From: Escherichia phage vB_EcoP-101114BS3 | Direction: 5' to 3' (one strand) | Length of the DNA: 64,000 bases | Sequence record: MZ234015.1 | Shown here: in pieces, positions 1 through 64,000 of the stretch | Layout of the letters: each line of letters starts with the position of its first letter | Numbering within the stretch: the stretch's first letter is position 1 | Made by a program: the position numbers and the translations under genes | The notes under the pieces: model-generated | Databases searched by the model: none | Told to the model about the DNA's origin: nothing | What the model saw: only the letters and a program-made list of their open reading frames with translations

Positions 1-2
1 TT

Positions 3-602
3 GAAGATAGGTTAGACCCTGCAAAGAATATTGACATGGGTGCTAGATATTTAAGAGATAACCTGAAAGCTTTTGACGGCGATGTGAGGAAGGCTTTGGT
101 GGGGTATTCAGAAGGGACTGGTGGTGCTAAGCAAATGTTTGCTGGTAAGAAAGGGTTTACACCTCAAGCTTTAGATTCAATGAATAATAAGCTGTTCCTA
201 CCATTCTTTGATAAGAACACAGCAGCGGCACAAGTGGCTAATCCTGTAGGTGCTTTGAAAGCAGTACAGCCTGTGGACCAGTTTGATTCTAATACGCTGA
301 CTAGAGAAGGTGCTGCAAATGCTCCCACTCAAGCAGAGATGGCTGCAAGCAAGGCTGGGGCTTTGGGTGGTCGTCCTGTAGAGTTTTACTCTGATGAACA
401 ACAGTCTGGAGAAGATCAAAAACCTCAACAGAACTTTGGTAATGCTGTGTTGGCAGCTGCTTCTATGCTTGCAGGAAAACAGCCTAACTCTCAAACTGTA
501 CAGAGAGCACACGCCCCTACTCAAGCAGGTTCTCGATATAGTCCACAAACACAAGCTGTGCTGAGACGTCTGTCTAGCATAGGTACTGACATTTACAGAT
601 AA
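3..602 (+). CDS. Virion protein, C-terminal part (5' partial) with lytic transglycosylase (SLT) domain
   Basis: Frame continues from window start; translation contains NIDMGARYLRDNL...ALVGYSEGTGG matching the SLT-domain C-terminal signature (NI..G..YL...AYNAG.G pattern). Confidence 0.7.
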   Translation, partial: EDRLDPAKNIDMGARYLRDNLKAFDGDVRKALVGYSEGTGGAKQMFAGKKGFTPQALDSMNNKLFLPFFDKNTAAAQVANPVGALKAVQPVDQFDSNTLTREGAANAPTQAEMAASKAGALGGRPVEFYSDEQQSGEDQKPQQNFGNAVLAAASMLAGKQPNSQTVQRAHAPTQAGSRYSPQTQAVLRRLSSIGTDIYR

Positions 603-611
603 GGAGGACTT

Positions 612-1664
612 ATGTCTCTTTTCGGTTCTGCTCCTAAATCTAAGACTACGGTAGCTCCGTCTTCTCAGGTTGATGCTCTTCTGAAACAGATTGTAGCAAA
701 TGCTCAGGCTATGAATCAAAACGATCAAGGTTTTATTAATCGTAACATAGCAGGTTTTAATGAAAATCAAACAGCAGCTCTTTCTAATTTAGCAAATTCT
801 AACACACTCAACCAACTCAGTCAGATGTACACCCCTAGAACTCAACAAGGGTTGGACCAGATGAATGAGTTGGCTCAGAAATATCAAAACCTAGTTAATA
901 AGGGTGGTATCTCCGCTCAAGATGTTAATAATTTTAGCTCTGGACTGAATAACTCTGCACTAGCTAAGTCTACAGGTAAAGCTGCTGCTAATATATCTCT
1001 TGGTAATGGCTCTGATTCAGGTTCTCTGAGACGTGCTGCTGCTCAAGGTGCTGCTCTCTCTTCAGCGAATACAAATCTTTCTCGTTCTATTCAAGGTAAG
1101 AATATGGGTGTTAACACTCTTCTGAATAACAACTCCTATCAGCAAGGTTTGCTCAATGCTCAGTCTGGTTTAGCAAATCAGAACCTGAATCTAGGAGCTG
1201 CTGGGGTACAAGCTGGTCAACAGGCAATACATAATCAGCTCACTGCCGGGAATCTTCAACAGCAGCAAGATCAACTCCAAGCTAACAACAATTGGGAGAA
1301 TGCTATTGGCAATCAGCAGTATGGTTGGAATCAGCTTAACAATCAGCTTAATGTATTAAACTCAGTAAGTCCAATGGCTGGGTACACTATTACTAATAGA
1401 GGTGCTGCCCCTAATGCTTCACAACAAATCCTTGGTGCTGGGGTTACTGGTCTTGGTATTGCTGGTCGTCTAGGTGCTTTTACCCCTAACCAGCAAACTA
1501 CTAATGCTTGGAATTCGTACAATGCTTCTGGAGGTCAAGCTGGGATGGCTGGTCCTATGATTGGTGGCTCAAACCTGTCTCAACAGAACGGTCAGAGCAA
1601 CTGGTTATCTACCGCAGGGAGTAATATCTTAGGTGGTGTTCTAGGAGCCTTTGGAGCAAATTAA
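612..1664 (+). CDS. Q/N/A/S-rich low-complexity virion-associated protein (paralog 1)
   Basis: 350-aa ORF with AAGGAGG Shine-Dalgarno just upstream; N-terminus and NQNQ..A(L)SNL motif shared with the next ORF. Confidence 0.7.
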   Translation: MSLFGSAPKSKTTVAPSSQVDALLKQIVANAQAMNQNDQGFINRNIAGFNENQTAALSNLANSNTLNQLSQMYTPRTQQGLDQMNELAQKYQNLVNKGGISAQDVNNFSSGLNNSALAKSTGKAAANISLGNGSDSGSLRRAAAQGAALSSANTNLSRSIQGKNMGVNTLLNNNSYQQGLLNAQSGLANQNLNLGAAGVQAGQQAIHNQLTAGNLQQQQDQLQANNNWENAIGNQQYGWNQLNNQLNVLNSVSPMAGYTITNRGAAPNASQQILGAGVTGLGIAGRLGAFTPNQQTTNAWNSYNASGGQAGMAGPMIGGSNLSQQNGQSNWLSTAGSNILGGVLGAFGAN

Positions 1665-1673
1665 GGAGGAGCT

Positions 1674-2642
1674 ATGGCTTTATTTGGTGGTGGGAGTAGC
1701 AAGACTACTTCTAAAATGACAAGACCTGACTACATTCAATCCTATATTGATCAGTTGGTCAATCAGGTTAATAACACTAGTTCAGGCGATTATGTGTATC
1801 GAGAAAATGTTGGACTTAATCAAAACCAGCAAGAAGCTCTGAATAATCTATCACAATCTGGTGCATTAGGTGCACTTTCTTCTCAGTATATGGATGCTGC
1901 TCAATCTGGCTTAGGTTATCTAGATAATGCATACTCTGGATATAACAACCTGTCTAACTCTGGTCAAATCACTGGGGAACAGATTGGTGCTCTTGCAGGC
2001 CAGCTCTATGACGATGAGGCTGTGCAAGCAGCTATTGCAGCGAATAATGAACAAACCCAACAGAGTTTGGCTAGGAATGCACTTCCTCAAATCTCTCAGC
2101 AGTTTGCTGGTCAGCAAGGTTCTGGTGCACGTATGGCTAAATCTTTTGCTCAGGGTGATGCTCTGAACCAGATGCAGAACACAGCAACTAATATTACTAA
2201 TAGTGCCTATGACTCCGCTCTAACTCAAGCACAGAACATTCTTTCTGGTAATAGACAAACACAAGCATCTGCTTTAGGTGGTTTATCTAACATTGGCTCC
2301 AATCTTGCTAATCTAGGAAACCAAGCTGGTCAGTTATCACAACAGCAAATGATGAATCAGTGGAATGCAGGACTGCAACAGCAGCAACAACAGCAGTCTG
2401 ATTTGAACAATGCTTATGAGAATGCTCAGAATGCTGCTAATTGGGGTTGGCAGGATATTAACAATCAACTAGGTGCTGCCGGGGTTCTTAATGGAGCTTT
2501 AGGGACAACCACAACTACTAAAACATCTGGTGGTAGTGGAGGCTTCCTAGGTGGTGCTGCGAGTGGTGCTGCTGCTGGTTCAGCTTTTGGCCCTTGGGGT
2601 GCTTTAGCTGGCGGTGTTATCGGTGGATTAGCTAGCTCTTAA
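1674..2642 (+). CDS. Q/N-rich virion-associated protein (paralog 2) with Gly-rich C-terminus
   Basis: 322-aa ORF, AAGGAGG SD; similar N-terminus (MALFGGGSSKTT vs MSLFGSAPKSKTT) and W.Q.NNQL motif to 612-1664. Confidence 0.7.
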   Translation: MALFGGGSSKTTSKMTRPDYIQSYIDQLVNQVNNTSSGDYVYRENVGLNQNQQEALNNLSQSGALGALSSQYMDAAQSGLGYLDNAYSGYNNLSNSGQITGEQIGALAGQLYDDEAVQAAIAANNEQTQQSLARNALPQISQQFAGQQGSGARMAKSFAQGDALNQMQNTATNITNSAYDSALTQAQNILSGNRQTQASALGGLSNIGSNLANLGNQAGQLSQQQMMNQWNAGLQQQQQQQSDLNNAYENAQNAANWGWQDINNQLGAAGVLNGALGTTTTTKTSGGSGGFLGGAASGAAAGSAFGPWGALAGGVIGGLASS

Positions 2643-2656
2643 TTAGGAGAATAATT

Positions 2657-4324
2657 ATGCAACAAACTTCTTATGCGTATCTTCGCAGTCAAGACCCAAG
2701 AAATCAGATTTATGGTGTTAAACAAGGGGCCGCTTCGGCCTCTCCATACATGGCAAGACCTGCTTATCCAGCTGCTGATGTTTCTATGTATAACCGGAGA
2801 CCTCCTGCTTCTCCTGTAGGTTTGTCTTCTCTTGTTGCCAATGCTCAAGAAGACCAAGAAGCTATGTTAAATCCGGGATTTAGACAGCGCCTTATGGAAG
2901 CAGAGAATCAAGGAACTCCTACAAGCCTTCAGGGTATTGATATTGGTGAACCAGCTCCTGCTATGAATAACCCAGATCTATCCTCTGATGAGGGTCTACA
3001 AGCTGCTGGGTTGATGCCTAGTGACCCACTTCCTGTTACTCCTCCTCGTAAACCTCTGGAAGAAACAGATAAAGAGTTCTCTCCAGTTCAGGTGGAACAG
3101 GCTCAGAATGTTATTAACACTTTAGCTAATAGTAATCCAGCTCCTGAAGGTATGGCTGGTGCAACTCGTGCTAAAGATCAAGAACGTATTAATAATGATA
3201 TTATGGAAGTAGCTAAAGCTAAAGACCCAGCACAAGCTTGGAATGAGCTTCAGAAGCAACCGTTCTATCAGAAGTCTAGTTTCTACACTGGCTTAATGGG
3301 TGTTGGTCTTTCTATCATGTCAGGTAAATCCCCTATTGAAGCTTTCCAGATTGGTTCTGGCTTAGCTGCTCAGGATGAAACTAAACAACAACTAGAAGCC
3401 AATCGCGATGCTCTGTTAGAACAAGGCTACTCTCAAGATTCAGTTGCTGCTGCAATTGCTTCGGGAGATCCTTCTCTTCTCAAGATGCGTCAGATGAGTC
3501 CTCAGGAGAAAATGGCTCTTGCTGCTCAGGATGAAGAACGTGCCAATCGTGAGTGGGATAGACGTCAACAGATTCAAGAGAATTCGATGCGGGAACGTGC
3601 TGCTGAAACTCGTCGTGCTGCTGAAGAACGTGCTAATGCTCAGTTCGAGAAACAGAAAGAACTTATTGGATATCGTGATCAAGTTAAAGCAGAGCGTGCA
3701 GAGAAAGCTGCTCAGAGCTTTACTTTCAACCCTAAAGAAGTTCGTCTGGCTCAGAATACAGCAGAAGGTACTGTTGCTAAACAGTGGGCAGAAAAAGCAG
3801 GTCTGTTTAATCAGTCTCACAAAGACTTGGATTTAGCTGACAAAGCTATTAAAGATAAGGATTATCAAACTGCTCGTTCTGCTTACATGCAGGCTATCAT
3901 GAACTCCGCAAGGGCAGAAATTGGTGCTAACCGCTCTCTCCAAGCTGATGACTTGGCTCACTTTGCAGAAGACCCGTCAATCTTTGTTAAGGTTGGTAAT
4001 ACTTGGTCCCTTAAAGCAGGCTATCGTCCTTCTGATGCTGCTCTGTCATATGCTCGTAAGCAGGCAACTGTTGGTGCTACTTCCGCTGAGAAAGGTGTGA
4101 AGGATGCTAAGAAAGCAACAATTGAGGCATATATCGGTTCTGGTATGGATAAGAAACGAGCGACAGCTCTTGTCAACCGTGCTATTCCTTCTGCTGGTTT
4201 CTATGACCCATTCGGTACGTTTGAGAGTGAAGCTGAAGCAGCTGTTGGTGGAGATGCTACAAATCCTCGATTAACAGGTGCTCTTTCTTCTTCAGCGGCA
4301 GATACGAGTTGGATGTTCCAGTAA
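2657..4324 (+). CDS. Hypothetical virion protein
   Basis: 555-aa ORF co-directional with neighbours; AGGAGA SD before ATG. Confidence 0.65.
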   Translation: MQQTSYAYLRSQDPRNQIYGVKQGAASASPYMARPAYPAADVSMYNRRPPASPVGLSSLVANAQEDQEAMLNPGFRQRLMEAENQGTPTSLQGIDIGEPAPAMNNPDLSSDEGLQAAGLMPSDPLPVTPPRKPLEETDKEFSPVQVEQAQNVINTLANSNPAPEGMAGATRAKDQERINNDIMEVAKAKDPAQAWNELQKQPFYQKSSFYTGLMGVGLSIMSGKSPIEAFQIGSGLAAQDETKQQLEANRDALLEQGYSQDSVAAAIASGDPSLLKMRQMSPQEKMALAAQDEERANREWDRRQQIQENSMRERAAETRRAAEERANAQFEKQKELIGYRDQVKAERAEKAAQSFTFNPKEVRLAQNTAEGTVAKQWAEKAGLFNQSHKDLDLADKAIKDKDYQTARSAYMQAIMNSARAEIGANRSLQADDLAHFAEDPSIFVKVGNTWSLKAGYRPSDAALSYARKQATVGATSAEKGVKDAKKATIEAYIGSGMDKKRATALVNRAIPSAGFYDPFGTFESEAEAAVGGDATNPRLTGALSSSAADTSWMFQ

Positions 4325-4349
4325 TCTAAGACCTAAGTCCTATCTCTTA

Positions 4350-4360
4350 TAATGTATATA
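4350..4360 (+). promoter_or_regulatory. TAATGTATATA motif, candidate phage promoter element
   Basis: TTATAATGTATATAGG lies ~45 nt upstream of ATG 4395; the same core recurs at 63122 (+) and 13480-13469 (-) at comparable distances from start codons. Confidence 0.35.
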
Positions 4361-4394
4361 GGAGGTAGGACATTTTTATTTATAAGGAGACGTT

Positions 4395-7300
4395 ATGGCT
4401 AATTTAAAATCGTGGGAAGAAGCTTCCAAAGCTCCTGCGTATCTGAACGCCTCTCCAGAGCAACAGGCTCAAATGAGAGAACAATACAAGGCAGCAGGGG
4501 GCACTATTCCTGAGACTCAACCACAAGAGCAACCACAACAAGAAGAACGAGGTGCTATTGGGGAGTTTGCTCAAGGTGTGTCTAACGCTCTTCAATCAGG
4601 TGGTGCTAACATTGCAGCTAGTGCTGCTAAAGGTTTAGGTGGGCTGGTAGAGATTGGTGAAAACTTAACTGGTTCGGAAACAAGCTATGGTAAGCGCATT
4701 CAAGAGAACTCTAAACAGTTGCTGGAAGAACGCTTATCTAAGATAGAAGATGGTTTTGGTAAAACAGCTGGTCAGTATGCTGGTGTTGCTGCTGATATTG
4801 GTTTGACAGTTGCAAACCCTGCTGTTGCTGCTGCTGTTATCGCAGCTCGTGAAACAGGTCGTGCTTATGCTGATCAAACTCCTAAAGAAGATGAAGATAA
4901 ATCAGTCTTAGATGCTGCTCTTGTTGGTGGTGCTAACTACGCTGCTCAGAAGATCCTTCCGGGCATGACTGGTACAGCTTCTACTACTCTTGGTCGTGTA
5001 GGACAAAGCGTAGCCTCTAACGCAGTTGCTGGTGCTAAGGGTGGTGCTATTGTTGGTGCTGCTGAAGCTCAGAACAAATATGGGGATGACACTACTCTAG
5101 CTAACGTATTAGAAGGGGCTATTGAAGAGGGTGCACTCGGTGCTGCTTATGGTGGGGCGATTGGTGGGGTTCATGGGTTAATAAGCCGTCCTAGCCCTCA
5201 AGTGTTTGATCGTACTCCTGAGCATGTTAAGACTGACATTGCTGCTGAAGATGAGGCTATTCGTAAAGCTGCTAACGCTGATGAACTTCGTGAAGCCTAT
5301 GCTAAAGCTGAGAATGCTAATGCTGCCTCTGCTTTAAACCTTCTGGATGAAAATGGTTTCCGAATCACAGATGCAGTTGCTATGGACTCTCCTGCTGTTC
5401 AGCGTATATTAAATACAGACCAAAGTCGTGCAGAGAAAGCTGCTACGGTTCAGAAAGATAGCTCTAATGTTCCCGGTCTCAATCCTCTCGCTTCTCCTAA
5501 GAAGACTCAAGGTAAAGCTTTTGCTGACAATGAGTACAACCAGAAACAAGCTGTGGCAATGAAAGATGCAATGGCTGACTACACTAAAGATAACACCAAA
5601 GCCCTTACTGATGTTCTAGACAACCTAGACCGAGAGTTAGTAGCTCTGAGAGCAAGTGGTGATTTTACTGGTAGTGCTATTGACATTAAAAACCGTACTC
5701 AAGCTGATCGTGATTTTATTGATGCTTATAAAACTTTTTACAGTGAAGCTAATCGTTTCAAAGCTCGTGATGGTGAAGACCTAAACAACTTCATTGATAA
5801 AGCTACTCAGTTGCAGAAGCTATCTGAAAATGTTTCTCCAGAAATGAAGAAGGCCATTGGTGGATTAAAGAAACTAAAAGGTATGCCTGAAGGTTTTAAC
5901 CCTATCCAAGATGCTTTCACTCTGAATAATACAGCTAAGTTCATGAGTAACCAAGACCGTGGTTGGACCTCTCTGACTGATGACGGTTTTCGTGAAGCTC
6001 CGGCTCCTGTGTTAGTTAAGAATCCTCTCGGTGCAGCCAAGTATGTACTTAACCGCTTTACTTCCGATCGTGCTCGTGCTCAACGTGAGAAGCAACAGTC
6101 AGCTAATAGTGAAGCTATCCGCTCTTTGGCTAGGGCTGATTTAGAAGTACAACGAGCTAGGACTCAGGCTGAAGAAGCAAGAGCAAAAATGGAAGAAGAA
6201 CCAACCACAGAAGACATCAAATTCCGTACTCAAAATGATGCACCTTCCGAACCGGTTCGTGAGGAGCCTTCTGCTACTACTGTGACGGAAGAAATTCCGT
6301 CCTCTCCAGCTCCAACTGAAACACCTCTTACTGCGAGGGATTTGGTTGCTCAAAGACGTGCTCTCCAACAAGCAGAGCTTAGACGTCAAGAAGCTGAAGC
6401 TGCTCAGGCTCAAGAAAGTGCTACACCAGAACCTGAACCACAGCAAGAAGCTCTTACAGCTAGAGAATTAGTAGCTCAGCGTAGGGCTGTAGCAGAGGCT
6501 AAGAAACGTCAAGAGGCAGAAGAAGCAGAACGTGCTAAAGAAGCTCCTGAGGAAGCCGTAGAAGAGCCTAAAGAGAAACCTGAGCCATTACCTGCTCGTG
6601 CTCCTAAAGCTCCTGAGAAGGCTCCTGAGCCTGTTAAACCGTCACTTGGTGTAGAGCGTCTAGCTTCTATGTCAACTGCTGCTCGTCAAGCAACGAAAGA
6701 CCGTGCTGATCGATTTGCTCGTTCTTTGTATTCGGCTGCTGCTAAAGCTAAAGCCACTGCGGAAAATTTCCTTTCTTACAAGGGAGATCCTAAAGAGCTT
6801 ATGCGTCGTATCCGTCAGGAAGACCAAGCAAACAACACACAGCGTCATGAAGAGATGGCTAGAAACCAACTAGCTTCACAGCAAGGCATTGCTTCTGCTA
6901 AATCTCAACATGTTCGTGCTTCTTTTGCTGATTGGGTGAAAGAACGTGGGTTGCCTTCTGATATTGCTACTAAGGCTTTACGGGCTGAAGAGAAAGGTTT
7001 AGGTGGGAACGTCACAAGTCTAGATTCACTGAAGCGAAGAGCTGAGCGTTTATATCAGAAACAAAGAGATGATGAGTTTGACCGTCTCTATCGAGAGGCT
7101 CTGGAAGAGAATAAAGCTTTTGATAAGAGAGATGCTCCTAAACTGGTAGACCAGAAGAAAGAGCTTCAGGATGAAATTGGTGCGTTGCTTGATGCTGAAC
7201 CGTTACGTCCTGCTCAGAAAGATGCTATGCGTAGGATTATGGAAGACTTCGTGGAGAGTAAGTTTAAATCTTCAGAGAAAGCTGGAAGGGTTGAGGCTTT

Positions 7301-8840
7301 GGAAGTTGGTCAGATGAAGGATGTGTGGGATGGGTTTATTAATACCTATAACCGAGAAGTTAACATGTTCAACAAGGCTAACAAGAATTCTCAATACGAA
7401 GCAGCAGCTAAACACTTGCAAGCACGTCAAGAACGTCTTGAGACGCTCCGTAACAGAGCTAAAGCTCGCAGTGATGCTAAGGCAGCCATGGAGGCTGAGA
7501 AGCAGTCCTTGGAGGCTATAGCGGCTCAGAAATCAGAGATAGAGAAGATGTTCAAAGAATTGCCTGAAAGTGTCAGAGAGGCTCAGGAAGGGCGTACTTT
7601 GAAACAGCTTGCTGCTCACCATGATAAGAACTCTCCAGTACCACCAGAGCGTTTCCGTAGTATCATTGAACGTATTCACAACGCTGAGAGTGATTACCTC
7701 GATCGCAAACGTCGTTTGACCGAAGCAGAGGAAGATGCTCGTGAAGCTAAGTGGAATAGGATGTATGAACAGGCTGAGGAAATGAACCGTAAGTTTGATA
7801 TCGATGCTAGAGTGAAGAGAGATAAGGCTCTGAAGGAAGCTCAAGAACGAGAGAATGACTTAATGGCAGTTCAACGTCAGCGTGACGACATTCATAAGCG
7901 TTTGGTCAATACTCTGGAAGAGAAGGGAGTTTCTAGAGAAGATGCTGAAGCATATGCTGGGTCTTATATGGATAATCGGTATGCTTTGTTAGAGAAACCA
8001 ATGACTCCAGTGGAACATCAGAATGCTCGTGCTCGTATCGAATCTGACGTAGAGAAGTTTGTTAAGAAATACGAAACAGCTACTCCAATCGAAAGAGAGA
8101 TTGCTAAAGCAACTGGTGATGCAGATGGGAAACCTTCTGACTTAGATGCAGAAACATTAAAAGCTATCGAAGATGCTCGTAAAGTTGATTCCGATTTTAA
8201 GAAACTCTTAGATGAAGAGAAGGAAATGGAGAAGATTCGTTCAGCTCTACCTGAAGATGAAAGATCTCAGGCGAACTCTGATATTCTGGAAAGTATTAAG
8301 AAACAGGAAGATGATTTTGCTAGCAAAGCAGAGAAAGCTTTTATTGAAGGGAAGGACTTGCAGGAGTTAGCGAGTGTTGCAGAAGTTCTAGATAGGGTTC
8401 ATGGTGCAGACAAGGCTGGTAACAACCGTCGATTTGTACGTGCTCTACAGACTGCTGCCGAGAACAAGAAACGTTATGGGGATAATCCAGTGGCTTGGTT
8501 TAGTGCTGATGATTACTCTGCTATTGCGAAACTTGGTGCTGCTTCGGCAGGTGGTAACAAATCTCGAGCACTTGAGAAAATCTTTGGTTCTACAGCAGAA
8601 CAAGCTAAAGGGAAACTTTTAGGGCGGGATGATGTAGCTAAGATTAGACGTGTGATTGAAGCGAATCCCAATGTTAAGATTCCTTCTTACAAGACAACTA
8701 CTCGACAAGAGTACATGCAGTTCTTGGAGAAGTATAATGACGAGGGAGAGTTGAAAGTCAAACGTGGTTCTCTGTCTGACAAGTTGGAGAGAGGTAAGCG
8801 TCAAGCTAAACTCCGTGTTAGAGTTCGAGCTAAGGAGTAA
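4395..8840 (+). CDS. Large (1481 aa) Ala/Glu/Lys-rich coiled-coil protein, putative internal virion/ejection protein
   Basis: Long uninterrupted ORF with AAGGAGA SD; Gly/Ala-rich N-terminal region, charged helical repeats (TAR[DE]LVAQRRA occurs twice); function inferred from size and position only. Confidence 0.8.
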   Translation: MANLKSWEEASKAPAYLNASPEQQAQMREQYKAAGGTIPETQPQEQPQQEERGAIGEFAQGVSNALQSGGANIAASAAKGLGGLVEIGENLTGSETSYGKRIQENSKQLLEERLSKIEDGFGKTAGQYAGVAADIGLTVANPAVAAAVIAARETGRAYADQTPKEDEDKSVLDAALVGGANYAAQKILPGMTGTASTTLGRVGQSVASNAVAGAKGGAIVGAAEAQNKYGDDTTLANVLEGAIEEGALGAAYGGAIGGVHGLISRPSPQVFDRTPEHVKTDIAAEDEAIRKAANADELREAYAKAENANAASALNLLDENGFRITDAVAMDSPAVQRILNTDQSRAEKAATVQKDSSNVPGLNPLASPKKTQGKAFADNEYNQKQAVAMKDAMADYTKDNTKALTDVLDNLDRELVALRASGDFTGSAIDIKNRTQADRDFIDAYKTFYSEANRFKARDGEDLNNFIDKATQLQKLSENVSPEMKKAIGGLKKLKGMPEGFNPIQDAFTLNNTAKFMSNQDRGWTSLTDDGFREAPAPVLVKNPLGAAKYVLNRFTSDRARAQREKQQSANSEAIRSLARADLEVQRARTQAEEARAKMEEEPTTEDIKFRTQNDAPSEPVREEPSATTVTEEIPSSPAPTETPLTARDLVAQRRALQQAELRRQEAEAAQAQESATPEPEPQQEALTARELVAQRRAVAEAKKRQEAEEAERAKEAPEEAVEEPKEKPEPLPARAPKAPEKAPEPVKPSLGVERLASMSTAARQATKDRADRFARSLYSAAAKAKATAENFLSYKGDPKELMRRIRQEDQANNTQRHEEMARNQLASQQGIASAKSQHVRASFADWVKERGLPSDIATKALRAEEKGLGGNVTSLDSLKRRAERLYQKQRDDEFDRLYREALEENKAFDKRDAPKLVDQKKELQDEIGALLDAEPLRPAQKDAMRRIMEDFVESKFKSSEKAGRVEALEVGQMKDVWDGFINTYNREVNMFNKANKNSQYEAAAKHLQARQERLETLRNRAKARSDAKAAMEAEKQSLEAIAAQKSEIEKMFKELPESVREAQEGRTLKQLAAHHDKNSPVPPERFRSIIERIHNAESDYLDRKRRLTEAEEDAREAKWNRMYEQAEEMNRKFDIDARVKRDKALKEAQERENDLMAVQRQRDDIHKRLVNTLEEKGVSREDAEAYAGSYMDNRYALLEKPMTPVEHQNARARIESDVEKFVKKYETATPIEREIAKATGDADGKPSDLDAETLKAIEDARKVDSDFKKLLDEEKEMEKIRSALPEDERSQANSDILESIKKQEDDFASKAEKAFIEGKDLQELASVAEVLDRVHGADKAGNNRRFVRALQTAAENKKRYGDNPVAWFSADDYSAIAKLGAASAGGNKSRALEKIFGSTAEQAKGKLLGRDDVAKIRRVIEANPNVKIPSYKTTTRQEYMQFLEKYNDEGELKVKRGSLSDKLERGKRQAKLRVRVRAKE

Positions 8841-8847
8841 ACAAGAA

Positions 8848-8890
8848 AAGCCCCCAACCTGTAAAAAGGAAGGGGGCTTCTTTATTTCTA
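8848..8890. terminator. Bidirectional intrinsic terminator-like hairpin between convergent genes
   Basis: AAGCCCCC...GGGGGCTT 8-bp GC stem with 16-nt loop followed by T-rich run, placed between the plus gene ending 8840 and the minus gene ending 8958. Confidence 0.5.
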
Positions 8891-8957
8891 GATGTTAGAA
8901 TCCATCAAATTCATCATACATCCCAATTTTCTTCTTCAAAGTCAATCATAAAACCTC

Positions 8958-9257
8958 CTAGATTAAATCGTAATACTTAATAATATCAGAGAGCTTAAAC
9001 TCTCTAATGTCATTCTTGTCATTATCCCAAGCAGTCATTATCCAACAAGGTTTGCCCCCATTATGATAAGGGGAAGAAGCAACTGAGGTTCGTATAGGAA
9101 TAACGGAGCGGTCTGCAATCTCGCCTCTCCAATTACGATAGCTAAAGCGAAGAATTTGTTTCGTAGATACTTGATCATTTGTGCTTTCCTTGTTCATTGA
9201 TTCAAAGACTTCTTTTTCTTCAGGAGTCTCTAGATTTTTTAAATTCACGTCTTGCAT
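8958..9257 (-). CDS. Hypothetical protein
   Basis: C-terminal part of ORF 8958-9380; internal ATG at 9257 is preceded by AGAGGAA SD; the longer ORF starts at TTG and overlaps the HNH gene. Confidence 0.45.
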   Translation of the reverse strand: MQDVNLKNLETPEEKEVFESMNKESTNDQVSTKQILRFSYRNWRGEIADRSVIPIRTSVASSPYHNGGKPCWIMTAWDNDKNDIREFKLSDIIKYYDLI

Positions 9258-9624
9258 CGTTTTCCTCTTTAGTTTTAATCTTATGGCATGGTTCTTTACA
9301 TAAGACCTGAAAGCCATCTTTCTCAACCAAAGCTCTCTCAATAATCTCATCCCAAGTAGCTTCATGGTCCACTGGAACAATAGGCTCGATGTGGTCGACA
9401 GCCACCTCTTTCAGAGGAGAGTCATTACCGCACATGGCACACTTGTAGTGCATTGCCAGCTTGCCAGTCTTAGGATTGATTTTACGTTCTGTCTGAGCTT
9501 CTTTGAGAGCATCAAACATAGGCTTCCACTTTCTAGTCAGAGAACGAATCCCTGACTTAATGAAGGAGTTGTAACGTGCTTCAGTCCACTGATTTGAACA
9601 TCTTGTCTTCTCAGCCTTCGCCAT
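9220..9624 (-). CDS. HNH endonuclease
   Basis: CAMCG...DHIEP...CKEPCH motifs (Cys pairs flanking the His-Asn-His core). Confidence 0.85.
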   Translation of the reverse strand: MAKAEKTRCSNQWTEARYNSFIKSGIRSLTRKWKPMFDALKEAQTERKINPKTGKLAMHYKCAMCGNDSPLKEVAVDHIEPIVPVDHEATWDEIIERALVEKDGFQVLCKEPCHKIKTKEENDARREFKKSRDS

Positions 9625-9802
9625 AACCTACATCCATATCAGCGTCTTCCCAAATGCGTTTATTGACTCGGTGTGATTCTTTATCAGCACGAGGGATACG
9701 ACCTGTGCGACGATCAAATGCTTGGTGCTTAATCTTTTGATCTTTACGAGATTCACGAGTAGAGAAGTTTTCATCATACGAACGATAGTCAAATTTACCC
9801 AT
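9611..9802 (-). CDS. Small basic hypothetical protein
   Basis: 63-aa ORF in operon context; no recognisable domain. Confidence 0.4.
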   Translation of the reverse strand: MGKFDYRSYDENFSTRESRKDQKIKHQAFDRRTGRIPRADKESHRVNKRIWEDADMDVGYGEG

Positions 9803-9812
9803 TATAATATCC

Positions 9813-10661
9813 TTATTCCCAAGTTTTATCTAACCATGACCAATCAAAGAGGTCACCTTCAGCTTGTCCAACGAAGAGCAATCGAGCGTTTTCTAACATC
9901 TTATCTTCTGCTTCTTCCTCGAACCTCTTATAGTATTCCATTCGTATAATATGATAAAGAGTCCACTTATCGAATACCTTCTCAATAAGTTTGATTGCAG
10001 CCTTGCTACCAATGCCTTTACGGCGCATAACCAAGTTGCCACCCCACATCATTTCAACCTTCTCACCACAACCGGGAATATTATCTGTATTATCCCCAAT
10101 CAACATTTGGTAGAAGAAATTCTGCCATGCTACTTCTTCTGATACATAATGAGGAGGTACTTCTTTCTGTCTTTCTCCACAAGCCCAACGATAATGCCAT
10201 CCGGGAGTGATTAACAAATCTTTATCACGAGTACAGATAATCGTATTCTTATCTCGTCTCTGTCTTTCAGCTAGGGCATCATCTGCCTCTCTCCCAAAGA
10301 CTTCTACATACTCGTAATTTTCTTTAATATAATCACTAACGTTCTGCCAGTGGTGGGGTCTTTCTCCCGGTGGGCGATTAGCTTTGTAGCCTTGCTGTTT
10401 AGCAATGTTAAATCGAAAGTTACCACCTTCACTGAAGTAAAAGATTGTTTTCTCACAACCTGACCTTGCAATGATTACATCAATTTTGTGTTGAAGTCGT
10501 TCAATCAAGAATCCATAATCAACTGGAACACGACCTGTGTCTAGAAAAGGATGCTCTTGTGTAAGAGCACCGACTTCATATCGCAGAACATCTGCATCCA
10601 CAATTGCTACTTCAGGATAGATTACATCAGACATAGAGTTCTCTCCGTGTCCGTACAACAA
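9813..10661 (-). CDS. 5'-3' exonuclease / flap endonuclease (FEN-like)
   Basis: Acidic PIN-like N-terminal region and H3TH-type GIGSKAAIKLIEK motif. Confidence 0.8.
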   Translation of the reverse strand: MLYGHGENSMSDVIYPEVAIVDADVLRYEVGALTQEHPFLDTGRVPVDYGFLIERLQHKIDVIIARSGCEKTIFYFSEGGNFRFNIAKQQGYKANRPPGERPHHWQNVSDYIKENYEYVEVFGREADDALAERQRRDKNTIICTRDKDLLITPGWHYRWACGERQKEVPPHYVSEEVAWQNFFYQMLIGDNTDNIPGCGEKVEMMWGGNLVMRRKGIGSKAAIKLIEKVFDKWTLYHIIRMEYYKRFEEEAEDKMLENARLLFVGQAEGDLFDWSWLDKTWE

Positions 10662-11223
10662 TCCAGTTTAAATAATCTACTGCATCTTCTACAGTAGAAT
10701 TATTCGCTAGGTAGTATGTATTTCTCTGACTACCTTCAATGTAGGAACGAGAATCTCCTTTAAAATCACAACCTTCACGAATCACCTGAATTACCTGAAC
10801 ATGGAAATGTTTCTCTAGTTCTTCAACTTCGGCTTTGAACCCACCATCAGAGAAGACGATAACATCATTCTGTGATGGGATACGTTGTTGAATACTGCTA
10901 ACAGCAAGTTTACCCATGCAGGTCTCACCAAACATAGGCTTCAGGTAATTCTCGCTAGTTGCAATCATCAAGTCTCGAACTGACTTACCGTCCCATTCAG
11001 GACGGCTATGTTCTTTCCACTCACGATCGTTGTACAGCTCCATGAACTCATAAAGAGGTAGACCTAATGCAGCAGCAGCCACTCGATACATAGGCTCCTT
11101 AAAAGCCTTTACATGAGGCCTAAACTCGGTGTTACCAAGTGTTTTCTCTAACCAAGAATTAGCGATTGTATCTTTACCACAACCCGGTGGTCCATTCAGA
11201 ATTACTACTAATGGTTTACTCAT
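10627..11223 (-). CDS. Deoxynucleoside monophosphate kinase (P-loop)
   Basis: N-terminal Walker A LNGPPGCGKDT typical of phage dNMP kinases. Confidence 0.7.
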   Translation of the reverse strand: MSKPLVVILNGPPGCGKDTIANSWLEKTLGNTEFRPHVKAFKEPMYRVAAAALGLPLYEFMELYNDREWKEHSRPEWDGKSVRDLMIATSENYLKPMFGETCMGKLAVSSIQQRIPSQNDVIVFSDGGFKAEVEELEKHFHVQVIQVIREGCDFKGDSRSYIEGSQRNTYYLANNSTVEDAVDYLNWIVVRTRRELYV

Positions 11224-11873
11224 TATTGAATCATCCCTTGAAGATCTTCTTTATCAAAGTGCTTCTCTACTACCGCTTCATACAGATCACGATTCTCTGA
11301 ATAACGACGATAGAAGGTTCCGTGTGAAATTCCCAACTCTTGCTGGATGTGATCATGTGGGATGCCGAGAAAGAGCATTGAGAACATGCTTGCCATCTTA
11401 CGGTTTTCCATAATGTCACTCAGGTCTTGGAAGAAGAAAAAGATTCTAGATTCCAAGAACGGGTCTCCAGTAGAATCATGCTTATCCATCGCAATCTCTA
11501 AAGGACTTTCCCATGAATTCATCTCAGGAGGTCTAAACATATCAGCCTCTGGAATAGAGTAGATACGTCGGTCTCCAACTGTCTGGCGATTAGAACGAAT
11601 CGACCAGATGATATTCTTGACACGATAAGTCATGTGCTCAATATCTTTTTCATCAGTGAGCAGAAGTTCTTCTTGCTTTGCAAACACAAAACGCCAAGCG
11701 TTCAGTAATACTTCCTGAGCAACATCCTCTGCCTCGTGATAGTCTTTAATGTCATACATAAAATACTTATGCACAACTTTCCAATTCTCTCGATAGAATT
11801 CATCGAAGGTTGGGTAGTACTTAATAGGTATGCCATGAATACGATAGCGTGTGGGTGTTGTCTTTTTCTTCAT
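11223..11873 (-). CDS. Sigma-70-family RNA polymerase sigma factor (phage-encoded)
   Basis: Region-2-like [17 protein letters not shown] and region-4-like [18 protein letters not shown]. Confidence 0.75.
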
Positions 11874-11897
11874 AAGTCATCCTTAACTTACTTTACA

Positions 11898-12122
11898 TTA
11901 AACTACACAGAATAAATACATTGCTGTTTCAGGGGAAGGTATGTGGTCACTAGGATATCTAACCCTAATCCACTCATCATCTTCTGCTACATAATAAGCC
12001 CAATAAGACCCATTTTCATTAATAAAGAACTTGAAGGTACAACCAAAGATTTGGTTATTGTGTTCCCATACTGCATGAAACTGAGTAACACCTTCTGGTA
12101 TTGTAAGTTCCGCTCTGATCAT
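11898..12122 (-). CDS. Hypothetical protein
   Basis: 74-aa ORF in operon context. Confidence 0.5.
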   Translation of the reverse strand: MIRAELTIPEGVTQFHAVWEHNNQIFGCTFKFFINENGSYWAYYVAEDDEWIRVRYPSDHIPSPETAMYLFCVV

Positions 12123-12379
12123 TGTATTCCTCTCTCCTTTAGAGCTTTAAGCAAACCGTTGTGGTTAGCGGCACAGGTTGTATAAGTGTCCTGATACCAC
12201 TCGAGTGTTGTTGCAAGTGCTACTCCCTGTCCACTCTGAAGTAAAGGGAGGTCTACATCACATTCAGCTTTTAGGTTTGTTGGTAAGGGCATTAGCTGCC
12301 TGCTGTTGTCGCTCGTTGAACAAGCTGACATACTCATCACTAGCACACACATTGTAAAAAACTGGCTTAGTCTTTTCAT
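12119..12379 (-). CDS. Outer-membrane lipoprotein, o-spanin (Rz1-like) candidate
   Basis: Signal peptide with lipobox-like MSMSAC and Pro-rich mature part; overlaps the 3' end of the upstream TM/coiled-coil gene in another frame. Confidence 0.5.
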   Translation of the reverse strand: MKRLSQFFTMCVLVMSMSACSTSDNSRQLMPLPTNLKAECDVDLPLLQSGQGVALATTLEWYQDTYTTCAANHNGLLKALKERGIQ

Positions 12380-12611
12380 AATGCATCTCTTTGTAAATAG
12401 TTTCCGTGTTCTTCTTCCAGTTAGATAAACCAGTCAGAACTTTCTGAGCCACTTCATCAGCAGCCTTAGCTCTCTCAACCTCAATCTCTTGCTGTTTCTT
12501 CTCATGGTCAAGAGCATTACTATCACTTCTGTATTGCTCAAACTTGACACCACCAAAGAAAATAATAGCTGTGAAAATAAGAAAGCCTATATTGTTTTGA
12601 AGCTTTTCCAT
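12264..12611 (-). CDS. i-spanin (Rz-like) candidate: N-terminal TM segment plus coiled coil
   Basis: ATG at 12611 preceded by GGAG; hydrophobic IGFLIFTAIIFFGG then charged helical region; the ORF-track start at 12635 is a GTG inside the upstream terminator. Confidence 0.5.
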   Translation of the reverse strand: MEKLQNNIGFLIFTAIIFFGGVKFEQYRSDSNALDHEKKQQEIEVERAKAADEVAQKVLTGLSNWKKNTETIYKEMHYEKTKPVFYNVCASDEYVSLFNERQQQAANALTNKPKS

Positions 12612-12624
12612 TTTAACTCCAACG

Positions 12625-12646
12625 AAAAAAGCCACCCGAAGGTGGC
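12625..12646 (-). terminator. Rho-independent terminator
   Basis: Minus-sense GCCACC-UUCG-GGUGGC hairpin followed by a U6 tract, immediately after the SSB stop codon. Confidence 0.65.
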
Positions 12647-12670
12647 TAAGCTATTACAAGGAGAGATTCA

Positions 12671-13411
12671 TTAGAAAGGGCTGTCATCTTCTTCAAAGGT
12701 AGACTGCGGCTCTTCGTTAATAGTAGGGATACTTGGAGTAGCATCTTTCTGTTCAGTATCAGAAGCTTTAGTAACTTCACGACCAGCCAGAGGGATGTTC
12801 TTAGCATCATTAGCTTGGGTCAGAAGATTACGTTGGAATGGGAAGATTGCTTGATAAGCAGCCAAGTTAGCATCAGTCTCAGCATACGGTTCGAAGAAGA
12901 TCAACTCACTACGAGGGGCACCTACAGCATCACGATATTTGGTAGGGATTGGAGTGATACTCTTAATGGAGTTTTTCTTCTCACCAGCTTTGTTTACATA
13001 GGAATTAACCAGAATGTTAACAGGCTGACCTAGCAGCATATCTTTAAACCAACCCAAATCACCTTTCAGTGCTTGAACACTTGGGTCGATCATTTTAATC
13101 AGATTCAGAATACCAGAGTTCTTAGCTCGTGGGTTTACGTCGAAAGTTTTAAACTGGCAAGCAGGACGAGGGTCCAGAGGTTTGCCTTCATTATCAGTCC
13201 CTGTTGCATCTACGCCAATCAGCTCAAAAGCTAAGTCCATACGGAAAGCTGGGTTCTTAGGGGTAACTGCTTTGGTCTTAGGGTCAATCCAAGGGTCACG
13301 ATTGTGAACACCTAAACCTACAACACGAACAATACGTGCTTCGTACTCACCATCAGGGATTACATCGTAGTTGGATTTACGGGATACAGACAGTTCAGGG
13401 ATCATAGACAT
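12671..13411 (-). CDS. Single-stranded DNA-binding protein
   Basis: Acidic C-terminal tail ending EEDDSPF (SSB-type tail with terminal Phe); replication-module context. Confidence 0.65.
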   Translation of the reverse strand: MSMIPELSVSRKSNYDVIPDGEYEARIVRVVGLGVHNRDPWIDPKTKAVTPKNPAFRMDLAFELIGVDATGTDNEGKPLDPRPACQFKTFDVNPRAKNSGILNLIKMIDPSVQALKGDLGWFKDMLLGQPVNILVNSYVNKAGEKKNSIKSITPIPTKYRDAVGAPRSELIFFEPYAETDANLAAYQAIFPFQRNLLTQANDAKNIPLAGREVTKASDTEQKDATPSIPTINEEPQSTFEEDDSPF

Positions 13412-13468
13412 ATTAATATTTCCTTATATAAATTTAAGATTGTTGCTCTCTTTGAGCGGTTTGTATAC

Positions 13469-13480
13469 TATATACATTAC
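13469..13480 (-). promoter_or_regulatory. TAATGTATATA motif (minus-strand copy) upstream of the SSB gene
   Basis: Minus-sense GTAATGTATATAG about 60-70 nt upstream of the SSB start codon. Confidence 0.35.
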
Positions 13481-13540
13481 ACTTATACAGATAAGGTTCT
13501 ATTATACTATAACCTTTTTGGTAGTAGATAATGACAAGTA

Positions 13541-13552
13541 GTAATGTATATA
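13541..13552 (+). promoter_or_regulatory. TAATGTATATA motif (plus-strand copy) in the same intergenic region
   Basis: GTAATGTATATATGG on the plus strand pointing into a ~270-bp region with no ORF. Confidence 0.3.
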
Positions 13553-13825
13553 TGGTATAGCTAGTAAAGCTATTGCAGGCTTGTATATTGGGCAATCATT
13601 GTAACCCTTGCAAGTACCGAAGGGCAGGAGACACCTGCGAGATAAAATAGAGAATTAAGGAAATCCTTGATTTAGGTTGTAGGGACTCCTAGGGACTTTG
13701 ATTCTCTATTTAAAAGAATATTAATTACTTACTACCTAAATAATTAACTAACTTACTTAAACCAAACTCAAGAATAATAGATAAAAAGATTATTCCTAAG
13801 AAAGCTAAAAAGTAAAGGATATAAG

Positions 13826-14446
13826 TTACCATTCAAGTAAACCTTTAAAGTTAGTTTGTTCTACTATCCTCTGATAAGGTAAGTTAGATTCTGCTTGTTT
13901 GCTTAACACCTCTTGTACTTTATCAGTAATTGAATAATCTTTTTGTAATAAAGAAGCTACCCACTCTTTCCTACTTTCCAGTTCTTTTCTAATCTCTTGC
14001 AGAGACACAGCTCTGTAATCAATTTGTTCCATAGAAGTACAGAAGTATCTCCAATCTCTGATAGTAGAATTATGAGTATGAGCATAGATATTATACTTTC
14101 CTCTCATTTCATCAGAGTGAATAGGAATATGAGTTACCCAAAACTCTTTGTACTTATAATCACCACTGATGTGTCTAAAGACTTTCATCATATCAGGGAG
14201 AAGTTCTAATCTGTCATGGTTTCCTAAGACAAGATGTTTCTCTCCTTTTACTTCAGCGATAATATCAAGTGCATATTTCTCAAACACCCAATCACCTGTA
14301 AAGAAAGTTTTATCACGTTTAGTAACATGGTCAAACGCTGCTAAGATAGCTTTGTCGTGTTCTTCAATACTACTAAACTTCTTCCTAAAGTTACAGATGT
14401 TACGATGGCCTAGGTGACCATCACCTGCAAAATAAACTTCAGCCAT
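13826..14446 (-). CDS. Calcineurin-like metallophosphoesterase (Ser/Thr phosphatase-like)
   Basis: GDGHLGH (GDxHG), LGNHD (GNHD) and later His motifs. Confidence 0.8.
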   Translation of the reverse strand: MAEVYFAGDGHLGHRNICNFRKKFSSIEEHDKAILAAFDHVTKRDKTFFTGDWVFEKYALDIIAEVKGEKHLVLGNHDRLELLPDMMKVFRHISGDYKYKEFWVTHIPIHSDEMRGKYNIYAHTHNSTIRDWRYFCTSMEQIDYRAVSLQEIRKELESRKEWVASLLQKDYSITDKVQEVLSKQAESNLPYQRIVEQTNFKGLLEW

Positions 14447-14675
14447 TCTCGTATGTGTCCTCGTAATATGAGTAGTTGAAGGATTCAGCTTTCGTTTCAG
14501 CCTCCTCCCTATCGTCTGTTTCTAAAATAACTCTCCAGCCAAAACCCTCAGGATACTCAGCCCCTTCGTCTAGCCAGACTTTATATCGTTTAGATAGTGC
14601 AACCATCGCAGATGTAATCTCCACTGAGTGACTCTTGTAGGAGGCGAGATTGTTCATCTGACACCAGTTTGTCAA
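14439..14675 (-). CDS. Hypothetical acidic protein (paralog of 15174-15389)
   Basis: KVWLDEGAEYPEGFGWRVILETDDREEAE aligns with YSVWFNEVEEGFDEVGGWVNILNTDDIEEAE; start uncertain. Confidence 0.5.
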   Translation of the reverse strand: MTNWCQMNNLASYKSHSVEITSAMVALSKRYKVWLDEGAEYPEGFGWRVILETDDREEAETKAESFNYSYYEDTYENG

Positions 14676-14793
14676 CCTCCTCTTTCAGAGCCATAAGGTC
14701 AACAAAGGTTAGTAGCTCATGCCGGTCAGCAATTATTTGGTATTTGTAATCACTGATGTGCCCTACGGTTTGTGCGACGTAAATATTAGACAT
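14590..14793 (-). CDS. Hypothetical protein
   Basis: 67-aa ORF; partly overlaps the over-extended neighbour. Confidence 0.4.
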   Translation of the reverse strand: MSNIYVAQTVGHISDYKYQIIADRHELLTFVDLMALKEEVDKLVSDEQSRLLQESLSGDYICDGCTI

Positions 14794-15017
14794 TATAAGA
14801 TCTCCCTTTGTTTAGCGTTAATGACTGACATTGCTGTGATTGGATTATTTGTTCCGAGATACTCTAGAACAGGTGGACTGCTAACTGGTTTATCAGCCTC
14901 CACATAATTCTTAACCTTGCCACCAAGAACCGCTAGAGAAGCCTGAGCTTCCGCTTCATCATAGTGAATTCGGTCAACTGTTTTCTTTCCAATCCTATAA
15001 GTGTGAACGTAAATCAT
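14793..15017 (-). CDS. Hypothetical protein
   Basis: 74-aa ORF abutting neighbours (stop/start overlap). Confidence 0.45.
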   Translation of the reverse strand: MIYVHTYRIGKKTVDRIHYDEAEAQASLAVLGGKVKNYVEADKPVSSPPVLEYLGTNNPITAMSVINAKQREIL

Positions 15018-15220
15018 TTAACTTCCTCAATATCAACTAATTCAAAACTTCCTATTTCTTCAAGCTTAATAATCTCTTTAACTTTCTCAACAGCTTTAAT
15101 AGGGTTTTCTTCTTCTACAACTTTACACCCTGATACTTCAAGACTGCCTGTTCCACGAAGGTATAAATTCAACTTATAAACTACTTTGTAGTATCTCATC
15201 GTGCTCCCAATTTCTTTCAT
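15014..15220 (-). CDS. Hypothetical protein
   Basis: 68-aa ORF with start/stop overlap typical of phage operons. Confidence 0.45.
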   Translation of the reverse strand: MKEIGSTMRYYKVVYKLNLYLRGTGSLEVSGCKVVEEENPIKAVEKVKEIIKLEEIGSFELVDIEEVK

Positions 15221-15389
15221 AATATCCAGAGTTGTAGTTTAGGGCGCATTTCTCGGCCTCTTCTATGTCGTCTGTGTTTAGGATATTAACCCAACCACCA
15301 ACTTCATCAAAACCCTCTTCTACCTCATTGAACCACACGCTGTATTTCTTCATCTTGATAAGACCCTTCCCCAATCCTTGATGTAACAT
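15174..15389 (-). CDS. Hypothetical acidic protein (paralog of 14439-14675)
   Basis: Shared motif with 14439-14675; start uncertain. Confidence 0.5.
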   Translation of the reverse strand: MLHQGLGKGLIKMKKYSVWFNEVEEGFDEVGGWVNILNTDDIEEAEKCALNYNSGYYERNWEHDEILQSSL

Positions 15390-15525
15390 CGACCATCAAC
15401 CCACTTGGTCTCTGATTTAAACTTTTGAGAGATTCTTGTTTCACAGTCTTCTTTACTGTAATCACCAAGAGCATCCATCACCCAAAGAAACAGAGCAATT
15501 ACAATAGACCAGATTAGAAACTTCT

Positions 15526-15918
15526 TCATCGTATCACCAGAGGCTCTTCAGAGTACACAGGAGAGGTTATTTCTACCGGAGGTGCTGCTCTAAGGTCATT
15601 AAGCCTTACGCCCTTCAGCATACCATCTAGGTGGTCCATTTTAGGGATACCTACAGGGAAGTCATCAATCCAAACATCCACAAAGAAACCCAAGCTCTGA
15701 GTGACGGAATCCTTCTGAACACCATTGCAAAAGATAACAGGAATATCTAGACTTGCTGCATCTGCTAGAAGCTCCTCATTTGAATACCCATTAGGTTGAG
15801 CAAAACGATAGGTGACAATACGTACATCATGTCCACGAGATTTCATAAGACCTACAATGTGGGTCCACATCTCTTTGTCCACTGTAAAAGTGTCATCATA
15901 ATCTAAACCAATATTCAT
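15526..15918 (-). CDS. HAD-superfamily phosphatase-like protein
   Basis: N-terminal MNIGLDYDDT fits the DxDxT motif; remainder not assessed. Confidence 0.45.
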   Translation of the reverse strand: MNIGLDYDDTFTVDKEMWTHIVGLMKSRGHDVRIVTYRFAQPNGYSNEELLADAASLDIPVIFCNGVQKDSVTQSLGFFVDVWIDDFPVGIPKMDHLDGMLKGVRLNDLRAAPPVEITSPVYSEEPLVIR

Positions 15919-15934
15919 ATTAGCCTCTTAGACA

Positions 15935-15956
15935 AGAAAAGCCACCCGAAGGTAGC
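15935..15956 (-). terminator. Rho-independent terminator
   Basis: Minus-sense GCUACC-UUCG-GGUGGC hairpin followed by a U-rich run, right after the stop of 15957-16202. Confidence 0.55.
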
Positions 15957-16202
15957 TTATTTATTCTGTGTTTCCAGTTCGCTGATACGAACTTTCAAAC
16001 CGTTAATCTCAGCCTGAGCAGCTTCTAGTTTAATTAGAGCTTCTTCAGCGTCAGCTTCTGTTTGAAGAACCGCAGTGGTTAGTTCGTATAAAGCTTGGCG
16101 GAGAGAATCTTTTCCCATAGCATGAATCTGTGCAACAAAGAATTGCTTACCTTCCGTGGTTTCCAAAGTCTCTTTTAATTCTTTAGATGTTAAAGTCATC
16201 AT
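15957..16202 (-). CDS. Hypothetical coiled-coil protein
   Basis: 81-aa ORF, heptad-like charged sequence. Confidence 0.5.
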   Translation of the reverse strand: MMTLTSKELKETLETTEGKQFFVAQIHAMGKDSLRQALYELTTAVLQTEADAEEALIKLEAAQAEINGLKVRISELETQNK

Positions 16203-16581
16203 TACTCCCTTTCATAAATTTTAAGAACTGTACCGCCATCTGCTTCAATCTGAGCAACTACTTCATCGCGCTCTTCATCAGAATAAACCAGTTGGTTGTG
16301 AAATTTGCCTGTACTATCTTGGAAATACACATTCCATTTTGGAGCAGGTTTACGAATCAAATCCATCATTGATCTTTCTCCTCTCGTTCAACCCATGTAT
16401 GGAAAAGCTCCCCATACACTTTGGCATCATCAAAACGTCCTTCTTCCTGTGCGAGTTTTTGTTGCTTCAAGCACCATTCAGAACTTTTTACTTCTTCCAC
16501 TTCCTTGTCTCCTTAAAAAGAACTAATCAATAAGACTAGTTCATTTCATAATACGATTCAGCTCTTCCACTGAACTAATCA

Positions 16582-16893
16582 CTACTTCTCCACCACAAAG
16601 AGGTTAACTTCAATGAAAGTTTCGTATTGTGTTGACTCCTGCTTACGGGTGTAGTAGAAATGACGACCTTCTAATGCACCTCCGTACTGAGTGGCACATC
16701 TTTTAACCATCTCTTTTATCACATCTACAACTGATTCGCCTTTCCACGGACGTAACCCCTGAGTTGGGACTTTTGCTGTACAGGTTACTTGTGTGTAACC
16801 TACATCTTGTAGAGATATCTCAAGAATCAGCTTTGCCCAAGCATCAAAATTAAGCTTGGGGTTATATTTAACTTCAGTTTTGATATCAATCAT
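16582..16893 (-). CDS. Hypothetical protein
   Basis: 103-aa ORF immediately downstream of the polymerase gene. Confidence 0.55.
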   Translation of the reverse strand: MIDIKTEVKYNPKLNFDAWAKLILEISLQDVGYTQVTCTAKVPTQGLRPWKGESVVDVIKEMVKRCATQYGGALEGRHFYYTRKQESTQYETFIEVNLFVVEK

Positions 16894-18740
16894 TAGTGAG
16901 TATGATTCCAGTTTAATCCAATCTTACAATCTGATGCAAGAGGACATTCCATCTTGAGGTATTCCCCTGCTTTACGAACACATTCTTCAGTGAGGGTACG
17001 AAGTTTGTTAACATCATCACGATGTACAGTGAACTGTCCTTCATCATGCATGTCAATAACCTTCGCACAACGAACACCATCCCGCTCAATCCATTTATTG
17101 AGGAATAGCATTGCATACTTCATAACAATCGCCCCAGCGCTCTGTAAGAGTGTATTTAAGGCTTTATGGACCATAACCTTTCCAGTTGCATCTCTTCTCA
17201 TTGTAATACGACGTCCATCCACACCGTAGATATATCCACTTTGCGCTTTCTCTGTCATACGTTCAATAAGGATTGCAATACAAGGGTTCTCTGCTAAGAA
17301 TCTTGCTCTCATGATAGCCCCTTCGTCAGAGCCACCACCTACAATACTTCCTAACTTAGCGTCACCTGCCCCATAGTTAAAGGCATAGATAAACGTTTTA
17401 GCATTATCACGAGTAGGAAGGCCAGCAAGTTTTTGGTTATGTGAGTGAATATCTCCTTCTAAAAGAATATCTCTATACATAACAGCAGAAGCTAGACCAC
17501 GTTCAGCTTCTCGTTTCTTAGCCGGGTTGTTTTCTCGCTCTGCTTCAGCGAGCATCTCACGACATTCTTTAATAAGGTAGTGAGCTAGCATCCTCAGCTC
17601 AAGACCAGAGCCATCGTAACCTAAGAAGATTTCACGACCAGCAGGAACATAGAACTTATAGGCACCTACGGGTTTGTCTTTCTTGCCCGGTTTTCCCACT
17701 TCGTAGATAATGTTAGTACCCTTTCGTACGTAACACCCATCAGGGATATGGTTGGTAATGATGAAAGGATGGTTATGACTATCGTCTGAGGAATAGTCAG
17801 ATTGAAAAAGACTGCGGCACTCGTGACCAAACAAACCGCGAGAAGGAATATTAACAACAATGCGATGTTTAAAACGAAATGTCGGAGTAGCGCAGCTATT
17901 AGCTTCGGCGGACAACTTACCATCTTTACGTTCCTTGTCGATAAGCCCGCTAATCAAACCTAGCCTGTGAGCCGCTACAACGCGTCTCTTAAGCAAACTT
18001 CCTACACCCCCTAGCTCACCCCCAAGCCCCTCTTCAAGAGTCTCCTCAAGGTTTGTAGGGGCTGTGGGCCACTTGTTTGATGTAGCCAAAGCTTTTTTGA
18101 TTTCATCAAAGGTTACAGGTTTCTTCCTATTCGGATTAAGACCTAAACCACTGACGTAGGCTTTCATGTAGTTGACAGTGTGATAACGGAAATGTTTATC
18201 CAAAAATCTTCGGATATCAGCATCTATCATCTCCGCTGTCTGTTTCTCTTTAGCATTACCTCGAATCCAAGCAGAATACCATGCAGAGTATGTACCATAC
18301 TTCTTCATAGCTCTACGGATTTCAAATGTATTCCAAGGTTTCTTAGAATAATTCCACTCTGGAGGTATGAAGCCCTCATCCATCAAGGCTTCTTTAATAC
18401 GTGCATCTTTCGATGGGTCGAAGTCTACATACTCAACGCAAGTAAACGCCCCACCGATATCTTCTCTTTTAAGACCAACCCTATCGCAATAGAGCTGAGG
18501 CCACTTCTGTAAAGCACCTGATTTCTTAAAAGGCTTAGCATAAGTTGAACCATCCACCCGCATTTTAGGGAGGAGAGGAATCAGTTCTTTATCAATATTG
18601 ACAATAATCTCTTTGAGAAGGTGAACAAACCACCGAGCGTTTCTTCTGTTGAAGTTGACTCCATGCTTCGCTTGTTTTGAGATTATATCAGCGACTGTCA
18701 TCTCCGTTATGAAAGGTAACTTATCAGGGTTATCCATCAC
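16893..18740 (-). CDS. DNA polymerase, family A (polymerase domain only)
   Basis: Motif A YDGSGLELRMLAH, motif B RDNAKTFIYAFNYGAG, motif C IDMHDEGQF; no 3'-5' exonuclease motifs in this ORF. Confidence 0.9.
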   Translation of the reverse strand: MMDNPDKLPFITEMTVADIISKQAKHGVNFNRRNARWFVHLLKEIIVNIDKELIPLLPKMRVDGSTYAKPFKKSGALQKWPQLYCDRVGLKREDIGGAFTCVEYVDFDPSKDARIKEALMDEGFIPPEWNYSKKPWNTFEIRRAMKKYGTYSAWYSAWIRGNAKEKQTAEMIDADIRRFLDKHFRYHTVNYMKAYVSGLGLNPNRKKPVTFDEIKKALATSNKWPTAPTNLEETLEEGLGGELGGVGSLLKRRVVAAHRLGLISGLIDKERKDGKLSAEANSCATPTFRFKHRIVVNIPSRGLFGHECRSLFQSDYSSDDSHNHPFIITNHIPDGCYVRKGTNIIYEVGKPGKKDKPVGAYKFYVPAGREIFLGYDGSGLELRMLAHYLIKECREMLAEAERENNPAKKREAERGLASAVMYRDILLEGDIHSHNQKLAGLPTRDNAKTFIYAFNYGAGDAKLGSIVGGGSDEGAIMRARFLAENPCIAILIERMTEKAQSGYIYGVDGRRITMRRDATGKVMVHKALNTLLQSAGAIVMKYAMLFLNKWIERDGVRCAKVIDMHDEGQFTVHRDDVNKLRTLTEECVRKAGEYLKMECPLASDCKIGLNWNHTH

Positions 18741-18753
18741 CCACTCCTTATAG

Positions 18754-19107
18754 TTATTGGTATATTAAGTCTGTGAATGCTTGGTTGTCTTCAACAATAT
18801 CTAAAGCTTCATATGAATCAGACAATTCATCCACATAAAAGACTGCTGGAATATCTTCTGCTCGCTGTCTACGAGATTCCCTTTGTTCATTGATATTTCT
18901 TTGAACCTGTGCAAGTTTCATACCCCACACCTGCTCATACAACTCTGGATATTTGTCACTAACCACTACATAATTTCGAGCTGGTTGGTTTCTATTAATC
19001 TTCGCTGTCAACTCAATAAACTGGCGAAACTCTTGAATAGAGAGGTTGTCATGAATATTATCCCATTTGAGAACGCAGTGACGTTCTAGGCATTGAGGTA
19101 CTGGCAT
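18754..19107 (-). CDS. Hypothetical protein
   Basis: 117-aa ORF in operon context. Confidence 0.55.
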   Translation of the reverse strand: MPVPQCLERHCVLKWDNIHDNLSIQEFRQFIELTAKINRNQPARNYVVVSDKYPELYEQVWGMKLAQVQRNINEQRESRRQRAEDIPAVFYVDELSDSYEALDIVEDNQAFTDLIYQ

Positions 19108-19110
19108 AAC

Positions 19111-19380
19111 TTACTCCACTGTCGGGAATGGTTTTAGGTTGTTCATGGCTGTACGAACATCAGCACAGATTTCAGGATCACGATAAGAGAGGAATTTACC
19201 ATCCTTACCACGAATCATTACATTAGTCCGTGATGTTTTATTAGGCAATAAAGAAATCCCTCCAATAAGATGGTTGGTAGGGTGTTGTCCTTGATTAACC
19301 TTGTAGTCATGAGTCTGAGCGTCACCATTAAAGAGATGATCACGAATTTGGATTAAGCTAATCTTCATATTATGCACCAA
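19111..19380 (-). CDS. Hypothetical protein (tandem paralog A)
   Basis: RTNVMIRGKDGKFLSYRD...NLKPFP matches the neighbour's RTNVALRGPDGKFISFRD...NLKPFP. Confidence 0.55.
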   Translation of the reverse strand: MVHNMKISLIQIRDHLFNGDAQTHDYKVNQGQHPTNHLIGGISLLPNKTSRTNVMIRGKDGKFLSYRDPEICADVRTAMNNLKPFPTVE

Positions 19381-19657
19381 AGTTAGGGAAAGGTTTCAGA
19401 TTTTCAATAGACTTAGCAATACGCTTAGGAACAGCCTTATCACGGAAGGAGATGAACTTTCCATCAGGACCACGAAGGGCTACATTAGTACGAGCTGTTG
19501 TTTTGTTAAACTGAATCATCTCAACAGAGCTTGTAACATTTTCTACAGGAAAAGTATAGCTCTCAGTTGTGTTCAGAGAAGGGAGGAAATCAGTTACAGT
19601 GATGTAAGTTACTTTAGACATATTTATTACCTTAGGTTCTATAAAAGAAAAGGCCAC
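19370..19657 (-). CDS. Hypothetical protein (tandem paralog B)
   Basis: See 19111-19380. Confidence 0.55.
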   Translation of the reverse strand: MAFSFIEPKVINMSKVTYITVTDFLPSLNTTESYTFPVENVTSSVEMIQFNKTTARTNVALRGPDGKFISFRDKAVPKRIAKSIENLKPFPNFGA

Positions 19658-19674
19658 CCGAAATGGGTAGCCTT
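19642..19674 (-). terminator. Terminator-like hairpin with U-rich tail
   Basis: 10-bp stem with one mismatch (AAGGCCACCC / GGGTAGCCTT), loop GAAAT, then a minus-sense U-rich run. Confidence 0.4.
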
Positions 19675-19688
19675 ATATCAACTTGAGC

Positions 19689-19973
19689 TTAAAGCTCCTT
19701 TGCGACCGCCTGCTGATTTTCCAGCACGATCTCCACTTTTGCCGCCGTTCGAGCGATTTCGAGAGACTGATTCAACACGTAAGTTACTTGACGCATTAGA
19801 ACCTCCCGACTTGATTGATCGTTTGTGTCCAACATCTTTACCTCGGACAGCAGCTTTTCCATCGCGCTTTTCAACGATGCGACGTGCACGGTGGCGCTGA
19901 GCATCTCCGCTCTTGCTACCAACGCCGGTCTCACCCCTTGCGATTGCAGTTCTTCGTTCTTGTGCATAATCAC
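19689..19973 (-). CDS. Hypothetical helical protein (an alternative-frame ORF 19678-19995 also exists)
   Basis: 94-aa ORF with a balanced helical sequence; the overlapping 105-aa ORF in another frame is Arg/Gly/Ser-biased; local GC looks raised. Confidence 0.4.
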   Translation of the reverse strand: MIMHKNEELQSQGVRPALVARAEMLSATVHVASLKSAMEKLLSEVKMLDTNDQSSREVLMRQVTYVLNQSLEIARTAAKVEIVLENQQAVAKEL

Positions 19974-20039
19974 GTTTCGCCTTATCGGTCATCATAACTC
20001 CTTAATATATCAGTGTACACTAAGGAGTATACATTATGT

Positions 20040-20777
20040 TTATGATTTTTCAGATTCCATTGCTTTAACAATAGCTTTACAGAAACCTGAACGAACAATA
20101 TCATCCGATTCGCCATCTACTAGAGCGGCAAATTCAAATAACTGGTGACGGTAGATGAAATCAGTAGCCCAATCAAGACCGCTCTCACCACGCATGTCGT
20201 GCTGGTTAGTGTCCCCCATGCAGAACATCTGAGAGGTTTCACCAAGACGTGTCATGATTGAATATGCTTCATCAGGAGTAGTGTTCTGGAACTCATCAAC
20301 AATCACGATAGCATCGTTGAACGAGCGACCACGTAGATATTCCAGAGGTACGAACTCAATATTACCATTACCTACTTGACATTCGTAGAAACCTTTACCG
20401 TAGCGCTGAGTAATAACATCAACGATTGGCATTAGGTATGGTTCAAACTTCTCACGAAGCCCACCGGGAAGTAATCCAAGACTATTACCCATACCAACAG
20501 CAGGTCGGCTTAGGATAATCTTCTCAATCTTCCCACTCTTCAGAGCATCAATCACTGTAGAAGTGATTACGAAGGTCTTACCACAACCAGCAGGAGCATC
20601 TGTGAATACAACCTGTTTGGTTTTAATTGCATCAAGCAGCTCACTCTGGAATTGGTTCTGAGGTACTACCGGCTTAGCAAGAACTACTTCTTCAAATTCC
20701 CGCTTTCCTTTCTTGGTGACGAGAGCTTCACGACGTAATTCTCTCCGTGATGCTTTCCGAGATTCTCTACGACTCAT
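20040..20777 (-). CDS. phoH: PhoH-like ATPase
   Basis: Walker A DAPAGCGKTF and PhoH-like layout. Confidence 0.8.
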   Translation of the reverse strand: MSRRESRKASRRELRREALVTKKGKREFEEVVLAKPVVPQNQFQSELLDAIKTKQVVFTDAPAGCGKTFVITSTVIDALKSGKIEKIILSRPAVGMGNSLGLLPGGLREKFEPYLMPIVDVITQRYGKGFYECQVGNGNIEFVPLEYLRGRSFNDAIVIVDEFQNTTPDEAYSIMTRLGETSQMFCMGDTNQHDMRGESGLDWATDFIYRHQLFEFAALVDGESDDIVRSGFCKAIVKAMESEKS

Positions 20778-20955
20778 TTCCTACCTCCGTGTTCTTCATA
20801 TAAGAAGCTACAGGATTTACACTCTGAGCAATGGATACCTATAACCTTAATTTCGACAAACTTCTTATTCTTCCCTTTAGTCGGGGAGCCTTTGGCAAGC
20901 TCCCGTATTACTTTCGAGTCCAAATGGAGAAGAGTTGATTCACATTTAAAACATT

Positions 20956-21276
20956 TCAGATTGATTTGTCCTTATGTAAACGGTATACTTCAGTAGCCAT
21001 ACAAGCTATACGCTCGTCATGTGGGAGATGCATACCAGTAGAGCCGTTCCATCCTTCGAACTCTGAATCAAAGAATCCAATAGGCTCGGGATACATCTCT
21101 TGCAAGGTGGTTAAGTCATCAGCCACTTGTTGCCACTTATCGTCAGACCAGATTGGGTCATCCAACCAATAATACAAATAGGAGTGGATAAGCATCTGTG
21201 TTCTATGTCGTTTAATCACTTCAGCAGGACTGATTTCATTTCCGTTACCAGTCCTAAATGTATTATTGTTGATCAT
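20956..21276 (-). CDS. Hypothetical protein
   Basis: 106-aa ORF in operon. Confidence 0.5.
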   Translation of the reverse strand: MINNNTFRTGNGNEISPAEVIKRHRTQMLIHSYLYYWLDDPIWSDDKWQQVADDLTTLQEMYPEPIGFFDSEFEGWNGSTGMHLPHDERIACMATEVYRLHKDKSI

Positions 21277-21752
21277 TCCAAAACCCTTTCTTCTAAATCA
21301 TAAAAGATTTGATTTGTCCCATTATTCTCAACAAGCACTGTTCCATTATCTAGCAGGGTAGCAACTTGGGAATAAGGAATGTTCTTTAACATCAGAGCAT
21401 TAATGGTCGGCTTGTTTTTGAAGTAAGCGACAGGCTCAACATAGAAGGAAATCCCACGACTTCCTTTAATTGGGGTGCTTGAAGATAGAACCCAAATTGT
21501 TTCTGGCTTGTCTATTTCCTTTTCAACACCAACCTCAACAAGAGAGTCAGCAGCGAAACCTACAGGACGCCTAGAAGAACCAAGCAACCGAACATATCCC
21601 GGTAATTTTGACATATTAGACCAACTACCAGTGTTTTCATTAAACACAGGTCTTACATCACCATATGCCCAAACCAGATTATCATAGTCACGGGCTATGT
21701 ATTTAACCCAATCAGGAACATCATACTCCCTTCCTTCAAAAATAGCTTTCAT
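21273..21752 (-). CDS. Hypothetical protein
   Basis: 159-aa ORF in operon. Confidence 0.55.
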   Translation of the reverse strand: MKAIFEGREYDVPDWVKYIARDYDNLVWAYGDVRPVFNENTGSWSNMSKLPGYVRLLGSSRRPVGFAADSLVEVGVEKEIDKPETIWVLSSSTPIKGSRGISFYVEPVAYFKNKPTINALMLKNIPYSQVATLLDNGTVLVENNGTNQIFYDLEERVLE

Positions 21753-22061
21753 TTAGATAACCTTGTGCTTATAGATGTTAGGGTTGTAGTAATGCAACCA
21801 GTTTATGTATTGTTTCTGTTCAAGGTAGTGTCTGCAATCATGACAAAAAGCATGACCCAAACCTGTTTCCTCGTTCAGCTTGAAGTTGATAAGAAGCTTC
21901 TGCTTTTGACAGAAGCTACATGCTTTAGTGGGCTTCACGTAATGCATCCCATGAGATTGGGAAAAGTTTACGAAGCTCTTCATCAACAGTTGATGCGAAC
22001 ACTCGTACTTCATACTGAGCATGGTCGGACAGTCGCTGACGACATAACTCTGACCAGCCAT
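21753..22061 (-). CDS. Small Cys/His-rich (zinc-finger-like) protein; start probably internal
   Basis: CSFCQK...CHDCRH pairs; the 5' part overlaps the ThyX 3' end, so the true start is likely an internal Met. Confidence 0.4.
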   Translation of the reverse strand: MAGQSYVVSDCPTMLSMKYECSHQLLMKSFVNFSQSHGMHYVKPTKACSFCQKQKLLINFKLNEETGLGHAFCHDCRHYLEQKQYINWLHYYNPNIYKHKVI

Positions 22062-22575
22062 ATAAAGAACCTGTCCACACCCACTCAGTGATCATACCTT
22101 GAGGTAGAACGAATCGGGCTTGCTCTGGAGCAATAAACTTAATCAACTCATCATATGACTCAAGAGCTGTTTCATATGCCCGATTAATCAGAACTAGTGC
22201 AGAGTTTTGCGCTCCCGTGGTGAGGAGATTCCCCGCACCTGCATGGAGGTCCGAAGGTCTTTCAAAAATCTCTTTAGGGATGAAGAGTTCAACTGCTCCA
22301 TCTTTATACCGCCGGGACATTTCGTTCCACGAGAATCCAACTTGATGCTTGCCCAGCTGTCTCGCAATTGCGATTGGCGCTTTGCATCGGAAGCTAATTG
22401 TCGGATGGCGGAATGGTGTGACATGCTTTTCTCTGGCAAGGAACTTGATAAGGCGTTCATCTCGTTCATTTAACTCTCCTTCACGAGTAACCCCAAAGGA
22501 AACTCGAGCTGCATTAACAACAGATTTATCAGAACCCATTGCTTCAATTAGTGTTGCTTGTAATTGTTCGTTCAT
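21925..22575 (-). CDS. thyX: Flavin-dependent thymidylate synthase (ThyX)
   Basis: ThyX-like signature (FRHPTISF ... SWNEMSRRY). Confidence 0.8.
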   Translation of the reverse strand: MNEQLQATLIEAMGSDKSVVNAARVSFGVTREGELNERDERLIKFLAREKHVTPFRHPTISFRCKAPIAIARQLGKHQVGFSWNEMSRRYKDGAVELFIPKEIFERPSDLHAGAGNLLTTGAQNSALVLINRAYETALESYDELIKFIAPEQARFVLPQGMITEWVWTGSLYGWSELCRQRLSDHAQYEVRVFASTVDEELRKLFPISWDALREAH

Positions 22576-22589
22576 CCTTGAATTCTTCC

Positions 22590-22805
22590 TTAGTAATGAA
22601 TCTTTTTATAAATCAGGTTGCTTCCACTTTCTGTTTCAATCCCTTTCTGGATTGTAATCTTAGAAGCACCGGTATTAGCAATTTTTAAAGCTCGTTTAAA
22701 GCGGCGAGCCTCTCTCCGTGTTGTGTATGAGGAGAAGCTAGGGATTGTACTATCAAAATTAAACCACTTAACTACCCAAAAAGTAATCCAAGGTTTCTTT
22801 TCCAT
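22590..22805 (-). CDS. Small basic protein, paralog family A (1 of 3)
   Basis: Shares W.V..W...T.QEAR..K...KI.I.K...Y pattern with 24670-24885 and 24885-25097. Confidence 0.5.
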   Translation of the reverse strand: MEKKPWITFWVVKWFNFDSTIPSFSSYTTRREARRFKRALKIANTGASKITIQKGIETESGSNLIYKKIHY

Positions 22806-22806
22806 A

Positions 22807-23082
22807 TTAAATACCTTTCAGAGCTGTATCTAAAAACGCACGGAGGTTTGATTCAGTTTGCATACCGGACAAGCTGTAGTGAGCACCACTGTTCATGTTA
22901 GGAACCACAAAGGCTGGGATACTGCGAACACCATATTCAATGGCTCGCTCTCGACCATTACCTTCAGAGATATTTACTTCTTCAACTTCTACGTTGTAAT
23001 CAGCTACAACTTTCTTAAACACAGGAGCCATAGCTGCACACGGAGCACAGGAATTACTATAAAACTTAATTACTTTACTCAT
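22807..23082 (-). CDS. Thioredoxin-like protein
   Basis: CAPC active-site motif (CxxC); ATG at 23082 preceded by AAGGA. Confidence 0.7.
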   Translation of the reverse strand: MSKVIKFYSNSCAPCAAMAPVFKKVVADYNVEVEEVNISEGNGRERAIEYGVRSIPAFVVPNMNSGAHYSLSGMQTESNLRAFLDTALKGI

Positions 23083-23272
23083 TTTATTCCTTGTTAATAA
23101 ACAGATTGATATGACGTTGGGTAGCAGGAACAACAATAAAAGATTTATACTGACCTTTTGCTAAGTCATGAGCAATCTTCTTTGTCTGACTAAGACCCAT
23201 TACACAGCCACTAACAATAATAGCATGTGCTTGTAGCTCTTCAGGTAGGTTTAGTTTCACTCTTTGGGTTCC

Positions 23273-23458
23273 TTATAGCATACAAAGAATAATAACAAGA
23301 GGTAGTGTTATAGCAAAATGTACCAGAACAACACTACCTAGCTTGATAGCTTTAACATCCTCTTCTGCTGGGTTTTCTTTAATTGCTAAATTTCGAGCTT
23401 TATATATAACAGTACCAACTATTAACGACCACACGGCCCACACAATCAGTGAAATCAT
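23273..23458 (-). CDS. Small two-TM membrane protein (tandem paralog)
   Basis: Shares VWSVW...KENP...IK.GS pattern with 23468-23689. Confidence 0.5.
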   Translation of the reverse strand: MISLIVWAVWSLIVGTVIYKARNLAIKENPAEEDVKAIKLGSVVLVHFAITLPLVIILCML

Positions 23459-23467
23459 ATCAAACCC

Positions 23468-23689
23468 TTATGCAGTCAACAGGTGGAGAAGGAAAGGAAT
23501 GACAACAGAGAAGACTACCAGAGCAATGCTGCCATGTTTAATGGGTTTAGCGTCATTCGGGTTCTCTTTAAGCATCTGTTTCTGAGCTACATAAACGATA
23601 CCGCCAACAAAAATTGCCCATACAGACCATACGATTGCTGAAAACATACTCATATCCTTATAAAGAAGTTCGCCCCACCTCTTGAACAA
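23468..23689 (-). CDS. Small two-TM membrane protein (tandem paralog)
   Basis: See 23273-23458. Confidence 0.5.
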   Translation of the reverse strand: MFKRWGELLYKDMSMFSAIVWSVWAIFVGGIVYVAQKQMLKENPNDAKPIKHGSIALVVFSVVIPFLLHLLTA

Positions 23690-23710
23690 AGAGACAGGGC
23701 GGAGGTTTGA

Positions 23711-24286
23711 TTAGTAAGACACATCACCACTGGAGTGGGACATGTTGCTCTTGACGAAGTAACAGAACTTGCCAAGACCTTCATTAATTTCTTGAAGCAT
23801 ACTCTGGTCCACTGGATAGGTGCACAAGTCTGAATCAAACTCATCCATCTTCTCAATGATACACATAAGAGTCATGCACATGTCGGAAAGCATACCGTCC
23901 ATGTCAAGATCAGCGTTACCTTCTCGGAACCAAGCATGACCTAAATAATTACTAGCAGTAGCATCCACTTTAACACAATGAAAGCGCATACGCTCTGCTA
24001 TTCGGTCGCCTGCCTCACGAGCATAATCTTCTAGTTCATCGAACATACCATGAACACCTTGGAAACCAGCTCCAGAGACGTTCCAGTGGTAGTTCTTTGC
24101 TTTGATGTGTAGAAGTTCAAGGTTAGCTTGCACACCACACAAGATGTGTTCTAAGCTGTTACCGCTAATCAGTTTATTCATTCCCTCAAGACGAGAGATA
24201 GAAGAGTCAGTAGCAGAGAATGGGTTGCTAGAACCCACTCGTGTTAGTTCTGGTAAGTCGAAGACATTATTATGCATTAGGTGCAT
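23711..24286 (-). CDS. Dps/ferritin-like protein
   Basis: YHWNVSGAGFQGVHGMFDELEDY...IAERM resembles the Dps ferroxidase-site region. Confidence 0.55.
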   Translation of the reverse strand: MHLMHNNVFDLPELTRVGSSNPFSATDSSISRLEGMNKLISGNSLEHILCGVQANLELLHIKAKNYHWNVSGAGFQGVHGMFDELEDYAREAGDRIAERMRFHCVKVDATASNYLGHAWFREGNADLDMDGMLSDMCMTLMCIIEKMDEFDSDLCTYPVDQSMLQEINEGLGKFCYFVKSNMSHSSGDVSY

Positions 24287-24617
24287 CCCCTTCTAAGTTA
24301 GTTGAATTAGCTACATTACGAGCAATGTTATCCATGACCTGCTGTGTAATAACAATGCAATTCTGAGGGTCTACTGATTTAGAACGCCCCATCTCAGGGT
24401 CATAGACTTTGACTCGCTTGGCTGTTGAGCCAGTAACTTGCAACACTTTGAGAAGATAGCCTTGGTTTCCAATAGACCATGCAACAACATCACGATTCTT
24501 GATATAACGACCAAGCATGTCACGATGATAGAACTGCTGCATAACTTTAGCTTTGCTAATCTCTTCAGATGGCGGGGCCACTTTACTCAAATCTAACATA
24601 ACTCTCTCCTGTTTCAT
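24270..24617 (-). CDS. Hypothetical protein
   Basis: 115-aa ORF in operon. Confidence 0.5.
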   Translation of the reverse strand: MKQERVMLDLSKVAPPSEEISKAKVMQQFYHRDMLGRYIKNRDVVAWSIGNQGYLLKVLQVTGSTAKRVKVYDPEMGRSKSVDPQNCIVITQQVMDNIARNVANSTNLEGDAPNA

Positions 24618-24669
24618 ACAATATTCTTATACTGTATATACATTTGAGAGTTATCATATCTACTACCAA

Positions 24670-24885
24670 CTAGTAATAAACCTTGCTGGATATGAATCCA
24701 GCACTGTTATGGATATTTTCAATCCAACGATGAATCTCCACCTTTTCAGCGATTCCTAAAGCTTTTGTAGCTTTTATAGTTTTCTTAGCAAGACGAGCCT
24801 CTTGTCTTGTGTTGAATAATTGAATACAATCACCACCAAGAGCTTTGTTAGCCCATTTAGTACGAACTGCCCATAATTTATCCAT
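24670..24885 (-). CDS. Small basic protein, paralog family A (2 of 3)
   Basis: See 22590-22805. Confidence 0.5.
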   Translation of the reverse strand: MDKLWAVRTKWANKALGGDCIQLFNTRQEARLAKKTIKATKALGIAEKVEIHRWIENIHNSAGFISSKVYY

Positions 24886-25097
24886 TAGTAATGTACCTTT
24901 CCGCTGATATAGAAACGACCTGATTTAAAGTCTTGAGCTTTGTGGATAGTGATCTTATTAATTGTGCTTTCACAACTTAATAAGAACTTCTTATGAGCGC
25001 GAGCTTCTTGACGGGTATTCCTAATACCCATTGACTCTGTACCACTGCTCCAGTGAATACGAACTACCCAACGTCTTTTCATTGTTCCAAACTCCAC
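24885..25097 (-). CDS. Small basic protein, paralog family A (3 of 3)
   Basis: See 22590-22805; tandem with the previous copy. Confidence 0.5.
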   Translation of the reverse strand: MEFGTMKRRWVVRIHWSSGTESMGIRNTRQEARAHKKFLLSCESTINKITIHKAQDFKSGRFYISGKVHY

Positions 25098-25288
25098 TAT
25101 CTGTCAACCGATTTAGGGACAAACTGCATTACACAGACCTGACTACGAGGGAGATTTATTTCACAAGCGGCTCTTCTCGTCTCAATCTTAACGCTAGAAT
25201 CTGGACCAACGTTAGATATAAATACTCCCATAGCAAATGCCCCAACTACAAAACCTATAGCTAAGTAAGTAGCTTTTTCTTCTTTCAT
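25097..25288 (-). CDS. Small membrane protein
   Basis: 63-aa ORF with one hydrophobic segment. Confidence 0.4.
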   Translation of the reverse strand: MKEEKATYLAIGFVVGAFAMGVFISNVGPDSSVKIETRRAACEINLPRSQVCVMQFVPKSVDR

Positions 25289-25293
25289 CTTGG

Positions 25294-25827
25294 TTATACA
25301 CCCTTAGATGCAACTACACCATTACTGCCGTTGTATCGACCCTTCACTGCATAAGAGTCATCACCAGCGTGAGAGTGTTCGAACATAACCATTTGACCAA
25401 CACGCATCCCAGCACGAACTCGTAAGCTATGATTATGGGTAACGTTATGAAATTCAAAGGTTAGTTTACTGCTGTTAAACCCTGCATCAGCCCAACCAGC
25501 ATGGAGGTGGTTTAAACCACAACGAGCCATTGAGGAGCGAAGTACAAACAGGCTTGAGATGTTATCTGGAAGGTTAAACTCTTCCATTGAGTGCGCTAAG
25601 AAGAATTGCCCCGGAGTGATAACAATACCATCTTCAGGGATTTTTACTTCTTTCCACTTGAGGTTTTCTTTAGCATCAATGTCAACAATTCCGTCAGCCT
25701 GTTCTTCAACAAGGATAGTATCACCAATACGGATATCCACGCTAGCAGCGTTAACATATTTATGCTCCGCATCTAAAAAGCCATTATCAATAACGCTGTG
25801 TAATTCTTGAGAACCTAAAAGACTCAT
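25294..25827 (-). CDS. dcd: dCTP deaminase family protein
   Basis: FVLRSSMARCGLNHLHAGWADAGFNS...GMRVGQMVMFE matches the dCTP deaminase/dUTPase-fold signature. Confidence 0.75.
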   Translation of the reverse strand: MSLLGSQELHSVIDNGFLDAEHKYVNAASVDIRIGDTILVEEQADGIVDIDAKENLKWKEVKIPEDGIVITPGQFFLAHSMEEFNLPDNISSLFVLRSSMARCGLNHLHAGWADAGFNSSKLTFEFHNVTHNHSLRVRAGMRVGQMVMFEHSHAGDDSYAVKGRYNGSNGVVASKGV

Positions 25828-27287
25828 GAGTTTCTGTTTCCTTGTACAGATGATGCCAAATTATTAATCATGTTACGAGCTGTTTCACGAGATAGTGTAA
25901 CACCTGCTAAGTTGTTATGAAGCTCACCAGATAGCTCACGAGCAGCAGCTCGAAGTTCTGTACCAAGTGTAGTATCGGAGTGAGCCAAACCATTACGACG
26001 ACTATAAGGTCGAGGAGCTTCGTTAGCGTCATTAGCCAATGATGCAAAACCAATATGAGCAGCTTCACGAGACGCTATAGTTGACACTCGATCTTCCGTA
26101 GGGGTTGGCAAATCACCAACTTCTACACGTTCTATATCACCAGCACGTAGACCCTGAACGACTGAGCTTACTGTTTCCCATGAACGACGAGAACGCTGTA
26201 AATCACCCATTGACGGAGAAGAAGCAGGTCGAACAGTTACTCCACCTGTATCATGAGTGACATGCCATGTACGAGTATCCATTCCAGAAGAGCGTGCACT
26301 ACCAAAACTGCCAGTGAAAGTGTCACGAGGTGCCATTGTAGGAGGAACTGCGAATCTTTCCTGTTGCCAAGAATCGCGTCTGTTAGTTCCCGGAGTCCAA
26401 GGCTGCGTGATTGCTTCAGCACCTATAGTGGTTAATCCGCTAGACCATTCTGTCTGTAGGTTAACTTCCTCGTCCAGATAACTACGACCCCTTTCCTGAG
26501 GAATGTTTAATATAGTTTCCATCATCTTCAGGGTATAATGACGACGCTGATTCTGATATAAATTTACACCAGCCATAGGTCCAACTAAATCACTAATCAG
26601 GTGAACTTCTGGCTCACCGAAAGCTCCCATTGCAAGGTGCATATATTCGGTAGAACTGCTATAAACTGCAACAGTTGCTTCAGGCCACTTCTTGTGAACA
26701 TACTTCATTTCACGACCAGATACCACAGGAATGTCACGAGTGTATGACATTGCAAACAAACCTTCGTTTGACACATACATGTCATCAAGAGACATGAACC
26801 CCTGACAGATCATAGGAAAGCGACGGCTTAAAGTATCCATATCCAAAGGTAGATTAATCATCATCTGGATTTTAACTTGATCAATCTCAATTTCCAGAAT
26901 CTCTTGGAAAGTGAAAAGTGCTTCAGCGTAAGTTGTCCCACTAACAGGCTGAACTAGGCGAGATGTAGTTTGAAGCCCTTTACTCTCTGTCCAAGACAAG
27001 AAGTTGTCAAGGAACAGTGCAGCATTCATCACGTTAGCAGGGTTGTTTTCCTGACGGGTGTTCCAACGAAACCCTCCTTGGACTAGGAAGATATCCACAT
27101 CATTCGGAGTTCGGTTCTGGAAGAACGTATCACGGATAGCACCACCTGCAATAACAGGGTAGATACCATCAGGAACTACGTTGTCTCTGATCAGATTGCG
27201 AATCAGATCAAGCCCTACGCTGAGGGCTTCTCCTTCTTGAAGGTTTAATTCAGACAATGGAATCTTAATCATTTCTACATTTTCCAA
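25824..27287 (-). CDS. Nucleotidyltransferase (Pol-beta superfamily; CCA-adding / poly(A)-polymerase-like head) with long low-complexity C-terminus
   Basis: [14 protein letters not shown]...NDVDIFL matches the GGxVRD...DxD head-domain motif. Confidence 0.6.
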
Positions 27288-27823
27288 TTTAGAGATGGGG
27301 GATTCTTATAATCAAATCCAGCCATTTGGCAAAGACACATGTAAACCTTAACTGTCAAGTTAACGTCTTGCTCACAATACGTGAACATGTCTTCAGTGAA
27401 TGCATCCCATGCTTCTTCCTGTTCACCATAATCACCCTTCAGCTCTCCCAGAAATTCGCCCCATTGCTTGAGGCCATGACCGCGAGGGCCATGTCTAGGG
27501 TCGCCTTTGGGGTATTCTGGACTATCACCAATACGGTCAGGCTTGAGATATCTACTCAGGCACAAAGTATCGAAGACGTTAAAGCGAAAAGGTATCACAT
27601 GAGAATAAAACTTAAACAAAGCAGGAAGGTCAAAATCAATAATATTGTGACCTATTACTACATCAGCTTCTTTCAGTTTGTGTAGTGCTTCTTCAATTTG
27701 GTGAGGGCGATACCCCCACCGCTCTCCAGATAATACATCAAATATCCAGATACACCAGACATTCTGAATACCATCATAGAGATTATCACCCTCGATATCA
27801 AACGCATACAGTTTCTTTACCAC
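27275..27823 (-). CDS. 3'-5' proofreading exonuclease (DnaQ-like), encoded separately from the polymerase
   Basis: Exo I FDIEGD, Exo [14 protein letters not shown], Exo III YCEQD motifs in a stand-alone 182-aa ORF. Confidence 0.8.
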
Positions 27824-29607
27824 GGACGTGCCTCCCCTTCCTGTGCAAGTAAGGAAGCTGCATCCTCTCCATTGGTAACGGTAAAAGGATGCTCTTCATC
27901 AACTTCATGATCTTCTCGTTCTACAAGACGACCTGTTTCGTTAATGTATTTGGTATAGCAAACCCCTGTCTGTCCATAGTTACGCTCTTTGAGCAGTCGT
28001 ATGATTGACAAGTTTTTACCTAACCCATCCGCTTGTTTGTTACGTTCAAAACCAATAATACACTGACACCAGCGCATCAATGAACGTGAACCAGTAAACT
28101 GTACTTCTTTAACCTGACCACCTTCTTCGTGAGGTGCACCACCTGCCGGAGCGTTCAAGTGAGATAATACAAAAGCAGTGAAGTCTAATTCCTTACACAT
28201 ACCAGCAAGCTCTGAAGCAATCTTGCTGATTTCTGTGTTTACCTCAGATGGGGTTAAGTGAGATACCAATGCAGTGATGTTATCAAGAATGATAAATTTA
28301 CACTGATTCTCAACTACCCAAAAGCGAATACACTGCTTAATGTCTTCCCACTCGTTCTGCCCAAAGTTGTCATACAAGAAAAACTTATCAGCGTATCGAA
28401 GTGCTTCATCTCGTAGCTGGCTTTCTTCGTACTCAACATCTGGTCGGTGGAATGGAATAGATGCAGATTTACCTGCAATGTTCTTAACAGACATGCCTAC
28501 CTTCTCTTCCAAGAAGAAGCCACCACCATTAAAACCATGCTCAAGGCAAAGCCATGCTACTAGTTCGTGTGCGATTAAGGTTTTACCTGAACCAACACCA
28601 CCGCCGATTGCAACCATCTCTCCCCAACGAATACCAAAGGTCATGTCGTTAAGAGTTTTCCACGGATAAGGAATACCCCATTCCGCTTTCTTCAGAGCAT
28701 CTTCGAGGCAATCAAAAACTGTAACAGCTCCAGCAGGAGATTCCCGCTTAGCTGAATATTTCAGATTGTTGAAAAGCTCTTGACCTCTCCCTGCAAGTAA
28801 CATGTCGTTTGCATCTTTGATTTCCTTTTCTTGTCCGTTATAAGTGAACGTACCTTTTGGAATCCTTGCAAACTTAACATGCGGGTACAGAGAACGACCC
28901 TTAGTTAAAGCAATCTCACCTGCATCATCATTGTCCATGCAGAGTACAATCTCCTCGAAACCATTAATAAAATCACGGTTTCTTGATAATACAGAAGAGA
29001 TTGAACCTGCACCGAACGGAAGAGAGACGCAAGCAGGTTTGATGTTAGTTGCGTTTGTAAACGCGGTAAGTACGTGGAACCCAGACATACAAGAGAGAGG
29101 ATCTTCAAAGATGAAGAGTTTCTTGTTGTATACGTCACCACGTTGTGCTTGAGCCATACCAAACAAGTCGGCTTCTTTCACATTACCTACATAATAGAAC
29201 TTCTTGCTGTCTAGAAGTTTTACTTCATATCCAACAATGTTCCCATCACGTTCACGAGGGAAGAAGTAGCTGTCAGGAGTTTGACCATCTGTTTGGCTTA
29301 AACCGATACGGCATCCATAACGTTCAGATACAGCTTTAGGAATTAAGCGACGAGTCAACTCTCCCTGAGGAAGCTCTAAGCAATCGTCTAAGACTTCTCG
29401 GAGTTCTTCAGGGGACAGCTCTTTCTTTTCATTAGGAGTGGGCGTCGTTCCTTTCTCGAAGATTTCATACGCACCACATCTGTTACATGAACCCCACTCC
29501 TCACCGGACTCTTCATTTCGGAAGAGAATCATGTGATTGCGGGTCTTATCACGACCATGAGAGATACACTCTTTACAGCCTGTGTCTCCCAAAATGATCT
29601 TTGACAT
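27817..29607 (-). CDS. Primase-helicase (T7 gp4-like)
   Basis: N-terminal Cys4 zinc-binding region (CKEC...CNRC), central primase region, C-terminal Walker [11 protein letters not shown]. Confidence 0.85.
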
Positions 29608-29642
29608 GCTCTATCCTCCTTGGAATTCCTTGAGCAATCTTC

Positions 29643-29849
29643 TTAGTAAAACGATCGTATTTCTTCCCACACATCATCTTGCAAGTTTCTAAAACCCTGC
29701 AAGGTTTGCTTTGTTCTGTGAATAAATTCTTCAGAGTGCTTATCAGGTGTGAGCATACTGACAAACTTTTCATAGCGATTAATCTTCCACCGCATCTTCA
29801 AGTAGTCAGATTCCAGCTTTCTTAACTTCTGCCTGTCAGTTACTGTCAT
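29643..29849 (-). CDS. Hypothetical protein
   Basis: Internal ATG at 29849 preceded by AGGTGAG; the longer ORF-track version (to 29945) overlaps the GGCT-like gene. Confidence 0.4.
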   Translation of the reverse strand: MTVTDRQKLRKLESDYLKMRWKINRYEKFVSMLTPDKHSEEFIHRTKQTLQGFRNLQDDVWEEIRSFY

Positions 29850-30267
29850 CCTTCTCACCTGCCAGATATGCTGTCCAGTCACCAGATTCAACCAGAACAT
29901 CTTGTTCTTCGTCGATGTGATAAATCCACGCTTCCACAGTTTCACCGCTGTCCAATAATACTGGAATCAGTGTACGCTTGTAAAAGGTGTATGGGTTATC
30001 ATTACCACGATGACCTTCCAGACCGTCATACGGACCTTCCAGACCAGCTTGGGTTGTTTCAAAGACTTCTACACGAACAGGCTTACCATTGCTGTCATGC
30101 TCCAAAGATACACTTGGGAAGTATGCTGTGCAATACTGATACAGGTTACAGTTGTTTACTGTCCACCCTTCACCAATAGACACACCACCTGCACGAGCAT
30201 TGATAGCGTGGTTGTGTTGACCTTTACGAAGAGAACCATACGTTGCAACTAATACTTTATCAGACAT
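29836..30267 (-). CDS. Gamma-glutamyl cyclotransferase-like (AIG2/GGCT fold) protein
   Basis: N-terminal VATYGSLRKGQHNH matches the YG[ST]L signature of GGCT-like proteins. Confidence 0.7.
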   Translation of the reverse strand: MSDKVLVATYGSLRKGQHNHAINARAGGVSIGEGWTVNNCNLYQYCTAYFPSVSLEHDSNGKPVRVEVFETTQAGLEGPYDGLEGHRGNDNPYTFYKRTLIPVLLDSGETVEAWIYHIDEEQDVLVESGDWTAYLAGEKDDSN

Positions 30268-30271
30268 TACA

Positions 30272-30469
30272 TTACCTTTTGTTTAAAATTTCTTTTGTAC
30301 AAGAAGTCCCGTTACACACGAGAACTGTTTGAGTTATAGAATCGACAACTGTTACATGGCTGCCGCATTGAGTTATGATTTGACCTCTCCCTGAATCTTT
30401 AGAGATGCATTCATCAGCGGCGATCGCTGACACACTGAATAAGGAGAGGAAAAATAGAATCTTTTTCAT
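30272..30469 (-). CDS. Small secreted Cys-rich protein
   Basis: Signal peptide MKKILFFLSLFSVSAIAA followed by 6 Cys in ~45 residues. Confidence 0.5.
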   Translation of the reverse strand: MKKILFFLSLFSVSAIAADECISKDSGRGQIITQCGSHVTVVDSITQTVLVCNGTSCTKEILNKR

Positions 30470-30475
30470 GGCTGC

Positions 30476-30892
30476 TTACCAATCATGTTGGAAACCAGAA
30501 TATCCAGAGAAGATGATTGATCGGATTGGCTTTTCAGGGAATCCTTCAAAACATCCCTTAATGGCTTTCTTGGTTTCATCAGAAATTGACTCTTTTTCAC
30601 CAAACCAATATTCTTCAAAAATATCAGAGAAGATATAAGTTCGGTATCTTTCCAAGTCATAAAAACCTTCCACTGCACTTGTAACAGCTCTACTAATTAC
30701 ACTTGAAGCTACAGGAAATAAGTCACCGTGTTCCAGAAACAAGCACCAACGATCAAAGAGAGGAATCTCTTCATCTTTCAGAAGACTTTCTAACTCTTCC
30801 TTTGCCTCTTTCTTGTGCTTCTCAAAGAGGTTTTTGGAATACTCTACATCTAAGATACGACTTTTAAACATATCCAGTTTATTATTAACCAT
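30476..30892 (-). CDS. Hypothetical protein
   Basis: 138-aa ORF in the cassette operon. Confidence 0.55.
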   Translation of the reverse strand: MVNNKLDMFKSRILDVEYSKNLFEKHKKEAKEELESLLKDEEIPLFDRWCLFLEHGDLFPVASSVISRAVTSAVEGFYDLERYRTYIFSDIFEEYWFGEKESISDETKKAIKGCFEGFPEKPIRSIIFSGYSGFQHDW

Positions 30893-30949
30893 TTTACAAC
30901 CTCTAGTTAAATTCGAACTAGCCTCCTCTTTCGAAGAGGCTAAAGCAAA

Positions 30950-31135
30950 TTATTCTACTTCGAAGTGTTTGATCACACCAGTCAGTACATCAGATTGGAA
31001 TGTACCCACTAGCTCTGTACCTCGGAAAAAGTTAACACTTGTTCCAAGTGATTCAAAGCGATCTGCTTGAATGTCCAGAGATTGAATATTTCCTTCTGCT
31101 GACATTGTACGAAACATGATTGTGTATTTATTCAC
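30950..31135 (-). CDS. Hypothetical protein
   Basis: 61-aa ORF. Confidence 0.4.
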   Translation of the reverse strand: MNKYTIMFRTMSAEGNIQSLDIQADRFESLGTSVNFFRGTELVGTFQSDVLTGVIKHFEVE

Positions 31136-31374
31136 AGACTCGTTACTCCCTTATCTGCTTGTGCAATTGCGATGATACGCTCAGCACATTCCATTGAATA
31201 CTTATCACCTCGTTTGAGGAAGGTGATGATTGCAGAGAACTGATTACCAATCATTCTCTTATTTGTGATACCAAACTCTTCACAGAGTTGGTTGATAGCT
31301 TTACGAGAGCCTACAATCAGAGGCTCTTTTTCTTCGGTCATTCCACGGCTGATCAAATCTTCGATAGACAACAT
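31132..31374 (-). CDS. Hypothetical protein
   Basis: 80-aa ORF with start/stop overlap to its neighbour. Confidence 0.45.
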   Translation of the reverse strand: MLSIEDLISRGMTEEKEPLIVGSRKAINQLCEEFGITNKRMIGNQFSAIITFLKRGDKYSMECAERIIAIAQADKGVTSL

Positions 31375-31400
31375 TACAAATTCCTTTTTGTTTAATTTAA

Positions 31401-32636
31401 TTACAGAGTTACTGCTACTTCGCTACCTTCAACATTGACAGACTCTAACTTGCGAGGGTTATGAATCTGGACTGGATTGACCGGAACGTTCCAACCACTG
31501 CGGTAGAAGTTACGACCATCACAGAACAAAATGACATTGGCAGACATTGCATTCGGTTGAAGGTTGTTGTGGACGTGACGGATATCTGCAATCCAGTAAC
31601 CACGAGACAAAGTGTAACCAGTAGGTGCATTACGAATAGTTTGAGTATTCATCTGACCTTCTAGCTGCATTTCTTCAGGAACTACATCTACCGAATCAAC
31701 CGGCTGTGCTACTTGTCCTTCCAGTGCAAAGTTTTCATCATCAGCACTTTCAATATCATCCACTAACTCACCGTCTCCATCTTCAATCGGAGTCTGGTAA
31801 ACCACTTTATACTGAGGAGTATAGAGAGGGTTCTGAGCTTTAACAAACTCAAGAATGTTATGACGGTAGGTATCCAGAGTTGTACCAGTCAGGCCCGGTG
31901 CTGTATTAACTTCCAGTACCCACGCTTCTTGACCTTTGGTGATAATATCAACTGCACCGAAATCCAGACCCATTGATTCAACAGCTTTCACTGCATTGAT
32001 CAGAGAGGCGTCATTCGGAGCATCTGTGAAGGAGCTTGAGTAAACCCAGCCAGTGTGGTGATTACGAATATCTTCACGATAGTTAGGGTCTTCGCGATAA
32101 CCATTGCGACGAATCTTCTTCTGAACATAGGTGATTACACCTTTGAACACATGGACACGCCACTCACGACGTGGGCCTTGAATGCCTTTAGTGTACAGTT
32201 CAGCTCGACCAAGACCATCACCCGGTTCTACAACAACAATGCCCGAACCAGAGTGACCAGTCAGCTCATGGCGCTCATACACAATATTACCAGTGTTTGA
32301 CCACTCTTGAGCAGTCTCTTGAACATCTGTGTATTCCACAGTTTTAACACCTGCTTGGTCCATCACGCTGAAAGCACGACGTTTGTTCGCTGCCATATGT
32401 AAGGCTGCGGTACGGTTAAGGACGGTTGCAGAACCAAAGAATGATTCAGGATAGCGACGGTTCCCGTAGTTAACAACCACATCACCTTCACGAGAACGCC
32501 AGCGGCTATTCTCTGAAAGAAGACCCATCACGTTAGCATTGATGCGTTCATCACGGATAGTATCACTGATAGCAGATACTAGAGCGTTAACAGAATCAGA
32601 CGGGCCATACGGAAGAACACGGATACGAGTAGTCAT
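31401..32636 (-). CDS. ATP-grasp ligase (RimK-like)
   Basis: GHSGSGIVVV (ATP-binding loop) and WVLEVNTAPGL motifs. Confidence 0.75.
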   Translation of the reverse strand: MTTRIRVLPYGPSDSVNALVSAISDTIRDERINANVMGLLSENSRWRSREGDVVVNYGNRRYPESFFGSATVLNRTAALHMAANKRRAFSVMDQAGVKTVEYTDVQETAQEWSNTGNIVYERHELTGHSGSGIVVVEPGDGLGRAELYTKGIQGPRREWRVHVFKGVITYVQKKIRRNGYREDPNYREDIRNHHTGWVYSSSFTDAPNDASLINAVKAVESMGLDFGAVDIITKGQEAWVLEVNTAPGLTGTTLDTYRHNILEFVKAQNPLYTPQYKVVYQTPIEDGDGELVDDIESADDENFALEGQVAQPVDSVDVVPEEMQLEGQMNTQTIRNAPTGYTLSRGYWIADIRHVHNNLQPNAMSANVILFCDGRNFYRSGWNVPVNPVQIHNPRKLESVNVEGSEVAVTL

Positions 32637-32638
32637 TT

Positions 32639-32869
32639 TTAGATACCTTTTAGTTTAAGAATTTCGTTACGACAGGATTGAATTTTAGCTTCGATTGCCC
32701 AATACTCAGCGAACATTTCGTCTTCTTGGGCATCGCTTGGAGAGTCGATTAAGTTAAAAGCAAACGGATACAGCTTTCGCTGCTCCGTTACCAGTTGTTG
32801 AAGTCGGAGTTGTTGATACTCCAGCATTGTCAGGTGAGGCTTAGCTCCCTTGCTTGACATGAGGCTCAA
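32639..32869 (-). CDS. Hypothetical protein
   Basis: 76-aa ORF. Confidence 0.45.
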   Translation of the reverse strand: MSLMSSKGAKPHLTMLEYQQLRLQQLVTEQRKLYPFAFNLIDSPSDAQEDEMFAEYWAIEAKIQSCRNEILKLKGI

Positions 32870-33074
32870 CTTTAATCCCCTTCATTTTAACATAGTCAGC
32901 CAACACGTTATTGATAACGGTTGGAAAAGGGATTTCTACTGGAGAGTCAACCAGCTTCCCAATACCTTCTTGCATCCACTTCTGGATTGCTCGGAGGTTA
33001 TCACATCCTGTGCTTGTCATCGGAATACGGCGGGTAGTTACCACGTTATCCAACATCAGTTTACGAACTTCCAT
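32841..33074 (-). CDS. Hypothetical protein
   Basis: 77-aa ORF. Confidence 0.45.
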   Translation of the reverse strand: MEVRKLMLDNVVTTRRIPMTSTGCDNLRAIQKWMQEGIGKLVDSPVEIPFPTVINNVLADYVKMKGIKVEPHVKQGS

Positions 33075-33085
33075 AACTATACCTC

Positions 33086-35089
33086 TTAGTGTTTACCTTT
33101 ACAGTAATCTGAATTACAGATCACCCTGTTTTCTTTGTTCAGTGAGCAAGTTTCTGCATCACGCCACGGAATTTGTTTATAACAGACTGCACAAAACCCA
33201 ATTGAAGTCCAGAGGGCTTTTGTAAACTCAGCTGTTCGTTGTCCATCGTAACTGACAACTGTTTTTCGGAGAGAGGTTGACTTTTCTGGAAATGTCTCCG
33301 CTTTCTCAGCGGGTACCTCCTTTGGGGCATTCTTTGGACCATAAACAGAGATGGCATAAGTATCACCACCACGTTTTTCCAAATACGAATTAGGAACATC
33401 TGCAAGTGTGATGTCCCCTGAACGTTTTGCTGAGCTGACCATTACAATCATACGGCTAAGCATACGTTCATCAACACGAACAGCTACTTCAGGACGACGT
33501 GGGTTGGTTGTGTCTACTGCTTTAGTCCAAATATAACCTTCAGATAGAGTAACATTCTTTACTTTATCTTTGATTTCTTTGGAGCAGATATAACAAACGT
33601 CTTCACCACGAAGTTTACTCATTTCGTTGTCAAACTCGAAATCAGTCTTGACTTCACCACAGATAGCACATACACCCAAAGGCACATCTTCTTCCTCTTC
33701 AGAGGTTTTAGATAACGCTTCGAAGCATTCTGGATGCCAGTATGCCTGATAAGCAAACACAGCCTTACGAGCATCTTTCCAGTCAATGTGCTTATCACAA
33801 CCACCACAGTCACCATGAGAGTGAGATTCCCAGAACTTACGAGTGACTTCTACACCATTCTTAGTGATGAAGGAGTCCTCTGCATCAAAAGGGATATCAT
33901 CATCAAAATCAGCAGTAGTGCTTTGAGGCTCCTTATCTGTAGCATCAACAAACAGCCCTGAAGTTAGTACGAGGCGAATCATACTGTCCACTTCGGAGAT
34001 ACAAGCAATCGTCCCGCGATATACTACCTTTGGGTTTTCAAGAGCCTTAAGATATTCATCTTTGGCTACGTTGTGAACATCCCCTTCGACATACTCTTGA
34101 GCTTTATCATCGTAGATGTAACCAACCATCTTACCACGATCTGTGTTGTTATAAGCATGGAACTCGTGAGGAATAATATCCACACGACCATCACGACGAT
34201 AAGGAAGACCGCGATCGGCAGCCAGTTTGTTCTGGTCTTCAATCGCTTTACGACGACGAATGTCTCCGCTTGTCACGCCGGGCTTGTCGTCTTTGTTTCC
34301 GTAAATGTCGCTTGTGCTGCTGCTTGATTTGTTTGTCTGTTGGTTCTGATAAAGAGAGGAGTTCGAGTAATAGCCGCCCCAGCGACTCGTTACCGTAAAA
34401 ACCGGAAGCGTGTGCTCCACCTCTTGAACCAGAGTCATACGACTGTTAGACACATCAAAGATATACTCAGTTCCCACTTTACATTCGAAGTGGTCATTGA
34501 TATGGTTCTTATGGGACTTAGAACGCTCTAAAATCCACATAAGCATAGCTTCTTCAGAAGCTCCAAACCAATCCAAACCACAGCGGGCTAGGTGGAAAGG
34601 ACGCTCATCATTACGGATAATGTGAAGTGTGTTGTCTTTAGCATCATGCCAAATCAAAGTGAATGCACCATCCAGTTTTTGGATAGTCTCTGCTGCTCCA
34701 ATGGTGTTAATTGAGTGGCAGATGTTTTCACTATCAACTTCGAAACGCTTACTGTCAGGAAGGAGATCTTGATCTAACAGGGTTCCATTATGAACCAGAG
34801 TAATATCCCCGTGAGTAAATGGGTGAGCATTTCGAGCATTGACAGCCCCACGAGTGGCATGTCGGCTGTGACCAACAATCCACGAAGGAGGAACTACGTA
34901 GTTCGTAAGCCCTTTGGTAATATTTGTATATTCTGTCTGGAGCATAAAAGCATAAGAAGGAAGAGCTTCTTTATAAGAGAAGACTTGCTTTTCACCTTTA
35001 CGCTGACCAAACACACCAGTTGAGTGCTGTCCACGGAAAACACCAGCATACAGAAGTTGGTTGAAAATGTCCAAATCTGCTGAGGTCAT
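33086..35089 (-). CDS. Class-II glutamine amidotransferase-like (Ntn-hydrolase) domain protein with C-terminal multi-CxxC zinc-ribbon region
   Basis: GHSRHATRGAVNARNAHPF and LVHNGTL match GATase-II motifs; C-terminus has CGGC, CAIC, CYIC, CAVC pairs; predicted N-terminus MTSADLD lacks the usual Cys2. Confidence 0.65.
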   Translation of the reverse strand: MTSADLDIFNQLLYAGVFRGQHSTGVFGQRKGEKQVFSYKEALPSYAFMLQTEYTNITKGLTNYVVPPSWIVGHSRHATRGAVNARNAHPFTHGDITLVHNGTLLDQDLLPDSKRFEVDSENICHSINTIGAAETIQKLDGAFTLIWHDAKDNTLHIIRNDERPFHLARCGLDWFGASEEAMLMWILERSKSHKNHINDHFECKVGTEYIFDVSNSRMTLVQEVEHTLPVFTVTSRWGGYYSNSSLYQNQQTNKSSSSTSDIYGNKDDKPGVTSGDIRRRKAIEDQNKLAADRGLPYRRDGRVDIIPHEFHAYNNTDRGKMVGYIYDDKAQEYVEGDVHNVAKDEYLKALENPKVVYRGTIACISEVDSMIRLVLTSGLFVDATDKEPQSTTADFDDDIPFDAEDSFITKNGVEVTRKFWESHSHGDCGGCDKHIDWKDARKAVFAYQAYWHPECFEALSKTSEEEEDVPLGVCAICGEVKTDFEFDNEMSKLRGEDVCYICSKEIKDKVKNVTLSEGYIWTKAVDTTNPRRPEVAVRVDERMLSRMIVMVSSAKRSGDITLADVPNSYLEKRGGDTYAISVYGPKNAPKEVPAEKAETFPEKSTSLRKTVVSYDGQRTAEFTKALWTSIGFCAVCYKQIPWRDAETCSLNKENRVICNSDYCKGKH

Positions 35090-35196
35090 GTTGCCGCCAG
35101 CTAATACGATACCACAAATTTTCTAATCCACCTGAAGGGTAAACCCTTTCATCTAATTAACCTTTAAATGCGCCCTGTATAAGAGCGCCCGTTGTG

Positions 35197-36297
35197 TTAC
35201 AGCAGTCGTTCTAATTGCATTTCCAGATGGTCTGGAATATAACCAGTGACGTTATCATCACTGCTACCTGATTCACGCATCAATGCAAACATGTGACGAA
35301 TTTCACGAACCGTTGCGATTCGAGTGCTTTCAATCTGAGGGGTGTAGTAGGTCATGATCTCTTCGTAGACACTGTTGGCATTACCGCGCACATATCCCAA
35401 GAAACCATAGAAGTCATTCATATCACGTAAGTTGATAAGGACTTCACCATCAGGGCCAGTCTGTTGCACACGAACACGACCAACCAAAGTTACAGATTGC
35501 TCACGACAGAAGAGAATATCACGAGCAAGACGATACCCTTCAGTGAGATCACTGTCTCTTGGAGTATAGTCTAGGGGTAGATGTTGAATCATAGGAGCGA
35601 AGCGCAGCTCATTCAACTTCTCAACATAAGCTTCATTGTCTAAATCTGCATATTCAACAGCCAGTTTCTTGAGAACCAAGAAGCGGTTGACCAGATTCAG
35701 AAGTTGGCTCTTTTTCCACTTCGGCTCTGAGATACGGAACTCAACAGAACCAAATTGAGATAGAGGCAAAAGATTAAGGGAGGTGTATTTATCCCAGCTA
35801 TTAACAAGAGAGTGGAAGAAAGCTTCCCCGTCTCGGTTGAACGCTGACGAAGCATTCATAACTTGTGCTTGAACGACAGCAAAAGCTGGACAGAAGTTGC
35901 TACGATAGCGATGGTATCCAGAACATTTGAACATCATCTTTTCATAGAACGTCCATCCAAGAATAACTTTCTTAAGGATATTACTATCAGCGTCACGCAT
36001 ATCCATATGAACGTGAGTGGAGCAGCGCCAAGTTCCCTCGGCTCCAGAATCCTGTACTGCTTCACTCAGATTGTTAATAGCACGAAGTAATTCTTCACCG
36101 TTGTAAGGTCGTGCACATACTAATTCACAACCATCACGAAGAGAGCCATCTTCAGTACAAACCCACATATCAGCGTCAATGTCAGTTGTACCTTCGACTT
36201 CTAACTCAATACCAACACCACACTGAAAAGCAATACTTGGATGCGGTTCAGATAAGCGAGGGTTACGGTATCCAAAAACTTGTGCTACGGTTGTCAT
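35197..36297 (-). CDS. Amidoligase-like (carboxylate-amine ligase, GCS2/glutamine-synthetase-like fold) protein
   Basis: GVGIELEVEG near the N-terminus and GSVEFRISEP later resemble amidoligase motifs. Confidence 0.55.
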   Translation of the reverse strand: MTTVAQVFGYRNPRLSEPHPSIAFQCGVGIELEVEGTTDIDADMWVCTEDGSLRDGCELVCARPYNGEELLRAINNLSEAVQDSGAEGTWRCSTHVHMDMRDADSNILKKVILGWTFYEKMMFKCSGYHRYRSNFCPAFAVVQAQVMNASSAFNRDGEAFFHSLVNSWDKYTSLNLLPLSQFGSVEFRISEPKWKKSQLLNLVNRFLVLKKLAVEYADLDNEAYVEKLNELRFAPMIQHLPLDYTPRDSDLTEGYRLARDILFCREQSVTLVGRVRVQQTGPDGEVLINLRDMNDFYGFLGYVRGNANSVYEEIMTYYTPQIESTRIATVREIRHMFALMRESGSSDDNVTGYIPDHLEMQLERLL

Positions 36298-36920
36298 AAT
36301 GATTCCACCAACTCTACATTATATGATGACAGGTCTGAAGAAATATGCTTGAACTTCTCCAGAAGGTTTAAAGATTGACGACCATTGTCGCCATAACCAG
36401 CTTCAAGAAGCACGTTTCCAACGTAAGCCCCTTTGTAATAAACTTTTCCATCGACAGGATTGATATAGATGAAACGAGTAACCAACCCTTCAAACTCTGG
36501 ATTAAACAGGTTATACACCAAATCACCCGGAATCGAACGTCCGAGAGAAGGTGGAGTACCACGAAGTTTATTCCCCATCAAGCCTTTAGCTCGCTGACGA
36601 ACAGGGTTGATATGGGTCCAGCTCACCACGTTATTACCATGCTGAAGGTATCCTACATCTGGAGACTCCAGAATGAGGCTGTGATCAAACACTGGGATAT
36701 TACTAACAATCTGACGTTCAAACTGACCTTCGGAGTTTTTAGTCCAGCGTTCCGCCTCAAACACTAAAGACATTTCAGCGTCGTGTGAGTAGTCGTCGAT
36801 ATCAAAGTTACCTTGCTGACGAACATCAAGCACATATAGAGGGAGGTTTTTACCATCAGGTGATCGCTGAGCAATCCATGTTCCACAATAATAGTGTTGA
36901 AAATCTCTTAACAAGCTCAC
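36294..36920 (-). CDS. Hypothetical protein (cassette member)
   Basis: 208-aa ORF, start/stop overlap with the amidoligase gene. Confidence 0.55.
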   Translation of the reverse strand: MSLLRDFQHYYCGTWIAQRSPDGKNLPLYVLDVRQQGNFDIDDYSHDAEMSLVFEAERWTKNSEGQFERQIVSNIPVFDHSLILESPDVGYLQHGNNVVSWTHINPVRQRAKGLMGNKLRGTPPSLGRSIPGDLVYNLFNPEFEGLVTRFIYINPVDGKVYYKGAYVGNVLLEAGYGDNGRQSLNLLEKFKHISSDLSSYNVELVESL

Positions 36921-36929
36921 AATATCACC

Positions 36930-37781
36930 TTATACAATCTGGAGTTTAGAGGAGAATTTATCTGCTTCTTTAACATCGTTACTGTTGATGATGTTGTGAA
37001 GCTTTTCAATTGGAAGGCGAGAGTGAAGTGACATCAATACTTCCATATCACAGCCTTGAACAACCTTATCAACTTGCTCATAAACAAACTTGCGGGTTGA
37101 CTTCTCGCCAATCCAGAAGTTAGAAAGAGAACGATATTCAATACCGTAATCCTTGTAACGAATGGCAGAAGCCTTTCCGTATAACTCTTTACGACGAGTG
37201 TCTTTATCCATGATTACAGCTGGCAAGGACAGGAAATAATCACACAACACACCCAACATCATTTGAGTTTGTCGAGTAATCTCTAAAGTCCCGGAGACAC
37301 CAAGGTGCACATGACCCCCAGCAGTACGCAAACCCTTATTAGTTGCGACCGGTGAAGGGTTCTTTTGTCCAGTGAAGGCATTGAAATCAGGAGTACAACC
37401 AAATACAAAGGCTGACGGATGGAAAGATTCAAGCTCTTCTGAAGTGAACACATGAGAGCTAATCCCAAGTGCTGCCTCCATGCCACGTTCATTGAGAACT
37501 TTGTTAGTCAGATCAATACCACGCTGAATGTTATCATCAAACGCTTCAAACCCTTCCTGTGGGTTAATATCAAACTCGGCCAGAACGTTGTCTTCTTGAA
37601 GACGAACATCAGGAGCCAGATCAATTTTATTGTCTTTAGAACAGCCCAGCTTACCAGCCACAGAGGTGATAATACCGGAAGCAGTACGAACAAACATTTC
37701 AGGGTCAGAGCCAATAAGGAAAGCGCGCTTAGTCATTGTAATACTCCACGAGTTCATCAAAAAGGGAAACAACACGAGCAC
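36930..37781 (-). CDS. Hypothetical protein (cassette member)
   Basis: 283-aa ORF; conserved-looking FLIGSDPEMF and GGHVHLG segments, function unknown. Confidence 0.55.
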   Translation of the reverse strand: MLVLFPFLMNSWSITMTKRAFLIGSDPEMFVRTASGIITSVAGKLGCSKDNKIDLAPDVRLQEDNVLAEFDINPQEGFEAFDDNIQRGIDLTNKVLNERGMEAALGISSHVFTSEELESFHPSAFVFGCTPDFNAFTGQKNPSPVATNKGLRTAGGHVHLGVSGTLEITRQTQMMLGVLCDYFLSLPAVIMDKDTRRKELYGKASAIRYKDYGIEYRSLSNFWIGEKSTRKFVYEQVDKVVQGCDMEVLMSLHSRLPIEKLHNIINSNDVKEADKFSSKLQIV

Positions 37782-38679
37782 CAGCTTCTTCTGGTGTCAT
37801 TGAGGAAGGTACTGCTTGCATCAGACGTTCGATAAAACTTTGAACAGTAATTCTGTCCATACGCTGATCTAATACTTCTCGCTTGTGACCTGCACAAGTT
37901 GACCAGAGACGTAACCACTCACTCATACTCTCATAATGGTCAGGGTCTTGGTCACGACGACGTGCCATACGACGGAGAACTCCATCATTATGGTTTCGTA
38001 CATAACCATCTCGGTTGTCATCAACACCGAATACATTCTGAACCCATACGTTTTCAGAAAATTCATCAGTGGTGCAAATTAATGGCAGAAATGCAATTGC
38101 ACTCATGTCGCCATCAAAATAAGTCGCTGCTGACTCATCGGTTGAGTCTACGTCATTACTATAACACCAGCGACCAAAGAAGTTACGACTTAAACCAGCT
38201 AAGCGTAGAGCTAAACCGATTCGTTGTCGCTTAAGCAACTCTTCCTTGTCTTGTACGCCTTCCTGAAGGAACTCCATTCCATTAAAATCACCATCCAAAT
38301 AGCTACGGATGGTCATTAGTCCAGTAAACACCTTGTCTGCTGGATGGTTTCGAAGGTTCACGGCAATAGAGTTCACCGAAGTGACAGAGAACATATCTTT
38401 ATAGCAAGACATTGAGTTAAAAATGTCTGTTGCTTCAACTAAAGCTCTTTCGATATCTTTAGCTGGTACGCCATAAAAATTGTGAGGCCAGAAGTTAATA
38501 ACTTCAATTTCTGAAGTTCTGTCACGAAGGCTTGTTCGGTTACGACTTTCACCGTTAATGTCTGTAACAGAATACATGTGCATACAGTTAAAAGTACCAA
38601 AGCAAGCTCTTCCTTTGAACACTGACTCACCGAAATCCTCTGCCGGTGTTACCGGAGCAATCGATGCGGAGATTGACAT
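37729..38679 (-). CDS. Hypothetical protein (cassette member)
   Basis: 316-aa ORF. Confidence 0.55.
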   Translation of the reverse strand: MSISASIAPVTPAEDFGESVFKGRACFGTFNCMHMYSVTDINGESRNRTSLRDRTSEIEVINFWPHNFYGVPAKDIERALVEATDIFNSMSCYKDMFSVTSVNSIAVNLRNHPADKVFTGLMTIRSYLDGDFNGMEFLQEGVQDKEELLKRQRIGLALRLAGLSRNFFGRWCYSNDVDSTDESAATYFDGDMSAIAFLPLICTTDEFSENVWVQNVFGVDDNRDGYVRNHNDGVLRRMARRRDQDPDHYESMSEWLRLWSTCAGHKREVLDQRMDRITVQSFIERLMQAVPSSMTPEEAGARVVSLFDELVEYYND

Positions 38680-38687
38680 ATTCGCCT

Positions 38688-39905
38688 CTATTTATTAAAG
38701 AATAATTTTTCCATAATGGTTTCCCACTCTTCTGAGGGGAGGGTTGAGAACCCGTTTCCGTGAAGCCTGTTTGTCATGCAACTAATAATATTGTACATGT
38801 TGTAGCTTCGGGTGGATTCTGTTCCATTGTTCCAGTTATAACCGAAAACAATTTTATCGAAGGAGGTTTTATCCGTAGTTACTTCTCGGATGAACTCAAC
38901 CAAGAGCGATTTCTCTGTGATGACCGCACGTTCACCATCTGGCAGATTACAATACTGAGGAAGAAGAATTGGTAAGAACATCGAATTGTTCACTCGACAA
39001 TCACGAACATCTTCACTGCGATAGATTAGGCTTGAGAAGTCTTCATCACGCAGGTGTCCTTCACCTTCAGTGTATTCACACTGTCGCCATTTGGTCTGAC
39101 GAGGTTCAATCATTGTACTACCAACGCCTACTGTATACAGAGACGCTTGGAAGATACACGAGTCGTAATCATTCCCTGTTAAAGCAACTTGCTCATTGCC
39201 GAACACATCCACTGAAGAGTTAATCAGTCGGCTGAATGCAAGAGAGGCTAGTGGAGACCAACCTTTCTTATACATCTTGTTCAGCATTTCATACACAGCA
39301 GATTTTTCATCATCTGTATAGAATGTACGATTCAGCATCAGATAGAACAGAGCGCGATCAGCAGGACAACCATCAGTACAAACACCCATGAATCCTACTT
39401 CATGCCATACCAGACATGAGTCAGAATCTTTATCCATGAATGCTTCAAAGGCTTCCATTACAGCCCTGTCAGTAACATCAGGACGGTTGTTTTCTTCTGC
39501 CCATGTTTCTACATGAGAAGGAGGACGAGGGTCTCCATTCTCCACCCCTTCGCGGAAATATTGAGTGGTAATAGGCTTTTTATCACCATAACGTTTTACA
39601 CCATAAGCGGGAAGGTGTGTACCAGAGTTCCAGATGTACTTAATTTCGGACATAGGCATCATGTTTTCGAGAACGTTCTCTTCAGCAGTGCCTTGACGAA
39701 CCATCATATTTTCACTCCACACCTTAATGCGGATATTCCAGCCGTAGTTGCTGTCATACGTGTTATAATAATCAGGATCACCATCTTCATCTTCATCATA
39801 ATCACCACCCTGATAGTAACCTGCTTTCAGGAAACCATAACAAGGAGGCCAGACGGTTACAACATCATCTGATTCTTTCCAGCTTTGAAGTGTTACAGGG
39901 AACAT
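38688..39905 (-). CDS. Hypothetical protein (cassette member)
   Basis: 405-aa ORF with acidic Asp/Tyr-rich N-terminal segment. Confidence 0.55.
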   Translation of the reverse strand: MFPVTLQSWKESDDVVTVWPPCYGFLKAGYYQGGDYDEDEDGDPDYYNTYDSNYGWNIRIKVWSENMMVRQGTAEENVLENMMPMSEIKYIWNSGTHLPAYGVKRYGDKKPITTQYFREGVENGDPRPPSHVETWAEENNRPDVTDRAVMEAFEAFMDKDSDSCLVWHEVGFMGVCTDGCPADRALFYLMLNRTFYTDDEKSAVYEMLNKMYKKGWSPLASLAFSRLINSSVDVFGNEQVALTGNDYDSCIFQASLYTVGVGSTMIEPRQTKWRQCEYTEGEGHLRDEDFSSLIYRSEDVRDCRVNNSMFLPILLPQYCNLPDGERAVITEKSLLVEFIREVTTDKTSFDKIVFGYNWNNGTESTRSYNMYNIISCMTNRLHGNGFSTLPSEEWETIMEKLFFNK

Positions 39906-39916
39906 CTTTTACCTCT

Positions 39917-40279
39917 TTACTCTGCTACCAAAAGGCTCAGAGATTTGCGAATGTAGTCAATACTACGGAAGTTTCGATAGTTCTCTTGGAAGCGCATTTT
40001 TTCAAACTCTGCTTCCTGAAGCTCTACCTCTGCTGCTTTATATCCTGATAAAGCTAAACTTACCACATCCTGAGGTAAGGTATTACGACGGCGAATAAGA
40101 TATTTATTCGCTTTTAGTTTACCTTGTGCACGAGCCATTTTGGCCTTTGCCGCCTTGATACCATGAGAAATCCAAAGCAGTTGCTGTTTCAGATCTTCCT
40201 CATCCATACCACCTAAATCATTTGCTACTTTATGCAGCGTAGACAGGTTCACATGGCCTTTAATGGGGCGTAGGTTCAT
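39917..40279 (-). CDS. Hypothetical basic protein
   Basis: 120-aa ORF, first gene after the 40280-40684 gap. Confidence 0.5.
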   Translation of the reverse strand: MNLRPIKGHVNLSTLHKVANDLGGMDEEDLKQQLLWISHGIKAAKAKMARAQGKLKANKYLIRRRNTLPQDVVSLALSGYKAAEVELQEAEFEKMRFQENYRNFRSIDYIRKSLSLLVAE

Positions 40280-40443
40280 AACTTCTCCTGTTTGTCACAT
40301 TGATTGGTTAGCCAGTTGTAAGACCCACTGTTGTTCTTGCTTAACTCGCAAGATGCAAAAGAGTACATCCTGACAAACCCCACAGTGGCTAAGCAAATAA
40401 AGATTGCTGCCAATAAGAATTTAGCTTTCAACTTATTATCCAT
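40276..40443 (-). CDS. Unlisted small membrane protein (~55 aa)
   Basis: ATG at 40443 preceded by GAGG; translation MDNKLKAKFLLAAIFICLATVGF...; its stop overlaps the start of 39917-40279 (ATGA junction). Below the 60-aa cut-off of the ORF track. Confidence 0.35.
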   Translation of the reverse strand: MDNKLKAKFLLAAIFICLATVGFVRMYSFASCELSKNNSGSYNWLTNQCDKQEKL

Positions 40444-40560
40444 ACAACCTCTTCTTTGAGCTTAAAAAAGGACTCTCCTAAGAGAGCCAAGCTTTAAGGC
40501 CAATTAAATAGATATCACCCAATATCTGTGGATAACCTGCTCTTAAAATATTCTATCCGA

Positions 40561-47927: not shown

Positions 47928-48371
47928 TTACTTAACTCTTGCTGTTTTGAGTGGGTCAATATATTTTTCAACTCCCCACTTATGTTTACTATCAGCGTAG
48001 AAAACATCTGGTGCACATTGGCTAGTAGTAGGAAATGCTTTCGGTGGCTTAGTGCTACCTTTATTCTTCTGCTTACCTTTAGTGCGACCATTACAAAAGA
48101 TTTCTAAACGTTTTTCTTGTTCTGTTTTTGCTGCACCATTGGTTAACAGAGAACGCTTGTGATCAGCAAGAAGAAGCGCATCAGCACGATGAACACGACG
48201 ACCTAACACCTTCGCTACGGTAGAAGGTTTATGTTCTTGAGCGGCTTGTTTGATAGCTCTTCGTTTAAGGCTACGTTTGCTAATATGGTTAACAGCGGCT
48301 GGCTTTTCTTTTTCCAGCTCATTCATAGAGAACACTCGTCCGCCTTTCATGCTGATTTTAGATTTAGCCAT
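47928..48371 (-). CDS. Basic (Lys/Arg-rich) hypothetical protein
   Basis: 147-aa ORF preceded by a GGA-type SD and an extended -10-like element. Confidence 0.6.
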   Translation of the reverse strand: MAKSKISMKGGRVFSMNELEKEKPAAVNHISKRSLKRRAIKQAAQEHKPSTVAKVLGRRVHRADALLLADHKRSLLTNGAAKTEQEKRLEIFCNGRTKGKQKNKGSTKPPKAFPTTSQCAPDVFYADSKHKWGVEKYIDPLKTARVK

Positions 48372-48392
48372 TGTTTTATTCCTTTCGCTGAT

Positions 48393-48401
48393 AAATTATA
48401 T
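48393..48401 (-). promoter_or_regulatory. Extended -10-like element (TGATATAAT)
   Basis: Minus-sense GCATGATATAAT about 30 nt upstream of the ATG of 47928-48371 and just after a 7-bp hairpin. Confidence 0.35.
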
Positions 48402-48441
48402 CATGCAAGCCTTACCACATAGCAAGGCTTAACCAAATAAC

Positions 48442-48651
48442 TTAATCAATTAAACTAAACGATTTCCAACTACGTGTAATTGCTACCTTTTCGCCATCAA
48501 AGAGAACACTTACAGAGATCAGTTTACCGCGACAACTGGATACCGTGGTAATACGTCCGGTTAATGCCTTACCTTTATTCAGGTAGTGATAGCGGACACG
48601 ACGTCCTAACAAACGAGTAGCTTTCTTCTCTAACGTGCTTAAGCTGGTCAT
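48442..48651 (-). CDS. Hypothetical protein
   Basis: 69-aa ORF. Confidence 0.45.
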   Translation of the reverse strand: MTSLSTLEKKATRLLGRRVRYHYLNKGKALTGRITTVSSCRGKLISVSVLFDGEKVAITRSWKSFSLID

Positions 48652-48872
48652 TAAATAGCCCCTTTATGTTGGAGTGATCTTACACGACGATACATAACAG
48701 TTGATGCACTAATCGCCGCTTGTTTTCTTTCGTGCTCATGCTGATTCTTTCGAATCTTATCCATCTCGGCATCATTACGACGACGTTGTAAGATTCTGCT
48801 ACATTTGCGATGGTTGTTATTAGCACGTGCTTTCTTACAGATAGGGCAAAGGTGGGATTGAGTTAAAATCAT
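48651..48872 (-). CDS. Hypothetical basic protein with CPIC motif
   Basis: 73-aa ORF. Confidence 0.45.
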   Translation of the reverse strand: MILTQSHLCPICKKARANNNHRKCSRILQRRRNDAEMDKIRKNQHEHERKQAAISASTVMYRRVRSLQHKGAI

Positions 48873-49093
48873 TTGCGAAGCCCTAACTTACGAAGGAATC
48901 GGCCTAGCTTAGTTTCCTGCGTGATAGTGTAAGTAACAGAGTTTTCAATCAATGCTTGTTCTTGAATCGGCGACGGATACCACTCGCCAGTAAGAATGCA
49001 TTTGCATTCGATTCCGTATTTATCGGTTTTACGATATGTCATGTTGTTGAGAATGTTACGATACATCTTAACTTCTGTTTTCAGTTTTGGCAT
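48869..49093 (-). CDS. Hypothetical protein
   Basis: 74-aa ORF. Confidence 0.45.
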   Translation of the reverse strand: MPKLKTEVKMYRNILNNMTYRKTDKYGIECKCILTGEWYPSPIQEQALIENSVTYTITQETKLGRFLRKLGLRK

Positions 49094-49201
49094 GGTGTTT
49101 ATCTCTTTTTAGTTTCTTTGATTAGTACACTGAATCAATGCACTAGTAAAAGAAAAGGCGCTACCCTTTCGAATAGCGCCTTATGTGTTCTTTATTGTTG
49201 G

Positions 49202-50113
49202 TTATGCTGCCTGTTGGCGTGCTGCCATGATTTCGGCAGCTTTGCGCAACACTTCTTCTTCTTCCTGCGCAGCTTTCTCGTTCGCTTTGATAGTTGAAGC
49301 ATTTGAGATGCGACCACGAAGGTTAGACAATTTTTCAGTCATTTCGTTGATCGCTTTTTCCATTTCATCAGCGTATGAGTCCAGAGATTCAAGCTCTTTA
49401 GTCGAGGCATTAATCAGGTAGTCGTCGCTGATAGATACAGTTGATGCGGTCACTTTCTTAAGGAGTGAATCGAAAGTTTTCTTAACTTTGCCTACTTCTT
49501 CACTCAATGCGATAGTATTGTCAGAAGATGCGCCGTTGCGTTCATCTGCCAGTAGTGCCGCTTCAATACGGATTGCAGCCAGACGGTCAACCAGTGCATA
49601 AATATCCTGATTAAAGTTTTCGTTAACCTTCTGGTTGATTTGATTTGCTACCGGAACATTGTCGTTGCAACCTTTGTAGAATGCTGGGTTATCAACCTGC
49701 ACGTCTTCACCTTTAGCAAAGCGTTCAAAGGAATTAGACCAGCGGGCGCGGTTTTGTTCCATTTTGGCCTTAACTTGTTCCGGTTTAGCATCCTCTTTCG
49801 CTTTCGCTTCACCTTCCAGATTAATCCATTTCTTTTTACCGTTCGCCCCGTCAGTGTTATATTTGATAGGAGTAAGGAAAGAGATTGCAACCGAAATTAC
49901 ATCTAAATCACGATAACGCTCAGTTAACAAGAAATCAACCGCCGCCTGCAATACATCCAGTTTCTTACCGTTGGTGCGGAAGTGCTGCAAATGGCCTAAC
50001 AGGAAGTTAGAAACATCTTGTTTGATTGCCGCGTTGTTGCTACGAATGTTGTTAGCCAGTGCATTAAAGCCGGATTCGTTAACCAGATTAAAAACTTTAG
50101 CCATGATATTCAC
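49202..50113 (-). CDS. Hypothetical protein (303 aa), first gene of the minus-strand block
   Basis: Long ORF with helical charged C-terminus; upstream region has a perfect 12-bp inverted repeat and a GAGCGGGGCA hairpin motif. Confidence 0.65.
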   Translation of the reverse strand: MNIMAKVFNLVNESGFNALANNIRSNNAAIKQDVSNFLLGHLQHFRTNGKKLDVLQAAVDFLLTERYRDLDVISVAISFLTPIKYNTDGANGKKKWINLEGEAKAKEDAKPEQVKAKMEQNRARWSNSFERFAKGEDVQVDNPAFYKGCNDNVPVANQINQKVNENFNQDIYALVDRLAAIRIEAALLADERNGASSDNTIALSEEVGKVKKTFDSLLKKVTASTVSISDDYLINASTKELESLDSYADEMEKAINEMTEKLSNLRGRISNASTIKANEKAAQEEEEVLRKAAEIMAARQQAA

Positions 50114-50171
50114 CTTTCAATTGTAAGGGCACTATGCCCCGCTCTCTATGAGCTTTTTAAGTCACTATTGA

Positions 50172-50211
50172 CTTATCAATAATCACTCAATATCAAGTAA
50201 TTATTGATAAG
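50172..50211. repeat. Perfect 12-bp inverted repeat (CTTATCAATAAT ... ATTATTGATAAG) with 16-bp spacer; operator-like
   Basis: Read directly from sequence; lies 60-100 bp upstream of the start of 49202-50113. Confidence 0.6.
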
Positions 50212-50920
50212 CGAGGCGGTCTTATCAGGAGTTAACCTTGCCGCCTCCTTATCCGTGATGTTTCATCTGGTATCTTTAATTAGTCGCTATAAATAAAGCC
50301 GACCTGATAGCGATGATCAATCATCACAATAAGGCAGTGCGTCCGACTCTATTTAATTACTTTATCGTAACCGTCGGCAATATCGTCTACTTTGCTTTCG
50401 CTCCCGCCTATCCTTTTGTACTAACTCTCAATCGCTAACCATCGCCCACTACGGGAGGTTATTGCGAAAGAGTCATTAGCCGTCTAATACATTGACGTTT
50501 TATATCTTTCAGCAGGTTTACTACATAAACTGATTATGTACGCCATCAATAGTGGCCTCAAATCATTCACATCGTAAACGTTCACACTAAACCTTATTGT
50601 TAAATAGCAATTTGCCACTTTTTAACCATTCACCGCCGCCCCCAATTGGGCGTTAATTCGTCGGATTTGCCTACCCTGATAAACTTCTTTCACTGTAGCA
50701 CCTTGTTAGCGATGGCCGCCGCTACCCTTTAACCGTGGGCGATTAGTTTAGGCCGTTGCGTGTACTCAATGAATCCGTTTTATCAGTGGTGACGTTTCCA
50801 GTTAAGGGATTGTAAAAACTGTTTACCCTGATAATTTAGGGAGTCTTACGCCGTTTTATCTGGTATGTTTTCCGATGGTTATTATCATCCAACATATTCA
50901 ACCGATATAGGAGAATGTTT

Positions 50921-50937
50921 AAATTGTTAAAGAGCGG
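50921..50937 (+). repeat. AAATTGTTAAAGAGCGG exact 17-mer (copy 1)
   Basis: Identical 17-mer at 51288-51304; related TTAAAGAGCGGTG at ~51158 and TTAAGCGGT at ~50997 and ~51124; inverted GAGCGGGGCA variant at 50127-50150. Confidence 0.55.
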
Positions 50938-51287
50938 TAAATCTATCAGTGTGCTTTCTCACACTATGCAACTGTTAGCCGTTGTTACGCTTTTCTTAAG
51001 CGGTGAATTGCTTAAGTGTGCTCATTATGAATCATGCTGTTTTAGCTGTCAACCGCTTTTTTAATCTTTTTCGTCGTTCCCTTTATTGGGAGGATATATC
51101 AATCAGCTATATTTGATTGAAGATTAAGCGGTAAGGCTTAACTCACGATTCATATTTTTAAAGAGCGGTGTTTCTTACTGCTTGGTGAACATTCTATCAG
51201 AGTATTTCACCTTGTCAACTCTTTTTATCATCTTCTTTTATTCTATTCCCTTATCTCGCTTGAATCTATGCGAAAGGGCAAGATGAT

Positions 51288-51304
51288 AAATTGTTAAAGA
51301 GCGG
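51288..51304 (+). repeat. AAATTGTTAAAGAGCGG exact 17-mer (copy 2), followed by GGCAC-TAA-GTGCC hairpin
   Basis: See 50921-50937. Confidence 0.55.
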
Positions 51305-51439
51305 GGCACTAAGTGCCGGATGTTTCAAGTCATCGCTGACCGTGTGAACATCTTATCATAATGATTCGATGTGTCAACAACTATTTTTCGATTAATGCAT
51401 CTTGATAAACTAGCGACCGTTAAGGCCGCTAACCTTACC

Positions 51440-51679
51440 TTAGTTCATACGTTTAAAGGTTAAATCTTTATCTGTACTTACCAGCGATAACACCGCAATA
51501 GCTTTGCCTTTATCGGCATCGGCTACCATCTCTTTTGCCTGCTGTAATGTACTACCGACTATTCTCATAATCATGTTAGTAACGTTAATGCTAGTGCAAG
51601 TGATTTGCGTGTCTTTGCTTGAGAAGGTGTAGATGTTCATTGATAAATCCTCGTTATGGCATGGTTGAGAGTTTATCAA
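51440..51679 (-). CDS. Hypothetical protein
   Basis: 79-aa ORF; start uncertain. Confidence 0.4.
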   Translation of the reverse strand: MINSQPCHNEDLSMNIYTFSSKDTQITCTSINVTNMIMRIVGSTLQQAKEMVADADKGKAIAVLSLVSTDKDLTFKRMN

Positions 51680-51952
51680 GATACACTAATCGAATTATTA
51701 AAGAGCAAGGCTAAACATCTAGCCTATCAGGAGGTAACTTACTGCATCACGTCCTGATAAGATTCAATATACACTATCCTAAAACCGTTGCAAGTCTTTT
51801 TCTAAAATAATTTCACTTTCTTTTAGGCATAAAGGAACGAACACACGAATAACATCAAGGGAGGAAGAAAACAAGCTCTATAATCGAAATCTAGGCACAT
51901 AGGAAGCATCCTAGCGAGCTAAACAGGGGCAAGATGTGCAATCACCTTAGAA

Positions 51953-51980
51953 ATGAAAAAAGCGCCTCAAAAGGGCGCTT
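51953..51980 (-). terminator. Rho-independent terminator
   Basis: Minus-sense AGCGCC...GGCGCU hairpin followed by U5, after the stop of 52000-52371. Confidence 0.55.
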
Positions 51981-51999
51981 AGAGAGTCTTACGGATTGG

Positions 52000-52371
52000 T
52001 TACGGATTGGTGCAAGTGCCGTTACCGGATGATATTTCGTTCATCGACTCATCGAACAACGTCATGCTAGACCGCATCATGTGATCTATAGTGATTTGCT
52101 TTCCGGTAATTTCGTTAACAAGCATTGCAGACTTACTATCAACTATCTTGCTGTCGTAGTCGTTCAGGTCAATCAATACTACCTTGCTGGACTTCTTGCC
52201 AGTGTCGTAGTTTTCCATAAGATAGGTGCATTGCAGACCATCTAAACTAGCCTCGTTGAATACGGCAGCATAGGACACGGAAGAAATAGCGAACAAAGCA
52301 GAACATACAGCTAATTTAATTTTCATGATCCAACCCTTAAGCGGAACGTGCAACAAAGAAAAACAAGTCAT
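52000..52371 (-). CDS. Secreted protein (signal peptide)
   Basis: MKIKLAVCSALFAISSVSYAAVF signal-peptide-like N-terminus. Confidence 0.5.
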   Translation of the reverse strand: MTCFSLLHVPLKGWIMKIKLAVCSALFAISSVSYAAVFNEASLDGLQCTYLMENYDTGKKSSKVVLIDLNDYDSKIVDSKSAMLVNEITGKQITIDHMMRSSMTLFDESMNEISSGNGTCTNP

Positions 52372-52418
52372 AGATAAATGCTATGATACAGAGAACTAAC
52401 AGACAATGCAAAAAATAC

Positions 52419-52691
52419 TTATGTAACATTACTCACCACTTTATCTAGATGATCATCGAACGTTTCACAAATGGATTGCACTTCGTCAATATCTAGTAAC
52501 AGACCGTGACGGGCAAAGAATTGAGCTAACTCAAGATAATCCGCACCAATAAGCATGACACCATTGAAAGGGGCGATCTTAACATCTTGAGATGTTACCA
52601 ATAATAAATTACCAATATCAGCAATAGCGTCATAATTCAGCGTAACGCCTACACCGTAATTGTGTGTTTCAATAATGGCAATAGTTTCCAT
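52419..52691 (-). CDS. Hypothetical protein
   Basis: 90-aa ORF; N-terminus resembles that of 52694-52942. Confidence 0.45.
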   Translation of the reverse strand: METIAIIETHNYGVGVTLNYDAIADIGNLLLVTSQDVKIAPFNGVMLIGADYLELAQFFARHGLLLDIDEVQSICETFDDHLDKVVSNVT

Positions 52692-52693
52692 CG

Positions 52694-52942
52694 TTAATTA
52701 TCCTCGACGGTTAGTAGTTCTTCCAGTGACAAACCGGATTTAACCAGCAAATCACGATATTCGTTAGCATCCATCGGATCGAGGCCGGATAATCGGGCAA
52801 CGGTCATGCGTGCATGTGCTGAAGACAAGGAAGCTAAAGCACGGATAGGGATCAATACAAGCCCATATTTACCGCTGATAACTAAATCACCGTGCTGGAT
52901 GCACATATGAGCATTTACTACGATTGCAAATGATTCATTCAC
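52694..52942 (-). CDS. Hypothetical protein
   Basis: 82-aa ORF. Confidence 0.45.
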   Translation of the reverse strand: MNESFAIVVNAHMCIQHGDLVISGKYGLVLIPIRALASLSSAHARMTVARLSGLDPMDANEYRDLLVKSGLSLEELLTVEDN

Positions 52943-53499
52943 TGGATAGCCTCACAATTAGCAAAGTTAATAAAGGTTGTATAAACTGCTACACCGTCAT
53001 GATATGCAGTCGTAGCGAGTATGGTTTCACTTACATCACCATAGCTAACGAGATTAGTTACAAACTGTAATTTCTCTTTCTCAACCTTCTGATACAGAGA
53101 ATACGTCACCATATCGTGATCACTATCAGCACGTTTCAATTTAATGACTGACTGAGTGCCGGATTTCTCGCCCAATGGGGTAAGAGTGACACGCACATTA
53201 GCGGTAGTGACTTCATTGAAGTGAACACGCCAGAATGCATCATTGCCATCACTTCCAACGTCACGGCAAGCCATATCAGGAGCGTTCTTAAATGTGCTAA
53301 CAAAAGATTGCAGACCAGTAGGAGCGGATAACCTCTTATCATCTTTAGCCTGCACATTGGTAGCGATAGCACTAACACCGATAGCTGCAACCAGTGCATA
53401 AGACGCTAGATTGATAGCCTGCATTGCTTTGATAGCCATTATTACTACTCCTGATAGATGAAAGATTGTTTGTCGTGTGTAGTTACTTAGGCTGATCAA
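52939..53499 (-). CDS. Secreted protein (signal peptide)
   Basis: Hydrophobic signal-like segment LASYALVAAIGVSAIATNVQA after an N-terminal extension; start uncertain. Confidence 0.5.
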   Translation of the reverse strand: MISLSNYTRQTIFHLSGVVIMAIKAMQAINLASYALVAAIGVSAIATNVQAKDDKRLSAPTGLQSFVSTFKNAPDMACRDVGSDGNDAFWRVHFNEVTTANVRVTLTPLGEKSGTQSVIKLKRADSDHDMVTYSLYQKVEKEKLQFVTNLVSYGDVSETILATTAYHDGVAVYTTFINFANCEAIQ

Positions 53500-53720
53500 C
53501 CTTCACTACTCACTATCACCGCTAACTACTTTACATCACTGCTTCATTAACGATAATTCAAACTACGATTGCAACTATATATTAAAGGAAAAACATGTCA
53601 ACCACTTATTTTCAAACTCTTTCATAACTCACTGAATATAAAAGGAATTTAATTTACTAAACTTTCTTACTCAGAGATACAGCTTACCAAATAGATGTTA
53701 TTTTATAACACTTACAGAAC

Positions 53721-53815
53721 GGGTAGCAGACCAACGGGATAGATAGATGGGTAAGACGTGCCGCATAGGTTAGCCAATGGGTAAGAAGCCTAACGAGGAA
53801 GGGGAAACGGGTAGG
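53721..53815 (+). repeat. ATGGGT(A/G)-type direct-repeat cluster I
   Basis: ACGGGTAGC, ATGGGTAAG (twice), ACGGGTAGG within 95 bp, all on the plus strand. Confidence 0.5.
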
Positions 53816-53884
53816 ATATAATGTAAGTTAGTTACAGGTAACAGGTCAGACCATGCGGTAATAAATTACCAGTCAAATTCCTAC

Positions 53885-53960
53885 TCATCAAAAGAAAAAA
53901 GAAACGCTGAAAAAAGAAAAGAATAAAAGAAAGAATAAAAATAATAACTAAAGTAAACAA
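53885..53960 (+). other. A-rich polypurine tract (AAAAGA-type reiterations)
   Basis: ~70 bp almost purely A/G on the plus strand between repeat clusters I and II. Confidence 0.5.
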
Positions 53961-54180
53961 CTACCAGTCTAATGATACATACATCAATAATCCACTCATG
54001 AAACATTAACATAGGTTATTACTATTAAACTTGGGGTAGTGTGAGGATTGTTATAATTGCATGGTGTTACCATTACTAACCTCACTATGATAGCCCTTAC
54101 TATTAGCCCTCTTATTATCACCCCTTAACAGTACATCAGAGTCTAGCCTTTCATCCTTCCTTAACATGAGTAGAAGAAAT

Positions 54181-54265
54181 ACGGGTGGGATATTACTGGT
54201 TAGATATACATGGGTAAATAATGCATGTGTAATATCAATGGGTAGGGTATTTATGGGTAGGGATA
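54181..54265 (+). repeat. ATGGGT(A/G)-type direct-repeat cluster II
   Basis: ACGGGTGGGATA, CATGGGTAAATA, AATGGGTAGGGTAT, TATGGGTAGGGATA in 85 bp. Confidence 0.55.
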
Positions 54266-54453
54266 CCACTGGTAGCAGGTAGGGCAAGGCTTAGAGCTTA
54301 AAGGCTGATTGATTTCCTAAAGGCAATTGCATTGGTAATAACCCTTTTTTAAATGAGGACTCCCCCTTTTTAGGAAACGCGCTCGGAGAGGCTAGGTCCA
54401 TCCGGTCAAATTGAAATTTTAAACTGTTATATATAAGCATAAGGAATAACTTA

Positions 54454-54618
54454 ATGTGGAAATTGAAGATGATTATTCGTCAGATCAAATGTCAACATGA
54501 ATACTACCCGATACGAATATCAAGAGGTGATGAACGATTACACGCTTATTACAAGAGTACATGGAGATGTGCAGACTGTGGTAAGGTGAGGAATAGTAAA
54601 TGGGTGGATAGGCCTTAA
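54454..54618 (+). CDS. Unlisted small zinc-ribbon protein (54 aa)
   Basis: ATG at 54454 preceded by AAGGAA; translation MWKLKMIIRQIKCQHEYYPIRISRGDERLHAYYKSTWRCADCGKVRNSKWVDRP with C..H ... C..C pairs. Confidence 0.4.
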   Translation: MWKLKMIIRQIKCQHEYYPIRISRGDERLHAYYKSTWRCADCGKVRNSKWVDRP

Positions 54619-54740
54619 CATGACATGGCCTTTATGGGTATGCCTTAATGTGGGGTAGCCTTTATGAAGTCCCCTTTACTTCAGCGTACATGGGTTTATA
54701 CATGGGTGGGCCTTTAGATGAGTACGCCTTTATGGGTTGA
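54598..54740 (+). repeat. ATGGGT(A/G/T)-type direct-repeat cluster III with GCCTTTA/GCCTTAA words
   Basis: AAATGGGTGGATAGGCC, TATGGGTATGCC, AATGTGGGGTAGCC, CATGGGTTTATA, CATGGGTGGGCC, TATGGGTTGA in ~140 bp directly upstream of the first gene of the head module. Confidence 0.55.
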
Positions 54741-54769
54741 TCACTCTCGTTTATCAGAGGAGAACAAAT

Positions 54770-55018
54770 ATGTTTCTAGACTTTTTATCAGAGGTACTTC
54801 CCTACTTCCGCACTGAGAAATGTGCATTTGTATTTGATGAAGGGGAGGAGTCAATGACTTGTTTGGGTAGATTAGTAGACCTAGACGATGATGAAGATTT
54901 TGATGCTACGATGGACATTAGTTCATTGGGCTGGTTGTACATGAGATGCTTTGTAAGTTACAAGGCTGAAACGTTTAAAGATTATCGCTATAGCGCTGAA
55001 GGAGAGAATGATGAATAA
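54770..55018 (+). CDS. Hypothetical protein (first gene of head-module operon)
   Basis: ATG at 54770 preceded by GAGGAG; the ORF track extends to a TTG at 54737. Confidence 0.5.
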   Translation: MFLDFLSEVLPYFRTEKCAFVFDEGEESMTCLGRLVDLDDDEDFDATMDISSLGWLYMRCFVSYKAETFKDYRYSAEGENDE

Positions 55019-55664
55019 TATGACAGGAACTAATACACTGAATGCAATCTATGAGAACATGGGATGTAAAGGCGAGGTTGCTTACAATGGCTCACTCCGT
55101 CCTTTATCAGAGGACACTTTCTATCTGAATCGTGTTCATGAAACTACTGGAGGTAAATCCCGAGTTGAGATGGTAAAACAACTGGCTCATGGTTCTGTGT
55201 ACGGTTATGCTCCTTCAACCCGTGAAATATGGGAAGGTTTGATTCCTCGTACAGAAGCTAAAGATGTGAAAGACTATTTCACTGTAGCAAAAGAAGTTAA
55301 ACGTAAGTGTCCATCCAATTTAGAAGTTGTTCCGTATGTAGCTGACAAACATGCACACCTACCGGACTATGCCCGTGAGATGATTGAGATGATTGAAGAA
55401 GCCGAGTATGAAGCTCTGAATAATTATTTAAATTCAAAAGATCAATGGTCACGTAATGTAGTAATTGATGAAGAAGGTAATGAAGTTGTAACGTGGGTGC
55501 ATGTTAGTGAACAAGCTCTGGACCCCGAGCTTGAAGAATACAAAAAATTTTTGGCGTCCTCTTCTTTTGAGGTAGAGAATGACAAATCTATTCCAGTTGG
55601 CTGGGAAGGTGAAACTGTAGCTCTCCAGACTTTGTTCAACCTACACGTAGGTGATGTAGATTAA
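55008..55664 (+). CDS. Hypothetical protein
   Basis: 218-aa ORF overlapping the previous stop (ATGA-type coupling). Confidence 0.6.
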   Translation: MMNNMTGTNTLNAIYENMGCKGEVAYNGSLRPLSEDTFYLNRVHETTGGKSRVEMVKQLAHGSVYGYAPSTREIWEGLIPRTEAKDVKDYFTVAKEVKRKCPSNLEVVPYVADKHAHLPDYAREMIEMIEEAEYEALNNYLNSKDQWSRNVVIDEEGNEVVTWVHVSEQALDPELEEYKKFLASSSFEVENDKSIPVGWEGETVALQTLFNLHVGDVD

Positions 55665-55675
55665 TAAAAGGCGTT

Positions 55676-55700
55676 GCCTCCTCTCGTGGGAGGCTTTTTG
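55676..55700 (+). terminator. Terminator-like hairpin with T5
   Basis: GCCTCC-TCTCGTG-GGAGGC then TTTTT; followed by TTATAATG, so possibly an attenuator/terminator-promoter pair. Confidence 0.5.
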
Positions 55701-55729
55701 TTATAATGATAATGTAGAAGGAGTATAAG

Positions 55730-56197
55730 ATGTTTGGAGAAAAAGGAGAACTCACGCCTGCACAGGTAGCTGAGATTACAGGAAGACTGCCCGGAGTAAC
55801 GGAAGAACTTGAATCCAAGGGCATGGAACCAAGCACAGGGAAGTTCACTAAAGGTAATAAATTTGGACGTCCCAAAGGTAGTAGAGGTAAATTGACACAG
55901 CTCATGCTCGATCGTGTTGCTGCTAGTCATCTGTCTCCCGATGAAGTGTTGATTCAGATTTATGAAGATCCAAATATTCCACCCGATCTTAGATTCAAGG
56001 CTGCAAGTAAAGTCGCTGATCTGGTATATCCTAAGGCAGCTTCTGTTGAGGTTAAGATTGAGGAAGAGAATGTAATCAATGAAGAATCACTGAACGCACA
56101 GATTCGAGACTTCTTGACTGGTGCACTGAAAGTGGATGTGCTACCTCCAGAGGACTCTGAGGACGCTGAAAAGGAGGAGGAAGCGGACGAGAGTTAA
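55730..56197 (+). CDS. Putative terminase small subunit (positional)
   Basis: 155-aa protein with basic N-terminal half and acidic tail, immediately upstream of the large terminase gene; no motif confirmation. Confidence 0.4.
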   Translation: MFGEKGELTPAQVAEITGRLPGVTEELESKGMEPSTGKFTKGNKFGRPKGSRGKLTQLMLDRVAASHLSPDEVLIQIYEDPNIPPDLRFKAASKVADLVYPKAASVEVKIEEENVINEESLNAQIRDFLTGALKVDVLPPEDSEDAEKEEEADES

Positions 56198-56263
56198 TAG
56201 GAATAGAGGGGAGGGTTCTTTTCGCGAGGGATCTCTCCCTTTTTTATTTTATTGGAGGAATAT

Positions 56264-57805
56264 ATGTCGTTAGATAAAGAAATCTATGAAGCTCTAACTG
56301 GAGACAAGTTGAGTATAGAGGAAAAGAAAGCTTTGCTCAATATGTTAAAAGAAAGGGACCAGTGGAGAAAATATAACAAGATGTTGGCTTTTAAAGCTTA
56401 CGACTTTCAGAAGAAATTCTATGCAGCAGGGTTGAAGCATCGCTTTCGATTCCTGTGCGCAGCTAACCGTGTTGGTAAATCTTACAGCGAGGCATACGAG
56501 TTTGCTTGTCATGTCACAGGTCGCTATCCAACTTGGTGGACAGGTTACAGATTTAATCGACCTATATTGGCTTGGGCAGTAGGGATTACAGGGGACTCTA
56601 CAAGAAAGGTATTGCAAAAGGAGTTGTTTGGAACACCTATCGGAAAGGATATGAATCTAATAGGAACAGGTGTTATTCCTCGTGATGCTATCGTATTGGA
56701 CACGATAGAACGAGATGGGAACAAATTACAGATTGTACAAATTAAGCATCAAAACGCGAGAGGCGAGTTTGACGGTTTAAGTACATTAGAGTTCCGTTCT
56801 ACCCAACAGGGTGAACATACATTGATGGGTGCTACAGTTGATTATATTTGGCTGGACGAAGAAGATCCATATGAATCTATGGCAATCTTCTCTCAGTGCG
56901 TAACACGTACACTTACAACTAAAGGTTTAGTTACTATTACAGCTACACCAGAGAACGGTTTAACAGAGCTGGTGGATAAGTTTATGAAAGGTGAAGGAGA
57001 TGAGAACACAGGTTCTCTGTATTTCCAGAATGCTTCTTGGTGGGATGCTCATGTAGATTTAGGTGGACATATCACTGACCAAGATATTAAAGACATGACT
57101 GAAGGTATTCCAACATGGCAGTTAGAGATGCGTTCAAAAGGTATGCCGTTGCTTGGTTCTGGTTTGATTTATGATGTATCAGATGACATGATTAAGTGTG
57201 ATCCCTTTGAGATACCTGATACGTGGAAACGTGTTTGTGCTATTGATATTGGTATCGATCACCCGACAGCCGCTGTTTGGACAGCATATGATGCTAACAC
57301 TGATACGATTTATGTTTATGACTGCTATAAAGAAGGTGGGTTTACTCCGGTGTACCATGCACCAGCTATTAATGGTCGTGGTCAGTGGATTCCAGTTATT
57401 CTTCCTCACGATGCCGATAATATTGAGAAGGGAAGTGGTTCGTCTGTTGCTCAATTCTATAAGAATGCAGGGGTTAATGTACAGAGTGAGACCTTCTACA
57501 ACAAGATTGGAATGGATGGTAAGAAGAACTTCTTTGTAGAGCCGGGAATTACTGATATTCGTGAACGTATGATGTCAGGTCGTTTTAAAATCTTTAACAT
57601 TGCTTCGTGTGCTAAACTCTTTGAAGAGAAAGCTCGCTATCACCGTAAGGTTGGCAAGATTGTTAAGGAACATGATGACTTGATGGATGCTATGCGATAT
57701 TCAGCTTGTTCTGTAACACATCGTGGACGTAGTAAGCATGATGCTAGTTATGGTAGTTCATCGCTTTATCAAGACAATATTAACAGATGGAATCAGACCT
57801 ACTAA
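56264..57805 (+). CDS. Terminase large subunit
   Basis: ATG at 56264 with GGAGG SD; Walker A-like LCAANRVGKSY in the N-terminal ATPase region; gene order terminase-portal-scaffold-capsid. Confidence 0.7.
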   Translation: MSLDKEIYEALTGDKLSIEEKKALLNMLKERDQWRKYNKMLAFKAYDFQKKFYAAGLKHRFRFLCAANRVGKSYSEAYEFACHVTGRYPTWWTGYRFNRPILAWAVGITGDSTRKVLQKELFGTPIGKDMNLIGTGVIPRDAIVLDTIERDGNKLQIVQIKHQNARGEFDGLSTLEFRSTQQGEHTLMGATVDYIWLDEEDPYESMAIFSQCVTRTLTTKGLVTITATPENGLTELVDKFMKGEGDENTGSLYFQNASWWDAHVDLGGHITDQDIKDMTEGIPTWQLEMRSKGMPLLGSGLIYDVSDDMIKCDPFEIPDTWKRVCAIDIGIDHPTAAVWTAYDANTDTIYVYDCYKEGGFTPVYHAPAINGRGQWIPVILPHDADNIEKGSGSSVAQFYKNAGVNVQSETFYNKIGMDGKKNFFVEPGITDIRERMMSGRFKIFNIASCAKLFEEKARYHRKVGKIVKEHDDLMDAMRYSACSVTHRGRSKHDASYGSSSLYQDNINRWNQTY

Positions 57806-57870
57806 AAATAGGGGAGGCTTTGTCCTCCCTTTAGTAGTTCCTTCCAAGCTATCACCGAGGGAGAGATTAG

Positions 57871-60114
57871 ATGGCTAAGAAGAAATTTAGTGAAGATGTT
57901 TTGGATGAATTACGCGTTGACCTTCAACGTCGATTCAATTATGCTCAAGGTTATGTAGACTTAGCTGTAAAAGGCTATGCTCGTGAGGCTTGGGAATACT
58001 TCTATGGGAACCTTCCTGCTCCAGTTACTGCTGGTAGCTCTAGTTGGGTAGACCGTACAGTATGGGAATCAGTGAATGGTACGCTCCAAGATATCATTAA
58101 CGTGTTCTGTTCTGGTGACGAAGCGGTAACTTTCGTAGCCGATAACCAAGAAGATAGTGATGCTGCTGACGTAGCCACTAAACTTGTCAACCAAATTTTG
58201 TTACGTGATAATCCGGGATACAATATTATCTCTTCAGCGGCACAAGAGTGTCTGGTTACACGTAACTCTTTTATTAAATATTATTGGGATGAACAAACTT
58301 CTACCCAAACAGAAGAAGCAGAGGGTGTTCCTCCGGAAGCTTTGGCTGCATATGTCCAAGGTTTAGAAGCTGGTGGGCTTCAAGATTTAGAAATCTTTAC
58401 CACTGACAACGAAGATGGTACAGTGGATGTTAAAGTAACTTACAAACAAACAGTAAAACGCGTTAAAGTAGAATATGTTCCTTCAGAACAGATTTTTGTT
58501 GACGAACATGCTACCTCTTTTGCAGATGCTCAGTATTTCTGTCATCGCACACGTAAATCTAAAGAAGATCTGGTTGCTATGGGCTTCCCTAAAGATGAAA
58601 TTGAAGCTTTTAATGACTGGACTGATACAATGGACACCACTCAATCTACTGTTGCATGGTCACGTACTGACTGGCGTCAGGATATAGATTCAGATATCGG
58701 TGTAGACACTGATGATATCGCTTCTATGGTTTGGGTTTACGAGCATTACATCCGTACTGGTGTACTGGATAAGAATAAAGAAGCAAAACTCTATCAAGTT
58801 ATTCAAGCAGGTGAGCATATTCTCAGTTGTGAAGAAGTAACTAGCATTCCTTTTGTAACATTCTGCCCTTATCCTATTCCGGGTTCATTCTATGGACAAT
58901 CTGTTTATGATATCACCAAAGATATTCAGGATTTGCGTACCGCTTTGGTTCGTGGTTATATCGATAACGTAAACAATGCTAACTATGGTCGATATAAGGC
59001 GCTTGTAGGCGCGTATGACCGTCGTTCTTTGCTAGACAACCGTCCGGGCGGTGTAGTAGAAATGGAGCGTCAGGATGCGATTGATCTCTTCCCTTACCAC
59101 AATCTACCTCAGGGTATTGATGGCTTACTAGGAATGTCAGATGAGTTGAAAGAGACTCGTACTGGTGTTACTAAGCTTGGTATGGGCATTAACCCTGATG
59201 TGTTTAAGAATGATAACGCATATGCAACTGTTGGATTGATGATGAATGCTGCTCAGAACCGTCTCCGTATGGTCTGTCGTAACATTGCTCACAACGGTAT
59301 GGTTGAATTGATGCGTGGTATTTATAATTTAGTCCGAGAAAATGGTGAGGTTCCTTTACAAGTACAAACCCCTCGTGGTATGGTTCAGGTTCATCCTAAA
59401 CAACTGCCTGCTCGTCACAATCTACAAGTTGTTGTAGCTATCTCTCCTAGCGAGAAATCAGAACGTGCACAGAAACTCATTAGTCTGAAGCAATTAATTG
59501 CTGCTGATGCTCAGTTAGCACCTCTGTTTACTCTGGAGCAAGATCGTTACATGACTGCACAGATCTTCGAGTTGATGGGAATTAAAGACACTCACAAATA
59601 CTTAATGCCTCTGGAACAGTATCAACCGCCAGAACCTTCTCCGATGGAAATCCTCCAGCTTGAGATGACTAAAGCACAGGTTGAGAACGTACAGGCTTCT
59701 TCTCAGAAGATGATTGCTGATGCATTCGACCAGCGTGAACGTACTACGTTTGAACAGCAGAAAGCTGCGGACGAGTTCAGCTTACGTCAAGAAGAACTGC
59801 AATTTAAGCAAGAGAATGCTGCTGATCAGATGACTTTGGAGAATCGTAAAGAAGACAACAGTGCTACACTTGAACAGGCTAAGCACAAGTTGGCTCTGCT
59901 CCAGCAACAGGTCCGTCAGTATGAATCTGTACTTAAAGAATTGCAGATGACTCTTAACCATCAGGTTGATGTTGAGAAAGTTGCAAATCAGGCTAAAATT
60001 CAAGATAAGACTTTGGAACTCCAAAAGAAAGAAGCAAATGAAACTAAGAAAGAACAGCAAAGTTCAATCAAAGATTCACGGATTCCTAACCGTCGTCTTG
60101 GTAGTAGAAAATAA
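57871..60114 (+). CDS. Portal protein (with C-terminal coiled-coil extension)
   Basis: 747-aa ORF in the canonical position between terminase and scaffold; assignment is positional. Confidence 0.55.
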   Translation: MAKKKFSEDVLDELRVDLQRRFNYAQGYVDLAVKGYAREAWEYFYGNLPAPVTAGSSSWVDRTVWESVNGTLQDIINVFCSGDEAVTFVADNQEDSDAADVATKLVNQILLRDNPGYNIISSAAQECLVTRNSFIKYYWDEQTSTQTEEAEGVPPEALAAYVQGLEAGGLQDLEIFTTDNEDGTVDVKVTYKQTVKRVKVEYVPSEQIFVDEHATSFADAQYFCHRTRKSKEDLVAMGFPKDEIEAFNDWTDTMDTTQSTVAWSRTDWRQDIDSDIGVDTDDIASMVWVYEHYIRTGVLDKNKEAKLYQVIQAGEHILSCEEVTSIPFVTFCPYPIPGSFYGQSVYDITKDIQDLRTALVRGYIDNVNNANYGRYKALVGAYDRRSLLDNRPGGVVEMERQDAIDLFPYHNLPQGIDGLLGMSDELKETRTGVTKLGMGINPDVFKNDNAYATVGLMMNAAQNRLRMVCRNIAHNGMVELMRGIYNLVRENGEVPLQVQTPRGMVQVHPKQLPARHNLQVVVAISPSEKSERAQKLISLKQLIAADAQLAPLFTLEQDRYMTAQIFELMGIKDTHKYLMPLEQYQPPEPSPMEILQLEMTKAQVENVQASSQKMIADAFDQRERTTFEQQKAADEFSLRQEELQFKQENAADQMTLENRKEDNSATLEQAKHKLALLQQQVRQYESVLKELQMTLNHQVDVEKVANQAKIQDKTLELQKKEANETKKEQQSSIKDSRIPNRRLGSRK

Positions 60115-60123
60115 GGATACTGA

Positions 60124-60360
60124 ATGAATACAAGACAGCAATTCAATAAAGAGCACGCCGCCGCTTTGGCGGCTCTCAATCACAACGGCATTCTTGACGC
60201 AGCATTAGAGGCATTAAAAGAAACCCTCATGAGAGATATTGTATTAACCGAGGCTCATGAGAATAAGAAACGCGAAGAGTGTTATCAAAAGTATAAAATG
60301 GTTGGTAGCTTAAAAGAGGTCATAAAAGCTGCTATCAATAATGCAGGAGATAATTCCTAA
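60124..60360 (+). CDS. Hypothetical protein
   Basis: 78-aa ORF between portal and scaffold. Confidence 0.45.
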   Translation: MNTRQQFNKEHAAALAALNHNGILDAALEALKETLMRDIVLTEAHENKKREECYQKYKMVGSLKEVIKAAINNAGDNS

Positions 60361-61442
60361 TGGCAAATGATTATATTGACCCGAACGATTTTAAATCTTT
60401 CCTCCAACTAGACGACTTAAAAGGCTCCTTCAAAGAAGAGCTTAGTCAATTAGAATCAGAACGTGAACCAGAAGTGAACATTGATGATGAATTCCCAGAA
60501 CAGTCTGAGACTTTTGATCTTGATGCTTCCGACCTTCTCGGTGATGACGATACGTTAGCGTTCGAAGATGAAGATGGTTGGGAAGATCGTGAAGAGGAAG
60601 GCGAAGAAGAAGAGGAAGAGTCTGAGTTCTCTGATGAAGACGATGAAGAAGATGATTCCGGTGAAGCAGATCACGATGAAGCTGCTAACAGTGATGAAGA
60701 TGGCGAAGAAGGTGAAGTCTTTGACGTAGATTATGAAACTGTTATCACCCTTCCTGATGGTCGTGAGATGACTATTGAAGAGTTGTCTAATGGCTATTTG
60801 ACTGGTGCAGAAATGTCCGAACGTGAGACTACTTTGCAGCGTCATGTTGAAGCTTTTGAAGAACGTGTTTCTGGCTTGGGTGATGTATTAGAACTAGCTG
60901 CCCTAGAAGCAGACCGAGTAATTGAAGATTACAACGGTTTTGATTGGGACAAACTCGCACAAGAAGATCCTCAAGCTTATGTAGAAAATAAACGTTTCTT
61001 AGAAAAATATACAGCTCGTCGCCAACAGCTTGAACAAGCTCAGCTTAAAATCAAGCAAGAAGCACTAGCAAAAGAACAACAGCTCTTCCAAGCTAAATGT
61101 ACTGAGTGTGTAAGCGTACTTAAACGTGAGATTCCTAATTGGGATGACAACTTGTATCAGAACCTGATGCAGTATGCAATCGACTTAGGTGCTACAGAAG
61201 AAGAAGTGCTGAAAGAGAACCGTCCGTCAATCTTCCTAGCTCTACACAAAGCATACCAGTTTGATAAAGGTAAGCAGCAGGTGATGGCTAAGATTAAACG
61301 TCCCGGCTCTCCACGCAAGGTTGTGAAGTCCGATGCTTCTAAGTCTCGTTCTTCCAATACGCCAGACAACGCTAAGGTTGCCAAGGCATTCTCAGAGGGT
61401 CGTATTCGTCACGAAGATGCATTTAAGTATCTCGTAGATTAA
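60360..61442 (+). CDS. Scaffolding protein (putative)
   Basis: Highly acidic N-terminal half (long D/E runs) and helical C-terminal half, directly upstream of the capsid gene. Confidence 0.55.
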   Translation: MANDYIDPNDFKSFLQLDDLKGSFKEELSQLESEREPEVNIDDEFPEQSETFDLDASDLLGDDDTLAFEDEDGWEDREEEGEEEEEESEFSDEDDEEDDSGEADHDEAANSDEDGEEGEVFDVDYETVITLPDGREMTIEELSNGYLTGAEMSERETTLQRHVEAFEERVSGLGDVLELAALEADRVIEDYNGFDWDKLAQEDPQAYVENKRFLEKYTARRQQLEQAQLKIKQEALAKEQQLFQAKCTECVSVLKREIPNWDDNLYQNLMQYAIDLGATEEEVLKENRPSIFLALHKAYQFDKGKQQVMAKIKRPGSPRKVVKSDASKSRSSNTPDNAKVAKAFSEGRIRHEDAFKYLVD

Positions 61443-61482
61443 TCGACAAATTTATTTTTAATAGTATAGGAGCTAATATAAC

Positions 61483-62538
61483 ATGGCAAATCCAACTTTA
61501 TTTGTATCTTACGACCAGAATGGTAAAAAACTTTCTTTTGCTAACTGGATTTCTGTCCTGTCTCCGCAAGACACTCCGTTTGTGTCTATGACTGGTAAAG
61601 AGTCTATCAATCAGACTATTTTCAGCTGGCAGACCGATGCTCTGGCGAGCGTAGATGCTAACAACGCCCACGTCGAAGGCTCTCGTGCTGAAGACGGCGA
61701 AATGAAACCGACTGTAATTAAGTCCAACGTTACTCAGATCCTGCGTAAAGTTGTTCGTGTTTCTGATACTGCTAACACCACCGCTAACTACGGTCGTGGT
61801 CGTGAACTGATGTATCAGCTGGAGAAGAAAGGTAAAGAGATTAAACGTGACCTCGAGAAAATCTTGCTGTCCGGTCAGGCTCGTACCGATATTCTGGCAG
61901 ACCAGTATCTGACCAACTCTGCAACTGATCCTGCTGTTGTAGGTCAGAATGATACCTCAGCTGCTCGTAAGACTGGTGCTTTCCAGTTCCTGTGTGCACA
62001 CAATGGTGTTGCTGGTGGTGTTGTTAAGAAAGAAGATGGTCCTGCTGACCCGGATACTGGTGCAGTAACTGTTAAAGTTGCACAGAATGCTTCTAACCCG
62101 ACTACTAACATCGGTTTTGATGAAGCTGATATCTTTGATATGACTCTGCAATTATATACCGCTGGTTCTGAAGCAGACATCATCATGATTAACCCTGCTC
62201 ACGCTAGCATCTTTGCTAAGCTTCAGGAAAACTCTGTTGGCTCTCGTCAGCGTATCTTTGAGAACACCAAACAGTTCATCTATGAAGTTAACAGCATCAC
62301 TGACCCGCTGGGCCAGAGCTATAAAATCATCGTTAACCGTTGGATGCCTGCTGATGCAGTTTACTTCTTCCGCAGCTCTGACTGGACTCAGATGGTTCTT
62401 CGTGCTCCGAAACGTACTGAACTGGCGAAAGATGGTTCTTACGAGAAATGGATGATCGAAATGGAAGTTGGTCTGCGTCACCGCAACCCGTATGCCTCCG
62501 GCGTTCTGTTCACTGCTGCGGGAAAGGTGGCGGCGTAA
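61483..62538 (+). CDS. Major capsid protein (zero-frame product)
   Basis: 351-aa ORF with GGAG SD, after the scaffold gene and before a strong terminator; assignment positional plus frameshift architecture. Confidence 0.65.
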   Translation: MANPTLFVSYDQNGKKLSFANWISVLSPQDTPFVSMTGKESINQTIFSWQTDALASVDANNAHVEGSRAEDGEMKPTVIKSNVTQILRKVVRVSDTANTTANYGRGRELMYQLEKKGKEIKRDLEKILLSGQARTDILADQYLTNSATDPAVVGQNDTSAARKTGAFQFLCAHNGVAGGVVKKEDGPADPDTGAVTVKVAQNASNPTTNIGFDEADIFDMTLQLYTAGSEADIIMINPAHASIFAKLQENSVGSRQRIFENTKQFIYEVNSITDPLGQSYKIIVNRWMPADAVYFFRSSDWTQMVLRAPKRTELAKDGSYEKWMIEMEVGLRHRNPYASGVLFTAAGKVAA

Positions 62539-63062
62539 CAGTAGACAGTGTGACTGTTAGCCCTGCGTCTTTAGCAAGTCTAGAGACAGGGGCTACTCGG
62601 CAGTTCACTGCAAGCGCGGAGAAAAGTGATGGTTCTACCGAAACAACTGGCTTTACTTGGTCAGTGACAGGAGGTGGTTCTATCACTCAGTCGGGTTTGT
62701 ATACTGCTCCGAGTGCGTCTCAATCCACTGATGTATCCATTACTGCAACTTTAGAAGGTGTTTCTGGAACAGCAACCATTTCTGAAATTGTTGCTCCTGC
62801 TCCTACTATTGTAGCTAAGGGTCCAATTACGGGTAAAACTGGTGGTTCCTCCACTAATTTCACTACCATGTTTACTGTAACTAATTCTGCTGCTGCGGAT
62901 TACACGTTTGTTGTAACTCCTACAGAAGCTGGTACAGTAAGTGCAGCTGGTGCGTTAACCTTAGATGCTGCTGCAAGTGGCGAAGTTACTGTTCAAGCAA
63001 GTTTGACAGCTGATCCGTCCATCAATGCAACATGCACTTTTACTGGTGTAACACCTGCTTAA
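61483..63062 (+). CDS. Predicted capsid-Ig-like-domain fusion (join 61483-62526 and 62526-63062 by -1 frameshift)
   Basis: The -1 frame after the heptamer encodes GGGVTVDSVTVSPASLASLETGATRQFTA..., a bacterial Ig-like (BIG2-type) sequence, ending at TAA 63060-63062 just before a terminator. Confidence 0.55.
62520..62526 (+). promoter_or_regulatory. -1 programmed ribosomal frameshift slippery heptamer G_GGA_AAG
   Basis: X_XXY_YYZ heptamer in the capsid zero frame, 4 codons before its stop; the -1 frame stays open for a further 178 codons. Confidence 0.6.
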
Positions 63063-63069
63063 AACTAGA

Positions 63070-63094
63070 CCCTGCCTTCGGGCGGGGTTTTTTC
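63070..63094 (+). terminator. Rho-independent terminator
   Basis: CCCTGCC-TTCG-GGCGGGG hairpin followed by TTTTTT, 8 nt after the stop of the -1 frame ORF. Confidence 0.75.
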
Positions 63095-63121
63095 GTTTTA
63101 AGACCTATACAAGCCAGTGTG

Positions 63122-63132
63122 TAATGTATATT
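63122..63132 (+). promoter_or_regulatory. TAATGTATATT motif, candidate phage promoter element
   Basis: GTGTAATGTATATTC about 42 nt upstream of ATG 63164, directly after the terminator. Confidence 0.35.
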
Positions 63133-63163
63133 CTTTGTCTACATACAACTAGGAGGACAATCT

Positions 63164-63916
63164 ATGGCGATGCCAGACGTTCAAAACCCAATTAATACCT
63201 ACGGATGGCTTAAGAAGGCTGTGTCCCTCTGGGCTGACCGTGATGACCCTGAATTTGTTAATCAAATTCCAAACTTTATTAACTTTGCAGAAAAGGAAAT
63301 CTACCGTAATTTACGCATTCCTCCTCTGGAAAAAGAAGTCTATTTAGATATTAAAGATGGAGTAGCTTATATTCCTCCTGATTACTTAGAAGCTCAATGG
63401 ATGATGAGAGCTAAAGATGGTACAATCTTCCAAGTAACATCTCCGGAAGAGATTAGCTATCGTAGACAGCATGGAACAATTAACCCATCTCATTGGAATA
63501 ATCAACCTGTTAATTTTGCTCGTTTCGGTAGTCGTTTCATTTTCTATCCTAGTATTGAAGCAGATACTCCGTACTACCCTGATGATGGAAGCCCTTTGAT
63601 TCCAGCAGAAAACTCAGTGATTCTTAGCTATTATGCAGACCCACCGGAATTCCATGAAGATACAGATACTAGTACTATTCTTACTATAGCACCGGAACTT
63701 CTTCTGTACTTCACCCTACGTCATGCTTGTCTCTTTGTTCAAGATGATAATGGTGTTCAGAAATGGTCAGCATTAGGAAAAGCTATCCTTGATGAAATGG
63801 TAGAACAGAATAAGAAACAAGAGTACTCAGGTTCACCTATCGCAATTCCGAATAACATGACTCGACTTCAGAGCAGCTTGCCTGATATTTATGGTATTCG
63901 TACTTCTCGTGTATAA
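63164..63916 (+). CDS. Hypothetical virion protein
   Basis: 250-aa ORF with AGGAGG SD, downstream of the capsid gene. Confidence 0.6.
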   Translation: MAMPDVQNPINTYGWLKKAVSLWADRDDPEFVNQIPNFINFAEKEIYRNLRIPPLEKEVYLDIKDGVAYIPPDYLEAQWMMRAKDGTIFQVTSPEEISYRRQHGTINPSHWNNQPVNFARFGSRFIFYPSIEADTPYYPDDGSPLIPAENSVILSYYADPPEFHEDTDTSTILTIAPELLLYFTLRHACLFVQDDNGVQKWSALGKAILDEMVEQNKKQEYSGSPIAIPNNMTRLQSSLPDIYGIRTSRV

Positions 63917-63925
63917 GGAGATAAT

Positions 63926-64000
63926 ATGATCGTTTATAATAACCAAGCACCTGATGCAGTGAATAACGTTGGGCAGTTTGGTGCTACTGAAGGCTCTATC
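63926..64000 (+). CDS. Hypothetical protein (3' partial; runs off the window end)
   Basis: ATG at 63926 preceded by AAGGAG; translation MIVYNNQAPDAVNNVGQFGATEGSI continues past position 64000. Confidence 0.5.
   Translation, partial: MIVYNNQAPDAVNNVGQFGATEGSI

Follow-up and report, generated by a model that had tools for sequence, protein, structure and literature searches.

We asked what a compact phage genome might keep in 1.3 kb that holds no recognizable gene. The stretch in question occupies positions 50114-51440 of the window, by which we mean the whole 64,000-nucleotide piece of DNA analyzed here (Escherichia phage vB_EcoP-101114BS3, MZ234015.1). The window belongs to a Gordonclarkvirinae podophage, a phiEco32-like coliphage, and has 100% identity to vB_EcoP-101114UKE3. 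The stretch itself is 100% identical to positions 71661-72987 of that phage's record (MZ234017.1), and 97 phage records match it. Its G+C content is slightly lower (0.395), and its sense is the minus strand, the same as that of all flanking genes. It is also the longest noncoding stretch near one genome end.

A first-pass annotation, made from the letters of the window, had reported no open reading frame (ORF) of at least 60 aa here. This was confirmed, the longest being 54 aa and overlapping the left edge. The same annotation had proposed an early control region, a second set of iterons, a noncoding RNA locus, or the junction of the genome termini. Its interpretation was partly supported, in that the control region and the noncoding RNA held and the other two did not. 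We conclude, with a probability of about 0.78, that the apparently empty 1.3 kb is a leftward early transcription unit on the minus strand. This unit would resemble an rRNA operon, with promoters, boxA signals and a long structured leader RNA placed before a homologue of gene 124.

Predicted promoters and flanking genes

The following promoter-like sites, genes and associated elements lie on the minus strand, listed in the direction of transcription.

51766..51793, minus strand: P4 (TTGCAA-16-TATATT), a weaker sigma-70 promoter-like site (9/12) upstream of boxA4 and the small gene
51440..51640, minus strand: small early gene, 66 aa, SU7_114 homologue, no family match
51350..51377, minus strand: P3 (TTGACA-16-TAAGAT, TG extension), 10/12, kept in SU7, PAS59, TH34 and NC-B
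51191..51218, minus strand: P2 (TTGACA-16-TAGAAT, TG extension), sigma-70 promoter-like, 11/12
51024..51052, minus strand: P1 (TTGACA-17-CATAAT), sigma-70 promoter-like, 10-11/12, homologue of the SU10 early promoter listed at 73511
50995..51016, minus strand: predicted 5'-terminal hairpin of the P1 transcript, CUUAAGC-AAUUCACC-GCUUAAG, containing a TTAAGCGGT word
49202..50120, minus strand: ribosome binding site (RBS) AAAGGUGAA and gene-124 homologue, 300 aa, phrog_13018, first ORF of the unit
49155..49182, minus strand: intrinsic terminator-like hairpin, 12-bp stem and U run, directly after the gene-124 homologue

The earlier suggestion of an early control region with promoters was borne out by sigma-70 sites matching at 10-11/12 positions on the minus strand, whose SU10 homologues have been published. 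According to the SU10 paper, the homologous spacer contains three sigma-70 promoters, "like phage phiEco32", and the coordinates 73511 and 73996 given there coincide with sites predicted here. The predicted promoters are 2.8-3.1 kb away from the right genome end, and leftward starts would be expected at about 51343, 51184 and 51017. For P1, the transcription start was placed according to the position of the -10 hexamer. The TTAAGCGGT words pointed out previously are indeed present near 50997 and 51125, and on the minus strand they form the 3' arms of two hairpins, the one listed above and UUAAGC-CUUACC-GCUUAA.

Upstream, a 32-nt inverted repeat (51387-51418 and 51663-51694) brackets the small early gene. 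Downstream, the gene-124 product (gp124) has no Pfam family, and phrog_13018 is a PHROG of unknown function. Searches of PADLOC and PDB sequences returned only weak matches of the coiled-coil type, and the AlphaFold model of gp124 (pLDDT 82) had no Foldseek match in the PDB. The SU7 record annotates a terminator at the position equivalent to 49155-49182.

The repeated word is an rrn-type boxA

The exact direct repeat noted in the first pass extends one base further than had been stated (TAAATTGTTAAAGAGCGG, 50920-50937 and 51287-51304), with relatives at 51151-51168 (83%), 51694-51706 and 50596-50608. Reverse-complemented, it reads CCGCTCTTTAACAATTTA, an rrn-type boxA, an identity that had been missed because the repeats were read on the plus strand. 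The boxA consensus of gamma-proteobacteria is GYTCTTTAANA (Baniulyte et al. 2017, PMC5725501). Counting both strands, the 64-kb window contains five exact matches to this consensus versus 0.70 expected, and four of the five fall within 782 nt (50925-51706), all on the minus (sense) strand. These copies and the hairpins next to them are as follows.

51708..51725, minus strand: boxB-like hairpin AGGCUAGAUGUUUAGCCU, directly 5' of boxA4, stem kept and loop variable in relatives
51696..51706, minus strand: boxA4, GCTCTTTAATA, exact GYTCTTTAANA
51304..51316, minus strand: boxB-like hairpin GGCAC-UUA-GUGCC, 2 nt 5' of boxA3
51284..51303, minus strand: boxA3, CGCTCTTTAACAATTTATCA, at the second copy of the repeat
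51156..51166, minus strand: boxA2, GCTCTTTAAAA, exact GYTCTTTAANA
50949..50964, minus strand: boxB-like hairpin GUGUG-AGAAAG-CACAC, 13 nt 5' of boxA1, stem covarying
50925..50935, minus strand: boxA1, GCTCTTTAACA, at the first copy of the repeat

The copies stand at 50925, 51156, 51292 and 51696 on the minus strand and are irregularly spaced (231, 136 and 404 nt). Each follows a sigma-70 promoter-like site of its own strand, at about +19 to +83 from the predicted start. boxA3 agrees with the boxA region of the E. coli rrn leader at 19/19 nt. This 19-nt word was found in 5,426/5,426 E. coli genomes, with a median count of 7 per genome, and one of the places is ~125 nt upstream of a 16S gene.

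A hairpin stands 1-13 nt upstream of boxA1, boxA3, boxA4 and most of the copies in relatives, and no obvious hairpin precedes boxA2. The stems are unrelated to one another and covary, as in the boxA1 hairpin, where alignment columns 95-112 hold the exchanges AU/GC, GC/AU and UA/GC/AU/CG. At least eight different hairpin sequences occur directly 5' of boxA, in the order known from rrn. By eye, nothing like the rrn GUGUGGG-type boxC segment follows the phage boxA copies, boxC being a loosely defined consensus. The earlier description of GGCAC-TAA-GTGCC followed by (CC)GGATGTTT was accurate (51304-51325). That this hairpin adjoining the repeat corresponds to a boxB-like stem in rrn order had gone unnoticed. 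The claim that CCGGATGTTT recurs in other modules stood in part, the word being exact at 46210 and 51316 only, with CGGATGTTCG read at 40561.

We then compared the array across relatives. Each of 13 phage records, the window's own included, carries 4-5 sense-strand boxA copies with differing flanks. Ten distant metagenomic loci carry 2-3 sense copies and no antisense copy, always upstream of a gp124 homologue whose ATG lies 870-936 nt from the last boxA. The signal therefore has sense orientation only in 23/23 loci examined. In an alignment of 16 sequences that spans all clades and has a mean column identity of 65%, boxA1 does not vary. Judged by these alignments, boxA is selectively conserved relative to its flanks. 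The right-end early region of Salmonella phage 7-11 (Grimontviridae) is without boxA.

A large structured RNA precedes the gene-124 homologue

The region from boxA1 to the gene-124 homologue is predicted to fold into two multi-helix domains and a series of hairpins.

50627..50917, minus strand: Domain I, closed by CAUUCUCC/GGUGAAUG, with a conserved AAUUGN hexaloop hairpin
50599..50626, minus strand: hairpin with an invariant degenerate boxA, GCUAUUUAACA, 1 mismatch to the consensus
50328..50598, minus strand: Domain II, closed by AAUAAGGU/GCCUUAUU, with the apical motif UCCC-GUAGUG-GGCGAUG
50126..50327, minus strand: 3' hairpin series, with GGCGG...CCGCC and its invariant loop CAAGGUUAACUCCUGAUAAGA, and three hairpins with AAUAGU/AUAG loops

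The last hairpin of the 3' series, GGGGC-AUAGU-GCCCU, accounts for the inverted variant of the repeat that had been placed before the gene. This variant, GAGCGGGGCATAGTGCCC, was found on the minus strand at 50145..50128, 24-41 nt ahead of the start codon (ATG, 50104).

Structures were predicted with thermodynamic tools on MAFFT alignments. The folding z-score of 50126-50917 was -5.9, and of the 255 pairs that RNAalifold predicted, 76 carried compensatory double changes. A fold computed from the window alone and scored on the 13 relatives left 93.9% of cells paired, versus 33-44% when the partner was slid. Changes on both sides of a pair affected 66 pairs (200 cells), versus 8-10 pairs (13-17 cells) in the slid controls, and 0/500 shuffles reached the observed values of pairing or covariation. 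G-U cells outnumbered A-C cells (485 versus 91), which fits an RNA of minus sense. Comparison with related phages, which the first-pass annotation had proposed as a check, thus revealed base pairs kept by compensatory changes. The covariation supports a noncoding RNA locus more strongly than a reading of one sequence could have known.

A single MAFFT alignment of all clades had only 48-62% identity to the window and was unreliable, so clades were analyzed separately. Two further clades had covariation of their own, with 59 pairs versus 5-8 in controls and 55 versus 6-18. They share the domain plan and the loop motifs, carried on different stems, and the architecture is kept across clades that are ~50% identical when aligned. 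The case for its homology between clades is the agreement in helix order and loop motifs rather than a structural alignment. The leader is 88-91% identical to that of Kuravirus phages, compared to 74-76% for the flanking genes. Some individual helices, above all the invariant long-range ones, had no covariation support. These include pairing of the boxA1 flank with the gene-124 RBS and of boxA3 with an "anti-boxA", AGAGAGCGGGGCA (~50140), neither of which we claim.

Protein-coding conservation in homologous phages, named in the first pass as a result that would count against its interpretation, was not found, and no ORF of at least 20 aa is intact in all 13 sequences. By comparative evidence and modeled structure, 50126-50917 is a conserved structured RNA and not spacer.

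Distribution of the element

At gathering scores, Rfam 15 returned a single match in the whole window, a tRNA. Relaxing the search of 49900-52000 to E-values up to 10 gave only noise far below gathering scores. The leader had 0 matches in 5,426 E. coli genomes, and its exact conserved words had 0 matches in 185,579 species genomes. Those words occurred only in phiEco32-like contigs, three from IMG/VR and six from metagenomes. Several deposited genomes annotate spurious small coding sequences across the structured RNA. The full-text literature searched, a set without Savalia 2008 and Pavlova 2012, held no paper pairing "boxA" with "phiEco32", and the BASEL-2, SU7, SU10, 7-11 and svsR papers are silent on a noncoding RNA or boxA here.

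Proposed mechanism

Reading promoter firing from the sequence, and Nus binding and a block to Rho by analogy, we propose the following course of events. Host sigma-70 RNA polymerase would start at the strong tandem promoters P3, P2 and P1 and at the weaker P4 upstream, such that a boxB-like hairpin and then an rrn-type boxA appear early in each transcript. NusB and NusE (S10) would bind boxA, as in rrn leaders, suhB and Salmonella CRISPR arrays. NusA, NusG and SuhB would then join to form a Rho-resistant, RNA-chaperoning elongation complex. Without this complex, the ~0.83 kb of untranslated RNA (50126-50917) would offer Rho an ideal substrate. The modified polymerase could cross it, would reach the gene-124 homologue and would be stopped or attenuated at the intrinsic terminator (49155-49182). 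Given this strong terminator directly after the gene, the signals do not appear to provide processive read-through of the early region.

By analogy, Nus-factor (boxA) mediated, Rho-resistant transcription of the leader RNA is the most likely mechanism. Countering Rho on long untranslated RNA is an established role of boxA in CRISPR arrays (PMC7665894). However, a report quoted in PMC5725501 describes rRNA as intrinsically resistant to Rho and assigns Nus factors a role mainly in folding, so that the chief benefit may lie elsewhere than in antitermination. Since the untranslated stretch is conserved and highly structured, it probably has a function as RNA, whether as an early RNA that is processed and stands alone or as a leader acting in cis on the gene-124 mRNA.

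We also entertain, at somewhat short of even odds, that the leader (0.8-0.9 kb) is not merely a 5' UTR but represents a previously undescribed class of functional RNA, large and ornate, in virulent podophages of enterobacteria. Such an RNA would be made in bulk in the first minutes of infection by way of the host's rRNA transcription and folding signals. Its invariant loops (CAAGGUUAACUCCUGAUAAGA, AAUUGN and AAUAGU) might then serve to bind or sequester a factor of host or phage, or else the RNA might form a higher-order particle. Oligomerization might occur through a palindromic GUUAAC loop.

Alternative explanations

The boxA copies could instead act as a decoy. Under this scenario, abundant early copies would titrate NusB, NusE and SuhB away from the seven host rrn operons, damaging host ribosome synthesis, and protection of the phage transcript would be secondary. 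Friedman et al. reportedly found in 1990 that boxA transcribed from multicopy plasmids competes for NusB. A locus with 3-5 copies has more than one elongation complex needs, the copies sit behind near-consensus promoters, and the match to the rrn sequence is perfect. However, a separate promoter for each boxA amounts to one signal per start site, which is not the design of a sponge. Titration also explains neither why the last boxA keeps a fixed distance of ~0.9 kb to gene 124 nor why a structured RNA is conserved. We therefore regard a decoy as unlikely.

Somewhat less likely still is a replication origin or primer RNA, acting by transcriptional activation or as an R-loop primer in the manner of ColE1 RNA II or the T7 and T4 origins. 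The longest noncoding stretch near a genome end, with strong promoters, a G+C of 0.395 and a structured transcript, is a plausible place for one, and the literature examined maps no origin for phiEco32-like phages. Yet the stretch lacks iterons, DnaA-box arrays and any markedly AT-rich block, and an RNA of ~800 nt with two multi-helix domains far exceeds known primer RNAs in elaboration. The GC-skew turning point falls at ~54000, at the termini and the point of divergence, rather than at the noncoding stretch. Moreover, the repeated word is an RNA signal of one strand, and an origin leaves boxA unexplained.

The iterons suggested in the first pass can be set aside on related grounds. The repeats are copies of boxA, an RNA signal specific to one strand. 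They are irregularly spaced (see above), and each stands behind its own promoter. We rejected an iteron-type origin accordingly, there being no initiator gene nearby either. Nor does the stretch join the genome termini, as had also been suggested. The head of the record corresponds to window position 54146 and its tail to 54200. A 55-bp terminal repeat occupies 54146-54200, the GC skew changes sign there, and the PAS59 repeat region corresponds to window positions 53938-54205. TATCAGRGG words at 54752-55105 look unrelated.

Repeated words of 11-18 bp close to promoters could also be bound by a protein as double-stranded DNA, forming an operator array that controls the early promoters, which was the first idea of the initial annotation. 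We consider this very improbable, as all copies share one orientation and lie at variable distances (about +19 to +83) downstream of the starts, and a DNA operator is not expected to be identical to a known RNA element, the host rrn boxA. In distant relatives, moreover, the repeats are the only invariant block that persists. Least probable of all is a set of very short proteins whose coding would explain the conservation: the depositor of MZ234017 annotated six hypothetical CDS of 30-49 aa, but ORFs of at least 20 aa are intact in just 1-10 of 13 relatives, most other records annotate nothing, and the substitutions are compensatory in RNA helices.

Significance

Beyond lambdoid nut sites, rRNA, suhB and some CRISPR arrays are the documented cases of control by boxA and Nus factors. 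If the rRNA-operon-like unit proposed here is real, a lytic virus would be borrowing the host's machinery for rRNA elongation and folding without an N protein. The element is carried by Bas86-Bas92 of the BASEL collection, so the proposal can be tested directly in E. coli K-12, and Bas86 is 99.6% identical over this stretch. The larger prize is the RNA behind the signals, ~800 nt with dozens of covarying pairs, absent from Rfam and in some comparisons better conserved than the neighboring genes. Structured RNAs this large are uncommon, and several have turned out to be unusual molecular machines or assemblies. For the phage RNA a tractable host is available, its predicted promoter is well defined, and its time of expression is clear, if inferred.

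Comparison with known systems

The large structured bacterial and phage RNAs GOLLD, ROOL, OLE, HEARO and raiA are likewise several hundred nucleotides long and multi-domain with many covarying helices, and GOLLD and ROOL share the association with phages. The phage leader differs from them in having no covariance-model match, in its link to boxA and in its fixed place as the leader of one gene, and it has so far been found only in phiEco32-like phages and uncultured relatives.

T7 offers a parallel in genome layout. Its three tandem strong promoters for host polymerase, A1, A2 and A3, are ~125-160 bp apart and precede gene 0.3. In both phages, tandem promoters near one genome end precede the first early gene. 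T7 is not known to have either a structured leader of 0.8 kb or an rrn-type boxA behind each of its promoters.

Lambda nut sites provide the precedent of a phage using host Nus factors via boxA on early transcripts, as we infer here. The lambda boxA shares the core CGCTCTT(T)A, and in both cases there is a nearby hairpin with a purine-rich, GNRA-like loop (AGAAAG in the phage studied here). The order differs, nut sites having boxA before boxB, whereas here the hairpin precedes boxA as in rrn, and these are not nut sites by that measure. Also unlike lambda, the phage has the full rrn-type TTTAACAA tail and no recognized N homologue, is virulent, and ends the unit at an intrinsic terminator.

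Further parallels are the CRISPR arrays of Salmonella and Vibrio and suhB, where GYTCTTTAANA occurs outside rRNA (Stringer 2020, PMC7665894; Baniulyte 2017, PMC5725501). There, as proposed here, boxA stands before a long untranslated transcript that would otherwise be terminated by Rho, and no N-like protein is required. Those systems have a single chromosomal boxA, whereas the phage has a multi-copy array before a structured RNA, known here from sequence.

There is also a close likeness to the E. coli rrn leader. The phage RNA is unrelated to rRNA and has no E. coli homologue, a protein gene lies downstream, and the setting is a virulent phage. Whereas the rrn leader has two promoters (P1 and P2) and one common boxA, the phage has three to five promoter-boxA modules. 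Both have strong tandem sigma-70 promoters and a hairpin with boxA 2-13 nt beyond it, identical over 19 nt in the case of boxA3, and in both boxA precedes a long, highly structured, untranslated RNA.

Setting of the region

The 1,327-base region at window positions 50114-51440 is 100% identical to Escherichia phage vB_EcoP-101114UKE3 (Gordonclarkvirinae, Suseptimavirus) and matches 97 phiEco32-like phage records at 81-99.6% identity. It is a spacer between gene 124, the homologue of phi32_124 (49202-50104), and a 66-aa gene (51440-51640); the equivalent spacer of phiEco32 spans ~1.9 kb and is without annotation. We read it on the minus strand, the strand of every neighbouring gene. The first-pass annotation had described a noncoding stretch with repeats and hairpins, and an ORF check agreed that no ORF of 60 aa or more is present. 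The exact direct repeat is also there, with a length of 18 nt (50920-50937 and 51287-51304) and three weaker relatives, as are the hairpins and the TTAAGCGGT words. The CCGGATGTTT word, said to recur at 40561 and 46211, has exact copies at 46210 and 51316 only, and none at 40561.

Promoters and boxA copies

As listed below, the region's top-scoring promoter-like sites in a simple scan lie on the minus strand.

Sigma-70 promoter-like sites (simple promoter scan)
51793..51766, minus strand: P4, weaker, TTGCAA-16-TATATT
51377..51350, minus strand: P3, TTGACA-16-TAAGAT
51218..51191, minus strand: P2, TTGACA-16-TAGAAT
51052..51024, minus strand: P1, TTGACA-17-CATAAT

The scan by itself proves nothing, because shuffled sequence would be expected to give as many promoter-like matches in total as the scanned stretch. 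The sites are supported because they are conserved in relatives, P1-P4 being found again in 12 other phage records, and reported in the literature. Promoters have already been described for SU10 and phiEco32: the SU10 paper places three sigma-70 promoters between its genes 120 and 121, 'like phage phiEco32', and its Table S2 gives them at 73511 (ttgacagcgaaaacaacatgattcataatgagcaca), 73668 and 73996, the first of which is the homologue of P1. A 32-nt inverted repeat (51387-51418 / 51663-51694, 84% complementary) flanks the 66-aa gene. Its arms would pair in a P4 transcript to give a long stem around the entire ORF; candidate readings are an RNase III-type processing site and the trace left by an inserted module.

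On the minus strand the direct repeat reads CCGCTCTTTAACAATTTA and, judged by its sequence, is boxA, for which Baniulyte et al. (PMC5725501) derived the gamma-proteobacterial consensus GYTCTTTAANA. The window holds five exact matches to this consensus versus 0.70 expected. The copies boxA1 to boxA4, numbered from gene 124 outward, lie at 50925, 51156, 51292 and 51696; every copy is on the minus strand and 3' of one of the four promoters. A 32-nt query around boxA3 matched all 5,426 of 5,426 complete E. coli genomes at a median of seven places per genome, and seven is the number of rrn operons in E. coli. One E. coli match, ~125 nt upstream of a 16S rRNA gene, reads gcgac...gtcgc-aac-TGCTCTTTAACAATTTATCAG; the phage boxA3 copy, CGCTCTTTAACAATTTATCA, has a 19-nt identity to the rrn leader sequence. 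The likeness extends to a hairpin 5' of boxA, present both in rrn and in the phage.

Hairpins preceding boxA copies
boxA4: AGGCUAGAUGUUUAGCCU
boxA3: GGCAC-UUA-GUGCC
boxA1: GUGUG-AGAAAG-CACAC

An iteron origin was rejected, as the repeats are irregularly spaced (231, 136 and 404 nt) and no initiator gene lies nearby, and the second iteron set proposed at first reading was not borne out, the repeats being assigned to boxA. Nor is the region the junction of the genome termini, since the record's 55-bp terminal repeat corresponds to 54146-54200, where GC skew changes sign.

Conservation of boxA among relatives

Four or five exact boxA copies occur on the transcribed strand of the spacer in 13/13 phage records (L001-L013, the window's own included), where they alternate with promoters while flanks and hairpins vary. 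Homologues of gp124, the product of gene 124, are found at 45-69% identity on uncultured-phage contigs, and ten such loci formed our distant comparison. All ten have a gene-free gap 5' of the gp124 homologue, with two or three exact sense boxA copies and no antisense copy; the last boxA lies 870-936 nt from the ATG, versus 831 nt in the window. Across a 16-sequence alignment representing all clades, boxA was the sole invariant block, and the hairpin 5' of it kept its position with at least eight different stems. No boxA was found in the early right end of phage 7-11, which belongs to a different family. Promoter-like sites and rrn-identical boxA, on the right strand and in the right order, are selectively conserved.

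In three uncultured relatives (L027, L028 and L029), the first gene past a 2.7-3 kb gene-free gap is the gp124 homologue. Divergent genes occupy the other side of this gap, and in L027 and L029 they run on to the large terminase gene. The boxA array and RNA therefore adjoin the head of the structural/packaging gene arm.

A structured leader RNA

From boxA1 to gene 124 runs a structured RNA of ~0.8 kb, which lacks coding capacity and is supported by covariation. To avoid circularity, we folded the window sequence alone and then scored the fold on an alignment of 13 sequences (85% mean identity), with controls in which the 3' partner was slid by 1-3 columns. Paired cells made up 93.9% versus 33-44% in slid controls, and both-side changes affected 66 pairs (200 cells) versus 8-10 pairs (13-17 cells), values equalled by 0/500 column shuffles. 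RNAalifold on the same 13 sequences predicted 255 pairs, and compensatory double changes occur in 76 of these. G-U cells outnumbered A-C cells (485 versus 91), as minus-sense RNA predicts; this excess is supportive, not independent, because the minus strand was the one folded. At 860 nt, the RNA has a folding energy of -255 kcal/mol versus -208 +/- 8 for shuffles (z = -5.9).

Two distant clades gave comparable results: 59 double-changed pairs versus 5-8 in slid controls for L026/L032/L033/L035, which align to the window at ~50% identity, and 55 versus 6-18 for L028/L030/L034. The noncoding RNA locus, one of several initial suggestions, is thereby upheld in three clades by the proposed covariance analysis, with compensatory changes far above slid controls. 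Protein-coding conservation in homologous phages, named as counter-evidence, is absent: no ORF of at least 20 aa is intact in all 13 sequences. In MZ234017.1, six hypothetical proteins of 30-49 aa are annotated over the RNA and promoter array (71751-73010; window 50204-51463); they are probably spurious because none is kept as an ORF in relatives.

Parts of the leader RNA
50627-50917, minus strand: Domain I
50599-50626, minus strand: hairpin with invariant degenerate boxA GCUAUUUAACA
50328-50598, minus strand: Domain II
50126-50327, minus strand: 3' hairpins

The three clades share a common plan: a boxB-like hairpin, boxA, a first domain of ~290-345 nt whose closing helix begins ~10 nt past boxA, a second domain of ~250-325 nt closed by a separate long-range helix, and a run of hairpins extending to the ribosome-binding site. 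An AAUUGN hexaloop hairpin (leader position 314-382) and an apical YCCYRUAGUGGGYGAUG motif (leader ~510-533) occupy matching places on different stems across clades.

Several local features were also observed. The degenerate boxA (window 50598-50608, minus) carries one C-to-A change, is half-buried in the conserved hairpin separating the two domains, and is invariant in 19/19 close relatives; among distant loci it occurs in L031 only. A GGCGG...CCGCC hairpin has a covarying stem and a 21-nt loop (50224-50244, minus), CAAGGUUAACUCCUGAUAAGA, unchanged in 16/19 close relatives and differing at one position in the other three; the GUUAAC palindrome within it could allow loop-loop dimerisation. In phage LAMP (L012), 21-nt and 11-nt insertions and a rewritten segment (alignment columns 561-645) leave the flanking helices intact, and this part of Domain II looks like a natural variable region.

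Module exchange and other repeats

Against Kuravirus phages, identity is 88-91% for the leader versus 74-76% for genes 124 and 120; the pattern is reversed relative to PAS59 and NC-B, with gene 124 at 95-96% and the leader at 78%. These opposite patterns imply that the RNA is strongly constrained and exchanged as a module. Across 49202-50935, comparison with L002-L013 shows mosaicism, with a leader RNA of Kuravirus type and gene 124 and downstream genes of Suseptimavirus type. The metagenomic contigs OEQM257 and OERV30 change type within the RNA, near alignment column 795.

Elsewhere in the window, a ~120-nt module occurs twice on the minus strand (46200-46330 and 40555-40680). It starts with the hairpin UAUAGCCCU-UGUG(U/A)(U/G)UAUCAG-AGGGCUAUGUGAG, similar to CCCU-AAAUUAUC-AGGG within the leader RNA, and ends near (C/G)AACAUCCG. 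This is probably the '3'-flank module' of the first-pass annotation: a small RNA, processing site or terminator-like element. Just inside the left genome end, beside the terminal repeat, 54190-54740 is dense in ATGGGT-containing words, including GCCTTTATGGGT, ATGGGTAGGG and CATGGGTGGG. They may form a set of packaging or replication repeats, and are perhaps the 'first iteron set' noted earlier.

Role of the RNA and relation to known systems

A strong intrinsic terminator-like site lies 3' of gene 124 (49155-49182) and is annotated in SU7, so the unit probably runs from promoters through the RNA and gene 124 to a stop. That the RNA has a function of its own is a tentative reading (probability about 0.4), and that it is a cis-acting leader of gene 124 is held equally tentatively; the remaining probability is split among rival explanations. 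The protein offers no clue to the RNA's role: gp124 belongs to a PHROG without assigned function, matches no Pfam family, and the PDB has no fold match to its confident AlphaFold model, which is helical and includes a small sheet.

In the established system, NusB/NusE recognise boxA and assemble with NusA, NusG and SuhB into a complex; this complex both blocks Rho and acts as a chaperone for RNA folding. Long untranslated CRISPR transcripts are protected from Rho by boxA (PMC7665894; PMC5725501). By analogy, the phage would borrow the host boxA/Nus system, contributing no protein itself, and polymerases from its strongest early promoters would thereby survive 0.8-1.2 kb of untranslated RNA. 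The system may also aid RNA folding ahead of polymerase arrival at gene 124.

The leader RNA matched no Rfam family and had no homologue in E. coli, and its conserved words matched only phiEco32-like contigs (IMG/VR, metagenomes) and no species genomes. In the literature covered, which lay outside the two primary phiEco32 papers, no paper tied boxA or any structured RNA to phiEco32-like phages. The RNA is a new family, carried by a virulent phage's rrn/CRISPR-type boxA transcription unit, here in multi-copy form.

What the first reader, a model, noticed from the sequence alone, without database searches (positions are those of the whole stretch)
51440..53499. Accessory-looking cluster of signal-peptide proteins inside the switch region
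Between the two noncoding stretches lie five minus-strand ORFs, two with clear signal-peptide-like N-termini (52000-52371; 52939-53499), with their own terminator at 51953-51980. Exported proteins in an early region are candidates for superinfection exclusion, receptor masking or other envelope-directed host modification.
Basis: partly seen in the sequence, partly recalled or inferred. Interest (0 to 1): 0.45.

Follow-up and report, generated by a model that had tools for sequence, protein, structure and literature searches.

The report
First early operon exporting two beta-barrels
These are real genes: the first early operon at the right end of a phiEco32-like E. coli phage, found in nearly all its relatives. 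It is predicted to send two small beta-barrel proteins of unknown function into the host cell envelope, and it is swapped as a block between otherwise near-identical phages.

Summary
The window is phage vB_EcoP-101114UKE3 (Suseptimavirus, phiEco32-like). All five minus-strand ORFs are real genes, but two starts were set too far upstream (correct: 53439 and 52326). Four of them (A-D) are homologs or positional counterparts of phiEco32 gp128-gp125. They form one unit: a near-consensus sigma-70 promoter (53601-53574), then A-B-C-D, then an intrinsic terminator (51980-51960). The fifth gene, E, lies behind that terminator with its own promoter.

A and D have signal-peptide-type N-termini and an invariant cysteine pair. 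AlphaFold2 models their mature parts confidently as small meander beta-barrels. There are no relatives outside this phage group and no match to any characterised family. The public "terminase" label on D is an annotation error.

The cluster is not accessory: A occurs in 93 and D in 86 of about 98 related phage records. It exists in two very divergent alleles exchanged as a block. IME267 is 95-99% identical to the window from 7.9 to 51.3 kb and loses similarity almost entirely between 51306 and 53571. Only E (12 records) is accessory.

Export and early expression are predicted, not shown. A role in superinfection exclusion or envelope protection is the best guess (about 0.3-0.35). Interest is moderate.

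The parts
53574..53601 (-). Promoter P_A: TTGACA, 16-nt spacer, TATAGT (11 of 12 consensus positions)
   Evidence: Invariant in SU7, Bas86 and PAS59 apart from two spacer positions, one in SU7 and one in PAS59. The region also aligns with the sequence upstream of phiEco32 gp128 and with IME267 at 78-85%. SU7 and 4E8 annotate a promoter at the same place.
53440..53567 (-). 5' leader of gene A, about 128 nt, with no boxA
   Evidence: About 99% identical among SU7, Bas86 and PAS59, although gene A itself is only 91-95% identical. In TH43 it is replaced by 415 nt that encode an N-terminal cytoplasmic domain.
52939..53439 (-). Gene A, 166 aa, homolog of the C-terminal half of phiEco32 gp128. N-terminal hydrophobic segment (signal peptide or signal anchor) followed by a periplasmic 8-stranded beta-barrel.
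52694..52942 (-). Gene B, 82 aa (GTG start overlapping the stop of A). Small acidic protein with no export signal detected; positional counterpart of gp127.
   Evidence: Third-position substitution bias. 89-91% identical among type-1 phages. Only weak profile similarity to gp127: E 0.008, 52 columns. No family match.
52419..52691 (-). Gene C, 90 aa, homolog of gp126. Very acidic (net -11, pI 4.1), with no export signal detected.
   Evidence: BLASTP against gp126: 40% identity, E 4e-16. phrog_16976, unknown function. Charge.
52000..52326 (-). Gene D, 108 aa, homolog of gp125. Canonical 20-aa signal peptide (MKIKLAVCSALFAISSVSYA|AVF) followed by an 88-aa beta-barrel.
51960..51980 (-). Intrinsic terminator that ends the A-D unit
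   Evidence: SU7 and 4E8 annotate terminators at the same place. phiEco32 has a different stem sequence followed by a T-run at the same place.
51766..51793 (-). Weaker sigma-70-like promoter (TTGCAA, 16-nt spacer, TATATT) upstream of gene E
   Evidence: 9 of 12 consensus positions.
51695..51706 (-). boxA-like element GCTCTTTAATAA between that promoter and gene E
   Evidence: It belongs to a series of five such elements at 50597-51706.
51440..51640 (-). Gene E, 66 aa, basic, no signal peptide. The only truly accessory gene; it travels with the type-1 allele.
   Evidence: Only 12 phage records carry it. All 8 differences from TH43 are at third codon positions. Absent from phiEco32 and 4E8. No family match.
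51306..53571 (.). Exchanged block: the stretch that is replaced in IME267, a phage otherwise almost identical to the window
   Evidence: Window and IME267 are collinear at 95-99% identity from 7926 to 51305, apart from one 1-kb stretch at 85.5% and small gaps. Inside 51306-53571 only two short patches align: 52019-52242 at 70% and 53369-53440 at 83%.

Best explanation
This is the right-end, first-transcribed early operon of a phiEco32-like podophage, corresponding to phiEco32 gp128-gp125.

Host sigma-70 RNA polymerase starts at a near-consensus promoter a few hundred bases inside the genome end. It transcribes A-B-C-D and stops at an intrinsic terminator. This unit carries no boxA antitermination signal, unlike the promoters further downstream.

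A and D are inserted through the Sec pathway. D is released by signal peptidase as an 88-aa disulfide-bonded beta-barrel. A places a 135-aa beta-barrel in the periplasm, either released or held on the inner membrane by an unusually conserved transmembrane helix. B and C are small acidic proteins with no export signal, so presumably cytoplasmic.

The four genes evolve and are exchanged as one block with two deeply divergent alleles.

Inferred function: the exported barrels act in the envelope straight after infection. Most likely they block genome delivery by, or envelope damage from, later-arriving related phages. That is superinfection exclusion of the T4 Imm/Spackle or T5 Llp kind, carried out by unrelated proteins.

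Shown here: gene reality, operon signals, conservation, allelic exchange, predicted folds. Inferred: export, cleavage, disulfides, timing in this phage, and the function.
For: - Genes are real: third-codon-position substitution bias.
- Operon signals: promoter and terminator. The same layout is described for SU10 and phiEco32, where these genes belong to the early class. Early and middle genes of this group run opposite to the late genes.
- Position: the cluster lies next to the physical genome end.
- Signal peptides: D's two alleles have unrelated hydrophobic N-termini, yet both end in an AxA-type cleavage motif followed by Ala (SYA|A and VKA|A). A's two alleles both keep an AxA-type site after the helix.
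- An invariant Cys pair sits in each mature part.
- Confident beta-barrel models for both mature parts.
- Only about 3% of candidate ORF starts in the window pass the same crude signal-peptide rule.
- The family is confined to E. coli and Shigella phages of this group.
- Block exchange of two alleles between genomes that are otherwise 95-99% identical. This pattern is typical of genes that interact with the host or with competing phages.
- These phages use the O-antigen, and apparently conserved LPS-core motifs, as receptors.
- The known exported early proteins of virulent coliphages, T4 Spackle and T5 Llp, are exclusion factors (PMC7677548, PMC9586334).
Against: - There is no experimental evidence for export, cleavage or expression in this phage, and no SignalP-type predictor was available.
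- No sequence or fold similarity to any known exclusion protein. The barrels match only generic de novo, lipocalin, Gid4 and Cap15 barrels.
- A's hydrophobic core is under amino-acid-level purifying selection: 4 synonymous and 0 non-synonymous changes in 14 codons, against 3 and 16 in the next 20. In long forms a 125-aa domain precedes it. Both points fit a permanent membrane anchor better than a disposable signal peptide.
- Within each allele selection is plainly purifying, with no sign of an ongoing arms race.
- Two of the four products have no export signal, so the operon is not purely envelope-directed.
Confidence: 0.4

Rival explanations
1. The exported barrels are host-takeover or anti-defence factors rather than exclusion factors. 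They would bind or inhibit a periplasmic or envelope component of E. coli, such as a protease, a nuclease, LPS or O-antigen assembly, a lipid or lipoprotein carrier, or an envelope-based defence. The acidic cytoplasmic proteins B and C would handle cytoplasmic defences, for example as DNA-mimic restriction inhibitors.
For: - Lipocalin-, LolA- and lipid-binding-type barrels and the PliC lysozyme inhibitor are among the fold matches.
- The family is restricted to E. coli and Shigella phages.
- Two alleles could track variation in a host target.
- C has net charge -11 and pI 4.1.
- First-expressed genes at the entering end are often anti-defence genes, as with T7 gene 0.3 (my own knowledge).
Confidence: 0.3
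2. The operon controls lysis timing or senses superinfection, like T4 RI/RIII. A would be a membrane-tethered periplasmic domain with a weakly hydrophobic, possibly releasable anchor, working with small cytoplasmic partners on the holin.
For: About half of A's helix (INLASYALVAAIGVSAIATNV) is Ala, Gly, Ser or Thr, and its sequence is conserved. One periplasmic and two cytoplasmic small proteins mirror the RI and RIII topology (my own knowledge of T4).
Against: The lysis genes lie far away: a spanin-like ORF is near 12.1-12.4 kb. RI's periplasmic domain is helical (my own knowledge), not a barrel. No homology was found. Both alleles of A keep AxA-type cleavage motifs.
Confidence: 0.1
3. The N-terminal hydrophobic stretches do not lead to export of functional domains, and the cluster is a set of ordinary small early proteins with no envelope role. 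Alternatively, D is a packaging protein, as the public annotation says.
For: Export is only predicted. D is labelled 'terminase' in many records through phrog_13168.
Against: D has a textbook n/h/c signal peptide and a conserved Cys pair. The cleavage motif is kept even though the N-terminal sequence was replaced between alleles. No terminase domain was found in Pfam or NCBIfam. The true large terminase (Terminase_6N and 6C) and the portal are at 56252-60114.
Confidence: 0.05

Closest known systems
phiEco32 gp128-gp127-gp126-gp125 (SU10 CDS125-122): early right-end transcription unit of Kuravirus phages
   Same: Direct homologs or positional counterparts in the same order. A matches the C-terminal half of gp128 (42%), C matches gp126 (40%), D matches gp125 (64%), and B sits where gp127 does. 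The sigma-70 promoter upstream and the terminator downstream match the description given for SU10 and phiEco32.
   Different: The window carries the other, deeply divergent allele. It lacks the 125-aa N-terminal cytoplasmic domain of gp128 and carries the extra gene E. No function, export signal or fold is mentioned for these proteins in the SU7 and SU10 papers searched for those terms; no paper in the searchable library combines phiEco32 with gp124, gp125 or gp128.
T4 Spackle (Sp) and Imm: early, envelope-located superinfection exclusion proteins of a virulent coliphage (PMC7677548)
   Same: Early expression. Export by an N-terminal signal. A small periplasmic or membrane protein acting on incoming phage. 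This is the proposed working analogy.
T5 Llp and T1/phi80 Cor: early outer-membrane lipoproteins that block the receptor FhuA (PMC9586334)
   Same: Small, exported, disulfide-containing early proteins of virulent coliphages that protect the infected cell and its progeny.
   Different: A and D have no usable lipobox. D's LAVC at residues 5-8 is too close to the N-terminus and is absent from the other allele. The receptors of this group are the O-antigen and apparently the LPS core, not a protein channel. No homology.
Calycin / lipocalin-like 8-stranded meander beta-barrels (bacterial lipocalins, the PliC/MliC lysozyme inhibitors and avidins among them)
   Different: Under 15% identity and no conserved lipocalin signature motifs. 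hhalign finds no relationship even between A and D. This is a resemblance in fold class only.

Membership tests
Sec / signal peptidase I secreted proteins | Positively charged n-region, hydrophobic h-region, and a c-region with small residues at positions -3 and -1 | tested here: met
   D: MKIK / LAVCSALFAISSV / SYA|A. A: MAIK / AMQAINLASYALVAAIGVSAIA / TNVQA|K. These come from a rule-based scan. The motif is kept in the other alleles: VKA|A in D and AIA|S in A. No SignalP or DeepTMHMM was available.
Sec / signal peptidase I secreted proteins | Actual translocation and cleavage | not testable with these tools
   This needs PhoA fusions, N-terminal sequencing or mass spectrometry. For A, cleavage is doubtful because the helix is conserved at the amino-acid level and is internal in the long forms.
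Bacterial lipoproteins (Llp / Cor type) | Lipobox [LVI][ASTVI][GAS]C at the end of a signal peptide | tested here: not met
   A has no Cys near its signal peptide. D's only candidate, LAVC at residues 5-8, precedes the h-region and is absent from the type-2 allele.
Known superinfection exclusion proteins (T4 Imm/Sp, T5 Llp, Cor, Sie families) | Sequence or structural homology to a characterised exclusion protein | tested here: not met
Known superinfection exclusion proteins (T4 Imm/Sp, T5 Llp, Cor, Sie families) | Early expression and envelope location | tested here: inconclusive
   A sigma-70 promoter and terminator are present, and the literature places the homologs in the early class. Location is predicted only.
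Known superinfection exclusion proteins (T4 Imm/Sp, T5 Llp, Cor, Sie families) | Exclusion phenotype when expressed alone | not testable with these tools
   Requires plating, adsorption and ejection assays.
Lipocalin / calycin superfamily | Eight-stranded up-and-down antiparallel beta-barrel | tested here: met
Lipocalin / calycin superfamily | Conserved sequence motifs or profile-level homology | tested here: not met
   No Pfam lipocalin hit even at E up to 1. Identity to the structural matches is 3-14%.
Terminase (the label attached to D through phrog_13168) | Terminase ATPase/nuclease domains or small-subunit DNA-binding domains, and a cytoplasmic location | tested here: not met
   D has a signal peptide and a beta-barrel, and no terminase model matches it. 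The true large terminase is at 56252-57805.
SAR (signal-anchor-release) proteins / T4 RI-type antiholin | N-terminal transmembrane domain rich in Gly/Ala/Ser/Thr, not cleaved, releasable from the membrane | tested here: inconclusive
   About 48% of A's helix is Ala, Gly, Ser or Thr, and the helix is conserved. AxA-type sites follow it in both alleles. Release cannot be tested here.
Accessory (moron-like) gene cluster | Patchy presence among close relatives and atypical composition | tested here: not met
   A is in 93 and D in 86 of about 98 related records. A-C have normal GC and CAI. The test is met only for E, which is in 12 records.

The most novel reading that the evidence does not exclude
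The A-D block is an exchangeable 'exclusion-type' cassette. Its two alleles would define mutually compatible or incompatible groups among co-circulating Gordonclarkvirinae. A membrane-anchored and a soluble periplasmic beta-barrel of a new family would block genome delivery by rivals. The co-inherited acidic cytoplasmic proteins, C in particular, would be the missing restriction inhibitors behind this group's unexplained resistance to restriction-modification systems.
Probability: 0.12. Interest if true: 0.6.

Novelty: new variant of a known kind. Interest (0 to 1): 0.35.

Why it matters
Gordonclarkvirinae are common, broad-host-range, restriction-resistant coliphages that are being considered for therapy, yet their early biology is almost unstudied. 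This work pins down their very first transcription unit as a conserved four-gene block with two alleles that exports two new beta-barrel proteins. That gives a concrete, cheap experiment for exclusion or anti-defence functions: express either allele in an O-antigen-positive K-12 host and plate the BASEL phages Bas86-94. It also corrects a widely copied 'terminase' annotation.

Tried and rejected
- Family searches. Pfam, PHROGs, NCBIfam and PADLOC on all five proteins and on the long form of A gave no informative family. PDB sequence profiles gave nothing at E up to 1.
- Database searches. The 5.8-billion and 1.84-billion-protein searches found only orthologs from this phage group.
- Paralogy. 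hhalign finds no relationship between A and D, or between B and C.
- B against gp127: only weak similarity, E 0.008.
- Rfam on 49-55 kb: no family.
- The N-terminal domain of long-form gp128-like proteins. Its homologs are the N-terminal halves of roughly 215-aa proteins on Klebsiella phage-like contigs, also of unknown function.
- A Spackle-like scenario. I looked for a virion lysozyme or transglycosylase in the two largest tail-region ORFs, and Pfam found nothing.
- The two key phiEco32 papers (PMC3275717, PMC2587145) are not held in the library.
- Rejected: the longer starts at 52371 and 53499, the lipoprotein reading, the terminase reading, and foreign origin inferred from composition.
Full report
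IDENTITY AND SETTING

The region 50100-54200 is 100% identical to Escherichia phage vB_EcoP-101114UKE3. This phage belongs to Suseptimavirus in the Gordonclarkvirinae, the phiEco32-like prolate podophages. The public records of this phage, SU7 and PAS59 end at window positions of about 54197-54211. The annotated terminal repeat of 4E8 maps to roughly 54.1-54.4 kb. The 'switch region' is therefore where the two physical ends of a linear, terminally redundant genome meet in a permuted sequence.

The cluster is the first set of genes inside the right end. The large terminase (56252-57805) and the portal (57871-60114) lie on the other side, on the plus strand. In this phage group the early and middle genes are transcribed opposite to the late genes, and the early cluster is the most variable part of the genome.

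THE ORFs

The five minus-strand ORFs exist, and all five are genes. Against SU7, Bas86, PAS59 and TH43, substitutions pile up on third codon positions:

- A: 3/2/27 (codon positions 1/2/3)
- B: 6/4/14
- C: 9/5/22
- D: 6/2/15
- E: 0/0/8

Two small overlapping ORFs (51779-51874 and 52337-52429) show no such bias.

Two starts need correcting. D begins at ATG 52326 (MKIKLAV...). The upstream ATG 52371 is put out of frame in Bas86 by a 1-nt deletion. A most likely begins at ATG 53439, 9 nt after AGGAG. Short-form orthologs of the other allele start at the equivalent codon, with the same AAA GCA ATG CAG in IME267. With these starts the hydrophobic segments are truly N-terminal.

HOMOLOGY

- A matches the C-terminal half of phiEco32 gp128 (42% identity, E 7e-33).
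- C matches gp126 (40%).
- D matches gp125 (64%).
- The next large gene downstream (49202-50113) matches gp124 (80%).
- B sits where gp127 does, but shows only weak profile similarity to it (E 0.008).

None of the five proteins matches a Pfam, NCBIfam or PADLOC model. PHROGs places A and C in families of unknown function, and places D in phrog_13168, which carries the label 'terminase'. That label has spread to many records. It is an error: D has a signal peptide and no terminase domain, and the real terminase is elsewhere.

Searches of 5.8 billion and 1.84 billion proteins found only orthologs on contigs of up to about 79 kb, consistent with phages of this group.

EXPORT SIGNALS

D has a textbook signal peptide, MKIK-LAVCSALFAISSV-SYA|AVF. 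In the other allele the N-terminus is a different sequence altogether, MWFIKFVVKTVVGFFLVVLLLGVLLSAMGSVKA|ATF. It still ends in an AxA-type site followed by Ala at the same alignment position.

A reads MAIK-AMQAINLASYALVAAIGVSAIA-TNVQA|KD. The other allele keeps the helix and has ...SDKAIA|SP.

Each mature part has exactly two invariant cysteines, one in the first strand and one at the C-terminus: A C58 and C162, D C33 and C105. That fits periplasmic disulfide formation.

A crude rule-based test passes only 22 of 650 candidate ORF starts in the window, most of them spurious ORFs, and it passes both A and D. I had no SignalP-type tool, and export is not demonstrated.

One complication concerns A. 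The core of its helix, NLASYALVAAIGVS, is invariant across alleles that are otherwise 42% identical. This is selection on the protein, not recent gene conversion. Between the window and phiEco32 the 14 codons carry 4 synonymous and 0 non-synonymous changes, including TCT versus AGT for serine. The next 20 codons carry 3 and 16.

In long forms (phiEco32 gp128, TH43) a 125-aa lysine-flanked domain precedes the helix. Long and short forms both occur in both alleles, and the junction lies inside the helix-coding stretch. A may therefore be a bitopic inner-membrane protein (a signal anchor) rather than a released periplasmic protein.

FOLDS

AlphaFold2 models both mature domains with confidence.

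- A: pLDDT about 79-95 over residues 41-166, one helix and eight strands.
- D: pLDDT about 95, seven strands.

DISTRIBUTION: CORE, NOT ACCESSORY, BUT ALLELIC

tblastn finds A in 93 and D in 86 phage records. All but three are named Escherichia or Shigella phages, and about 98 records match the region at DNA level.

Sixteen records carry the window's allele (type 1, at least 80% protein identity), and the count is the same for A and for D. The rest carry the phiEco32 allele (type 2: A about 42%, D about 63%).

Allele does not follow genome relatedness. IME267 (same genus), 4E8 and ECBP2 are 95-99% identical to the window at 20-26 kb, yet they carry type 2.

A direct comparison with IME267 shows collinear identity of 95-99% from 7926 to 51305, apart from one 1-kb stretch at 85.5% and small gaps. 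Similarity is then almost completely lost from 51306 to 53571, where only D's 3' part (70%) and A's helix-coding stretch (83%) still align. It returns at about 85% over the promoter region. The left break falls next to a boxA element and the right break next to the promoter's -10 element. Conserved regulatory sequences therefore flank the exchanged block.

Gene E is present in only 12 records, all among the records carrying the window-type region, and is the one truly accessory gene. GC and codon adaptation of A-C are normal for the genome. D and E have high GC3 and CAI about 2.5 sd below the mean, which is weak evidence for such short genes.

EXPRESSION LOGIC

P_A (TTGACA, 16-nt spacer, TATAGT) is followed by a leader of about 128 nt, then A-D, then a hairpin with a T-run at 51980-51960. 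phiEco32 has a different stem followed by a T-run at the same place, and SU7 and 4E8 annotate the same elements. The SU10 paper describes the same layout: one promoter upstream of the terminal genes, a terminator after them, and three sigma-70 promoters in the spacer, 'like phage phiEco32'.

The A-D unit has no boxA. Behind the terminator, each promoter of the spacer is followed by CGCTCTTTAA(C/A/T)AA. The copy at 51291-51302 sits in a 21-nt stretch identical to the E. coli rrn leader boxA.

A-D therefore form a discrete early unit that stops at its terminator. E and everything downstream appear to be read by polymerase modified for antitermination. Shut-off by a gp79-type inhibitor of sigma-70 transcription is expected from the literature on this group. 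I did not check that here.

FUNCTION

What is shown: a conserved first-early operon with two alleles, encoding two predicted exported beta-barrels and two small acidic proteins that lack any export signal.

What is inferred: a role in the envelope immediately after infection. I rank the possibilities as follows.

1. Superinfection exclusion or envelope protection, about 0.3-0.35. The characterised exported early proteins of virulent coliphages, T4 Spackle/Imm and T5 Llp, do this. The unit is expressed first and briefly. The family is specific to one host genus. Block exchange of deeply divergent alleles suits a trait that interacts with competing phages.
2. Binding or inhibition of a host envelope component or defence, about 0.3. 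B and C might counter cytoplasmic defences. C is extremely acidic, and the group's resistance to restriction is unexplained.
3. Lysis-timing control of the RI/RIII kind, about 0.1.

None of these can be settled by computation. The experiments are listed under next steps.

NOVELTY

The genes and the operon layout are already in the literature as 'hypothetical' early genes. The SU7 and SU10 papers contain no mention of a signal peptide or transmembrane segment, and no paper in the searchable library combines phiEco32 with gp124, gp125 or gp128. New here are the predicted export, the two beta-barrel folds, the conserved transmembrane helix, the block exchange of two alleles with mapped boundaries, and the correction of the 'terminase' label. 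If the proteins are exclusion factors they would be a new family of a known kind. Interest is moderate.

Noticed in passing
window 50597-51706, minus strand (boxA-like copies at 51695-51706, 51291-51302, 51155-51166, 50924-50935, 50597-50608; promoters at 51793, 51377, 51218, 51052): Tandem near-consensus sigma-70 promoters are each followed by an rrn-type boxA (CGCTCTTTAACAA). Six matches occur in the window, five of them here, where 1.15 are expected by chance for the whole window. One copy sits in a 21-nt stretch identical to the E. coli 16S leader boxA, which is present in all 5426 E. coli genomes at a median of 7 places. The design is conserved in phiEco32 and 4E8. It suggests these phages borrow the host's rRNA antitermination system for early transcription. 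No paper in the library links boxA with phiEco32, and the 7-11 paper says the antitermination strategy 'remains to be defined'.
   Followed up: partly
window 52000-52326 (D); also type-2 B genes in 4E8 (L004 4006-4272) and IME267 (L010 45347-45610): D is annotated 'terminase' in many public records through phrog_13168, and type-2 B is annotated 'DNA polymerase B region' or 'polymerase'. D's label is contradicted by its signal peptide and beta-barrel and by the true large terminase at 56252-57805. I did not test B's label beyond finding no Pfam hit for gp127.
   Followed up: partly
window 53440-53567, minus strand: The 5' leader of gene A is about 99% identical among SU7, Bas86 and PAS59, while the coding sequence behind it is only 91-95% identical. 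In TH43 it is replaced entirely by an N-terminal domain. Possibly a regulatory RNA element; unexplained.
   Followed up: no
window 50114-50920, minus strand: About 800 nt with no annotated gene in phiEco32, SU7 or Bas86 lie between the last promoter-boxA unit and the gp124-like gene. The sequence looks highly conserved in phiEco32 when read side by side, and contains one more boxA-like site at 50597-50608. Rfam finds nothing. It could be a structured leader or a non-coding RNA.
   Followed up: no
window ~53600-54400: A low-GC (36%) non-coding stretch at the physical genome end is rich in repeated TACCC and CTACCC motifs. Public records end at about 54197-54211, and annotated terminal repeats of relatives map here. 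This is probably the terminal repeat and packaging region.
   Followed up: partly
window 52419-52691 (C): C is extremely acidic (net -11 over 90 aa, pI 4.1) and is conserved in both alleles. It is a candidate DNA-mimic or other anti-restriction protein in a phage group reported to resist restriction systems without any known inhibitor.
   Followed up: no
L006 (TH43) 4831-5245; L007 (phiEco32) gp128 residues 1-125; L008 6001-6657: Long forms of A carry a 125-aa N-terminal domain. It is 51-58% identical to the N-terminal half of roughly 215-aa proteins on contigs from other sources; the one context examined is a Klebsiella phage-like contig next to a Dam methylase and many small genes. This is a mobile early-protein module of unknown function. 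Long and short forms occur in both alleles.
   Followed up: partly
window 30272-30469 (-) and 12119-12379 (-): Two more small ORFs have export signals. The first is a 65-aa ORF starting MKKILFFLSLFSVSA|IAADEC. The second is an 86-aa ORF starting MKRLSQFFTMCVLVMSMSAC, with a lipobox-like MSAC, which may be the outer-membrane spanin (IME267 annotates an Rz-like spanin in the corresponding part of its genome).
   Followed up: no
window 52383-52412, minus strand (between C and D): A conserved promoter-like site (TTTGCA, 18-nt spacer, TATCAT). The TTGCATTG and GTATCAT parts are invariant in five phages although the surrounding spacer varies. It may be an internal promoter for D.
   Followed up: no

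Follow-up and report, generated by a model that had tools for sequence, protein, structure and literature searches.

That terminases bind repeats beside the cut site is established for other phages, including lambda with cosB and SPP1 with its pac site. In lambda cosB, the small terminase gpNu1 binds at the elements R3, R2 and R1, which adjoin the nick site cosN; SPP1 has its pacL and pacR boxes. The terminal repeat of T7 has a length of 160 bp, and the arrays at its junction were reportedly named SRR and SRL by Dunn and Studier; to our knowledge, the function of these terminal arrays was never established. At the T7 ends, the origins phiOL and phiOR are interleaved with packaging signals. T7 was checked directly and the word CCTAAAG was found on one strand only and at a spacing of 13 bp: two copies precede the repeat, three lie in its left part and 8-12 follow it. 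The core CTAAAG has 13 copies on one strand and 0 on the other. How ends are formed in phages with short exact repeats, i.e., how the junction is recognized and the repeat duplicated, is poorly understood, T7 included. Background on terminase-binding repeats next to cut sites is available (PMC7672466).

Among phiEco32-like podophages, the ends of the 193-bp repeats of phiEco32 and SU10 were set by experiment (PMC9965538, PMC4281155). The SU10 repeat contains a CCCTTTTTTA-N10-CCCTTTTTTA pair with a T-run length that differs between reads (PMC4281155), and repeat positions ~130-170 form a region conserved in 30 phages (PMC9965538). For SU7, a PhageTerm repeat of only 53 bp was reported (PMC8399022). 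The right genome end of phiEco32, SU10 and 7-11 carries early promoters (PMC4281155, PMC8948821). Six gp36 promoters were mapped in phiEco32, upstream of genes 6, 13, 26, 40, 58 and 68, and none of these is terminal (PMC8948821). Phage-sigma promoters were predicted at four TGTGATGTTATA repeats of Salmonella phage 7-11 (PMC4331800); the late consensus later obtained by experiment, GTAAtg-16-aCTA, is unlike these predicted repeats (PMC8948821). A literature search for Kuravirus iterons or pac sites, for CCTAAAG and for T7 repeat arrays returned nothing useful.

The direct terminal repeat and its neighbourhood

The window, i.e., the whole stretch of 64,000 nucleotides analysed from Escherichia phage vB_EcoP-101114BS3 (MZ234015.1), corresponds in permuted form to Escherichia phage vB_EcoP-101114UKE3, a phiEco32-like phage of Suseptimavirus. 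The stretch of 1 kb considered here (Table 1) is, judged from its sequence, best read as the concatemer junction of a phiEco32-like podophage. The sequence records of relatives, namely SU7, UKE3 and NC-B, open at window position 54145/54146, and the repeats of phiEco32 and SU10 (193 bp each), NC-B (250 bp, annotated) and 4E8 (206 bp) align to 54145-54393, which by homology would be the direct terminal repeat (DTR) of the window. It is present in single copy because the window is permuted or concatemer-like. A packaging or terminal region, which an earlier sequence-only reading of this DNA had named as an alternative to a replication origin, was thus right about the location, given these record starts and the alignment of the phiEco32 and SU10 repeats. 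The UKE3 record duplicates 55 bp, and a repeat of 53-55 bp, as in this record and in the SU7 report, probably understates the true repeat. The 275-bp repeat_region annotated in PAS59 is shifted to the left of the phiEco32-type borders, and its paper states no method. In the A24 record, the two ends overlap by 127 bp, which was not counted as a terminal repeat, as an assembly overlap is suspected.

Table 1. Features of the junction region and the adjoining terminase genes (window coordinates; the slash marks the repeat border).
Feature	Position	Strand	Remarks
Early promoter, sigma-70-type, TTGACA-16-TATAGT	53574..53601	-	11/12 consensus matches; predicted
Cluster I	53719..53815	+	ACGGGTA 53719, ATGGGTA 53747, ATGGGTA 53777, ACGGGTA 53807
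Putative promoter element TATAATGTAA	53816..53825	+	directly after the last word of cluster I
A-rich polypurine tract	53885..53960	+	80% A+T, 80% purine; conserved core ACGCTGAAAAAGAAA
DTR, ~249 bp	54145..54393	.	by homology to the phiEco32, SU10 and NC-B repeats
Left DTR border, CT/AGCCTTTC	54143..54152	+	putative cut between 54144 and 54145
Cluster II	54181..54283	+	strict 54181, 54210, 54238, 54253; degenerate 54196, 54225, 54268, 54276
Two TAAAGGC words	54299-54305, 54318-54324	-	reverse complement of the cluster III word GCCTTTA; within the DTR
Conserved box CCCTTTTTTAAATGAGGACTCCCCCTTTTTA	54342..54372	+	near the right end of the DTR
Right DTR border, GAGAGGCT/AG	54386..54395	-	- strand reading CT/AGCCTCTC, the left-border site inverted
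Gene for 54-aa Cys-rich protein	54454..54618	+	phrog_7696, E=1e-11; motif C-x-H ... C-x-x-C
Cluster III	54598..54740	+	AYGGGT 54600, 54634, 54690, 54702, 54732; GCCTTWA 54612, 54628, 54642, 54658, 54710, 54726
Candidate small terminase subunit (TerS), 155 aa	55730..56197	+	by gene order: immediately upstream of the large terminase gene
Large terminase subunit (TerL)	56252..57805	+	phrog_2

The two borders form an inverted repeat pair that is 90% complementary and shares the site CT/AGCC. The repeats of phiEco32, SU10 and NC-B all start with AGCCTTTC, and the left border is invariant, with a hypervariable stretch of 70 bp adjoining it to the left. In a border table of ten genomes (the window and nine relatives), eight of the nine phage genomes compared show ct/AGCC(N)(Y)TC at both borders on the strand entering the repeat. 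The left border may be a terminase nick site on the + strand, and the inverted arrangement matches what would be predicted for staggered nicking by one enzyme. The conserved box near the right end of the repeat is retained as GAGGACTCCCCCTTTT in the relatives L021 and L022, and L023, GAP52 and 7-11 have a shorter core, CCCC(C)TTT(T).

The early promoter lies at the right-hand edge of the coding genome, points leftward into the early gene block and is kept in all aligned relatives. The gene of the 54-aa protein is conserved and comes first at the left genome end; it is flanked by clusters II and III, and its final codons share sequence with the word that opens cluster III. The sequence-only reading had seen no open reading frame of 60 aa or more on the + strand of this stretch, which is nevertheless not wholly non-coding given this shorter gene. 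No Pfam family above threshold was found for the 54-aa protein, and a Pfam scan of seven neighbouring proteins gave nothing above threshold either. Known RNA families are absent from 53300-55000, and a tRNA search of the region found none.

The A-rich polypurine tract is real. No other 76-bp stretch of the window is as purine-skewed, and for low duplex stability the tract ranks at the 99.3rd percentile, with two or three other places in the window being less stable; it is a candidate for an unwinding or bending element. Its core is kept in phiEco32, 4E8, L021, L023, GAP52, A24, 7-11 and Vibrio phage Vp_R1. The claim that it separates the clusters applies between clusters I and II, not between clusters II and III. 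The putative promoter element TATAATGTAA is either a partial match to the gp36 consensus tAATGTAtA (TAATGTAag at 53819) or a bare -10 box, and if it is a promoter, it would read rightward over the tract toward the repeat. It is present in 4E8 and in the metagenomic relative L021 (TATAATGTAT) and absent from phiEco32 and SU10. A ATAATGTA form is also found at 55709 ahead of the TerS-candidate gene, which is the position of the phiEco32 gene 6 promoter, a promoter that was mapped (PMC8948821).

The TerS candidate carries an invariant basic N-terminal motif, GRPKGxR..TQ, which is also found in relatives whose homologue is 77, 62 and 47% identical. A profile search gave weak matches to the solved small terminases 7joq (E=0.017) and PaP3 6w7t (E=0.31), and in Pfam DUF5681 was matched below threshold (E=0.09); for the YF01 homologue, HHpred similarity to PaP3 TerS was reported (PMC9965538). 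A single-sequence search against the PDB gave nothing, the AlphaFold model is poor (pLDDT 65) and has no Foldseek matches, and similarity to T7 gp18 was not detected. The protein is regarded as a weakly supported candidate for the small terminase. TerL shows 99.8% identity to TerL of NC-B and 38% to the terminases of the PaP3/LUZ24 group, its homologues carry Terminase_6N/6C domains, and it is expected to be the enzyme that cuts at the repeat borders.

The word array and its conservation

The array of a short word on one strand in three clusters, described from the sequence before, was confirmed at the coordinates given for it: A[CT]GGG[TG] occurs 13 times in 53719-54737, always on the + strand and distributed 4 + 4 + 5 over clusters I, II and III. 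ATGGGT comes first in an unbiased k-mer ranking, with ten copies in 53700-54760 compared to 0.30 expected (Poisson p ~1e-12), all on the + strand; ATGGGTA is the top 7-mer (6 observed, 0.07 expected) and GGGT[AG] is counted 14 times. Altogether, the region contains 13 strict and ~8 degenerate words on the + strand and no strict word on the - strand. Elsewhere in the window, copies of A[CT]GGG[TG] are scattered (30 on the + strand, 37 on the - strand), and none of the 300-bp windows elsewhere in the 64 kb, on either strand, contains more than two ATGGGT-type copies, so that neither a second cluster nor a comparable density of the word exists there. The longer degenerate word proposed originally, (A/C)(T/C)GGGT(A/G/T)(A/G)(G/A), lies mostly in the region: ten of its 14 + strand copies in the window fall into 53747-54732, and the - strand of the region has none. 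Chance or low complexity was ruled out by the k-mer statistics together with the same pattern in phiEco32.

The information content of the word is limited to ~7-9 bp. In the three clusters, the strong words are spaced by 28, 30 and 30 bp, by 15, 29, 28 and 15 bp and by 34, 56, 12, 16 and 14 bp, respectively, and degenerate copies (e.g., at 53735, 54196, 54225, 54268 and 54718) fill a lattice of ~14.5-15 bp. Localized single-strand nick sites of the tf, T5 or phiKMV types were rejected as an explanation, as no match to the tf consensus is seen in the words and these are restricted to the terminal 1 kb; the tf consensus, TACT/RTGMC, is found on one strand and dispersed over the genome (PMC3517423).

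Cluster I, which also holds degenerate copies such as ACGGGAT at 53735, lies 330-430 bp to the left of the DTR at the right genome end and shows no change among six close relatives. Cluster II sits within the DTR, its first word 36 bp to the right of the left border; its strict cores are identical in the six relatives, the spacers differ, and in TH42 a 31-bp insertion corresponds to two units. Cluster III is found 205-345 bp to the right of the DTR, at the left genome end and 640-780 bp from the A-rich tract. Here, as had been observed before, the words are interleaved with GCCTT[AT]A (six copies in 54612-54732), and the two together form composite units of ~14-17 bp, which among relatives are inserted and deleted as units. 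The pair of TAAAGGC words within the DTR is invariant in close relatives. In phiEco32, SU10, L023, GAP52, 7-11 and Vp_R1, analogous composite arrays directly precede the first + strand gene.

Among the six close relatives, the word cores are invariant in 70 of 78 columns compared to 652 of 930 other non-coding columns (Fisher p = 1e-4), and the arrays gain or lose whole units. In phiEco32, SU10 and 4E8, ACGGGG words stand at the position of cluster I, and ACGGGG or ACGGGT words at that of cluster II. Within the complete phiEco32 genome, nine of the ten + strand copies of ACGGGG lie in the terminal zones, where the - strand has none, and ACGGGGA is the most enriched 7-mer of the junction; as in the window, the arrays are located within the repeat and on both sides of it. 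Between genera the word drifts, from ATGGGT to ACGGGG, ATAGGGT and ATGATAG. The layout is kept in the relatives with the 77, 62 and 47% identical TerS-candidate homologue, including a GCCTTTC start (L021, L022), words with a GGGT core, a CCCCCTTTT-type box and a CT/AG end, which reads GGCTAGCC in L021 and L023; in L022, a search for this end found none.

Function of the array

Because the words sit in and around the terminal repeat, where genome copies are separated for packaging, they are most likely marks of the genome ends and not a classic replication origin. In the explanation that we favour, and to which we assign an even chance, they would form a lattice of binding sites by which the concatemer junction is marked for maturation and packaging of the genome, with the TerS candidate as the most likely binder. 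From this we infer a sequence of events in which a multimeric phage DNA-binding protein, most likely the TerS candidate encoded 1 kb downstream, would bind the lattice and mark the junction in replicated concatemers. The bound protein would position TerL, CT/AGCC would be nicked on opposite strands at the two borders, and the 5' overhangs would be filled in to leave the repeat on both daughter ends, as the T7 model has it. The direction of packaging would be set by the words, which all have one orientation. The 4E8 TerS candidate is 97.9% identical to that of the window and has the identical N-terminal motif, yet 4E8 carries ACGGGG-type words in clusters I and II; word variant and TerS candidate therefore do not co-vary. 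Binding by TerS would thus require that the protein recognizes the YGGG core, which the word variants share. Co-variation of word type and TerS candidate was discarded as a line of evidence, since 4E8 makes it uninformative and physical linkage explains the mosaic.

The sequence-only reading had put a replication origin first, with iterons beside an unwinding element. The words would then be bound as iterons by an initiator of phage or host origin, and unwinding would take place at the A-rich tract; the arrays may also serve replication and packaging together. For this reading speaks that cluster I lies 70-170 bp upstream of an unstable, purine-skewed tract of 80% A+T, that the tract is conserved as far as Vibrio phage Vp_R1, and that the minimum of the cumulative GC skew falls here. 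The last point is not independent evidence, as the turn coincides with the switch in gene orientation, and the tract itself is outdone in instability at two or three other places. The promoter-like TATAATGTA after cluster I faces the tract; T7 origins consist of a promoter plus an AT-rich segment, which TATAATGTA and the tract resemble. In the Cronobacter phages A24 and GAP52, four TTATCCACA and one inverted copy, all perfect DnaA boxes, are located within 200 bp at the position of cluster I, whereas the region in the window has no DnaA box. These two relatives belong to Crifsvirus. Clusters II and III are away from the tract, cluster II even inside the DTR, and both Vp_R1 and T7 have their largest array inside the left end. 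Words of 7-9 bp on a 14.5-bp lattice also differ from typical iterons of 17-22 bp in helical phase. An initiator-like family is absent among the genes near the region, and in a relative's published annotation, polymerase, primase/helicase and ligase are the only ones listed, with no initiator (PMC9965538). As an account of the array, an origin is thus judged unlikely; it does not hold for the whole array, of which cluster II lies in the DTR and cluster III is remote, and it retains some life only for cluster I with the tract. Beside cluster I, the conserved tract and the Cronobacter DnaA boxes at this place point to replication and run against a packaging lattice there. A combined model, to which we attach only a low probability, regards the lattice and the inverted CT/AGCC borders as one maturation site coupling replication initiation with end formation, in which Cronobacter relatives would have swapped the cluster I words for host DnaA boxes. 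The AYGGGK arrays would be the loading site of an oligomeric small terminase, or of a different protein that binds the ends, and this protein would guide two symmetric nicks at a distance of 249 bp; the arrays, the promoter-like element and the tract would also prime strand-displacement synthesis duplicating the repeat.

A role in transcription would have the words bind a regulator that silences or times early promoters at both ends, or be promoter elements of the phage sigma factor. The arrays indeed flank the leftward early promoter at 53574-53601 and a putative rightward left-end promoter after the repeat, the four predicted promoter repeats of 7-11 stand at the position of cluster II (PMC4331800), and a late promoter lies in front of 7-11 gene 1 (PMC8948821). 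Against this, the gp36 consensus tAATGTAtA does not fit AYGGGTR, and clear copies of it are found elsewhere in the window (4350, 13479, 13542, 20036, 63122). The known phiEco32 regulator, gp79, has RNA polymerase and not DNA as its target (PMC12276001). The sigma-factor array suggested by the sequence-only reading is unsupported, and an array of phage-sigma promoters was rejected on the basis of the consensus and of the published promoter maps, which place the phiEco32 promoters elsewhere; transcriptional control in general is considered improbable to a high degree. Equally little credence is given to the view that the words bind no protein at all and are debris of slippage and duplication, or a structural feature of the ends, such as curvature aiding ejection or condensation. 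Gain and loss of whole units and the drift of the word between genera would agree with it. The cores are better conserved than the spacers, though, and very divergent genomes, as well as T7, retain the strict one-strand orientation, the lattice and the layout in three clusters, which is not expected for neutral debris.

The phiEco32-like family provides a clean and testable site with two identical inverted borders, a short word and a regular lattice, for which the natural word variants and recombinants such as 4E8 are on offer. The sequence (AGCCTTTC ... GGCT) allows the true genome ends to be assigned in records of Suseptimavirus and Kuravirus, and the arrays should be kept when these therapeutic coliphages are engineered or rebooted.

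Comparison with described systems

The published Kuravirus repeats of phiEco32, SU10 and YF01 are the same repeat as in the window, including the 193-bp repeats, the CCCTTTTTTA pair and the 130-170 region. Their descriptions (PMC4281155, PMC9965538) do not mention the AYGGGK arrays, the extension of these out of the repeat or the inverted CT/AGCC borders. The TGTGATGTTATA repeats of 7-11 resemble cluster II in their position between the A-rich tract and the CCCCCTTTT box and in having a similar number and strand bias; they differ in the word, and their promoter reading is unsupported by the later experimental consensus (PMC8948821).

Iteron origins, such as the lambda O repeats or those of plasmid Rep proteins, and DnaA-box origins share direct repeats beside an AT-rich segment with cluster I only. 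They differ in word length and phasing, and in the window two of the three arrays are not beside the tract and no initiator gene was found near the region. In lambda cosB and the SPP1 pac site, as in the window, short repeated elements are found ~35-170 bp from the known or, in the window, putative terminase cut site on the packaged side, and the terminase genes are the next functional genes downstream. In contrast to the window, lambda has 12-nt cohesive ends, three 16-bp sites, one of them inverted, and an IHF site, whereas the window has at least seven words of 7-9 bp in one orientation as putative binding sites, extra arrays on either side at distances of hundreds of bp and a repeat of 249 bp to be duplicated.

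T7 is likewise a podophage with a short exact terminal repeat and one word of 6-7 bp on one strand, which is arranged in three groups (before, in the left part of and after the repeat) at a regular spacing of 13-15 bp, with promoters and AT-rich segments nearby. The words themselves, CCTAAAG and AYGGGTR, are unrelated, and phage family, polymerase system and terminase lineage differ. The T7 borders, unlike those of the window, are not an inverted CT/AGCC pair, and in the window, unlike in T7, cluster I is ~330 bp away from the repeat with the A-rich tract in between. The terminal arrays are not a new kind of element, and their resemblance to those of T7 is, as far as sequence comparison indicates, one of architecture only, without common descent.

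The word array and the terminal region

It was found that the A(C/T)GGGT(A/G)-type words lie where the sequence-only reading had placed them and that their enrichment is far above chance: in a k-mer test of 53700-54760, ATGGGT was observed 10 times with 0.30 expected (p ~1e-12) and ATGGGTA 6 times with 0.07 expected. The degenerate motif A[CT]GGG[TG] is present 13 times in the region, always on the plus strand, and its other 67 copies are scattered over both strands. Similar density is not reached elsewhere in the whole 64-kb window, which holds no second dense spot of this motif and at most two copies in every other 300-bp window. The array is a real and specific feature. The position weight matrix of the word carries information over ~9 positions, (A/T)A-A(T/C)GGGT(A/G)(G/A), and strong copies are spaced by 28, 30 and 30 bp in cluster I, by 15, 29, 28 and 15 bp in cluster II and by 34, 56, 12, 16 and 14 bp in cluster III; these spacings form a lattice of ~14.5-15 bp, part of which is filled by degenerate copies. 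In cluster III, AYGGGT words alternate with GCCTTWA words (repeat family D1), confirming the interleaving described before. The A-rich tract has the highest purine skew of any 76 bp in the window and is among its least stable segments, not the lowest. The region had been described as non-coding, which is not wholly so, since it encodes a conserved Cys-rich protein of 54 aa. This first gene product at the left end shows the pattern C-x-H ... C-x-x-C, possibly a zinc ribbon, and has no Pfam family; in phiEco32-type phages the codons for its AYGDE motif include an ACGGGG word.

Features of the junction region and further segments of the window
Feature	Position	Strand or direction	Remarks
Early gene block	upstream of junction	leftward	
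Cluster I	53719-53815	+	330-430 bp left of repeat, i.e., right end of virion DNA
gp36-element variant ATAATGTA	53816-53825		after cluster I
A-rich tract	53885-53960		
Extended -10-like element TGTTATAAT	54049-54057	into repeat	between A-rich tract and repeat
Left border copy CTAGCCTTTC	54143-54152		inverted copy of right border (repeat finder, pair I18)
Terminal repeat homologue	54145-54393		249 bp, by homology to phiEco32/SU10
Cluster II	54181-54283	+	inside repeat
Right border copy GAGAGGCTAG	54386-54395		inverted copy of left border (pair I18)
54-aa Cys-rich protein gene	54454-54618		phrog_7696
Cluster III	54598-54740	+	205-345 bp right of repeat, i.e., left end of virion DNA
218-aa protein gene	55008-55664		'ABC transporter' in PHROGs-derived annotations
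gp36-element variant ATAATGTA	55709-55716		before TerS-candidate gene
155-aa protein gene (TerS candidate)	55730-56197	+	directly before large terminase
155-aa protein, large terminase, portal	downstream of junction		
A+T-rich segment	13400-13800		gp36-element matches at 13479 (-) and 13542 (+)
A+T-rich segment	~47000-47120		

A similarity search with 53400-55100 matched 82 phage records, every one a phiEco32-like coliphage (Gordonclarkvirinae), and Escherichia phage vB_EcoP-101114UKE3 (Suseptimavirus) is 100% identical. Position 1 of the UKE3 record (MZ234017) is window 54146 and its final 2748 bases run to window 54200, so that 55 bp (54146-54200) occur at both ends of the record; the window, in which the junction is present once, is a permuted copy. 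For phiEco32 and SU10, direct terminal repeats of 193 bp were reported, the ends of phiEco32 by restriction mapping, primer walking and subcloning and those of SU10 by read drop-off, and full-length nanopore reads of YF01 confirmed ends of this type (PMC9965538, PMC4281155). Repeats recovered from the records measure 193 bp in phiEco32 and SU10, 250 bp in NC-B and 206 bp in 4E8; they start with AGCCTTTC and end with GGCT in the first three, and start with GGCCTCTC and end with ACCT in 4E8. The phiEco32 and SU10 repeats align to 54145-54393, and this homology supports a predicted repeat length of ~249 bp. Taken with the cluster positions, the homologous repeat identifies the 1-kb stretch upstream of the head module as the concatemer junction, and a location of the words at the terminal region, which had been a second choice beside a replication origin, is near certain. 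Repeat length differs between records, with 55 bp in UKE3, 250 bp in NC-B and 53 bp in SU7 (MZ342906), the last a PhageTerm figure doubted by its own authors (PMC8399022); the PAS59 record (OQ921332) annotates a 275-bp repeat_region shifted left, at about window 53925-54222. As the left border is identical in every source, the terminal-region conclusion is independent of repeat length.

Drift of the words and symmetry of the borders

In an alignment of the junction from six close relatives, invariant columns make up 70 of the 78 in word cores and 652 of the 930 in other non-coding sequence (Fisher p = 1e-4), and the arrays vary by whole units, with several unit-sized gaps in cluster III. TH42 carries 31 extra bp at window 54208, two more word units in cluster II that are natural copy-number variation of the array, and its repeat is ~280 bp. 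In phiEco32, SU10 and 4E8 the cluster I and II words are ACGGGG/ACGGGT; the complete phiEco32 genome has ten plus-strand ACGGGG copies, nine of them within the terminal zones, where the minus strand has none, and ACGGGGA ranks first among the 7-mers enriched at its junction. The 4E8 junction is a mosaic: the small Cys-rich gene is phiEco32-like, as are clusters I and II (ACGGGG words, RKAYGDER), and cluster III and the TerS candidate are nearly identical to those of the window, which places a recombination break between repeat and cluster III.

The layout is retained in three metagenomic relatives (L021, L022 and L023) whose TerS-candidate homologues are 77%, 62% and 47% identical. The A-rich tract with CTGAAAA is seen in L021 and L023 and the GCCTTTC start in L021 and L022; GGGT-core words are ACGGGT, ATAGGGT and GGGGTA. 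The GAGGACTCCCCCTTTT box is kept, shortened to CCCCCTTT in L023, and the CT|AG end reads GGCTAGCC in L021 and L023, with none found in L022. In Vibrio phage Vp_R1, a tandem array of seven ATGATA(G/A) words, repeating every 11-12 bp, directly follows the CCCCCTTTTT box (~1590-1660 of locus L020), and five further copies are dispersed in the stretch. All of these lie on one strand, on which the looser AATGATA is counted 10 times, vs once on the opposite strand. Vp_R1 also conserves the A-rich tract (CTGAAAGAAATAATAAAAGAATAAAG).

The left border CT|AGCCTTTC and the right border GAGAGGCT|AG are inverted copies of one site. When both borders were tabulated in 10 genomes, the window and nine relatives, they read ct|AGCC(N)(Y)TC into the repeat in the window, Bas86, MLP3, Bas87, TH42, NC-B, SU10 and phiEco32, i.e., in eight of the nine phage genomes compared, among them phiEco32 and SU10 with their experimentally determined ends. 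The exceptions are 4E8 (ct|GGCC and ct|AGGT) and metagenomic L021, with ct|AGCG at the right border only. In the close-relative alignment the left border is invariant, unlike the hypervariable 70 bp to its left. Such inverted borders suggest symmetric nicking by one enzyme, as the same site in inverted orientation is expected if one nuclease nicks it on opposite strands. In the standard model of T7-type end formation, opposite-strand nicks give repeat-long 5' overhangs that are then filled in. This model was also invoked for SU10 (PMC4281155). No description of inverted repeat borders was found in the literature examined.

Possible functions of the junction

A binding array for the phage sigma factor, as proposed earlier, fails, since gp36 promoters carry the element tAATGTAtA and have been mapped to places other than the words (PMC8948821). 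In Salmonella phage 7-11, four TGTGATGTTATA repeats were predicted in 2015 as phage (late) promoters (PMC4331800), but the late consensus from experiment differs from them (PMC8948821); they stand between A-rich tract and CCCCCTTTT box, at the position of cluster II, and are better seen as its counterpart. Before gene 1 of 7-11, the TCAGTGTAA words share bases with GTAATG, the mapped element of promoter P1. Of the two gp36-element variants in the window, the one before the TerS-candidate gene is homologous to a mapped gp36 promoter (gene 6) of phiEco32 (PMC8948821), and the putative promoter after cluster I would drive late transcription through the A-rich tract and on into the repeat. The -10-like element reads TATAAT or TATAGT at the same place in close relatives, has no good -35 and was not flagged by the promoter scan.

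The preferred earlier reading, an iteron-type replication origin, does not hold for the whole array, as two of the three clusters are not next to the A-rich tract; cluster I together with the tract may still be one. The tract is conserved over the whole family, the element TATAATGTA directly after cluster I points at it, and in A24 and GAP52 (Cronobacter) five perfect DnaA boxes, four TTATCCACA copies and one in inverted orientation, lie in a span of ~200 bp, ~190-370 bp upstream of the tract, in the long non-coding stretch before the terminase block, the place of cluster I. DnaA boxes are absent from the junction region of 7-11 and of the window. Further points against the array as a whole being an origin are the shortness of the words, the lack of a known initiator, and the position of the GC-skew minimum at the switch of gene orientation. 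Stability is lowest, and A+T content highest, at 13400-13800 and ~47000-47120 of the window, the former with two divergent full gp36-element matches. T7-type origins combine a promoter with an AT-rich segment, and by this analogy 13400-13800 may be the real origin.

As to a binder of the words, the natural candidate is the 155-aa protein, whose homologue in YF01 was named the small terminase because HHpred matched it to PaP3 TerS (PMC9965538). A 36-sequence profile gave three PDB matches at E < 10, two of them small terminases (7joq, E = 0.017; PaP3 6w7t, E = 0.31), both over the oligomerisation core; the single sequence gave no PDB match, and Foldseek found none for its poor AlphaFold model. 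At its N-terminus the 155-aa protein carries an invariant basic motif, GRPKGxR..TQ. Co-variation with the word is absent: the 4E8 protein is 97.9% identical with the same N-terminus, despite ACGGGG words in clusters I and II. Given weak matches and no co-variation, the binder is one that we infer. The 218-aa protein has no Pfam match whatever, and its 'ABC transporter' name looks like an annotation artefact.

In the mechanism that we favour, at about even chances, the word lattice marks the junction for the terminase or another end-processing protein, a functional role that we infer, with symmetric nicking at CT|AGCC of both borders; nicks on opposite strands would leave repeat-long 5' overhangs for fill-in.

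Comparison with phage T7

The right and left ends of T7 were joined through its 160-bp repeat. CTAAAG occurs there 13 times on one strand and not on the other. Two of these copies precede the repeat, three fall in its left part and eight follow it (~12 when one-mismatch copies are included, at 13-bp spacing), and the promoters phiOR and phiOL flank the zone. To our knowledge, the function of these arrays was never proven. T7 packaging requires the concatemer junction, according to the work of Chung and Hinkle as cited in PMC13236587; the specificity of packaging has been mapped to gp19 and the ends of the genome (PMC3276506). While word and proteins differ from those of T7, the array architecture matches, and in this respect the window array is a further member of the T7-type terminal word arrays.

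Follow-up and report, generated by a model that had tools for sequence, protein, structure and literature searches.

Ribosomal frameshifting in the major capsid gene is already known for the phage group to which this locus belongs, having been published for phiEco32 (2008), SU10, Privateer and YF01. For SU10, the genome paper speaks of a 'potential ribosomal slippage (GGGAAAG)' joining the major head protein to an Ig-like domain, as in phiEco32, and its proteomics table contains entries of 38.5 and 55.4 kDa (PMC4281155). Privateer carries the same signal, and its minor capsid protein has been detected by LC-MS/MS (PMC7881722); a passage of that paper also cites the frameshift product as having been observed in phiEco32 and SU10 (PMC7881722). 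The YF01 paper describes the frameshift in 'YF01 and other group phages' and names SU10 alone as carrying a premature TAG (PMC9965538). The GenBank records of Paul, YF01 and Privateer contain joined CDS features, and a note in the Paul record reads 'Frameshift at GGGAAAG' and likewise cites the PhiEco32 major capsid product (PMID: 18294652). The frameshift is mentioned neither in the genome paper of SU7, which is the closest named relative, nor in the BASEL paper.

More distant systems share parts of this arrangement. In T7 and T3 (10A/10B) and in Lactobacillus phage A2 (gp5A/5B), a longer minor subunit of the capsid arises from a −1 shift close to the 3′ end of the major capsid gene, but the capsid families and the slip sites are others, the site of T7 being of the G_GU type, and T7 needs a distant 3′ element. 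The G/GT shift of phage lambda takes place on E. coli ribosomes at a low-percent level and at an identical G_GGA_AAG, as the initial annotation of the present locus had pointed out, but its product is a tail-assembly chaperone rather than a capsid subunit and is not known to be a virion component. The efficiency of the lambda shift is quoted as about 3.5% in the YF01 paper (PMC9965538). Ig-like domains appended by frameshifting are found on the coat proteins of T3, A2 and Listeria phages (PMC5009743), whereas the extension of T7 is not Ig-like. The same review, by Atkins et al., rates G_GGA_AAG as highly shift-prone in E. coli and presents the suggestion that it is a matter of chance whether a mobile Ig module ends up in frame or out of frame (PMC5009743).

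The window analysed here is the whole stretch of 64,000 nucleotides from Escherichia phage vB_EcoP-101114BS3 (sequence record MZ234015.1). The 1.8 kb around the capsid–Ig junction are 100% identical to Escherichia phage vB_EcoP-101114UKE3 (MZ234017 / NC_070982; Suseptimavirus, Gordonclarkvirinae), 99.2% identical to SU7 and about 93% identical to SU10 and phiEco32. The ORFs beside the junction match the Pfam families SU10_portal, SU10_MCP and SU10_adaptor, indicating that this region is a head module and that the phage is a prolate podophage of the phiEco32/SU10 type. We put the probability that this phage makes a capsid–Ig fusion by programmed −1 ribosomal frameshifting in its major capsid gene at roughly 90%. 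The transcription unit contains the following features.

61468..61472, + strand: Shine-Dalgarno sequence AGGAG of the capsid gene, read from the sequence, 10 nt 5′ of the ATG.
61483..62538, + strand: zero-frame ORF of the major capsid protein (351 aa, 38.6 kDa; HK97 fold, SU10 type).
62520..62526, + strand: slippery heptamer G_GGA_AAG, codons 346–348 (Ala-Gly-Lys), candidate −1 tandem tRNA slip site.
62520..63062, + strand: −1 frame extension of 180 codons (178 past GGG AAA) plus TAA at 63060–63062.
63067..63100, + strand: intrinsic terminator from the terminator scan, closing the capsid / capsid–Ig transcription unit.

The capsid ORF matches Pfam SU10_MCP (PF17236) over residues 12–343 with an E value of 2.6e-79 and 267 bits (cut-off 24.1) and falls into PHROG 1328 (major head protein), and its product is 100% identical to the major head protein of vB_EcoP-101114UKE3. 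The AGGAG is the sole ribosome-binding site for both the capsid protein and the capsid–Ig protein, and the SU7 and Paul records annotate a ribosome-binding site at the homologous place of the capsid gene and leave the Ig ORF without one. The final codons of the capsid ORF are GCT GCG GGA AAG GTG GCG GCG TAA, which places GGGAAAG in the X_XXY_YYZ register, the AAG being the fourth codon ahead of the stop codon TAA at 62536–62538. Rereading and recomputation thus bear out the initial annotation on the register and position of the heptamer, and the same holds for the 178 codons that it described as open in the −1 frame past GGG AAA. It had also predicted a capsid species of about 526 aa, and the fusion of capsid residues 1–346 with the extension, in which extension codons 1–2 (GGG AAA) encode Gly347-Lys348, comes to 526 aa and 55.5 kDa with the identical junction ...TAAGK|GGGVTVD. 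The terminator, which had been placed 8 nt after the end of the −1 ORF, is found by the scan as a 10-pair stem (63067–63090) followed by a T-run, with a G+C core about 8 nt past the −1-frame stop.

As a word, GGGAAAG is not enriched in the window (4 copies versus 7.2 expected), and its occurrence by itself is within chance. The significance of the heptamer comes from its context: the copy at 62520–62526 is the only in-frame X_XXY_YYZ site within the capsid ORF, its GGA is the single one among the 23 Gly codons of the capsid gene (17 GGT, 5 GGC and 1 GGA), and it is conserved in relatives. The locus shares the gene, the heptamer, the codons and a Big_2-type extension with phiEco32 (gp11/gp12), SU10 (gp9+10), Paul and YF01; the nucleotide identity of the junction to SU7, phiEco32 and SU10 is 93–99%, and the predicted masses of 38.6 and 55.5 kDa match the sizes reported for SU10. 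There is no essential difference from these phiEco32-like phages, the extension having 180 codons here as compared with 372–547 codons in EK010, Bas88, YF01 and Paul. Transcriptional slippage is rejected as the origin of the frame change because the site is without a long homopolymer run.

The −1 frame had been described at the outset as encoding a BIG2-type Ig-like sequence, and profile searches and structure prediction agree with this, placing two domains in the extension.

62541..62780, + strand: Ig-like domain 1 of the Big_2 type, extension residues 8–87 (Pfam Big_2 residues 8–85; AlphaFold2 strands 8–87).
62799..63059, + strand: Ig-like domain 2, extension residues about 94–180 (AlphaFold2 beta-sandwich, pLDDT >96).

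The match of extension residues 8–85 to Pfam Big_2 (PF02368) is marginal, with 24.8 bits against a gathering threshold of 22.8, and no single stretch of it passes the cut-off alone. Domain 2 has no match in Pfam, and the extension as a whole corresponds to PHROG 13745 ('Ig domain containing protein'). An AlphaFold2 model built from an alignment of 27 homologues found by database search has a mean pLDDT of 96.2 and consists of two all-beta domains, both Ig-like beta-sandwiches. The best PDB match of the model is the tandem Big_2 structure of Leptospira LigA (8gyr; E 8.6e-11, TM 0.54), and further structural matches include many two-Ig-domain structures, among them the Ig-like nozzle domains of SU10. 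The Big_2 match and the model with a pLDDT of 96 indicate that the −1 ORF is coding, and the extension is, as modelled, a real folded protein with two tandem Ig-like domains.

Conservation of the junction was analysed in a set of 25 distinct sequences from Gordonclarkvirinae, together with that of Proteus phage Privateer, collected from GenBank phages, IMG/VR and metagenomes. A first IMG/VR search for relatives gave 11 loci only, and a 20-mer anchor from the capsid C terminus was then scanned across viral and metagenome contigs. Most of the metagenome anchor matches had arisen by chance in unrelated DNA of high G+C content, and these were removed by means of the ...EMEVGLRHRNP context. Every one of the 25 Gordonclarkvirinae junctions, like that of Privateer, contains GGGAAAG without any change. 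The codons GCG GGA AAG are unchanged throughout the 25 sequences, and 7 of the 10 codons preceding them vary synonymously; in Privateer, GAG (Glu) replaces GCG (Ala) ahead of the slip site, and the heptamer is kept. On these alignments, the slip site is conserved beyond the amino-acid requirement. The −1 frame is open over 171–547 codons in 24 of the 25 relatives, the exception being SU10, in the sequence of which a 1-nt insertion around record position 8420 produces a premature TAG and truncates the −1 frame.

That SU10 apparently tolerates this truncation, and that Vp_R1 and the first capsid copy of GAP52 are without any extension, would fit a −1 ORF that is an untranslated relic of an out-of-frame Ig module, with a heptamer that merely encodes Ala-Gly-Lys. 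However, the ORF is otherwise intact despite nucleotide identities of 75–100% and frequent exchange of modules, and its fold prediction is very confident. The synonymous sites of the heptamer are frozen, the heptamer outlasts the Ala-to-Glu change in Privateer, and proteomic detection has been reported for relatives. An untranslated relic is thus the least probable of all the explanations considered here.

A separate decoration protein encoded by an independent gene, starting either at GTG 62550 (170 aa) or at ATG 62448 (204 aa), is what most records annotate, including NC_070982, SU7, phiEco32 and Bas93, and the SU10 cryo-EM paper handles gp10 as a separate protein. However, neither start is preceded by a Shine-Dalgarno sequence: its absence at ATG 62448 had been claimed initially and is confirmed, the other in-frame starts are likewise without an SD-like sequence, and the SU7 record gives ribosome-binding sites for the neighbouring genes and none here. 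Among 22 related genomes, no conserved start codon or Shine-Dalgarno sequence was found in the −1 frame. The position of the first start after the slip site varies by genome (+30, +51, +54, +105, +144 or +186 nt), and GTG 62550, which lies at +30, is GTA or ATA in other clades, where the first start is at +51 to +144. In most relatives, a stop codon separates ATG 62448 from the −1 ORF, which there reaches no more than 60 nt upstream, and in Privateer the −1 frame begins exactly at the heptamer. Furthermore, extension residue 8, with which the Big_2 domain starts, is encoded ahead of GTG 62550 and of every other candidate start downstream of the heptamer, and in the local fold of highest stability GTG 62550 is paired. 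An independent gene would also leave the invariance of the heptamer and the single GGA codon unexplained, and so is very unlikely. A frameshift fusion explains the ORF better, as the initial annotation had argued, in view of the conserved heptamer, the lack of a conserved start or Shine-Dalgarno sequence, and the folded extension.

The stop codon TAA 62536–62538 and GTG 62550 are 12 nt apart, and bacterial translational coupling needs no strong Shine-Dalgarno sequence. These two points favour a process in which terminating ribosomes scan 12 nt and restart at GTG 62550, producing a sub-stoichiometric free Ig protein with no frameshifting at all. Against such reinitiation, the GTG is missing in at least four sequence types, in which the nearest start lies 51–105 nt past the slip site and hence within domain 1, and the first start of Privateer is as far away as +186. 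Conservation at the protein level extends over the codons from the slip site to the GTG (GKGGGVTVDS), and reinitiation is even less probable than an independent gene. The peptide GGGVTVDSVTVSPASLASLETGATR is a predicted tryptic product of the −1 frame that begins at the slip site, 5′ of all the start codons.

Two mutually exclusive RNA structures are predicted downstream of the slip site.

62532..62562, + strand: hairpin 1, GGC.UAACAGU / ACUGUUAGCC, from the fold, 5–9 nt past the heptamer.
62550..62608, + strand: long bulged hairpin, which encloses a stem-loop at 62567–62587 and excludes hairpin 1.

A weak hairpin, ACAGT-GTG-ACTGT, had been proposed 11 nt downstream of the heptamer; the sequence is present at 62545–62557, but the spacing is wrong and is really 18 nt. 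In hairpin 1, the upstream copy of ACAGT is used, UAACAGU (62536–62542) pairing with ACUGUUA (62553–62559) across a 10-nt loop. The stability of hairpin 1 is −10 kcal/mol (z −1.8). Some of its stem pairing is lost in Bas93, and since its base pairs hardly vary among the sequences, they carry no information on pairing. Hairpin 1 is a possible stimulator with the right spacing but weak, and a classical stimulator 5–9 nt downstream of the slip site is not convincingly supported. No SD-like stimulator was found upstream of the slip site, and Rfam gave no match in the region. To our knowledge, neither a 3′ structure nor a 5′ SD-like stimulator is obligatory for G_GGA_AAG in E. coli. A passage of the SU10 genome paper proposes a different stem-loop, which contains the slip site itself (PMC4281155). 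This stem-loop, CUGCUGC...GGCGGCG (−14.6 kcal/mol, z −2.0), was set aside as a stimulator because its 5′ arm lies within the ribosome during decoding of the slip site. A pseudoknot between the hairpin-1 loop CAGUG (62546–62550) and CACUG (62606–62610) is confined to the clade of the window, and so it was also rejected as not conserved.

The long hairpin at 62550–62608 has a stability of −27.6 kcal/mol (z −3.9), which is reached by 1 of 200 shuffles, and it is the RNAalifold consensus, with 98.3% of cells paired in 20 sequences. At three of its pairs, both bases change (62570-62584, 62571-62583 and 62552-62606). The pair 62570/62584 is U-A, G-C or A-U among the sequences, its 5′ change being synonymous in a Ser codon and its 3′ change altering the residue (E/Q, P, L). 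In the covariation control, the structure slid to −1 scores 0.154 compared with 0.171 for the hairpin itself, and independent events are few; in these alignments, covariation appears to lend modest support to the hairpin. The hairpin starts 23 nt past the slip site, and its basal stem contains GTG 62550. That it is a functional RNA element of the frameshift cassette is a tentative and rather doubtful proposal. It could tune frameshifting at an unusual distance by competing with hairpin 1, or alternatively it could hide GTG 62550 and thereby restrict synthesis of the Ig domains to the capsid fusion; it may also be unrelated to frameshifting.

In the mechanism proposed for the frameshift fusion, all ribosomes would start at the capsid ATG 61483, and the majority of them would stop at TAA 62536–62538 to give the 351-aa capsid protein. 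When GGA occupies the P site and AAG the A site, tRNA-Gly and tRNA-Lys would re-pair by −1 on GGG and AAA in a minority of ribosomes, and the slipped ribosomes would read the −1 frame to 63062, producing a 526-aa protein that consists of the capsid part, a Gly-rich linker and two Big_2-type domains. The long form would be co-assembled as a minor capsid subunit, with its Ig domains presumably displayed outward on the surface of the head. The slip site alone is probably enough for this, at an assumed efficiency of a few percent. The SU10 head contains 715 capsid subunits (SU10 cryo-EM study), and a shift of about 3.5% as in lambda G/GT would thus correspond to about 25 Ig-bearing subunits per head.

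The SU10 cryo-EM study reports neither an extended capsid band nor Ig density, which counts against the fusion. The −1 frame is truncated in the SU10 sequence, and flexible domains at low occupancy would average out, either of which could account for this absence. As for the SU10 '9+10' mass-spectrometry entry, peptides of the capsid part could dominate it, and the parts of the SU10 proteomics paper considered here report no junction peptide (PMC4281155).

Among the SU10-type capsids at large, Privateer (Grimontviridae) resembles the present phage in its capsid protein (58% amino-acid identity), in the C-terminal GGGAAAG and in a −1 frame that encodes I-set and Big_2 domains, but it differs in that the heptamer abuts the zero-frame stop, in its unrelated linker and Ig modules and in the Glu ahead of the slip site. 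In Aeromonas-phage-like contigs (L009-L012), the heptamer at this position is G_GTA_AAG, with two Big_2 domains or an I-set domain in the −1 frame, and a G_GU-type P-site codon has a precedent in T7 gene 10 (PMC5009743). Other sites are C_CCA_AAA, followed in the −1 frame by 215 codons with Ig_3/I-set (L037), and C_CCT_TTC, followed by 120–129 codons (L020, L075 and L103) with He_PIG in L103. A_AAA_AAG stands at the same position in L014, and the 44 codons after it are too few for a domain. That the slippery heptamer differs between SU10-type capsids although its position is fixed is possibly a new detail.

Of the two capsid paralogues of Salmonella phage SE131, the second is an in-frame fusion of SU10_MCP and Big_2 with 586 aa. 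The extension shows weak similarity to the SE131 fusion in BLASTP (E 0.005), indicating that the Ig modules are not orthologous, so that the argument from SE131 concerns shared architecture and not sequence. There are two capsid paralogues in GAP52 and three in tandem in APT65. The capsid genes that are without an extension (GAP52, the first copy of SE131 and Vp_R1) have a G+C-rich inverted repeat and a T-run directly after the stop codon, which were called terminators by eye, without a scan. Together, these comparisons of SU10-type capsids show a recurrent requirement of the lineage for a capsid subunit with C-terminal Ig-type domains, provided by frameshifting, in-frame fusion or duplication.

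In NC_070982, the capsid and the Ig ORF are annotated as two genes, with GTG 62550 as the start of the latter and without the fusion, and most of roughly 100 sequenced relatives also have a capsid gene and an 'Ig domain containing protein' gene. The start annotated for the second gene is almost certainly an error, and the products would properly be a 351-aa capsid protein and a 526-aa capsid–Ig fusion, a correction that applies to this genome and to many relatives. Nothing in this is conceptually new, the covarying hairpin at 62550–62608 being possibly a new detail, and the comparisons agree with the idea, present in the literature, that phages exchange Ig modules and that frameshifting rescues out-of-frame landings. 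The C-terminal frameshift site is a natural spot for low-copy peptide display, comparable to 10B of T7. The usual proposal for Ig-like domains of phages is weak adherence to glycans of the cell surface or of mucus. These phages are under development against pathogenic E. coli, and their surface Ig-like domains, including those predicted here, are therefore candidates for a role in glycan adherence.

The window Ig ORF (62520-63062), the -1 frame extension of the capsid gene, contains a stable bulged hairpin at window 62550-62608 (-27.6 kcal/mol, z -3.9). Relatives carry compensatory changes in this hairpin at 62570/62584, 62571/62583 and 62552/62606, and the GTG taken by databases as the start of a separate Ig gene is buried inside it. 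Three further features of the window were recorded:

63032-63124: PQC43_gp014, a 30-aa "hypothetical protein" of the RefSeq annotation
43941-44016, minus strand: tRNA-Arg(TCT), one gene, identified with both ARAGORN and Rfam
54605-54737: non-coding stretch with a direct repeat of 35 nt, TGGRTRGGCCTTwA...GCCTTTATGrrt, present in three copies

Since PQC43_gp014 overlaps the last part of the Ig ORF and crosses the terminator hairpin at 63067-63090, it is probably an over-call. The tRNA is the sole RNA family match across the whole window. The repeat copies, spaced by 30 and 68 nt, lie near the ends of the GenBank record; coordinate arithmetic places the record end at about window 54145, and so the window appears to be a linear genome in rotated form.

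Among kuraviruses that are elsewhere very alike (loci L047, L052, L053, L081, L108-L110 and L112-L115), the length of the -1 extension ranges between 180 and about 547 codons, and the initial 30 or so codons past the slip site are kept. This pattern suggests, at the level of sequence comparison, that Ig modules have been gained or exchanged distal to a constant linker and first domain.

The SU10 record has a single additional base, GACACTGTCTACTG vs GACAGTGTGACTG, about 30 nt 3' of the slip site (L003:2620-2662, corresponding to KM044272 about 8390-8432). Owing to this base, the -1 frame reaches a TAG 13 codons on, and the remainder of the Ig ORF past it lies in the zero frame of the capsid. 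Through the same base a hairpin of 11 bp arises that is perfectly paired (-26.5 kcal/mol, z -5.8). It may be a genuine mutation of the laboratory stock or else a sequencing error, and it could explain why Ig density was not seen in the SU10 cryo-EM study, yet the 2014 proteomics list has a 55.4-kDa entry for "9+10", the names of gp9 and gp10 joined (PMC4281155).

The canonical heptamer is absent from the capsid 3' ends (about 4400-4930) of L009-L012, IMG/VR contigs of 82-97 kb that include Aeromonas phage LAh_8 (L012). The terminus reads ...CTG AAG GTA AAG GCG/CCC TAA, with G_GTA_AAG in the place homologous to the slip site and, in L009-L011, a G+C-rich hairpin 6 nt 3' of it. The -1 frame, coding for 92-171 aa, gives either a pair of Big_2 domains (E 9e-35) or one of I-set type, and these loci probably use an unannotated frameshift at a non-canonical G_GU-type site.

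In three relatives, two or three capsid paralogues in tandem take the place of a frameshift:

L016:1485-4261, Salmonella phage SE131: copy 2 is an in-frame SU10_MCP and Big_2 fusion of 586 aa
L018:2492-4629, GAP52: copy 2 has a short C-terminal extension
L019:569-3427, Aeromonas phage APT65: three capsid copies, each of about 310 aa

Distant SU10-type capsids from metagenome loci have differing slippery heptamers, all 3-5 codons ahead of the stop:

L037:10645-11400: C_CCA_AAA, -1 extension of 215 aa, Ig_3/I-set
L020/L075 and L103: C_CCT_TTC, -1 extension of 120-129 aa, with He_PIG in L103
L014:4377-4555: A_AAA_AAG, -1 extension of 44 aa

Judged from these sequences, the position of the predicted shift is kept in SU10-type capsids, and the heptamer and the attached module are replaced over lineages.
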